IMG/VR virus record: IMGVR_UViG_3300027764_000031
Location: 1 to 24,413 of that record
Strand: one strand, 5' to 3'
Source: a virus
Taxonomy: Duplodnaviria; Caudoviricetes
Length of the DNA stretch: 24,413 nt
Shown here: positions 1 to 24,413 of the stretch, piece by piece
How positions within the stretch are numbered: the stretch's first letter is position 1
Layout of the letters: the number at the start of each line of letters is the position of its first letter
The notes under the pieces: generated by a model
The model's input: only the letters and a program-made list of their open reading frames with translations
Told to the model about the DNA's origin: nothing
Databases searched by the model: none
Position numbers and translations under genes: made by a program

Positions 1-304
1 ATTTCGATTCGGCTTGCGTCTTGCGGGCGTGGCATGAGGCGCACAACGCTTGCAGGTTTGATCTGACGAGACGCAGGTCGGGAGCCTGTGAGATGGGGAT
101 GATGTGATCGACGAGCGTGGCAGCAGTAACCCTGCCATCACGCAGGCAATGTCGGCACAGCGGCTCCTCCATCCGCACCATCTTCGACATGCGATGCCAA
201 GTCGCGTCATACCCGCGCTTGTGTGATCCTTCTCTGTGATCAGGCAGTCGCAACTTGTAAGACTTGCTTACAGGTTGCCCCAAGCGCGGCGGTCTATTCG
301 GCAT
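1..304 (-). CDS. HNH endonuclease, terminase-associated (HK97 gp74-like); runs off the left edge
   Basis: Not in the ORF track. Manual translation from ATG at 304: MPNRPPRLGQ...RGYDATWHRMSKMVRMEEPLCRHC...VDHIIP...NLQALCASCHARKT. Has CxxC, DH, N and CxxCH motifs typical of phage packaging HNH proteins. Confidence 0.9.
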   Translation of the reverse strand, partial: MPNRPPRLGQPVSKSYKLRLPDHREGSHKRGYDATWHRMSKMVRMEEPLCRHCLRDGRVTAATLVDHIIPISQAPDLRLVRSNLQALCASCHARKTQAESK

Positions 305-575
305 GGCGATAGCCCGACTTAGTCAGCACTCGGGCTATGTCCGTTGCGGTCGAGCGCACCGCCGCCTCGTCGAGCAGCGGCAGCGCGGCATGCAGCGTCT
401 CGTGGATGATGGTGTCGAGGCGTTGCGCTGGTGTCATCGATGCACGGATGCAGATGGTGGGCCGTCTGCCCGGTGGATGGTCGCAGGTTCCCCACGCCGT
501 GCGACTGATCTCGCTGCTCTTGACGAACTTCACGCGCCACATGATGCCGCCGATCTTGCAGGTGAAGTCTGCCAT
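294..575 (-). CDS. Small HExxH (zincin-like) metallopeptidase-domain protein
   Basis: 93 aa with WGTCD...ICI...DTIIHETLHA; start overlaps the upstream stop (TAATG). Confidence 0.7.
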   Translation of the reverse strand: MADFTCKIGGIMWRVKFVKSSEISRTAWGTCDHPPGRRPTICIRASMTPAQRLDTIIHETLHAALPLLDEAAVRSTATDIARVLTKSGYRHAE

Positions 576-1534
576 TAGTCTGCCCTCGTGAACTCGACAG
601 ACAGACCGCCGCCTTCGTAATCACCGTCCCACTTGAGCCGCATCCACACAGCGCCCAATATCTTTGGCGGCTTGCCTGTCTCAATGTGCCAGCCTCCGTA
701 GCCAGTGCCGTACTCGTCCTTGTATGTGCCGCACTTCACATGATGCACAGGCACGATGCGCGTGCGATAAATGCCGTTCATCGTTGTGAGCCGCTGCGAT
801 GCCAGCGTGAGCAGCCAAGAATCATGCGTGTGACCGCTGACCATGATGTCGGCATCGCTGATAAAACTTGCGATGCGGCGAGTGGCAAGAGTGCCGTGCG
901 ACATGATGCCACCCGCGCCGAGTCCGTGCGTGTAGTGCATCTTGAGGCTGAAGTGCGAGCCACCTGAGTACAGCCCGATGATGATCCAACCTGTATAACC
1001 GCCGTTAAACACAGGCACTTTGCCGCCCGCGCTGAGTCGTGCTGTTAACGCTTCCGTGAGGTCATGTGAATGGCGTTTGATTATGGCCGTCTCATGGTTG
1101 CCTCTTGAAATCAGCCCAAATGATTCGCTGTACGGCTGATAGAACTCTGCTGCTGTCTTAACCAGTCGATCAAGGTAGTGACCTTCCGTATGCTCGGGTC
1201 GTAATGCTGATGTGTCGGAGCGCGGATCCCACTTGCCCTGCATTGCGCAGAACAGATCTCCAAAGTCCAGCACGATGCCGTTGCGCTTTTTGCATTCCTT
1301 TAGATGCTTCAACTCAAGGTCTTGATCCGTGTGAGCATTATCGTGATGGCGGTCGCTGCTCAACAGAAACCACTGCGAGACATTCATGCGAGTGTCGTTG
1401 TTCTCGATGATGATGCGATGAATATTCTTTTCGTGTTGCACAACAGACCAGCGTGAGCCTGGAGTCGAGCCTTCACGCCAATGATCTTTGTCGAGCCGTT
1501 CCTTGTATTGGGTCGGTCTCTTCTTGGTTGCCAT
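575..1534 (-). CDS. Calcineurin-like metallophosphoesterase
   Basis: Motifs SDRH, FGDLF, GNHE, THG and GHTH in the expected order. Start moved to ATG 1534 (MATKKR), which overlaps the upstream TAA. Confidence 0.85.
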   Translation of the reverse strand: MATKKRPTQYKERLDKDHWREGSTPGSRWSVVQHEKNIHRIIIENNDTRMNVSQWFLLSSDRHHDNAHTDQDLELKHLKECKKRNGIVLDFGDLFCAMQGKWDPRSDTSALRPEHTEGHYLDRLVKTAAEFYQPYSESFGLISRGNHETAIIKRHSHDLTEALTARLSAGGKVPVFNGGYTGWIIIGLYSGGSHFSLKMHYTHGLGAGGIMSHGTLATRRIASFISDADIMVSGHTHDSWLLTLASQRLTTMNGIYRTRIVPVHHVKCGTYKDEYGTGYGGWHIETGKPPKILGAVWMRLKWDGDYEGGGLSVEFTRAD

Positions 1535-1878
1535 TACTTCTCCCCGATTAGGTTCAGCAACTCCCTTGCAAACTGCGGAGCGGCGCTCACGCGCATCATC
1601 ACAATCCACTCGCTGTCACCGTCTTGTCTGAATACAACGACTGGCGTTTGTCCCGGCGCTGCGTCCATCTCTGCCTGCTCGACCCAATCGGTCACGGCGA
1701 CACGGCAGTATCGCTTGCACTCGACATGCAGATTGCCAGTGCCCTTGAGATCAGCATCGCCAGCGTCGCCGCAGAACTGCACCGAGCGCCGTGCCTCCGT
1801 GCAGTTCCAATGTTTCGCCAACTCAGCGGCGCACTCGCGCTCGCCGACTTTTCCTTTGGTTCGTGAGTGGCTTCCCAT
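1534..1878 (-). CDS. Holliday junction resolvase-like PD-(D/E)XK nuclease
   Basis: SRTKGKVGERE...DADL...HVECKR...PVVVFR pattern of Hjc-like phage resolvases. Confidence 0.8.
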   Translation of the reverse strand: MGSHSRTKGKVGERECAAELAKHWNCTEARRSVQFCGDAGDADLKGTGNLHVECKRYCRVAVTDWVEQAEMDAAPGQTPVVVFRQDGDSEWIVMMRVSAAPQFARELLNLIGEK

Positions 1879-1912
1879 GACTACATTTTGCCCTTTATAT
1901 TTTCGCTCGCAA
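1879..1912 (-). promoter_or_regulatory. Phage-specific promoter copy 1
   Basis: TTGCGAGCGAAAAT (1912-1899); TTGCGA-N16-CAAAAT-N6-ATG(1878). Confidence 0.7.
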
Positions 1913-1918
1913 TAGGGC

Positions 1919-1944
1919 TATGCATATCAGCATGGATATGCATA
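1919..1944. repeat. Perfect 10-bp inverted repeat TATGCATATC-N6-GATATGCATA
   Basis: Read directly; intergenic, 6 bp upstream of promoter copy 1. Confidence 0.85.
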
Positions 1945-2205
1945 TTAAGATTCGCTGAAATAGGTCTTGTCTCCGTCCCACCTGTATCGCCCGATGTAGA
2001 CCCACTTGTTGTCAGGCATGCGACTGTAAAGCGCCTCCGAGTATTTGCCCTTGAGATGCAGAGGTACGATTTTATCGAGACAGCACCCAGCAACGACCCC
2101 GAGGCGTATGAAATTATCCGAGCGATCGGGACTGATGGTGTCCCCGCAACACGGCCCGCCAATAAGCGTGAAGTCCTCGTCGGGTTCATTTGGATCGCTT
2201 TCCAC
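1945..2205 (-). CDS. Hypothetical protein (86 aa), probably leaderless GTG start
   Basis: Fills the gap between neighbours; LIGGPCCGD motif; GTG lies exactly at the predicted +1 of promoter copy 2. Confidence 0.65.
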   Translation of the reverse strand: MESDPNEPDEDFTLIGGPCCGDTISPDRSDNFIRLGVVAGCCLDKIVPLHLKGKYSEALYSRMPDNKWVYIGRYRWDGDKTYFSES

Positions 2206-2383
2206 CGTCGCATTTTCTCATCGAATCGCCCGCTCGCAATAGCGGCATGATCGGGTAATGCTTCAGCAGTCGATGCGACTCCGTGCGGATAAATTTGATC
2301 TCGCCTGGCTTGCAGTGCAACAGGAAGAAAAGGAAGTCCCGCGTCTGTGCGATCGTACGCTGCTCTTCGTCTCGTGTTGTCAT
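2186..2383 (-). CDS. Hypothetical protein resembling the BPSL0761 family
   Basis: MTTRDEEQRTIAQTRDFL...SHRLLKHYP resembles the family pattern as I recall it; ATGA overlap with the upstream stop supports the 2383 start. Confidence 0.55.
   Translation of the reverse strand: MTTRDEEQRTIAQTRDFLFFLLHCKPGEIKFIRTESHRLLKHYPIMPLLRAGDSMRKCDGGKRSK
2206..2239 (-). promoter_or_regulatory. Phage-specific promoter copy 2 (within the 3' end of the upstream gene)
   Basis: TTGCGAGCG; TTGCGA-N16-GAAAAT-N6-GTG(2205). Confidence 0.6.
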
Positions 2384-2631
2384 TGCACCCACTTGCTCTT
2401 CGGATCTTGGTTATGGCTGATCCGTGGCCTTAGCCCGAGCTCCAGCTCGCGGATGTGATCCCGCTCCGCCTCGCACTGCTTCAACCTCTGCTCCACCGAC
2501 TCGAACTCCTTCAGCCTCACCTCCCAAGCCAAGATCCAAACCACCACCTCCCGTAGCCGCTGTGCATCTCGCTCCGACCCGAGCGCGGCGACTCGGACGG
2601 AGATTCTTAGGATGGTGTCGGCGTAGGTCAT
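2380..2631 (-). CDS. Hypothetical helical/coiled-coil protein (83 aa)
   Basis: ATGA overlaps at both ends. Confidence 0.65.
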   Translation of the reverse strand: MTYADTILRISVRVAALGSERDAQRLREVVVWILAWEVRLKEFESVEQRLKQCEAERDHIRELELGLRPRISHNQDPKSKWVQ

Positions 2632-4640
2632 GAGACTAGGACTTTCGGAAGTTCCTCTTCTCTCTTTCTTTCTTCCTCCGCTCTCTCTTTAAGAGCGGGG
2701 GAAGAAGGAAGAAGAGGAACATGCCCTTCTTCCTCCCTCTGTTTTGGAGGAGGAAGAAGAGAGACGGATGAACCGTATTTCAGTTGATTTCCTGTCTTGC
2801 CGTTGCTCACAATCAGACCTTCCTCGACTGCCTCGTCGTTGATTTCTGCGAATGTGGTCTTGGAGACTGGGATCTTCTTCTTGACCCGATTGTGGATCTT
2901 GGTCAACGACTCGAAGATGCCTTGGAACATGTAATTGTGAGCCAAGTCTTCAGCCGTCAATTTAGGACCAGAGTTCCTATTCTTCAACTTCGGCTCCTTG
3001 CTTGGGTCATAATGGAACAGAGGAAAGTCAAAGCGCAGCACCTTCGGCTTGATGGGTTGCCATGACCGCACGGCCGCGTCAAGAACAAAGTGCTTGTCCT
3101 CTTCATGCTGACGCAGGACAAGATGGGTGTCCGCTGCCCGGCTGATGCTGCCTGCGCCCGCTCCGACATCCGTCACGCCCTTCTCAGATTGGTTGCCCTT
3201 GCTGGCATGGTGGATGAGAACGAAGCAGCAGTCGAGTTTCTGCGCCCATCCGTCGACCATGTTGTACACGCCCGCCATTGCGCCGTTGTCATTCTCATTG
3301 ATGCCAGCGCAGATGAATCTGTAGAAGGCATCAAGAATTACCATGTCGTACTTGTTCTTCTCAATGGTGTCGAACAGCAACGGCCCGATCTTGTTGAAGT
3401 CGATCAGGTTGCCGCGCAAGTTCAGCGTGAACAGGTTGGCGAGTTCGCTTGTGTCAATCCCCATAGCAGTGCAGAGCGCGGGTAGTCGGTTGGCTGTGGT
3501 CTCGCTGTGTAGTTCATTGTCGATTAGTAGAACTCTGCTTTCAACGGTGTCATAGTCCATCCACTTGCGACCTAGTGAGGCATTAATGGCTAGATTTGAA
3601 ACAAGCCAACTCTTGCCAGTCTTTGGCGGTGCAATGATGTTCATGGTTTCACCCGAACGAAGCAGACCTCTGATAATCGGTCGCCTCATTTCTTTGTGAG
3701 CATGGATCAGATCTACTGCTCGGCTAATTACCAAAGCAGAATCTGGAACTGCGGGAAGCACGCTCTCAGCATCTCCAACGCACGGCAATCTCGGCTGCTT
3801 GAATGCGTTTGCAATCTGCCTCGATAGGTCTTTAAAATCAAACTCAGACAGCCCGAGCGTCTGCGCCCGCTCCTCGATCACCTTTACTGCATCGCCCTCA
3901 TCCCACGATCGAGCGGCAAGATCACATGCCACCGTGAAGACAGTCTGACGACGACCCGCAGGCATCACATATCCCTCGTTCAAGAATCGGTGCGATAGGT
4001 TGCTCATTGACTTCAGCACTGGCGGCACGACAACACTCACTCGCTCCGACTCTCCATCCGTCGGGTCAGGAAAATCTGCAAGCGAGTAGGTGTTGTCCGT
4101 GTCGACTGCGGCCACATAGCAAAGAGGTCGGTGGTCGTACTTCGTATTCACAAAGCCCGGCAAGCGCATCAGGCGCGGAGCGTCGTGAATGCACTTGTCA
4201 GAGCCGAGCCGAGCCGCGAGTGCCTTCTGATGCGCACAGTGAATATCCATGTCGAGGCACGGCTCCGACAGCCGCCACCACGCATGCACGCCGCCTCCAG
4301 TGGCAACAATCGCGGTCGGCTCAGGTATCAGTGACTCCTCTATTTTCATCTTGGCTTGCTCGATGGTCGTGCCACCGTCAAAGTCTGCGTACAAGCACCT
4401 GGCCATGTTCACATCTTTGGCAGTGCCGCCCTTCTTGTTCGCCCTCGGGTTGGCTCCGAAGTACATGTCGGTCGCGCTGCCTCCAAGTTTCGTCAGGTCG
4501 GCAATGATGTCGGGCGCGTCCTTGAGGTTCGTCCACTTCTGCACGCGCATCGCGCCGAGAGTGCGTATCTCGATGATGTCGTCCTCGGCAAAGATGTAGG
4601 GCAACAAGCGGTAGGCGTGGCTGATGACTTCAGTTTCCAT
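2628..4640 (-). CDS. Primase-helicase (RepB-type primase, PriCT-like region, AAA_25/RepA-like helicase)
   Basis: YFGANPR, LYADFD, TGGGVHAWW, RLMRLPGF in the N-terminus; Walker A APPKTGKS, LIDNEL, ILDAF, IHHASKG in the C-terminus. Confidence 0.9.
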   Translation of the reverse strand: METEVISHAYRLLPYIFAEDDIIEIRTLGAMRVQKWTNLKDAPDIIADLTKLGGSATDMYFGANPRANKKGGTAKDVNMARCLYADFDGGTTIEQAKMKIEESLIPEPTAIVATGGGVHAWWRLSEPCLDMDIHCAHQKALAARLGSDKCIHDAPRLMRLPGFVNTKYDHRPLCYVAAVDTDNTYSLADFPDPTDGESERVSVVVPPVLKSMSNLSHRFLNEGYVMPAGRRQTVFTVACDLAARSWDEGDAVKVIEERAQTLGLSEFDFKDLSRQIANAFKQPRLPCVGDAESVLPAVPDSALVISRAVDLIHAHKEMRRPIIRGLLRSGETMNIIAPPKTGKSWLVSNLAINASLGRKWMDYDTVESRVLLIDNELHSETTANRLPALCTAMGIDTSELANLFTLNLRGNLIDFNKIGPLLFDTIEKNKYDMVILDAFYRFICAGINENDNGAMAGVYNMVDGWAQKLDCCFVLIHHASKGNQSEKGVTDVGAGAGSISRAADTHLVLRQHEEDKHFVLDAAVRSWQPIKPKVLRFDFPLFHYDPSKEPKLKNRNSGPKLTAEDLAHNYMFQGIFESLTKIHNRVKKKIPVSKTTFAEINDEAVEEGLIVSNGKTGNQLKYGSSVSLLPPPKQREEEGHVPLLPSSPALKERAEEERKREEELPKVLVS
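2651..2759. repeat. Two adjacent purine/pyrimidine inverted repeats with GGAAGAAG units (candidate origin)
   Basis: GTTCCTCTTC 2651-2660 / GAAGAGGAAC 2711-2720 with nested arms; CTTCTTCCTCC 2726-2736 / GGAGGAAGAAG 2749-2759. Confidence 0.6.
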
Positions 4641-4743
4641 AGTTCACTCCCCACGAGTAGAGGATCCACCACATCCCGATCAGCCCAATAGACAGCCCGA
4701 GATAAAACGACTCGACGCTGTCGTGCATTCGTTTGAGTTTCAT
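4630..4743 (-). CDS. Small membrane peptide (37 aa)
   Basis: Not in the ORF track. MKLKRMHDSVESFYLGLSIGLIGMWWILYSWGVNYGN*; ATGA overlap upstream; ends overlapping the primase start; one hydrophobic segment. Confidence 0.6.
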   Translation of the reverse strand: MKLKRMHDSVESFYLGLSIGLIGMWWILYSWGVNYGN

Positions 4744-5201
4744 GCGGCCTCGAATTCAGAAATATCACGAATAAATTGTTGCTGGATGTATGACCACCCA
4801 TTTTCATTTTGGGCTAGATGTATTACATCCGAAGTATTAACCCATCCTTTTATAATAAAATTAGGTATTTCACCGCCAACAAATACCATTCGACAATTAG
4901 GCTTGTCTCTTTTTTTAATGGCATACCCATCATTAGCCCATCTAACTTCTATATCAATTCCTACATCTGGTCTAGTCGAGAAGGGATTGTCAACAACACC
5001 CGACCAATATTGACCAAAGAATTTTGCAACAGCACACTCGGCAAATGCTCCATAAATATGCTGTTTAAAGCCGTCCCTATTATTGTTTTGCGGTGGAGAT
5101 TTATCAAGATTATTTCCACCCAATATGTTGTTTAACTCTCTACGAGATCCAACAACAATAACTAAATTGCATTCTTCTTTAGTTAATATAATTTCATTCA
5201 T
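4740..5201 (-). CDS. AT-rich hypothetical protein, possible PD-(D/E)XK-like fold
   Basis: GAFAECAVAK...PDVGIDIEVRW; AAGGA RBS; visibly AT-rich compared with its neighbours. Confidence 0.7.
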   Translation of the reverse strand: MNEIILTKEECNLVIVVGSRRELNNILGGNNLDKSPPQNNNRDGFKQHIYGAFAECAVAKFFGQYWSGVVDNPFSTRPDVGIDIEVRWANDGYAIKKRDKPNCRMVFVGGEIPNFIIKGWVNTSDVIHLAQNENGWSYIQQQFIRDISEFEAA

Positions 5202-5223
5202 CTCGCATCCTTGCGTTAGTTAA

Positions 5224-5263
5224 AGCGAGCGACGGAACCCGTGGAGGATTTCCGCCGCCCGCC
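5224..5263 (-). terminator. GC-rich hairpin after the SSB gene (possible terminator or attenuator)
   Basis: Minus-strand GGCGGGCGGCGGAA / TTCCGTCGCTCGCT, 14 bp with 3 G-U pairs; only a weak U tract follows. Confidence 0.45.
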
Positions 5264-5278
5264 GTCCGGGGGTTCAGT

Positions 5279-5740
5279 TCAAAACGGAATATCCATGTCG
5301 TCGACTGGCACTGGGTCAGCATGCTTCGTTGTGGCCGCAGGATGCGCAGGCAAGTAATGGTCAACGATATTTGAAACCTTGCCAAGCTTGCTTGTGTACT
5401 GACTTATCTTTGCCTTGATCTCGACATCGACCAGGCTCTGCTCGTTCAGCGACCCGCCCCTTTTGACCGCGGGCAGGTTGCATGCGAGCACCACCGTGTT
5501 GATATCCCAAGGTTTGTCCACTCCGATCGTCGCAAAGATGCGTTTGTTGTTGCCTTGGAACTCCGTGTCAAGCCACAACTTTAGAGACATCCCATCCTTG
5601 TTAAACTCGTTCACCTTGTACTTGTCTGCGGCGAACTCTGCCTTGGTGATCGTGAATGTGTAGACACCATTCGGCAGAATGATCTCCTCGAACTTGCGGT
5701 CGGTCTTCAAATCTTGCGGTGCATCCCATATCAGTTTCAT
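5279..5740 (-). CDS. Single-stranded DNA-binding protein (DUF669-like)
   Basis: LPNGVYTFTITKAE N-terminus, acidic DDMDIPF tail, position after the SSAP gene. Confidence 0.8.
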   Translation of the reverse strand: MKLIWDAPQDLKTDRKFEEIILPNGVYTFTITKAEFAADKYKVNEFNKDGMSLKLWLDTEFQGNNKRIFATIGVDKPWDINTVVLACNLPAVKRGGSLNEQSLVDVEIKAKISQYTSKLGKVSNIVDHYLPAHPAATTKHADPVPVDDMDIPF

Positions 5741-6501
5741 TTCTTACTCGCTTTCTTTTCTGACAATTTGCTGTGACCAGTCGCCACCTTGGCGACGAGT
5801 CGATCCCGAACATCCTCACGAGATGTGCTTCCCTTTTCCGCTGCGGCTTGCGCCGACGCGGCTGAAATTTTGTGACCCAATTCCTTGGCGATCTCGCTGA
5901 CTTGCCCGGCTAGACCTGCGATCTGCTCCTCAAGAACAGACTGCTTCAGCATTGCCATCACGCTGCTCGACCCGCTGCTCGGGGTTGTTGCCTCGGGCAA
6001 TGCAAATCCGTGCTCGTTTCTTCTTGGCGTTGCAGGCAAAGCCACGGCCTCGATCGGCATCTCCTCCGCAGGTGTGCTTTCGATCTTGAGCAAGTGCGGG
6101 ATGATTGCGCAGCCGTGTCGGTAGGCACGACCAGTCGCTCGAGTGATAGCCATCGACCGCACGCTGAACGCCGAGCGTCCCCACGGCGCACGCTCCGCGC
6201 TCGACGCAATCGCAGAGCCACGGCTGACGGTCTCGCCTGTGTCGATGCGCACGATGGCGACGACAGCCATGTACTCCGTCGAGCCGTCCTCTGTTACCTG
6301 CTTTACTACCTCTACTTCGGTGCTTGTAACATTGAATGCCCATCCCACCGCTTGCCACCACGCCACGGTCGGATACTGCCGACCTTGAATGTTGACGATG
6401 AGATGCCCGACGGTCGACGCAATCTCCTTGGCGATTGCCTTTGCCCGCTGCATCTGCGCCAATGGTGTCGGCTGATCTGTTGACATGATTTCGTTTGTCA
6501 T
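5737..6501 (-). CDS. Single-strand annealing recombinase (Rad52/RecT-superfamily-like)
   Basis: GRQYPTV...SMAITRATGRAYR motif; lies between the exonuclease and SSB; start at ATG 6501 (GGAG RBS, ATGA overlap). Confidence 0.65.
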   Translation of the reverse strand: MTNEIMSTDQPTPLAQMQRAKAIAKEIASTVGHLIVNIQGRQYPTVAWWQAVGWAFNVTSTEVEVVKQVTEDGSTEYMAVVAIVRIDTGETVSRGSAIASSAERAPWGRSAFSVRSMAITRATGRAYRHGCAIIPHLLKIESTPAEEMPIEAVALPATPRRNEHGFALPEATTPSSGSSSVMAMLKQSVLEEQIAGLAGQVSEIAKELGHKISAASAQAAAEKGSTSREDVRDRLVAKVATGHSKLSEKKASKK

Positions 6502-7343
6502 CTCTGCTCCTGTAATTTCTTTAATGCCCACGCTGGCAACCCAATGTCGACGACATCGTCCTGCGGCCATCCCGGATACTTGTTCTCGACAACACACTTC
6601 CACCACAGTTTCTGCAACTCGGGCAAACGCTCGCTGTAGCAGTCCATGACCTCGTCGCTCATTCTGTAGACCGCAGTTCCAAACGGAGCCACGGACTCAA
6701 CGACTAAAAACACAAATGAGAAATCGTCGGGCAACATGCGACCTGACGATTCCATTGCGGATCGCAACACGGCCCGATACCAAGCCGCTTGCATGCCGTA
6801 TCCAAAGTTGGCAATCGACTTCTCAAAATCACAAGCAAGGTCGCGTGTGGTCTTTAAGTCACAGACCATGCCGTGACCGTTCCACGCATCAAGCCGGGCC
6901 TTGGCGGGAAAGCCGCCGATCTCGCCAAACACGCTGACCTCACGCTTCTTGCATGCGCTAAGGCAATGCTTGATGCGCCAATCACGATTGCACGCGGCGA
7001 TCATGCCGTCAACTTGTTGCGCCTGATCTGGCGTGATGATGCATCGCCCCTCGTTTAATGCGGCGAAGGTGGCGTACTCCTCCTTACCTAGTTTTGTGCG
7101 CTTGTCTACATCGGGACTCACAACCGCCTGCGCTAAATCATTCTCAGGCTCAAGAATCCCCGCATGCGTAGCAGAACCGACTGCAAGCGCAGGTGATGAC
7201 ATCGGAGTTTCCATCATCTCCTTTGCGTGCATCGGTGTGCTGCTTTGCAACTTGCGAGCAAGTGACGACCCGACCGCGTCATCGCTGTGATACGCAAGCG
7301 CAGGCAAATTCTCGACGATGCAATTTCGTAGACGCAGACTCAT
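6498..7343 (-). CDS. RecE/exonuclease VIII-like PD-(D/E)XK nuclease (DUF3799-like)
   Basis: YHSD..VGSS, GSATHAGILEP, KARLD, CDLKTT, YGMQAAWY, FVFLVVES; start at ATG 7343 (ATGA overlap). Confidence 0.9.
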   Translation of the reverse strand: MSLRLRNCIVENLPALAYHSDDAVGSSLARKLQSSTPMHAKEMMETPMSSPALAVGSATHAGILEPENDLAQAVVSPDVDKRTKLGKEEYATFAALNEGRCIITPDQAQQVDGMIAACNRDWRIKHCLSACKKREVSVFGEIGGFPAKARLDAWNGHGMVCDLKTTRDLACDFEKSIANFGYGMQAAWYRAVLRSAMESSGRMLPDDFSFVFLVVESVAPFGTAVYRMSDEVMDCYSERLPELQKLWWKCVVENKYPGWPQDDVVDIGLPAWALKKLQEQR

Positions 7344-7735
7344 GCGACACCTCGCATTTGTCGCCACGCTAAAACAGCACGCTGCATCAACGACGACTTC
7401 TGCACTTCGCTCACGAGGTCACGCTCAAGGATCTCGCGCACCATGTCGCCCTGCCCGAGCGAGACCAGTGGGATCTCCTTCGGTAGGTCGCCCTGCAAGA
7501 TCTTCTCGCAGGCTGTCATCACTGACTGAGGATCTGCCTCTGCGACTGGATCAAGTAGACGGATCACATCGCCGAGTCGGCTTGCGATCACTAACTGAAT
7601 CGCCATCGCGCCGTGTCGGAGTTGCTTCGCCTCGAACGGCTTTGTCGGTTCGATCCTCGCGGCCAATCCTCGAAGCCGATCCATTGCCAATATCACATCC
7701 TCTGCCCTGTCTCCCCATGTTGCGTCCTTGCTCAT
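7340..7735 (-). CDS. Hypothetical protein (131 aa), first gene of the early operon
   Basis: AAGGA RBS; coupled to the RecE-like gene; overlaps the integrase ORF tail in another frame. Confidence 0.7.
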   Translation of the reverse strand: MSKDATWGDRAEDVILAMDRLRGLAARIEPTKPFEAKQLRHGAMAIQLVIASRLGDVIRLLDPVAEADPQSVMTACEKILQGDLPKEIPLVSLGQGDMVREILERDLVSEVQKSSLMQRAVLAWRQMRGVA

Positions 7736-8849
7736 TCTGCATCCTTATCTGACTGACCAATTGGTCAATCGAGTGGATCAGACGGTCAATCGGGCTGTCG
7801 TTACAAATCCCGCCAACCCGATTTGCGTCTGATTGCAGCGAGTGAGAGTGCCCACGAGGGCTCAAGTGTTCAAGCCCGAGGCCCCCGCGAGCACACTCAT
7901 TCGCTGCATTTGTAGTAGTTGAGGGCTTGAACACATGTGCAGAAGAACATGGCTGATCCTGCTTGTCAAGGGCTGTAGATGATAAATCTTTCCCGAATTG
8001 TGAAATTTTTTCTATGCCTGCTTTGAGGGTCGAATCCTTGTGACGCAAGTAGCGATGGGTTTGATCCACGCTTTTGTGCCTGACCAACTTCTGAATCAGG
8101 TCAGCCGGCACGCCTAATTCAAATGCGCTGGTGATGAACCCGACGCGCATGCGATGCCACTTGCCACGCCCTTCAATGCCGCAACTTTTCATGTCCCGAT
8201 CAAGTCCCTTCTGCGTCGGGTAATCCTCGAACACCATTTCGCCTTGGCTGATTTGCCGCCACGCTCGCAGCGTTGTCACGACGCTCGCGGATATAGGCAG
8301 TGTGTCTCTTCGTCGACTCTTATCTTTTGTGACCTTGATTTCTGCACGCTCTAAATCGATGTCATCCCACCGTTGACATCGCCATTCACCCCAACGCATG
8401 CCAGTGCCGTTGAGCAGTCGGTACAGCACGGCTCGAGCGTTGGCGTTGTTGCGGATACGGCCATCAGGATGACGCGACGCACGCTCGGCGGCGACGATCA
8501 ACCTATTGACCTCGTCTTGTGTGAGTGCGTCTGCGCCAACGCCAGCGCGTCCACGCGGAGCGGGTATCGACACCCACGGATTGATTTTGAGTCTGCCTTG
8601 CACGACGAGCCAACCCGCAAACTGCCTGCATAAACTCATGCGATTGCGCACGGTCTGCGGCGAGAGTTTGCGACTCATGCTCATCGCACTCAACCATGCG
8701 ACGCATGATGCGGGTGTAAGTTTGTCGCCTGCGTGTTCAACCCAACGCCGCGCCCATCGCCCGGCGTTCTTGGAATGATGTATGTCATAGCCTTGTTGAT
8801 CAACAAGCCATACTTCCCACGCAAGTACCTCGTCAGTCAGCGTTAACAT
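7551..8849 (-). CDS. int: Tyrosine integrase with a long C-terminal extension
   Basis: N-terminal SAM-like region (LSPQTVRNRMS); catalytic R (GMRWGE), K, HxxR (WHRMR), H (VRHKS) and Y (THRYL). Start at ATG 8849 preferred over 8912 because a -10 box lies just upstream. Confidence 0.9.
   Translation of the reverse strand: MLTLTDEVLAWEVWLVDQQGYDIHHSKNAGRWARRWVEHAGDKLTPASCVAWLSAMSMSRKLSPQTVRNRMSLCRQFAGWLVVQGRLKINPWVSIPAPRGRAGVGADALTQDEVNRLIVAAERASRHPDGRIRNNANARAVLYRLLNGTGMRWGEWRCQRWDDIDLERAEIKVTKDKSRRRDTLPISASVVTTLRAWRQISQGEMVFEDYPTQKGLDRDMKSCGIEGRGKWHRMRVGFITSAFELGVPADLIQKLVRHKSVDQTHRYLRHKDSTLKAGIEKISQFGKDLSSTALDKQDQPCSSAHVFKPSTTTNAANECARGGLGLEHLSPRGHSHSLQSDANRVGGICNDSPIDRLIHSIDQLVSQIRMQNEQGRNMGRQGRGCDIGNGSASRIGREDRTDKAVRGEATPTRRDGDSVSDRKPTRRCDPST
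7788..7825 (+). other. Candidate attP core: tRNA(Pro)-like 3' end with flanking inverted repeats
   Basis: CAAAT-CCCGC-CAACCCG-A (7804-7821) fits T-loop end, 5-nt T-stem strand, 7-nt acceptor strand, G72/A73. Inverted repeat AATCGGGCTGTCG (7788-7800) / CGCCAACCCGATT (7811-7823), 11 of 13 matching. Second inverted repeat CAAATC/GATTTG (7804-7809 / 7820-7825). Confidence 0.65.
7834..7934 (-). ncRNA. Candidate structured RNA: 75-nt hairpin with its loop complementary to an upstream 12-mer
   Basis: Hairpin 7908-7834 with about 30 pairs including 5 G-U; GGGCTTGAACAC (7877-7866) is the exact complement of GTGTTCAAGCCC (7934-7923). Confidence 0.6.
7941..7969 (-). promoter_or_regulatory. Candidate early promoter inside int
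   Basis: Perfect TTGACA (7969-7964), AT-rich upstream tract, 17-bp spacer ending TGT, but a weak -10 (TCTTCT). Confidence 0.35.
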
Positions 8850-8886
8850 TCGGGTTGGATTGTAGGCAGTAAAACCACAAAGACAA
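8848..8886 (-). promoter_or_regulatory. Candidate int promoter overlapping a copy of the attP core-type repeat
   Basis: TTGTCT-N16-TACAAT-CCAACCCGA-ATG; ATTCGGGTTGG (8848-8858) matches the attP arm AATCGGGTTGG at 10 of 11 positions. Confidence 0.55.
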
Positions 8887-8944
8887 AATAAGCGCCAAAA
8901 AGTTTCAAGCATATTCCGACATTCGGTCTTAATTTGCTCCGACT

Positions 8945-9460
8945 TTAGCCGCCCGATAATTTATGGATGATCGATTTCGCCACGCCCGCCACCGCGTCCA
9001 CCGCGCTGGCGACGCTTGCGCCAGTGCCTTCGACCTTACCCCACTTTGCGAGCGGGCATTCAACGCCCGCCAGTGTCACCTTCACGGTGAGCATTGCACG
9101 CGGGTTGTTTCCGCAGCCGCACTTGGTGCACCACCCAACGCCGCCTGCGTCGGTCTGTTCCTTATAAGTTACAGCCCGATGCTTGCACGCCATGCAGATC
9201 GCAAGTCGCGCCGCCGCGTCTGCTTCGCTAGCAGGGCCTTGCGTGGCGTGTGTTAGTTCGGCGCGGGCGTAATCTTTTGCTAGTTGAATCTGTGTCCGTG
9301 CTTGCGTTTCACTTTGTATCAGTGCTTGCGGGACTCCGTCTATCACTCGGTGCTTGCAATATTTTCTACACACTCCCAATGTAGGCTTTTCCCAATGTTT
9401 AGCGGCACAACATCCACCGCCCTGCACTCCGCATTCTAGCCAATGGTCGCAAATTTTCAT
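8945..9460 (-). CDS. Cys-rich protein with a DUF6171-like C-terminal motif
   Basis: 12 Cys; RLAICMAC...CTKCGC...K...CPLAKW. Confidence 0.7.
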   Translation of the reverse strand: MKICDHWLECGVQGGGCCAAKHWEKPTLGVCRKYCKHRVIDGVPQALIQSETQARTQIQLAKDYARAELTHATQGPASEADAAARLAICMACKHRAVTYKEQTDAGGVGWCTKCGCGNNPRAMLTVKVTLAGVECPLAKWGKVEGTGASVASAVDAVAGVAKSIIHKLSGG

Positions 9461-10491
9461 GATACTTCAAACCTAGTTACTACCCAAGGAATTGAATGCC
9501 CGCCTGTTGATGTAGCAGTTCCACAACAAGGTGTATATGTATTTGTAGATAAACTTCCACTACCAGAAGTAAAACTGTACCCATCAAAAATATCATTATA
9601 ATGATATGTGGGATTGTTTAACGGGTAAGAAGCAATTAGTGGCGACCAACATGAATATTGCGGAGTAGTTGTACCAAAAGTAAAAGACATATAATACGAG
9701 TAGGGTACGCTAGCCCACGCAAGTGCTCCGCATTGATTAGGTAGCGCGTAGTTGGTTCCATCCCCTTTTAACAAAAAAACGGGTATGCAATAATCTGTAG
9801 AAACCGCAGGATAACTCCAATCAAAACAAGATGCACCACCAAAATCATCCGCTACATATGCGATATGTTGATAAAAAAGCCTTGTATCAGTTGCAATACT
9901 TGCTGTTCCATTTGAATAAAAACTATTTTCTTCGCATATACCCGCAACCATTTTTATATTAAATCCCCCACTCCACCCGCAGCCAACATCGGGGTACACA
10001 CATTGACACGGATCAGTTTCAGGATCAGGTGGATAATTATTATTAATGACAATACATGTGATAATGGCTTTGTATGGTGTTGAAGCATTACTTGGATTTC
10101 TACGATCCTGACACCCTGGTGGACAAATTACATCGCCACATCCCACTGCTCCAATACCATCTTCACCTAAATACACTTCTCCAGTAATAGTATTTGGCCA
10201 CGCGCTACACGCATCTACATCTCCACAATACATTCTATATTGGCATTGGGGAGTTTGTGTCATCGGCGGGTATTCAGAATTACAAATTTCATTAAATTTT
10301 TTCATCACAAAAGAAAATGTGTACGGAGTTCCATCCCAAGTTAAATCAATTTCCACAGTTACAAAGCCAGGCAGTGAATTTATGTAAGTTGGTGATGTTG
10401 AATAATCACAAGAATTTGTTTCAGGCTCAACCGCTGAACATGTTGCGTTGCATTGATTACAACAACATCCCGCCGCGTGCATCAAACTCAT
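9457..10491 (-). CDS. AT-rich Cys-rich protein, possible virion or receptor-binding protein
   Basis: Start at ATG 10491 (GGAGGT RBS, ATGA overlap); MSLMHAAGCCC; about 24 Cys; rich in Tyr, Thr, Ser and Gly. Function is inferred only. Confidence 0.65.
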   Translation of the reverse strand: MSLMHAAGCCCNQCNATCSAVEPETNSCDYSTSPTYINSLPGFVTVEIDLTWDGTPYTFSFVMKKFNEICNSEYPPMTQTPQCQYRMYCGDVDACSAWPNTITGEVYLGEDGIGAVGCGDVICPPGCQDRRNPSNASTPYKAIITCIVINNNYPPDPETDPCQCVYPDVGCGWSGGFNIKMVAGICEENSFYSNGTASIATDTRLFYQHIAYVADDFGGASCFDWSYPAVSTDYCIPVFLLKGDGTNYALPNQCGALAWASVPYSYYMSFTFGTTTPQYSCWSPLIASYPLNNPTYHYNDIFDGYSFTSGSGSLSTNTYTPCCGTATSTGGHSIPWVVTRFEVS

Positions 10492-10991
10492 TTCGTCGAC
10501 CTCCCCCACGCCGCCGCAAACAGTGGATCACTCGCCCGCTTCGCCGCCACAAATTCACGCGCCGTAGTCGGGTCATCACTGAGCATCTTGCCCGCGAGAT
10601 CTGCCTCGTTCTGCACTCGGCGCGGAATCCAACCGATAGCAAGTCGGATGAGCGTTCCTAGTCCTGTCTGCCACAGCGCCACCACCAGCGCCACCGCAAC
10701 AACGGCTACTAAACCCCATTGAATCAGTGTCATCCAAAATGGCACGATGTCTTTAACTCCCGCCACGGCCGTTGATATCTGCGAAACCTCATGCAGGATC
10801 ACCGCAGTGTCGCCTTTTATGACAACAGCCGCAGCCACAATCTCGGGCTGAGTCGAGTTTGCCGCAATGAACCCTGCACGCTCAGAGATTGAGTGTGCTG
10901 CGCTTGCGGCGACGCTGGCGCTGCTGGCGATCTCCTTGGTCGCAGAACAGCCCGCTGTGAGGGCGGCAAGAACTATCGCTTGTCGAACCAT
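10488..10991 (-). CDS. Lipoprotein with a second transmembrane segment (unimolecular-spanin-like topology)
   Basis: Signal MVRQAIVLAALTAG-C-S (lipobox); later hydrophobic helix WGLVAVVAVALVVALW. Confidence 0.65.
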   Translation of the reverse strand: MVRQAIVLAALTAGCSATKEIASSASVAASAAHSISERAGFIAANSTQPEIVAAAVVIKGDTAVILHEVSQISTAVAGVKDIVPFWMTLIQWGLVAVVAVALVVALWQTGLGTLIRLAIGWIPRRVQNEADLAGKMLSDDPTTAREFVAAKRASDPLFAAAWGRSTK

Positions 10992-11098
10992 TTGGCTTTT
11001 GCCTCGTTAAATCCGAAAAACGAGCCCGCAACCCAACCAACCAAAAGTAGCAAGCAGCCAAAGAAGCCAGTACCGATAGCGTTACGAAGAAATTCCAT
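10973..11098 (-). CDS. Small membrane protein (41 aa), possible holin component
   Basis: Not in the ORF track. MEFLRNAIGTGFFGCLLLLVGWVAGSFFGFNEAKAKWFDKR*; strong GGAGG RBS. Confidence 0.7.
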   Translation of the reverse strand: MEFLRNAIGTGFFGCLLLLVGWVAGSFFGFNEAKAKWFDKR

Positions 11099-11108
11099 GT
11101 GTCCTCCA

Positions 11109-11381
11109 TTATTTAAGATTCATTTTATCGATCTTTAACGCCAACGCGGCGATTGTTTCCGTGTGTTTCTCGTCGATGGCTTGGCCGCGCACGACCGCCT
11201 TTTGCAGTTCGAGCGCAACGATGCGCAGTTCCTGCGTGTCGCTTGCGATGCGTGTGAGCGTTGCGTCTCGGCGACCTAGGTCGACGGCGTACAGCCCGAG
11301 CGCAATCAGGATGCCGACAAGTTGCCCAACAAGCACTGTCGTCTGCAATGGTGTCAGAGATGGCTTCTTTGCGGGAGCCAT
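11109..11381 (-). CDS. Single-TM coiled-coil protein (holin-like)
   Basis: Basic N-terminus, TM segment VLVGQLVGILIALGLYAV, coiled-coil tail; follows the tail genes. Confidence 0.6.
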   Translation of the reverse strand: MAPAKKPSLTPLQTTVLVGQLVGILIALGLYAVDLGRRDATLTRIASDTQELRIVALELQKAVVRGQAIDEKHTETIAALALKIDKMNLK

Positions 11382-11863
11382 TATGCGCAGGTTCCGTCGA
11401 TGGCGTTGGCGACACTAAACACATAGATCTGATTTCCAGTCGAGCCAGCGGTTCCAAACATCAGCACATAAGTGCCAGTCGCAATCGGCTGCAATGTGTA
11501 GCCCGCGGGGATGTTGGAGTGCGTGATGCCGGGGCCGTTCTTAGTTCCGCTGTCTTGCTGCAATCCCTCGACCGTGTTGTAGGCGAGTTGGTTCGTGTCG
11601 CTGATGAGTGCCGTTCCTATGGCAGCCTTGAATTTCGCCGTTGGCACATCAAATGCCGCGCTCGTCCATGTGTATGACCAGCGTCGATTTGCGATGATCG
11701 CTGTGTTGCCAGTGATTTTGGCGAGAAATACCTGCTGCGCCTTGCGCAGATTGCGGCTCTGATCAGTTGCGGGATCGTTCTTGTTGACGACGCTTGCGAT
11801 CTTCTGCCACGCTCTTGGCGTGATTGCCCCCATCCCTCCTGAGATGTTGGGCTGAATGTTCAA
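11381..11863 (-). CDS. Putative tail-tip/minor tail protein
   Basis: 160 aa; TTG start overlaps the upstream stop; position in the tail operon. Confidence 0.6.
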   Translation of the reverse strand: MNIQPNISGGMGAITPRAWQKIASVVNKNDPATDQSRNLRKAQQVFLAKITGNTAIIANRRWSYTWTSAAFDVPTAKFKAAIGTALISDTNQLAYNTVEGLQQDSGTKNGPGITHSNIPAGYTLQPIATGTYVLMFGTAGSTGNQIYVFSVANAIDGTCA

Positions 11864-12741
11864 GTGACCACCATGCCTAGACCTGCGAAGTCACCTGTTT
11901 GCCAAAATGGTTGTCGCCAATAAACTTTGTCCGCTTTGTATGTGTTGGGCGCTGATAGCGTGCTGTCGTATGTTGGACGATTTGTGATCGGGTTCATCTC
12001 GGGAACTTGCACAAGGTGGAACCACTCGTCCCATGTGAAGTTCCATGTCACCGCATAGGTGTTGGTCGCAATGCGTGATGCGCTTGCGCCTGTGAATACA
12101 GTCGTTCCGATTCCAAGCGCGGTGGAGAACGACCCGCCGAAAGTTTCAGTGGCGTTGTTGCGACATCCAACCAAATCTTTGTAGGCCGTGTAATTCGGTC
12201 GACCTGAAATCACATTGCGAACGGTGATCGTGATCTGCGGAACAATATGTGAAATTGGATCGCCGTTGGAATCGTATTTGTCTCCTCCAATGTCGGTCGT
12301 GAGCCCCGGTGCGTTTCCGCTTGTTGGAAAAGTTAAAGCAGTGCCAGCCGAACCATTCTGCAAACGGTAGACATCGAGTATGCGACTGCCGACCGAGGTT
12401 TCGATGCTACTGAATCCAACCTCGTCCTCTTGTTTTATGTCCTTGGGCGACCCGCTCGCGCCGCTATCGCCTGTCGGCGATTCGTATGAGAGCGTCACGG
12501 CCCACAGCGTGGCGATTGATCCATCCACAGGCTGCATGGTTGTTCCAACCCAACGCATGATCGGCACGCCTGATTCATTTCCCCAAATGTTGTAAGGACT
12601 AACAATGCCCGAAAAGACATCGTTGGCAGAGATGACCTGATCGGTCGTGTCTTTGACAATCCACGATTCAGTGCCCGACCATCGACCCTTGTCAACTGAT
12701 GCGTTTCGGCTTTGTCGAATCCACGAAAGAACGATTGTCAT
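11860..12741 (-). CDS. Putative tail-tip protein
   Basis: 293 aa, rich in Thr, Ser, Gly and Trp; immediately after the tape measure gene. Confidence 0.65.
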   Translation of the reverse strand: MTIVLSWIRQSRNASVDKGRWSGTESWIVKDTTDQVISANDVFSGIVSPYNIWGNESGVPIMRWVGTTMQPVDGSIATLWAVTLSYESPTGDSGASGSPKDIKQEDEVGFSSIETSVGSRILDVYRLQNGSAGTALTFPTSGNAPGLTTDIGGDKYDSNGDPISHIVPQITITVRNVISGRPNYTAYKDLVGCRNNATETFGGSFSTALGIGTTVFTGASASRIATNTYAVTWNFTWDEWFHLVQVPEMNPITNRPTYDSTLSAPNTYKADKVYWRQPFWQTGDFAGLGMVVT

Positions 12742-13802
12742 GGTGCTCCCATCAGTTGTTTAAAAATGATTGTTTGCTTGACCGCCTCATCGAGTTGCTT
12801 GCGCTCGACTGCGAGCGAGTCCTCTGCGATCTTTTGCGTGTTCATGGTCGATGTACCCGCAACCTTGATGGACCCGAGCGCGGTGCTGACATCGGTGTTC
12901 GTCGATGCCATCGCAGCCTGCTGCTTATTTTCCTCAAGTTTGGTTTTGTAATCCTCGGCGGCTTTGTCTTGTTGCTCTTGCGCCTTGGCAAAATTGTCGA
13001 TGTCGTCTTGATGCGCCTTGGCTTTGGTTTCTGCCAGTTGCTTCTCGGCATCGATGCGAGCCTTGGTCGCCTGCAACTGGTCGTAGATGGCGATCGCCTC
13101 ATCCTTCTGTCGCTGCACTAATTGCGGCAGCGCCTGAATGCGCTCGATCTCGATGTCGCGCTCGGACATGGTCGCATGCCTGAGATTGTCTTTGATCTCT
13201 TGGATCTCTTTCAGAGATGACTTTTGTTGAGCATCTAATTTCTCACGAATCTTTTGCTCTTCTTGTGCAGCTTTAATACCGGGCTCGGCAAGTTTCTTTG
13301 CCATCTCAGCGTCGGCATCGTCCCGAATCTTTTTTATGCGTGCAAACTCTATTGCCGCTTTATTCTTTTCATCAAACTCGTCGCGAGATGCGATCTGTTT
13401 GCCTTCTTGACCCATCGTTTTGCCCGATACAGCGTCAACGCCAGCGGCGATTAATCGACCCAATGCGCCTGCAATTGGAATGTTCTCCAAGTTTTTTACA
13501 ATGGTTTGACCCAACGACTCAATTGCACCGCCAAATCCTTTGATTGATCCGTCTTGGAATCCCTTGACCATCTCGTCGGCAATCTTTGTGCCTGCGTCAA
13601 GCGCGCCAAGAATGCCAAGATTTCCAAGCAAGCCAGCGCCGATGTTCTTCATCTGCTTTTTGTTGATCTTGTCGATGCTCTCTGCAATGCTGCCACTCGC
13701 ACGCTTGGCGGCCTGCTCGCCTTTCTTAAATCCTTCAACCATCGGATTGGCATCTGCGTAAAGTCCAACTTCTAATTTGCCTTTGATATTTGCAGAACCC
13801 AT
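12738..13802 (-). CDS. Tail tape measure protein (short, 354 aa)
   Basis: IKGKLEVGLYADA N-terminus; Ala/Gly-rich hydrophobic part, then long coiled coils; follows the chaperone genes. Confidence 0.8.
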   Translation of the reverse strand: MGSANIKGKLEVGLYADANPMVEGFKKGEQAAKRASGSIAESIDKINKKQMKNIGAGLLGNLGILGALDAGTKIADEMVKGFQDGSIKGFGGAIESLGQTIVKNLENIPIAGALGRLIAAGVDAVSGKTMGQEGKQIASRDEFDEKNKAAIEFARIKKIRDDADAEMAKKLAEPGIKAAQEEQKIREKLDAQQKSSLKEIQEIKDNLRHATMSERDIEIERIQALPQLVQRQKDEAIAIYDQLQATKARIDAEKQLAETKAKAHQDDIDNFAKAQEQQDKAAEDYKTKLEENKQQAAMASTNTDVSTALGSIKVAGTSTMNTQKIAEDSLAVERKQLDEAVKQTIIFKQLMGAP

Positions 13803-14122
13803 TACTTAATCCCCCTCTCGCGCTTTAGTTTCTCGAGCGCCTGCTGCGGAGTCTGCTTTGGCTTCTCCACAAATGGCATAAAGTCTTGCGGGCTGAATGA
13901 TGACGAGCGGCTTGACCTGTGCGCGTTGGCGACAGTCGACGCAATAATGCCCGCGCCGAGGTCGGCGCGCTGGCGTGAATCGAGGCATCCCACGATGCTC
14001 TGATATTCGATCCATTCTTGGAGTTCTCGTGAGGACATTCGATCTCCTAATTCCGCTACTGTCATTTTCAACTCAGCCGCAAGCGTGAACATGAAGAAAC
14101 GCACACCGCGGCACCTCAGTTT
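13802..14122 (-). CDS. Tail assembly chaperone GT, -1 frame segment
   Basis: LAAELKMTVAELGDRMSSRELQEW; the frame is open from the slippery site into ORF 13802-14104. Confidence 0.8.
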   Translation of the reverse strand, partial: KLRCRGVRFFMFTLAAELKMTVAELGDRMSSRELQEWIEYQSIVGCLDSRQRADLGAGIIASTVANAHRSSRSSSFSPQDFMPFVEKPKQTPQQALEKLKRERGIK

Positions 14123-14460
14123 TTTTCGAGGTCCTCTGCGTCTTTAGCGCCAAGACCCGAGAGACGCTGGCAGTGCTCATACAACTTGTCGATCACGCTC
14201 GCAGGCATTGCGCCCACTTCCGCAATCTCCGCATCGGTGAACAATCGCACGCCAGCCTCGTCGGTTAAACATCTCACGACGAGACTGGCGCGGATGTTCT
14301 TCACACCCATTTTCTTGTCCCTCTCCGCATAGATCTGCTGCTCCCACAAATCCCGTTCGCCTGCCGTGAGGCCTCGAAGTGAGACGAGTCCGTCAATGCC
14401 TGCAACCTTTACAGTCGCAGTCGGGATCTTTAGAGCAAGCAGTTGTTCTCGGATTGACAT
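14116..14460 (-). CDS. Tail assembly chaperone G
   Basis: LRGLTAGERD...LVVRCLTDEAGVRLF...RLSGL...LEKN*; lies between the tail tube and tape measure genes. Confidence 0.85.
   Translation of the reverse strand: MSIREQLLALKIPTATVKVAGIDGLVSLRGLTAGERDLWEQQIYAERDKKMGVKNIRASLVVRCLTDEAGVRLFTDAEIAEVGAMPASVIDKLYEHCQRLSGLGAKDAEDLEKN
14119..14125 (-). promoter_or_regulatory. Programmed -1 frameshift slippery site A-AAA-AAC
   Basis: GAA AAA AAC TGA; the -1 frame reads AAA CTG AGG TGC CGC GGT GTG into the downstream ORF. Confidence 0.85.
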
Positions 14461-14472
14461 GTGTGTTCCTGA

Positions 14473-14925
14473 TTAGGCTGTGCCAGTAATCGTGTATGCG
14501 CCGCTGCACTTGATGGTGAATGAAGCGGTCAACACCGCGTCAAGACCCGCCTTAATGCTGAGACCAGTCACGATGCCGATACCTGTGACCTTTGTAGATG
14601 TTGAACTTGCAACAGCGCCAAAGACGATTTCAAAACTTTGCTTAAGTCGGCTTGTGAGTCCCGCCTGCAATACCAAGATGCCTGCGTCGTCGCTGTCGTA
14701 ATTCACTTCCGCGCTGATACTGCCCGGGTCAAGCAGGCCAGCCTGGAAACTTTTCACGGCTGAACTAAGCGAAGTGGTTTCCACAGTGGTCTGAGCCACT
14801 CCATCAAATGAGAGCGAAATACACTCGCCGATGGTTGTGAGTCCGGTGGTGATTACTGTGTCTTGCGCATTTGCAGCGTTTGCGAGCATTTTAAATGTTG
14901 AGCCGTAACTGATTAACTGTGCCAT
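14473..14925 (-). CDS. Major tail tube protein
   Basis: VETTSLSS...GLLDPGSISAEVNYD...ASFTIKCSG; AAGGA RBS. Confidence 0.85.
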   Translation of the reverse strand: MAQLISYGSTFKMLANAANAQDTVITTGLTTIGECISLSFDGVAQTTVETTSLSSAVKSFQAGLLDPGSISAEVNYDSDDAGILVLQAGLTSRLKQSFEIVFGAVASSTSTKVTGIGIVTGLSIKAGLDAVLTASFTIKCSGAYTITGTA

Positions 14926-14940
14926 GAGTGATTCCTTTGT

Positions 14941-15420
14941 TTAGAGTGCGGGAGGAGTTGGATTGGTCACGAGCGTGACCGGTGATGGGTTAGATGCGAC
15001 ATAGAAGATTTTGATGTTGACGGTGCAGACAAACACGCCGTACTCTGTGCCTTCGCTGCCCATGTCGTAGGCCATATTCGTGCCGTCAATGCGGATGCTT
15101 TGGATCACCATCGGGCTGTTGGTTGTGGTTGCGATCGATCCGAACGAGCCGTAAAGATCGACCCGCACTTGATCTGCGATGTTGGTTGCTTGCGCCAAAT
15201 TTGAACTGACACAATCAACGGCAATGGTTGCGACCCGCAAGCGGTCTGAGCCGCTGAGTGTCGGGCTTAGTGAGTTGTCGCTCTGTGTTCCGACGACAAT
15301 AAACGGCGCTGATGTTGTCGGCGTGACAAATGATTGGAATATCTTTTGCGAACTGCCCACAGCCGTGATGACGCTGGTCGACTGCTGCAATGCCAGATGG
15401 ATGGCTTCTACGAATTTCAT
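14941..15420 (-). CDS. Tail completion/terminator protein
   Basis: APFIV...IAVDCVS...IADQVRVDL; canonical position. Confidence 0.75.
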   Translation of the reverse strand: MKFVEAIHLALQQSTSVITAVGSSQKIFQSFVTPTTSAPFIVVGTQSDNSLSPTLSGSDRLRVATIAVDCVSSNLAQATNIADQVRVDLYGSFGSIATTTNSPMVIQSIRIDGTNMAYDMGSEGTEYGVFVCTVNIKIFYVASNPSPVTLVTNPTPPAL

Positions 15421-15956
15421 CGGTGCGCCTTATTGATCTCTTTTGCAACTCGCGCAAAGACCTTCTCAAGTCCGTATCCGATGTCCTCGGTGAATTTGGC
15501 GTTGATGGCTGAGCCGTACATTTGGAAAAACTTCTCAAATACTTTCCATCCCCGATATGCGCGTGATGGATCTTTATAGCGGCCGTGCTCGATGAGCCAG
15601 GAGTTTTGCGTGCTGCCCCAAATGCGCGCCCACACAGTCGCATCTTTCTTACCAATGTTTTTTGGTCTGATTTGATGGCTCCAAATATTGTGCGCAATGT
15701 TGATGCGGCTCTCTTTGATCGGATGCATCGGCTGATGCTTCTTGGCACGCCAGCGCCACGACTTCTGCGCGTCGGTCTGATTGAGATCGTTCTTGCCAAC
15801 AAAACCGCCGTACATTTCAGAGAGTCTGTCTCGCGGCTTAGTCAACGCTTTGATCTCAGACTTGTTCAATATCTTGTAGATGTCCTCATCACGCAGAGTC
15901 TTCATCTGCTCAAGAAATTCATCCAAGCCTTTGATAATTCTGCCACTGCTCGCCAT
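15417..15956 (-). CDS. HK97 gp10-like neck/tail component
   Basis: IKGLDEF N-terminus, WLIEHG motif, basic composition; start at ATG 15956 (GAGGTGG RBS, TAATG overlap). Confidence 0.75.
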   Translation of the reverse strand: MASSGRIIKGLDEFLEQMKTLRDEDIYKILNKSEIKALTKPRDRLSEMYGGFVGKNDLNQTDAQKSWRWRAKKHQPMHPIKESRINIAHNIWSHQIRPKNIGKKDATVWARIWGSTQNSWLIEHGRYKDPSRAYRGWKVFEKFFQMYGSAINAKFTEDIGYGLEKVFARVAKEINKAHR

Positions 15957-16309
15957 TACGAATCCACCTCTCGGCACTGCATGATGAGCGTGTGCCCTGC
16001 TGACTTGTAATCGACGATGGACACGATCTCGAATGTGGTGCTGATTGTCGTGCCTGTTTCCGCAGAGCGACTCAGACTTGCGGTGAAGCGGTCGTAGTTG
16101 TTAATGCCCGGGTAGAAGTTTGTTGTGATCTGATGCGTGACGATCTGTTGCAGCGCCATGTGGTTGGTCTTCTCCACCGCGCTCGAGTCTTTGATCTCGC
16201 CAAAGATTGTGTCGCCAGTCGTGTAGGTGTAGGTCGGCGTGCCAAAAGATCCGAGCGCCTGCGTGCGGGTCTTGATCACAAGCGGAGTCCGCATCATGCC
16301 GCTGTTCAT
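15956..16309 (-). CDS. Head closure/head-tail adaptor
   Basis: MNSGMMRTPLVIK...THQIT...FEIVSI...LIMQCRE. Confidence 0.85.
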   Translation of the reverse strand: MNSGMMRTPLVIKTRTQALGSFGTPTYTYTTGDTIFGEIKDSSAVEKTNHMALQQIVTHQITTNFYPGINNYDRFTASLSRSAETGTTISTTFEIVSIVDYKSAGHTLIMQCREVDS

Positions 16310-16962
16310 TGGTACTCACCCGACTTGTATTGAGCGATGAGCGCGGAGATGGTGTGTGGCACGGCGTACTGTTGACCCGGTGACAGCGTGGATCTGTAAT
16401 CGTATAGCGTCGAGCACATCATCAAGATGGCGTGCTTGAGTGCGATCGGGATCGCAGTTGCACTAGAGCCGTGACCAGCCACATAGACAACCGTAACCAC
16501 GCCTGCGCCGCCGCCGACGAGTGATGGCCATGACTTGCCGTCTAGTAATTGAATGCGTCCAATGCCGTTGTATGACTTCACGGTGTAGTCGGTTGACGCT
16601 GAAAGCGTCTGTGTATTGCCGTCGGTGTCGACATACTGCACGCTCGTCACGCTGACTAGCGGCGAGCGCGGCAGTGCGATCTCGTATGACGAGCCGTTGT
16701 AGACCTCGCCGCTCGAGCCTTGGACTGGCGTGTTGGTTGGGAACGAGTCGTAGACCGAGGTGAATGTCGTGTTTGGGATTGCGATGCCGCAATAGTTCTC
16801 GATCATCTGTCGGGCTGTCGTAATGATTGATGTCGACCCGCTGGTGCTGGCTTGGATATATGTGTCGTCTAGTGAGTGAAAGACACGAAGGTGAATTTTG
16901 CATTGCGAAGTCGAGATCGGCTCGAAACTCGGAGCGGTTGTGATCGTGGTGTTGACTCTCAT
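16306..16962 (-). CDS. Head-tail connector (gp6-like)
   Basis: EPIS...KIHLRV...DDTYI...TARQMIENYC...LPRSPLVSVTSVQY...IPIALKHAILM; start at ATG 16962. Confidence 0.85.
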   Translation of the reverse strand: MRVNTTITTAPSFEPISTSQCKIHLRVFHSLDDTYIQASTSGSTSIITTARQMIENYCGIAIPNTTFTSVYDSFPTNTPVQGSSGEVYNGSSYEIALPRSPLVSVTSVQYVDTDGNTQTLSASTDYTVKSYNGIGRIQLLDGKSWPSLVGGGAGVVTVVYVAGHGSSATAIPIALKHAILMMCSTLYDYRSTLSPGQQYAVPHTISALIAQYKSGEYQ

Positions 16963-17159
16963 CGCGGTGTCGCTCCCTTCTTCACAGCCTTGCACGGCAC
17001 GGCCCGCGAGCAGCACTGCACATCGTCGGCATCTGCACGCTCGGCGTAACCGAGTGCGAGCCACTCGATCGCTGTGCGCTCGTCAACAGAGATGACTTCG
17101 CCCGGCGCGTGAACGCCAGTCGCTGTCACAACTCCTTGAATCATCTTCACATTTCGCAT
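16959..17159 (-). CDS. Small post-capsid protein (66 aa)
   Basis: MRNVKM...PGEVISVDERTAIEWLALGYAE; GAGGA RBS. Confidence 0.7.
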   Translation of the reverse strand: MRNVKMIQGVVTATGVHAPGEVISVDERTAIEWLALGYAERADADDVQCCSRAVPCKAVKKGATPR

Positions 17160-17160
17160 A

Positions 17161-17194
17161 AATCCTCGGCTCGCATTTCTGCGAGCCGAGGGTT
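17161..17194 (-). terminator. Strong hairpin after the capsid gene, overlapping the next RBS
   Basis: CCTCGGCTCGCA-GAAA-TGCGAGCCGAGG perfect 12-bp stem, followed by ATTTATG. Confidence 0.7.
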
Positions 17195-17214
17195 GAGTCA
17201 AATCAATTCAGTGA

Positions 17215-18480
17215 TTACGCAGGGTTAGCGAAAACGCTAAATGCGTCTTTGAGCGTGATCGAAAAATCACAACGATTCGTGGCCAAATATCCAACTTGTC
17301 CCGACCCGGCGAAGATTTCTTTCATGACGCGCATGCTGTAAGTGCCGCGCTCTGCGAGAACGGAATAGTTTCCGAAGTCGCCGATCACGCCGATCTTTGC
17401 CAATGTCGCAGATGCCATCACTGGCATTGCCGCAGATGTGTAAACAGGAATACCGAGCAATCGATCTGGCTCACCGAGTGCGCCAGAGTTCTGCCAGAAG
17501 TATGAAACTGTTCCACCAACTGCACCAAGTTGTCGCAACTTGCTGAGAGTTGCATCGTGAACCAAGATGCTGGCATTCGTGCGGTATTGACGACCGAGCG
17601 AGTAAACCCAATCGATCACTTCAGAAGCGAGGATTGTGCTGTTTGTCGCACAAGTCTTGCCAGTGGCAATCGTGGTAGCCGCTGAACCTGTTCCCATCAA
17701 AGGATTGGTAGGGCCGCTGGTTGCGGCTGTTGGTCCAACAAACGCGGCTTCTTCCGCTTGTGCAAACAAACGAGCAAAAGACTCGGTGAGAATTGACTCG
17801 ATGCTGAATCCTGCGCCACGCGCTGGAGCATCTTCGACAAGTTCATTTGAGACCTTTAAGAGAGCAGTCAACTTCTTTGGTGTCAAAGTGATCTTGTCAA
17901 AAGTTTGACCAGTCTCCGTGATTGTGGCCCCTTCTGCGGCAAATGTCGCACTGCCCGCCGCGTTATCCACGGCAAACTCACGCGCATAACTGCCGATTGA
18001 GATCACCTTGGCAAGTTGACGGATAGCACACATCGTCTTCAGTCGTGTCGTTATGGCGTTATGAAACTCCAATGGAGGTAGGACCGTGCCCCCGCTTGCC
18101 TCGCTGATTGCGCGGATCTCCATCGGGTTGGTGTATTCACCGGATCGAAGGTATGAACTCCAAGCATTTCCGTACTCGGCTGTTTCCGTGTTGCGACCCG
18201 ACTTGTTGCTTGCATTCTCAGCACCGGGAAGATTGCGAACTTGTTTCGCAGACTCGGGAGCCTCAGCCTTGAAGCCCGCGCCAACATTCATCAACTCGTC
18301 GCTGCGTTGTCGTTGCGCTGTGAGTGATGCGTATTGCATCTTCAACGCGCTGTACTTCGCTTCGAGAGCGTCTGACATGCCTTCGCCGCTATCGTTCGCG
18401 TCGTCGCACATCTTCTTCATTTCGGCGTAGATCGCCCCCATTTTCTGAACCAGAGCCGCATATCCACTATCGTTTGCCAT
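17215..18480 (-). CDS. Major capsid protein, HK97 fold, with N-terminal delta-like domain
   Basis: Coiled-coil N-terminus; RAISEASGGTVLP, AAEG, LTPKKL...KVSNELVED, RLLGIPVYTS, VIGDF..Y, RCDF. Confidence 0.92.
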   Translation of the reverse strand: MANDSGYAALVQKMGAIYAEMKKMCDDANDSGEGMSDALEAKYSALKMQYASLTAQRQRSDELMNVGAGFKAEAPESAKQVRNLPGAENASNKSGRNTETAEYGNAWSSYLRSGEYTNPMEIRAISEASGGTVLPPLEFHNAITTRLKTMCAIRQLAKVISIGSYAREFAVDNAAGSATFAAEGATITETGQTFDKITLTPKKLTALLKVSNELVEDAPARGAGFSIESILTESFARLFAQAEEAAFVGPTAATSGPTNPLMGTGSAATTIATGKTCATNSTILASEVIDWVYSLGRQYRTNASILVHDATLSKLRQLGAVGGTVSYFWQNSGALGEPDRLLGIPVYTSAAMPVMASATLAKIGVIGDFGNYSVLAERGTYSMRVMKEIFAGSGQVGYLATNRCDFSITLKDAFSVFANPA

Positions 18481-18579
18481 GATAAAATTCCTTCTTGTTG
18501 TGTCGAGCGAGAGTCGATTACCTCAACGCTGAGGCAACAGACACGCACGCTCGACGGTGAATGTCTGTGAAATAATTCA

Positions 18580-19722
18580 TTAAGAGAGTCCGTAAGCCAT
18601 TGCAGCCTTTACATCTGCGAGAACGCCAGCGCAGCGCATGGAAACAATCAGAGCCGTCTGATCATTTTCTGCAAATGTTTCGCCTAGTTTTGTGACTGTT
18701 GCGCCTTCGCTGCTTGAAACAAATAGATATCGTGTGAGATCCGCAAGGATTGCCATCGGCTCCTGACCGCTGGCAATTACTGCATTGCCAGTGTTTGAGA
18801 TGCTCATATCTTGCAAACACCAAGGCACGCCAAACACTTTGCGATCGCTGCCGTATGCAAATGCCGCTTGTGCATTTGTGGCTGAGACGATCTGTGTTCC
18901 TTGAACTCCAGTAGTAGCCGTGGTTCGACCAAGTTGGGAATTAAGAATCAGTGTCGCTCGGTTGAAATACTGAGTCGGGAATGTTTGAGCGTTTGTGTTT
19001 CCAAACAGAATTGACTGAATGCTGTCACGCACCGCTGTGCTGCTGAGACCATTGTTGAAATCACTTGTCGGGTATTGCCGACTGTATCGCCTGCATGTTG
19101 AGTAGATGCCGTGGCATGAATCAGATCCGACCGTGCTCGCCGTTCCTTGGGTCTGTGTTCCTGTCGCATTGCCAACAAGAATCTGCTTGACAATTTGAGT
19201 TGAAATATCTGCGGCCGCTTGGCGCACAATGAAACTCTCGACGCTTGCGTCGCCTTGCCCGACCGAATCCTCGAGCAACTCGTTCGACACTTTCACCATC
19301 ACGCTGATGCGCTTGAGCGCCAGCGTAGATGTCGCCGTGCCCGATGTCGTCGTGCCCGGTAGCGCAATCGTTGGAACGGTCACTGTGGTCTGCGATGTTG
19401 CTGTGGCATCGATGATTGTGCCCGCTTCGCCAGGGTTCTTTTGCAAACTGAACCCGCCCTGCAAAGCCACTGGAGTCAGGATTGGGATTGAGAAGGTGGA
19501 CGACTTAATCACCATCTTTTGCACTTGACCAAGGATTTGGTCGTCGCCCAACGCTTCCATAAACTTGTTGGAATAGATGGTCGGGAATAGGACAGTGCCG
19601 CCGCTGGTCTCGCTGAGAGCACGCAACTCAGAGTCGGTCATGCCCTTAGCGCCACGCAATAAATAATTCTTGAAAAGGTGGCCGTATTCTTCGCCGCCAC
19701 GGTCGAGTTGGTTCTTGTTCAT
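18580..19722 (-). CDS. Second HK97-fold capsid paralog lacking the delta-like domain
   Basis: RALSETSGGTVLFP, LALKRI..MVKVSNELLED, KVFGVPW, ILADLTRY, MRCAG; AAGGAG RBS. Confidence 0.85.
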   Translation of the reverse strand: MNKNQLDRGGEEYGHLFKNYLLRGAKGMTDSELRALSETSGGTVLFPTIYSNKFMEALGDDQILGQVQKMVIKSSTFSIPILTPVALQGGFSLQKNPGEAGTIIDATATSQTTVTVPTIALPGTTTSGTATSTLALKRISVMVKVSNELLEDSVGQGDASVESFIVRQAAADISTQIVKQILVGNATGTQTQGTASTVGSDSCHGIYSTCRRYSRQYPTSDFNNGLSSTAVRDSIQSILFGNTNAQTFPTQYFNRATLILNSQLGRTTATTGVQGTQIVSATNAQAAFAYGSDRKVFGVPWCLQDMSISNTGNAVIASGQEPMAILADLTRYLFVSSSEGATVTKLGETFAENDQTALIVSMRCAGVLADVKAAMAYGLS

Positions 19723-19877
19723 AATTCAAACTCCTTGCGTGTATAAAAGAAAACACGCAGCAAAATGCGGAAGGTCTAAGTACGCATCGGGCCAGCGTGC
19801 TCTCGGGGAGTTCGCGGAAGTCCGCTCTCGTGATCGATCAGCGTCTGGCGCCGTCGGTCGAGGCTCTATTCAGTTAT

Positions 19878-19911
19878 GACCCCATTATCTCAAGCGGATT
19901 TTCGCTCGCAA
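19878..19911 (-). promoter_or_regulatory. Phage-specific promoter copy 3 (capsid operon)
   Basis: TTGCGAGCGAAAAT (19911-19898); TTGCGA-N16-GATAAT-N6, predicted +1 at 19877. Confidence 0.75.
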
Positions 19912-19921
19912 GGGGTCTAGA

Positions 19922-20476
19922 TCAAAATTGTGGAGGGAGATAGATCTTTCGTTTCTTGGCTTTCGGTTGTTCGGCTCGGGCTTCGACGCTGGTTGCGGGG
20001 TTGGCGGGAAATGTCACGACCGACACCTCGAGCAACTTGGCGAGTTGCACAACTCGCGTGCCTTTGGTTTCGCCCTTGATCGGTGGCTCGTAGGTTTCCT
20101 TCAGGCAGATAAACCCGAATGAGCACTGCGTCACAATGCCTGCACGCACCAGCGCGTGCGCTTCCTCGCTTGTGTCGGTGTCGGGCAGATCGCACTCAAA
20201 GCACAGACCCGAACGATCGGAGTAGACCTTGAGGTTGCCTGCGCTCACGCGACCCATTGGCTTGGCGGTGTCGTGGTTCCACAGCAAGGCGATCTTGTCG
20301 CCGTCGGCTTTGATCGATGCGTCAAAGCAGGTCGGCTCGAGTCGCTCGTAGCAGTTGCCCATGTCGTAGCGTTCCCAATTTGCGGCGATGCCGTTGAGTC
20401 GTAGCGGCTCACCGGGCTGCGGTTCGGTTTGCTCGATGCGTACTGCGCCAGCCTTGCGTGTTTCGATGTTGCTCAT
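19922..20476 (-). CDS. HK97-type prohead maturation protease
   Basis: LLWNHD, CSFGF, EVSVVTFPA; start at ATG 20476 (AAGGAG RBS, ATGA overlap). Confidence 0.92.
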   Translation of the reverse strand: MSNIETRKAGAVRIEQTEPQPGEPLRLNGIAANWERYDMGNCYERLEPTCFDASIKADGDKIALLWNHDTAKPMGRVSAGNLKVYSDRSGLCFECDLPDTDTSEEAHALVRAGIVTQCSFGFICLKETYEPPIKGETKGTRVVQLAKLLEVSVVTFPANPATSVEARAEQPKAKKRKIYLPPQF

Positions 20477-22191
20477 AGTTGCTCCTTGTTGGTTTGAATG
20501 AGTTCTTGAATCAGGCGCGTGGCGAGAGCCACGGCCGTCTCGGTGTGTCCTGTGTTGTGCCAGTCTGCATTGCGTGCCTCGGTCTTGATCGACTCGGCGA
20601 ATGCGTTGGCGATGGCAATGCCGTCGCTTGCGCGGTCGCTGTGACCTTGGAGAACAAGTAGCCCGCGCATGATCGGTGCGATCTCGCTGGCGATGCGTGC
20701 GACATCGGGTATCCACTTGGATACCTTTTCTTTTGTGCGGCAACCTTTGAGATACTTGGCTTCTGCTTCAGTGCATCTTGTCATCGCCGCAAGCGCCGAC
20801 GGATAGAAAAGATCGACTGCACGGTCAAGTGGATTGACGGTTGACTTCAACTCAGTCGGCTCAATGTCGACCGACGCTGGCACAACATCCGACGGCGACT
20901 GCTCAAACTGTGCTTCGGTTTCAGTTGTTACATTCGGCGAAGCAGGTGCAGCCGCCGTCGGTGTGCTCGTGTTCAGAGGCAGTCGGATCGACTCGCCGCC
21001 TTCGACGGCGGGCAATCCTTCTCGCGCTCTGATTTCGTTGGGGGTCAAGATGCCGTTGGTGACGGCAACGGCATACGCGCTGAAGCGTGTGCTCATGTCG
21101 CCGCGCAACAGATCATCGAATGAGATGCGGGTCGTGACATCATCGCCACGCCTGATCAATTTGCGATTGACTTCTTGCTCAAGTCGAGCCGCCCAACCCG
21201 CTAGCGTGCTCTGCACGAAAACAGCGTTGGCTTGTTCGGCTGACGAGTAGGACACGCCGTCGTTGTCGCCGACGCGATGCGACGGCACATTGAATGCGGC
21301 CGCAATCTGTTGGCGGCAAAACTTCTTCATGCTGTCGAGGTCGCTGTCCTTAGCGTTGGTGCTGATTGCGTCGTACTTGAGACCTTCCTCAAGAATTGCA
21401 ACCTTGCCCGCGCCTTGTGCGCCCGAATGCACGCGAGCGAATGCCTCGCGCAATCTGTTCGCACCTTCTGCGCTCAGTCTGCCCGGCATGGAGAGCACGC
21501 CAGCGGGTCGACAGTTGTTGGCAAAGAATCGAGATGTGAACTCTTGCAACTCCAACTCCATGCCGATCAGGTCGCGCATGCGATGGATTGCCGCTTCGCC
21601 AAGTATGCCGTCTGCGCCCGGCCCGACAATATGCAATATGTCGTAAGGGCGGAAAGTGCGATTGATGATGTCTGCTGATGCGTTCTCTCCCGTGACCTTG
21701 CCGCTCCAGTATTTATAAAATGGTTGATTCTGCGGGTCTCGCATTAAATAACATAGGTCCGGCCGGAGCCGTTCTAAGGCAATTGGCAAACCTGACGCAG
21801 AGCGTGAAATGTACGCAAACGAGTTGCCATAGAGCAAGCAATCCGAAATCTGCGCCTCACGAAACACGAACGATGTCATGTCCTCGTTGGCTTCGCAGTT
21901 GAGCAGCTGGTACACAGGATGCGTCACATCATTGCTCGCGCCGTCTGCGCTGTTGCGCAGAACTTGCCACGGCATGCGAGCCAGCGTCTGCGAGATCAAT
22001 CGCACGCAGGCGTAAACGGTCGGAGCCTCCATTGCGTTGTCGGGCGAAATGGTCTTGCCAGTCCACGCCCACGATGAGACATACGACTGGATGCCGCCTG
22101 AGATCGGTTGACCGATTGGAGTTGTGTCCTCAAACATAGATCGAGGCGGTGCTTTGCCGAGTGCGCGTGTGATGAGATCGATTAGACCCAT
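20473..22191 (-). CDS. HK97-family portal protein with a C-terminal extension
   Basis: VYACVRLIS, LLYGNSFA, FFANNCRPAGVL, ILEEGLKY, IAAAFNVP, LLRGD, TPNEIRAREGLP; start at ATG 22191. Confidence 0.95.
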   Translation of the reverse strand: MGLIDLITRALGKAPPRSMFEDTTPIGQPISGGIQSYVSSWAWTGKTISPDNAMEAPTVYACVRLISQTLARMPWQVLRNSADGASNDVTHPVYQLLNCEANEDMTSFVFREAQISDCLLYGNSFAYISRSASGLPIALERLRPDLCYLMRDPQNQPFYKYWSGKVTGENASADIINRTFRPYDILHIVGPGADGILGEAAIHRMRDLIGMELELQEFTSRFFANNCRPAGVLSMPGRLSAEGANRLREAFARVHSGAQGAGKVAILEEGLKYDAISTNAKDSDLDSMKKFCRQQIAAAFNVPSHRVGDNDGVSYSSAEQANAVFVQSTLAGWAARLEQEVNRKLIRRGDDVTTRISFDDLLRGDMSTRFSAYAVAVTNGILTPNEIRAREGLPAVEGGESIRLPLNTSTPTAAAPASPNVTTETEAQFEQSPSDVVPASVDIEPTELKSTVNPLDRAVDLFYPSALAAMTRCTEAEAKYLKGCRTKEKVSKWIPDVARIASEIAPIMRGLLVLQGHSDRASDGIAIANAFAESIKTEARNADWHNTGHTETAVALATRLIQELIQTNKEQL

Positions 22192-23855
22192 TGCATATTT
22201 CCTTCTTCGTAGATTGATGTCTTGTTGTCTGCGTCTTTGTGCACCATGCACGCCAACGCCGTGACGAGCGCGGCGATGCAATCGATGCGCTCCGTCGAAC
22301 TGCTTTTCGATGGTTTGATATTGCCTGCGGGATCGGTGTCGATCATCGTGTTGGCCATGCACCAGTCGGCGACTGGATGCGCGGCGTGCTTTAACTTCTT
22401 GCCGAGGACAAGTGCCTCGAGTGCTTTAGAACCTTCTGAGAGACTGCGATAACCTTGTCGCACTTCAAGCATTGGCAGACCTTCCTGTTGCAACCCGACG
22501 GCGAATTGCGTTGCATTCCAAGGGTCGTAGCCGACTGCCTTCACCGAGCGTGCGATCTTTGATATGTCGCGGATCTTCTGCGCCACATATTCGTAATCGA
22601 CGACATCGCCCGGCGTGGCAATCAGTGAGCCTTGCGAAGCCCAAGTGTCATAGGGAACTCGATCAACCCGCGCTCGTCTGCGGATGCCGTTCTCGGGACA
22701 GAATGCGTATGAAAGAAATGCGACATTCTCATCTTCGTCAACATTGATCACAGCCACGGAACTCAAGTCCGTCGTGGTGGACAAGTCGCATGCAATTATG
22801 ATGTCCTTGCCCGCAAAGTATTGCTCATCAATCTCAGGCGCGGCGCACGCGGCCCACGACTCGAGCGAGATCCAGCGCTTCTTTGTTTCTGTCCACTGGC
22901 AGAGATACAACTGCCTGAAGGCTATTTCGTGTCCTGGCAACTCCTGCGCCTTCTCGCATTCGCTTTGCAAGAATGATTCTTCAACGCTCACGCCGAGATT
23001 CGGATTCGCCGCACGCCACACCGCTGGCGATTTCCAGTCTGCATCTTTGTCCGCGCCGAACAGCACTGGCAAGTGCGAGCGATCCACCACAGTGCCCGAG
23101 CGCACCTTCTCCGCAAATTCTCTTTGCTGATAGCACAGCGAGTGCTTGTCATGGCCCGCAGTGGTGATCGCAATCGAGAGCGGCTCTTGTCGTGCGCCGA
23201 CTCCAGTCTGCATCGCATCCCACAGATCACGATTTGGAGCCGTGTGCAACTCGTCGTAGATGATGCACGATGGACTCTTGCCGTGCTTCGTGCCAGCGTC
23301 CGCGCTCAAGATTTCAATCTTGCCGTTGTTCTTTGAGCATGTGATCGTGTTGCGATAGATCTCGAGCACGCTCGACAACGCAGGACACGCACGGATCATC
23401 GCCTTGCATGCGTCGCCGACGATGGCCGCTTGATCTCGACTTGATGCACAGCAGTAAACTTCAGGGCTATTTTCGCCGCTGGCGAGCAACGACCACAGCG
23501 CAAGGCCCGCGCAGAGTTGACTTTTCCCCTGCTTTCTTGCCACTTCGATGTATGCCGAGCGATAGCGGCGCGTGCCGTCGGCGCGTTGCCAGCCGATCAA
23601 GTTGCCGACGATCGCCTTTTGCCACGCCTGCAACTCGAAGGGCTGACCAGCCCACTTGCCTTTAGTGTGTTGCAACGCCTGCGCAAAGAATGCGAAAGCC
23701 GCGTCGGCTTTTGATTGCACGAAGTGATCGCCGTCGCCCGCAGTCGCGACTGCGTCGTAGCCGGGCAAGTCGTATCGCTTAGGATCCGAACTTGAACAGG
23801 TTTTTGATCGTGTCTTCTTTGCTATCGCCAGCGGCTTTCTGACCTTGAAGTGCAA
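22182..23855 (-). CDS. terL: Terminase large subunit (start uncertain: TTG 23855 or TTG 23768)
   Basis: Walker A ARKQGKS, Walker B IIYDELH, ITTAG, CDLSTTTDLS, YDPWNA, RIDCIAA. Confidence 0.95.
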   Translation of the reverse strand: MHFKVRKPLAIAKKTRSKTCSSSDPKRYDLPGYDAVATAGDGDHFVQSKADAAFAFFAQALQHTKGKWAGQPFELQAWQKAIVGNLIGWQRADGTRRYRSAYIEVARKQGKSQLCAGLALWSLLASGENSPEVYCCASSRDQAAIVGDACKAMIRACPALSSVLEIYRNTITCSKNNGKIEILSADAGTKHGKSPSCIIYDELHTAPNRDLWDAMQTGVGARQEPLSIAITTAGHDKHSLCYQQREFAEKVRSGTVVDRSHLPVLFGADKDADWKSPAVWRAANPNLGVSVEESFLQSECEKAQELPGHEIAFRQLYLCQWTETKKRWISLESWAACAAPEIDEQYFAGKDIIIACDLSTTTDLSSVAVINVDEDENVAFLSYAFCPENGIRRRARVDRVPYDTWASQGSLIATPGDVVDYEYVAQKIRDISKIARSVKAVGYDPWNATQFAVGLQQEGLPMLEVRQGYRSLSEGSKALEALVLGKKLKHAAHPVADWCMANTMIDTDPAGNIKPSKSSSTERIDCIAALVTALACMVHKDADNKTSIYEEGNMQWV

Positions 23856-24264
23856 CCCGACTCGAAGCAGTCAAACCGAAGTGAGTGATGATCCGCCACG
23901 CCGCGTCGCGCGACTCCCGACGCGCTCGTGCCCAAGGATTCATCATCGGTATGCCGCCTTTGCCCTCGATCACATCGCCACCTGACTTTACAGCCATGTG
24001 TGCGGCGTGCTCCCCGAGAGCAATTTCGTTTGCAAGCATGCTGACGGCGATGCCGTCTTGCTCCTTTAAAACGCCCAACTTCGTAATCTGTGACACGACG
24101 AGATCGAAGATTCTTTTGCTCTCGATGTTCTCAGTGATGCACGGCAACATTAGCGGTGCGCCATCAGTGCCGACAACTTCTGTCTTGGCACGACGGGCCC
24201 CGAGTCGCGATCCTCGAAGGGTCATGATTGATGTTGGTGTCGGAGCGGGGCCGCGTCGTCCCAT
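23779..24264 (-). CDS. terS: Terminase small subunit (P27-like)
   Basis: MGRRGPAPTPT..LRG...NPW...FGLTASSRV. Confidence 0.9.
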   Translation of the reverse strand: MGRRGPAPTPTSIMTLRGSRLGARRAKTEVVGTDGAPLMLPCITENIESKRIFDLVVSQITKLGVLKEQDGIAVSMLANEIALGEHAAHMAVKSGGDVIEGKGGIPMMNPWARARRESRDAAWRIITHFGLTASSRVALQGQKAAGDSKEDTIKNLFKFGS

Positions 24265-24298
24265 GCATGCAGTGTCGCAATTTTATTTTCGCTCGCAA
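24265..24298 (-). promoter_or_regulatory. Phage-specific promoter copy 4 (terS)
   Basis: TTGCGAGCGAAAAT (24298-24285); TTGCGA-N16-GACACT-N6-ATG(24264). Confidence 0.7.
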
Positions 24299-24413
24299 GT
24301 GACGCACGCAAATTTTGCTACACTCCGCACGCCATGCCAGCGACCCGCTCACGCAAAGTGACAGAAATCGGCACTTTTCATCTCGAAAATACTCAAACAC
24401 GCGTGTAAACCAT

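Follow-up and report, generated by a model that had tools for sequence, protein, structure and literature searches.

Where does the integrase gene of this phage end, and does integration rewrite that end? The question is raised by a reading frame that runs far past its catalytic tyrosine and crosses, in antisense, what looks like the 3′ end of a tRNA. The window, that is the whole stretch of DNA analysed here, comprises 24,413 nucleotides; the phage comes from a freshwater source. The integrase gene (int) lies on the minus strand at 7551–8912 as a single open frame of 453 codons from the ATG at 8912, or 432 codons from a second ATG at 8849. The profile search places a tyrosine recombinase domain (PF00589) over residues 130–293 of the protein, Int (8034–8525, minus strand; 63.2 bits against a curated cutoff of 27.1), and Int also matches the integrase family phrog_1 (E = 1.5e-36). 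The tyrosine recombinase catalytic motif consists, in order, of R..K..HxxR..H/W..Y. R173, K198, H253, R256, H279 and Y288 of Int, to which we assign the catalytic roles by order only, are unchanged in sets of 14 and 34 relatives. Past the Tyr288 codon (8049–8051) we counted 165 open codons, the length that the initial annotation had given.

Int is one of the simple (arm-less) tyrosine recombinases of Xer-like type and has two domains. Its AlphaFold2 model is helical from residue 25 and consists of a CB domain followed by a CAT domain, and the N-terminal arm-binding domain is absent. The best sequence and fold matches are XerA (5hxy), an XerC-like protein (4a8e), residues 75–356 of lambda Int and the Brujita integrase (5vfz). 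We rejected its assignment to XerC, XerD or XerA proper because the NCBIfam Xer models match only below their cutoffs. A search with Int returned 2,892 representatives at E ≤ 1e-10. Profile searches recognised neither a repressor nor an excisionase in the window.

The tRNA-shaped element proposed to lie antisense within the Int frame, bracketed by inverted repeats, is present at 7804–7821. Read on the plus strand, these 18 nt (CAAATCCCGCCAACCCGA, with TA before them and TTT after) match positions 56–73 of tRNA-Pro exactly: part of the T-loop, the 3′ strand of the T-stem, the 3′ strand of the acceptor stem and the discriminator A. On the int strand the codons here read, as had been stated, CGG GTT GGC GGG ATT TGT (R V G G I C). 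The assignment to tRNA-Pro held for 90 of the 90 ARAGORN-called genes within two substitutions of the core in the loci that we retrieved. ARAGORN calls no tRNA gene in the window, in line with the earlier remark that the host tRNA lies outside it, and Rfam gives no tRNA match for the 18-nt core. The last of the six codons, codon 370 (7803–7805, minus strand), carries the predicted hazard. At 7803 the phage has an A where tRNA genes have T55, and a T there would make the codon TGA. The phage T-loop reads TACAAAT and not TTCAAAT as in tRNA-Pro genes, and the Int codon is therefore TGT rather than TGA. Cys370 is residue 349 when counted from M22, and a stop in its place would leave 369 or 348 residues. 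By simple arithmetic the expected count of one given 18-mer over the two strands of 24 kb is about 7e-7; because 10^4–10^5 distinct tRNA ends could have matched, the lone match is not decisive. It is the comparison across the Int family that makes it so.

Among 13 aligned relatives the 18-mer is constant but for one A/G difference, and in the same sequences the 9–10 nt to its left and the 6 nt to its right are variable. At this position relatives of Int have at least four further kinds of tRNA-like end, and a helix of the form ERL[IL]..QQG follows each of them. Three of these four modules were read as DNA (..CAAATCCTGTCACCCCGA, TTCGAGTCCCCCACCGCCCA and TTCGAATCCTGTAGCGCCCA) and the fourth as peptide only (GATGFEPV, in P0066). 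On a quick tree built from the catalytic part, module type follows the branching, with four changes, the minimum possible. For modules 3 and 4, the extra IMG/VR matches (L333, L336 and L339) gave partial tRNA-like ends only, in which ARAGORN calls nothing. This exchange of tRNA-like ends at one position, always with the helix behind them, gives good support to a putative attP within int as a trait of the family, and the proposal that attP lies within int in this phage gains from the same comparison.

The relatives also bear on the stop codon. In phage copies the Int codon after the isoleucine is TGT, TGC or TGG and never TGA, so the TGN register whose conservation had been proposed as a check is kept. 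Among 25 distinct phage contexts, base 55 is always A or G, and in P0046 and P0053 a C is deduced from Trp; the residue after the isoleucine is Cys in 56 Int proteins and Trp in 2. Module 3 has the same register, but with G57 the codon is CGA (Arg), and there the TTC of the T-loop is intact. Contig size did not separate short-tailed from long-tailed forms among 10 distant relatives.

A single relative, P0052 (MCE9618412.1), is found outside contigs of 27.3 kb or less: it lies on an 821,817-bp contig of a Planctomycetota MAG. Aligned end to end with its phage homologues by BLASTP, it ends in SRGNRI where those read SRGDRIC... Read in antisense, TTCAAATCCTGTTACCCCGA gives exactly SRGNRI followed by TGA, and one tRNA-Pro(CGG) gene does have this 3′ end; the stop codon and adjoining tRNA of P0052 are deduced from the protein alone. 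A MAFFT placement had P0052 ending after the helix, which we rejected as BLASTP puts its end at the SRGDRI of module-2 phages. The TGN codons of phage copies, the G57 relatives with an intact T-loop and the end of P0052 together give indirect support, at the level of sequence, to a stop codon that integration would write into Int.

An imperfect palindrome (7777–7833) is centered on the T-loop and has the core as its right arm. The inner arms (7788–7800 and 7811–7823) are 13 nt long with 11 positions paired, the outer arms (7777–7784 and 7826–7833) are perfect over 8 nt, and the spacer TTACAAATCC occupies 7801–7810. A T-loop-centered palindrome occurs in all 9 of the representatives examined, which span the four modules read as DNA, and in one relative (L152) arms of 28 nt enclose exactly TTCGAGT. 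We predict that the arms at 7777–7833 flank the crossover region as binding sites of the core type. With the axis of symmetry on the T-loop, base 55 may lie within that crossover (overlap) region, where a mismatch matters. A symmetric site with arms on either side of the T-loop, as here, is a feature of the T-loop sublocation class of tRNA-targeting integrases, which is outlined in 10.1101/2020.11.02.365908 and in the abstract of PMC1762012.

Beginning 12 nt past the tRNA-like end, a long hairpin (7834–7908, plus strand) is likewise embedded in int codons. It is conserved and has a z of −7.3, 8 of its 30 pairs are changed on both sides, and the G-U cells comprise 65 on the plus strand only versus 12 on the minus strand only. 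The terminator scan did not call it, and sub-threshold Rfam matches to microRNA precursors were taken as meaningless.

Hairpin and core sit in the DNA of a linker (codons 309–373, 7794–7988, minus strand) that is predicted to be disordered: pLDDT is below 50 for residues 292–375, so that some 80 residues after Tyr288 form a disordered stretch. Over the linker codons pN/pS is 0.53 in the Int frame. The linker leads into a conserved C-terminal helix (SPIDRLIHSIDQLVSQIRMQNEQG; codons 374–397, 7722–7793, minus strand; helix predicted at 374–397), which is found after every tRNA-like module. In 34 relatives of about 40% identity L385 and Q388 never vary and L378 hardly does; among close relatives selection on the helix is weak (pN/pS 0.65). 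The last approximately 60 Int codons (7551–7735, minus strand; pLDDT about 30) overlap the downstream gene ORF131 (7340–7735, minus strand) in another frame. Over the overlap the Int frame has a pN/pS of 1.48 and that of ORF131 one of 0.27; 8% of synonymous resamples leave the Int frame open (p about 0.08). By these sequence measures the last approximately 60 codons bear no sign of selection as Int, and the same two values led us to reject a function for the whole 84-residue tail. The initial annotation had integration removing those 84 residues. A stop at codon 370 would indeed leave 348, but only about 27 of the residues lost (371–396) are conserved and the rest are unselected. ORF131, which in a prophage would lie at the attR end, belongs to no family and has no Atlas neighbor in profile and neighbor searches.

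We consider it probable, though some way from assured, that 7804–7821, an exact antisense copy of a tRNA-Pro 3′ end in int, serves as the attP core, the block of identity with attB, and that integration ends Int after Ile369 at the TGA supplied by the host T-loop. In such a reaction Int dimers would bind the two palindrome arms and exchange strands in or beside the T-loop. The junction on the int side would consist of the 5′ part of the host tRNA, through T55, joined to phage DNA from C56; it would rebuild the tRNA and at the same time set TGA in the int frame. Int of the prophage would then have 348 or 369 residues and be without the conserved helix. By analogy with the IntP and IntX forms of phage Mx8, the shortened enzyme would be expected to have altered activity, and an arm-less recombinase, of a kind whose relatives are called directionless, would thereby be given a built-in record of the integration state of its genome.

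The junctions themselves, or prophages at tRNA-Pro, were proposed as a check, and none for this phage or its close relatives came to light in the contigs, loci and eight sequencing runs that we searched. Genome contigs searched with the Int alignment gave only three short MAG contigs, with the free form, and the 400 scored genomes of the class of G002 gave one match, the phage contig of G002 itself. No Int relative lies near the tRNA-Pro genes of 118 metagenome loci searched by tblastn; 150 IMG/VR tRNA-Pro loci likewise gave none, the only integrases there being unrelated (26–32% identical). Scanning for the non-T55 form gave 14 attP sites of the family, three unrelated contigs and no attR. 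Logan contigs from the eight runs, mapped to the region, show no host junction at 7803 or 7821; run X7 has a single loose end, at 7803, which is the variable segment of a relative phage.

An attP as proposed need not bring an immediate stop on integration, a reading that we judge unlikely while giving it more weight than any other alternative. It could come about in two ways. A host tRNA-Pro with TTCGAAT or TTCGAGT would supply CGA instead of TGA, and Int would gain a new tail of 12–73 residues from antisense tRNA and upstream DNA, as Mx8 IntX does; or, with the base-55 mismatch inside the overlap region, the phage allele could persist in attL. The candidate host genes bear on the former. In a scan of metagenome contigs that covered 2 of the 64 parts of the collection and left T-loop bases 57–59 free, matches to the core were mostly tRNA-Pro genes: 66 have TTCAAAT..CAGCCCGA, 26 TTCGAAT..CAGCCCGA and 3 TTCGAAT..CAACCCGA, and one more CAACCCGA match has TTCGAGT. 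TTCAAAT was thus met only alongside CAGCCCGA, the variant that most relatives have, and no tRNA-Pro gene in these 2 parts joins it to CAACCCGA, the variant of the window. With the CAACCCGA genes the Int codon would be CGA, and Int would continue for 29–61 residues. Among 76 tRNA-Pro-like genes, 45 would give R-A-G-G-I-stop in the Int frame; the other 31 lack A57, and of these 29 would add 12–73 residues and 2 have no stop in the 300 nt read. The TGN register, the end of P0052 and the 45 genes that give a stop favor the predicted TGA; against it, the tRNA-Pro genes met with the window's own variant have TTCGAAT or TTCGAGT, and no attL or attR came to light in the searches above. The left palindrome arm of the window, however, still matches the CAGCCCGA variant, which suggests that the A of CAACCCGA is a recent change. 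The phage also keeps A57, which is relevant only with a TTCAAAT source tRNA, and base 55 is the sole base changed. Where G57 removes the hazard, as in module 3, TTC is left unchanged, and P0052 terminates exactly at the Ile codon. The position of the T-loop at the palindrome center favors persistence of the phage allele, for a mismatch there could hinder exchange or leave a heteroduplex resolving to either allele. That Mx8 acquires a new 3′ end and not a bare stop also speaks for continued reading.

Two further alternatives do away with integration at the core. The palindrome could be a lox- or dif-like self site that resolves multimers of a replicating or plasmid-like phage genome, its tRNA likeness being ancestry only. 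A simple, Xer-like Int, a palindromic site next to or within its own recombinase gene, phage-sized contigs for nearly all family members and a window in which no repressor was recognised all fit this picture. We nevertheless think it improbable, as a self site needs no exact copies of tRNA ends to the discriminator base, in five versions, and P0052, on its 821-kb contig, stops at the codon in the T-loop. Least probable of all, in our view very much so, is that the tRNA likeness is a functionless relic or chance, with the true attP elsewhere and the long Int frame an accident. The unselected last 60 codons, open by chance at p about 0.08, agree with an accidental frame, and the 18-mer also occurs in three unrelated IMG/VR contigs, and simple arithmetic leads one to expect two or three chance matches in a collection of that size. 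A constant core between hypervariable flanks in 13 aligned relatives, modules swapped at one position and conserved residues beyond the core speak against a relic or chance. We retain the reading of the core as a predicted attP at which integration probably ends Int.

Phage Mx8, which targets tRNA-Asp, and Mx9, which has the same layout, place the att site in int, and the activity of Mx8 IntX is reported to differ from that of IntP. Mx8 is a close precedent: as far as the text of PMC6070905 describes it, attP lies within int downstream of the catalytic Tyr, and int receives a new 3′ end on integration. In the Mx8 record int runs antisense through an intact tRNA-like T-arm, acceptor end and CCA about 60 codons after the Tyr, and continues for about 110 beyond. 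The window shares with it an antisense copy of a tRNA 3′ end in int downstream of the catalytic Tyr. The enzymes themselves differ: the best BLASTP segment covers 33 residues (E = 0.008), Mx8 is absent from the tblastn matches at E ≤ 1e-5, and Int of the window is a short, arm-less, Xer-like enzyme. In Mx8, moreover, the T-loop frame (G-L-E-P) never meets TGA and the T-arm is intact, whereas the frame in the window meets TGA and base 55 is changed.

Other known systems are further removed. In the integration-dependent immunity of mycobacteriophage BPs, attP lies in the repressor gene (gp33), and integration removes an ssrA-like degradation tag. In the window int takes the place of the repressor gene, a conserved helix would be what is removed, and the end of the Int frame (..RRCDPST) does not resemble such a tag. 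The SSV1-type "suicidal" integrases also have the att site inside the integrase gene, according to the portions of PMC5861418 and PMC8371274 that treat them. There the gene is split and the enzyme interrupted. In the window the site is 77–82 codons past that of Tyr288 and leaves the catalytic domain uninterrupted, and Int is accordingly not of the SSV type. The integrase of Roseburia phage Shimadzu, in the account available in 10.1101/575076, has its integration site within int and lytic and lysogenic forms that differ in the last 22 residues; it is a large serine recombinase with no tRNA T-loop stop, unlike the tyrosine recombinase of the window. Like the Brujita integrase, Int combines CB and CAT without an arm-binding domain, though the similarity to 5vfz is weak (E = 1.3e-4). 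The word "directionless" for such enzymes comes from the title of a 2016 paper by Lunt and Hatfull. The simple, arm-less class of phage tyrosine integrases is treated in PMC8138268, where the sections on Brujita give no att site within int.

A wider proposal is one that we advance tentatively and regard as possible but doubtful. There may be a large undescribed clade of arm-less, Xer-like integrases with attP in a disordered linker, in which the helix is attached only in the circular genome and integration removes it, which would make of a directionless recombinase a one-way switch that works without an excisionase. The universally conserved T55 would act as the stop wherever the T-loop is TTCAAAT, with the phage mismatch alone keeping the gene open. 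Arm-less tyrosine integrases have no obvious means of telling integration from excision. If the proposal is true, the C-terminus is rewritten by the enzyme's own reaction, and the layout of the site itself would supply directionality. The family amounts to a natural experiment in which the stop-making base is changed in phage copies, is left where it poses no hazard, and marks the end of the single chromosome copy. The locus also illustrates that the codons of a disordered linker can have room for several DNA signals, here a predicted att core, a palindrome and a conserved hairpin. Peptides read from antisense tRNA in the tails of integrases suggest themselves as a possible marker by which both attP and the target tRNA could be predicted straight from phage contigs.

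The integrase ORF (Int; 7551..8912, minus strand) comprises 453 codons from the ATG at 8912, or 432 from a second ATG at 8849, and its PF00589 match covers residues 130-293. Catalytic Tyr288 is followed by 165 codons, in agreement with the long open frame reported in the initial annotation, and across 7804-7821 the int strand reads CGG GTT GGC GGG ATT TGT, as given there. On the plus strand 7802-7821 is TACAAAT CCCGC CAACCCG A, the layout of a tRNA from T-loop to discriminator base. The inverted repeats said to bracket this piece are present: it forms the right arm of an imperfect palindrome with inner arms at 7788-7800 and 7811-7823 (11/13 paired), outer arms at 7777-7784 and 7826-7833 (8/8 paired) and the spacer TTACAAATCC. 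Run on the window, ARAGORN reports no tRNA gene; the initial annotation likewise places the host tRNA outside it. A sigma-70-like promoter match (TTGTCT-16-TACAAT, 8886 to 8859, minus strand; 1 found vs 1.0 expected) lies within the first 21 codons, its -10 hexamer ending 7 nt ahead of the ATG at 8849, and the second Met is the start in many homologues and in the related protein P0052. The true product may be the 432-residue Int, perhaps translated from an mRNA without a leader.

The window spans an entire IMG/VR virus record of 24,413 bp, an estimated 98% complete, with all long ORFs on the minus strand. From 24413 to 1 these encode the small and large terminase, portal, protease, major head protein, connector and tail genes, two Cys-rich ORFs, the integrase, ORF131, a PDDEXK exonuclease (DUF3799), primase/helicase, RusA and an HNH endonuclease, an order that places Int at the boundary of late and early genes. 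The HNH endonuclease (2-304, minus) and small terminase (23779-24264, minus) lie at opposite ends of the record and would adjoin if the genome is circular or concatemeric. The Cys-rich ORFs (171 and 350 aa; 8945-10509, minus) are directly upstream of int; the second lies in a low-GC island (0.40 vs ~0.54) and had no family match in profile searches. Window DNA was detected in freshwater and lake metagenomes. Among deposited phages tblastn found no close relative, the best matches being integrases ~25-28% identical, with Mx8 absent from the matches of Int.

The initial annotation assigned the piece to tRNA-Pro, for which G72 and A73 are identity elements, and the assignment to tRNA-Pro is borne out. 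Among 589 tRNA genes called by ARAGORN in the fetched metagenome and tRNA-scan loci, all 90 within two substitutions of the window's end are tRNA-Pro (anticodons GGG, CGG or TGG), as are all 102 matching the end of module 2, an alternative tRNA-like end described below. A further scan of metagenome contigs used TTCNNNTCCCGCCARCCCGA with no base specified at T-loop positions 57-59; this is the sole loop-unbiased set, since the other loci come partly from scans with TTCAAAT fixed. It yielded 117 stretches from 2/64 parts of the collection (~4,900 estimated for the whole): 66 TTCAAAT..CAGCCCGA, 26 TTCGAAT..CAGCCCGA, 10 TTCGAGT..CAGCCCGA and 3 TTCGAAT..CAACCCGA, plus singletons, some not tRNA. Within those parts the window's own variant, CAACCCGA, occurs only with TTCGAAT or TTCGAGT. 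The A of this variant is probably a recent change, because the left palindrome arm still matches the G variant. A MAG (G002) that holds a phage contig (L017) also has a tRNA-Pro(CGG) with a TTCAAAT loop (L022, G002:C291), whose 3' end is one base apart from the phage core; that a phage contig of 2.8 kb was binned with this MAG points only weakly to a host.

The piece was found in 14/14 close viral relatives. In an alignment of the window with 12 of them (70-100% Int identity), the 18-mer at 7804-7821 is invariant in all 13 sequences except for one A/G position, with A in the window and L007. Its flanks, 9-10 nt on the left and 6 nt on the right, are hypervariable, and conservation returns farther out. 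The variable segments (7794-7803 and 7822-7827) occur though Int is otherwise 86-92% identical between phages; in some variants the left flank looks like the variable-loop and T-stem portion of tRNA-Pro minus three bases, and one variant is a loose end in a metagenome run (X7). The 18-mer with a non-T preceding base also occurs in open frames of three unrelated IMG/VR contigs (L352, L360, L361; 200-nt flanks), about the number that chance predicts, by our arithmetic, for a collection of that size.

More distant relatives of Int (36-62% identity; 41 IMG/VR loci plus proteins) carry other tRNA-like ends at the same ORF position. Besides module 1, the window's type, we recognized module 2 (T[A/G]CAAATCCTGTCACCCCGA, peptide SRGDRIC), module 3 (TTCGAGTCCCCCACCGCCCA, peptide GRWGTRT) and module 4 (TTCGAATCCTGTAGCGCCCA, peptide WALQDSN, in which W is the antisense of CCA), while the end of P0066 was read as the peptide GATGFEPV. 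All 9 representatives examined, drawn from the four modules read as DNA, have a palindrome centred on the T-loop with the tRNA-like end as right arm; in L152, 28-nt arms (23 paired) flank exactly TTCGAGT. Module type tracks the tree of the catalytic part with the minimum of 4 changes, against a shuffled mean of 25 (a quick tree, with near-copies inflating the contrast). A profile search of 1.84 billion representatives gave 61 matches at E <= 1e-30 and 2,892 at E <= 1e-10, many distant members having a long tail, an antisense-tRNA peptide (WSRGESNP, MEPGGIEPP, TGIRTRG) ~90-110 residues past Tyr and then a helix. By a crude motif count, with Tyr located in 94/148, such peptides occur in 29/72 long-tailed representatives, at 2.60 per 1000 residues in tails vs 0.30 in heads. 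Relatives at E 1e-35 to 1e-60 (P0087-P0130) show the same arrangement; one of them, P0089, stops 24 residues past the Trp codon, roughly the length of a tRNA, and may represent an integrated copy, contig sizes being no guide either way. The conserved core, exchanged modules, palindromes and tree agreement indicate that attP very probably lies within int, as first proposed.

The Int frame reads the T-loop as ATT followed by N-G-N, so that TTCAAAT gives ATT TGA. Base 55 of the tRNA, at 7803, is A in 13 (counting two AA contexts) and G in 12 of 25 distinct phage DNA contexts of modules 1 and 2. Among 83 family proteins the residue after Ile is Cys in 56 and Trp (TGG) in 2 (P0046, P0053); 22 have other modules or are fragments and one, P0052, ends there (the regular expression matched an earlier GGI in P0033 and P0025, the true site of P0033 being GGIC). 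Homologues keep the TGN register whose conservation the initial annotation proposed to test. In module 3 the register is the same, but G57 makes the codon CGA (Arg), and TTC is intact. In these sequences a universally conserved base is altered only where the gene would otherwise close, with module 3 as a natural control.

The contig that carries P0052 (MCE9618412.1, from a Planctomycetota MAG) is 821,817 bp long, all other family members being on contigs of <=27,294 bp. It aligns end to end with phage protein P0077 by BLASTP, and its terminal SRGNRI corresponds to SRGDRI of P0077, which runs on as CNDTRT..ERLL... Read antisense, TTCAAATCCTGTTACCCCGA encodes exactly SRGNRI plus TGA, and the fetched loci include a tRNA-Pro(CGG) that ends in this way. 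When 76 tRNA-Pro-like genes were read antisense in the Int frame, the 45 with TTCAAAT gave R-A-G-G-I-stop; of the 31 without A57, 29 would add 12-73 residues and 2 have no stop in the 300 nt read. The proposed conversion of the codon to TGA by a host TTCAAAT would follow with these 45 genes and agrees with the end of P0052, but the window's own end was seen only beside TTCGAAT or TTCGAGT. Junctions (attL/attR) or prophages of this phage group at tRNA-Pro were not found in 118 metagenome and 150 IMG/VR tRNA-Pro loci, 400 scored genomes in the class of G002 and contigs of 8 runs. On balance, a T-loop stop upon integration is likely. With the dyad axis on the T-loop, the overlap region may include base 55; a mismatch at this base could then make recombination less efficient, or a heteroduplex could remain from which either allele segregates.

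An AlphaFold2 model of Int built with 34 relatives (mean pLDDT 62.6) is a confident two-domain enzyme to about residue 290, with a less confident helix (294-308) past the catalytic Tyr, pLDDT <50 over 292-375, a helix at 374-397 (block 381-390 at pLDDT 69) and pLDDT ~30 over 396-453. In fold and sequence Int matches XerA, a XerC-like protein, lambda Int core, Tn1549 Int, Brujita Int, XerH and Cre, and NCBIfam Xer models match far under their cutoffs. By these matches Int is a simple, arm-less recombinase in the sense used in PMC8138268. In 34 sequences, conservation past the core is complete at L385 and Q388 and almost complete at L378. Int-frame pN/pS is 0.16 through the catalytic domain, 0.53 in the linker and 0.65 in the helix segment; over 7554-7734 it is 1.48, vs 0.27 in the frame of ORF131. 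When ORF131 was resampled synonymously, 8% of trials kept the Int frame open across the full overlap. Given this conservation and pN/pS along the gene, the 84 residues first counted as lost are not 84 functional residues: a prophage Int would lose one conserved helix of ~24 residues and an unselected tail. ORF131 (7340-7735, minus) starts within the Int ORF, offset from it by one base, and its frame is under purifying selection (pN/pS 0.27-0.28) where the Int frame is not. Profile searches matched it to no family or PHROG, and an Atlas search gave no neighbour; after integration it would be the phage gene closest to attR.

A long hairpin (7834-7908, plus strand) begins 12 nt past the tRNA-like end, within linker codons, and is kept in 13 sequences, including relatives with another tRNA module. 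Its z-score is -7.3 vs shuffles, 8/30 pairs have changes on both sides, and pair cells that are G-U on one strand only number 65 on the plus strand (tRNA sense) vs 12 on the minus, the structure itself having been predicted on the plus strand. In some relatives TTTTTAGTA follows. A possible role is termination or processing of the transcript from the rebuilt tRNA-Pro; a simple terminator scan did not call the hairpin. Since the att core and hairpin occupy codons of the disordered linker, a module swap need not damage the enzyme.

We infer that Int dimers would bind both palindrome arms, with strand exchange within the T-loop or adjacent to it. The int-bearing junction would consist of the 5' part of the host tRNA, the core and phage DNA from 7822, restoring tRNA-Pro and placing TGA after Ile369; the codons of the orphaned helix would fall at the opposite junction, together with ORF131 and the early genes. 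In Mx8, attP lies within int, and integration creates a new 3' end that modifies integrase specificity, according to the review PMC6070905. The geometry is that of the window. Mx8 int reads antisense through ACGGG TTCAAGT CCCGT ACTCCTC G CCA, 60 codons past Tyr, with ~110 codons farther on; unlike in the window, its frame (G-L-E-P) never meets TGA and the T-arm is intact, and BLASTP detects no significant similarity between the two proteins. The att site of SSV-type integrases splits the gene, in BPs it is the repressor that integration shortens, and Roseburia phage Shimadzu has a serine integrase whose last 22 residues are changed. An att site within int is already known, and a search of literature on such sites, with most subscription journals outside it, returned these cases and nothing on a T-loop stop or this clade. 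By analogy with Mx8, the two Int forms would differ in activity. Such a difference, if true, would lend directionality to an arm-less enzyme that is reversible without it, and the wider clade of similar integrases merits a systematic survey.

Follow-up and report, generated by a model that had tools for sequence, protein, structure and literature searches.

Analysis of a 24,413-bp virus record (called the window here, meaning the whole stretch of DNA analysed) revealed a conserved RNA hairpin that is encoded in the 3' part of a tyrosine integrase gene, is absent from Rfam and is fused with the phage attachment site (attP). It occurs in a phage lineage seemingly lacking a CI-type repressor. Comparison of sequences indicates that the element is real, and the function given to it here is a proposal. 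We propose, with a probability of roughly 0.55, that the hairpin represses the early lytic operon as an antisense RNA, confers immunity and is wired to integration. In two related prophages integration severs the hairpin from the lytic genes, and dormancy of the virus is therefore likely maintained by the hairpin, with no repressor protein involved. The features of the region are listed in Table 1.

Table 1. Features of the integrase region, with positions in the window, strand and supporting evidence.
Feature	Position	Strand	Evidence or remark
RecE/exonuclease VIII-like early gene	6498-7367	-	Profile matches
First early gene, 131 aa, no known family	7340-7735	-	Homolog at attR in G791 (E 6.5e-13)
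Tyrosine integrase ORF, 453 aa	7551-8912	-	Pfam Phage_integrase, E 3e-17
Nested 127-aa ORF in the Int frame, crossing hairpin and attP and overlapping the first early gene	7551-7934	-	Open frame
Amphipathic-looking Int-frame helix past attP, lost on integration	7722-7793	-	pLDDT about 50-64
Cys codon 370; a host T-loop base is predicted to turn it into TGA on integration	7803-7805	-	Seen in G791; predicted from L290
Predicted attP core, antisense tRNA-Pro 3' end, T-loop to discriminator	7804-7821	+	17/18 bases identical to tRNA-Pro(GGG) of Phycisphaerales MAG L290
RNA hairpin, 31 pairs, covarying	7834-7908	-	Folding and covariation
Antisense segment (loop 7867-7874 and top of stem)	7866-7877	-	Complementarity, covariation
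A/C-rich linker, candidate processing site	7909-7922	-	Unpaired in single and consensus folds
Predicted transcript 5' end, loop target, beginning with Int-frame GTG	7923-7934	-	Complementarity, conservation
Predicted internal int promoter (TTGACA 7964-7969, 17 nt, extended-type non-canonical -10 at 7941-7946)	7941-7969	-	
Catalytic Tyr of Int, followed by 166 codons	8049-8051	-	
Likely int start	8849	-	
Predicted int promoter, 10 nt upstream of the ATG at 8849	8859-8886	-	Consensus scan, 9/12 matches

All annotated genes of the window lie on the minus strand, in the order terminase, portal, protease, capsid, tail, integrase (Int), the 131-aa protein, RecE-like exonuclease, primase-helicase and resolvase. 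Complete relatives measure 25.1-27.8 kb, from which the window lacks perhaps about 0.7 kb, and the recognisable genes are one-stranded too in the four relatives listed. The phage belongs to a family of small Planctomycete phages. Among named phages all matches were below 60% identity, and those listed were at about 25-27%. The promoter called upstream of int is a weak call, as 1.1 such promoters are expected by chance in the consensus scan. Searches for a family, Pfam or PHROG match to the first early gene were negative, and the Atlas search was also empty. Elsewhere in the window, the tandem genes 17215-18480 and 18580-19722 each gave a match to the phage capsid family (E 1.5e-44 and 2e-13, respectively), and complete relatives have a similar-sized pair after the protease. 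The genes 4740-5201 and 9457-10509 are low in GC (about 37-40% vs about 55%), have no Pfam match and are likely swapped-in modules; the former has a PHROG match of unknown function. The second strongest fold of the window (2651-2750, plus strand, -53.7 kcal/mol) lies at the 3' end of the primase-helicase gene and is possibly an origin feature.

The hairpin contains five G-U pairs and an 8-nt loop and has a folding energy of -54 kcal/mol, the lowest among 1,946 100-nt windows on both strands (z -6.55; none of 200 shuffles was as stable). A long minus-strand hairpin inside an open Int frame had been reported in the preliminary description, and both points were confirmed. The strand specificity claimed with it held in part. 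In the near clade of relatives the stem contains 92 G-U vs 27 A-C cells, the latter mostly in the lower stem, and the upper stem shows G-U rather than A-C cells; in the far clade the stem contains 15 G-U vs 11 A-C cells. Against strict specificity, the plus strand of the region folds too (z -4.06), and the int-sense strand folds better in only 33 of 50 relatives, the other strand folding at least as well in 17. The upper stem thus shows a genuine strand bias, though not an absolute one. The linker next to the hairpin is unstructured and may be a processing site. A scan of the window for a clear U-tract terminator after the hairpin on the int-sense strand found none. A second minus-strand stem (7783-7829) encloses the attP core; its pairs are kept by compensatory or G-U changes in the relatives L014, L020 and L030, and integration would break it.

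Analysis of the sequence upstream of the hairpin revealed an exact 12-nt complement between 7923-7934 and 7866-7877; only two perfect 12-nt inverted repeats within 100 nt occur window-wide. The earlier claim that the loop is complementary to the transcript start stands as far as the 12 perfect pairs are concerned, but the loop itself contains only eight of these nucleotides, and the other four are in or adjoin the top of the stem. The claim that the target starts about 7 nt after a -10 element can be kept with reservation. The TTGACA is unchanged in all 14 aligned sequences, and TTGACA-17-GATAGT is found at the same position in the distant prophages L362 and L363. Since the -10 lacks the usual A and the consensus promoter scan does not call the leader promoter, we infer the +1 at 7934 instead of reading it from a promoter call.

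Relatives were collected by Int searches, which returned two groups: a near clade with 69-100% identity and a far clade of homologs with about 45-53%. Screening of 115 sequences, with truncated, identical and motif-less ones dropped, gave 52 distinct int 3' segments; with four added and identical leaders merged, 50 leaders were used, 22 from the near clade (one prophage included) and 28 from the far clade. Stem covariation was found at 21 of 32 pairs in the near clade, many members of which are 91-98% alike and not independent, and at 12 of 23 pairs in the far clade. In the helix between the 5' end and the loop, both sides change at six of nine pairs in the far clade and at two of eight in the near clade, both of the latter owing to the prophage alone. 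These covariation scores were reached by none of 500 shuffles, and slid controls dropped to 31-47% paired. An exact complement of 6-12 nt to +1/+2 is present in the hairpin top in 50 of 50 leaders, representing eight seeds (shuffled null 78/10,000). Here +1 was defined as the seventh base after the -10 motif, and since the far-clade -10 motif was picked after viewing the sequences, the far-clade register is partly fitted. Overall, the covariation that the preliminary description had asked to be sought in relatives was found, and it supports the proposed selection on both the RNA hairpin and the pairing of loop and 5' end.

In the relatives L020 and L030 the loop and 5' sequence of the window are kept, the stem is rewritten and the tRNA target is different; hence the att core can vary while the RNA seed stays as it is. 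Searching viral sequences with the 5'/loop DNA pattern gave 16 matches, all of them relatives. The 59 matches in cellular genomes were judged to be chance from their names and spans, and the three Planctomycete matches among them that were searched further gave weak Int matches only. Int searches of genome contigs returned nothing for the near clade or P0049, and three short contigs for the far clade.

Analysis of the Int frame revealed that the coding sequence continues through the RNA. Of 49 free-phage sequences, 48 have this frame open from the -10 to 60 nt beyond att, and none has either of the other two frames open. An in-frame start codon occurs at a fixed place in all 49, as GTG at +1 in 21/21 near-clade and as ATG at +11 in 28/28 far-clade sequences. 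The preliminary description overlooked this start codon in or beside the paired 5' segment. In the structural model Int folds at residues ~25-294; the stretch coding for the RNA is disordered, and so is the tail save for a helix at 374-397. Both clades have a comparable hydrophobic helix after att. The open frame, fixed start and helix together point to a nested leaderless or short-leader ORF, the start of which is covered or flanked by the antisense pairing, and the ORF would presumably be translated. It has no Pfam or PHROG match. Only in the relative L180 (tail of 77 codons) does a deletion between hairpin and att break the frame, and this is either a natural mutant or an assembly error.

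The preliminary description also overlooked the attP directly downstream of the hairpin. An antisense tRNA 3' end follows the hairpin in every relative, with three tRNA types represented; a whole tRNA was not found in the window by ARAGORN. The tRNA pattern does not fix the host, as about 1,200 stretches across phyla hold it. The location of attP directly after the hairpin means that integration would detach the RNA from the early operon. Since no prophage belonging to the clade of the window was found, the attP of the window is predicted by homology; the position of att and the split were observed in two other prophages, described below.

A search of 401 Phycisphaerales genomes with Int gave six matches, all adjoining a tRNA or tmRNA. 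In G791, a 37.9-kb prophage carries terminase, portal and capsid genes between 19-bp repeats, and the attL/attR repeat lies at the position homologous to the attP core of the window. At its attL, the restored tRNA-Pro is faced by int, the promoter and the hairpin, the seed of which has covaried, and a homolog of the first early gene is found at attR. The host T-loop turns the Cys codon at this junction into TGA; when attP is rebuilt, a nested ORF of 94 aa that includes the helix is regained. The second prophage, in G730, is 40.5 kb long, lies at a tRNA-Leu between 51-bp repeats and has a 10-nt match of 5' end and loop over an in-frame ATG; its rebuilt frame also restores the helix, and the stop overlaps the next ATG. 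In both prophages int, promoter and hairpin are at attL and the early genes are 38-40 kb away at attR. The same attL layout was found in L362 (tRNA-Ser, 14-nt match) and L361 (tmRNA, 7+4 nt by eye), for which attR was not found. The RNA module is thus intact in four integrated elements, and the downstream genes are absent there. For G706 and G643, attR was not found within the contig stretches covered.

The module is not a constant companion of these integrases. Among nine Phycisphaerales Int matches, L364, L365, L375 and L376 are without it and L377 ends at a contig edge; the Int match G068 from a phylum search was without it by eye, and the G730 Int, searched against its class, retrieved no sequence but its own (1/401). 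In L375 (G846:C36) the sister Int ends right after its catalytic Tyr. Next come a promoter of the TTGAC type and a structured leader of another kind, which has a T-loop-like hairpin and no Rfam match and could represent a further RNA switch at this position.

Repressor genes were sought in the window and its relatives. None of the HTH repressor families was found in 31 main and 146 further ORFs of the window (177, not every small ORF included). HTH_3 was over the cut-off in none of five complete relatives and gave weak matches in three; these are genes of 64-69 aa in the early operon, the part severed by integration. Two observations speak against control without a repressor protein. Small HTH genes are present in the early operon of G404, G405 and G408, and an HTH_3+Peptidase_M78 gene, which could be a protein repressor, lies beside a second tyrosine integrase within the prophage of G791 (G791:C4 70626-73597); the pair is perhaps a nested element. 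The absence of a CI-type gene fits with an RNA that would replace the repressor. A consensus promoter beside attR was not found by consensus scan in G791 or G730, a negative weakened by the fact that the same scan misses the leader promoter. Two contigs from lake-water RNA libraries, X1 (7729-7998) and X6 (7737-7955), bridge hairpin and att core in the unintegrated form; they are taken as presence in RNA libraries rather than as a record of transcription, strand or ends. RNA contigs (X1, X5, X6) cover 7000-8000 but not most of the int body; this pattern was discarded as evidence, because the contigs extend beyond the predicted +1 to 7955-8042 and the RNA runs had been chosen with this stretch.

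The proposed mechanism builds on the hairpin, the covariation of 5' end and loop, the ORF kept open in the Int frame and, in G791 and G730, the location of att and the separation that results. The promoter inside int would drive the leaderless or short-leader ORF, the translation of which would carry expression across attP into the early genes. A co-transcriptional folding series found the 5'/loop helix to be the best fold at 75-85 nt, and the long stem replaced it from 90 nt onwards. Within a single transcript, the 5' end would accordingly pair only briefly with the future loop, until formation of the long stem breaks up this pairing and exposes the start codon, and the first transcripts after infection would be productive. 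Because this helix is transient, one molecule would free its own start, and accumulated hairpin could block others in trans. The hairpin would be released as a stable RNA, accumulate and bind new 5' ends, causing a block of initiation and polarity. After integration, the promoter, hairpin and truncated ORF at attL would keep making the RNA and so provide immunity, while the early genes at attR would be without that promoter until excision.

Trans binding calculated net of opening averaged -22.0 kcal/mol for cognate vs -7.7 kcal/mol for non-cognate pairs, and the cognate partner was best in seven of eight rows. Plain co-folding, a method that cannot represent loop binding, gave no trans complex or gain. 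Differing loop sequences would mark immunity groups; against this, a cross-reaction occurs in the far clade (5' end of L167 with the hairpin of L191, -25.3 vs -23.7 with its own), and one seed is common to 21 near-clade phages. A fuller picture is offered tentatively. In a lineage without a repressor protein, 250 bp of the int tail would hold an early promoter, a leaderless ORF, an antisense hairpin at its start and attP; integration would unplug the lytic operon, a stop from the host tRNA would cut the leader, the constitutive immunity RNA would stay, and the loop would set the immunity group.

Four other explanations were weighed against the antisense repressor. Pairing of 5' end and loop in one molecule might do no more than time or attenuate the nested ORF, with integration alone silencing the lytic genes and no RNA immunity in trans. 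The folding series, in which the 5'/loop helix is the best fold for a time, is consistent with such a cis-only switch, covariation cannot separate cis from trans, and the att split by itself strips the promoter from the early genes. We nevertheless regard it as unlikely: the finished stem outcompetes the helix by about 20 kcal/mol (-54 vs -33.7), a pseudoknot would by our estimate need a linker of 14-20 nt to span 31 bp, and the module is kept in the integrated elements though the genes downstream of it are gone. An improbable reading at the DNA level takes the repeats as attP boxes for Int or a directionality factor; the hairpin would then serve chiefly to terminate host tRNA transcription on the opposite strand after integration. 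The repeats do adjoin attP, the plus strand folds (in the 17 relatives at least as well as the int-sense strand), the near-clade stem contains A-C cells, and a T-rich tract follows the hairpin on the plus strand in some relatives. Yet the second copy is always in the hairpin top and the first at the predicted +1, the upper stem contains G-U and not A-C, and the far-clade 5'/loop helices show 17 G-U vs 7 A-C. Moreover, a separate terminator-like hairpin is present beside att in G791 and several far-clade phages (by eye), and the Int model has no arm-binding domain.

Lambda sib retroregulation is a control of int mRNA stability through a nuclease site. The present stem, long and in the 3' part of the int message, could likewise be cut by a double-strand nuclease and so determine how stable the int mRNA is, but it stays with int in both states, and neither the 5'/loop covariation nor the fixed start codon is explained; we consider this the least probable of the four. 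Activation by the RNA is highly improbable: trans pairing would open or stabilise the transcript and turn the early genes on, as a multiplicity sensor or an aid to induction. In its favour, IsrK is described in the part of its source used here as activating orf45-anrP through a coupled upstream ORF (PMC4825925), and the rebuilt G730 frame has the same stop/start overlap. The target here is, however, a start-codon region that is unpaired in the resting fold, so that binding would cover the start rather than free it. By analogy with IsrK, the sign of the regulation could still be the opposite of that proposed.

The preliminary description had compared the element with P4 CI and C4 RNAs. The Infernal comparison with Rfam (C4, c4-2, isrK) that it had suggested gave no gathering-score match for the window or for eight far-clade loci, and the matches by E-value were sub-threshold and to generic miRNA hairpins. 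The element would thus work in the manner of P4 CI/seqA with eta/kil without being a member of that group: an upstream leader target is present in 50/50, whereas the Rfam match and a second, downstream target are missing. A 7-nt seqC-like copy within 600 nt was found in one of 49 sequences (about 0.07 per sequence expected), a search length at which shorter or wobble targets are possible. In the portions of the P4 sources used here, immunity involves seqA, CI RNA and seqC with eta/kil, and the RNAs are in Rfam as C4 and isrK (PMC4825925, PMC10111431, PMC3632133). By that account P4, like the present phage, has a promoter internal to a longer gene (here predicted and uncalled by the scan), a nested in-frame short ORF, an RNA that can pair with an upstream site of the leader carrying it and a one-strand genome without a CI protein. 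The present element differs in being a single long hairpin with an upstream target only, in having the integrase as its host gene with attP cutting between the RNA and the regulated genes, and in belonging to a full tailed phage and not a satellite.

Other systems share single aspects, as far as the passages drawn on describe them. In mycobacteriophage BPs, integration is the switch, attP lies in a coding frame, the C-terminus is lost and Int lacks an arm-binding domain (PMC3694055), as the model of the present Int also suggests. In immunity of the BPs type, integration removes a C-terminal proteolysis tag (PMC3694055); in G791 and G730 integration takes away the Int tail. BPs attP is, however, in a protein repressor gene with a divergent cro (PMC3694055); here attP is in int, the genes are one-stranded, an HTH repressor was not found in the window, and the candidate regulator is an RNA. 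Myxococcus phage Mx8 has attP inside a tyrosine int gene, the long C-terminus of which is replaced on integration (PMC4701971); this arrangement is seen in G791 and G730 and is predicted for the window from the homologous core. The part of the Mx8 account used here mentions a change in Int activity only, and no internal promoter, RNA or early-operon split (PMC4701971). Gifsy-1 IsrK-orf45-anrP resembles the present leader in its self-complementary RNA, alternative folds and coupled upstream ORF; it differs in that IsrK is the 5' part and activates, while here an internal loop targets the 5' end, isrK is not matched and the att site is inside the leader (PMC4825925). The archaeal suicidal integrases of SSV1 and pTN3 also have att inside the int gene and a tRNA target, but the enzyme is split there, whereas here the catalytic domain stays whole and only the tail is cut (PMC8371274).

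In the section of their paper considered here, Broussard and Hatfull propose integration itself as the simplest ancestral phage switch, and their examples still need a repressor protein (PMC3694055). The principles met in this study (RNA control, attP in int, integration as a switch) are already known; the combination is new and its function is proposed. A description of this element was not found in the literature searched, which left most subscription papers outside its scope, and supplementary motif lists of RNA-discovery papers could hold it. Lysogeny control in Phycisphaerales phages, of which the searches likewise gave no description, is examined here for the first time. The RNA motif has no Rfam counterpart, and its natural compensatory variants comprise at least eight seed types. 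These variants make testing cheap and would give orthogonal RNA on/off pairs. The element joins RNA-type control to a split by integration in a complete tailed phage.
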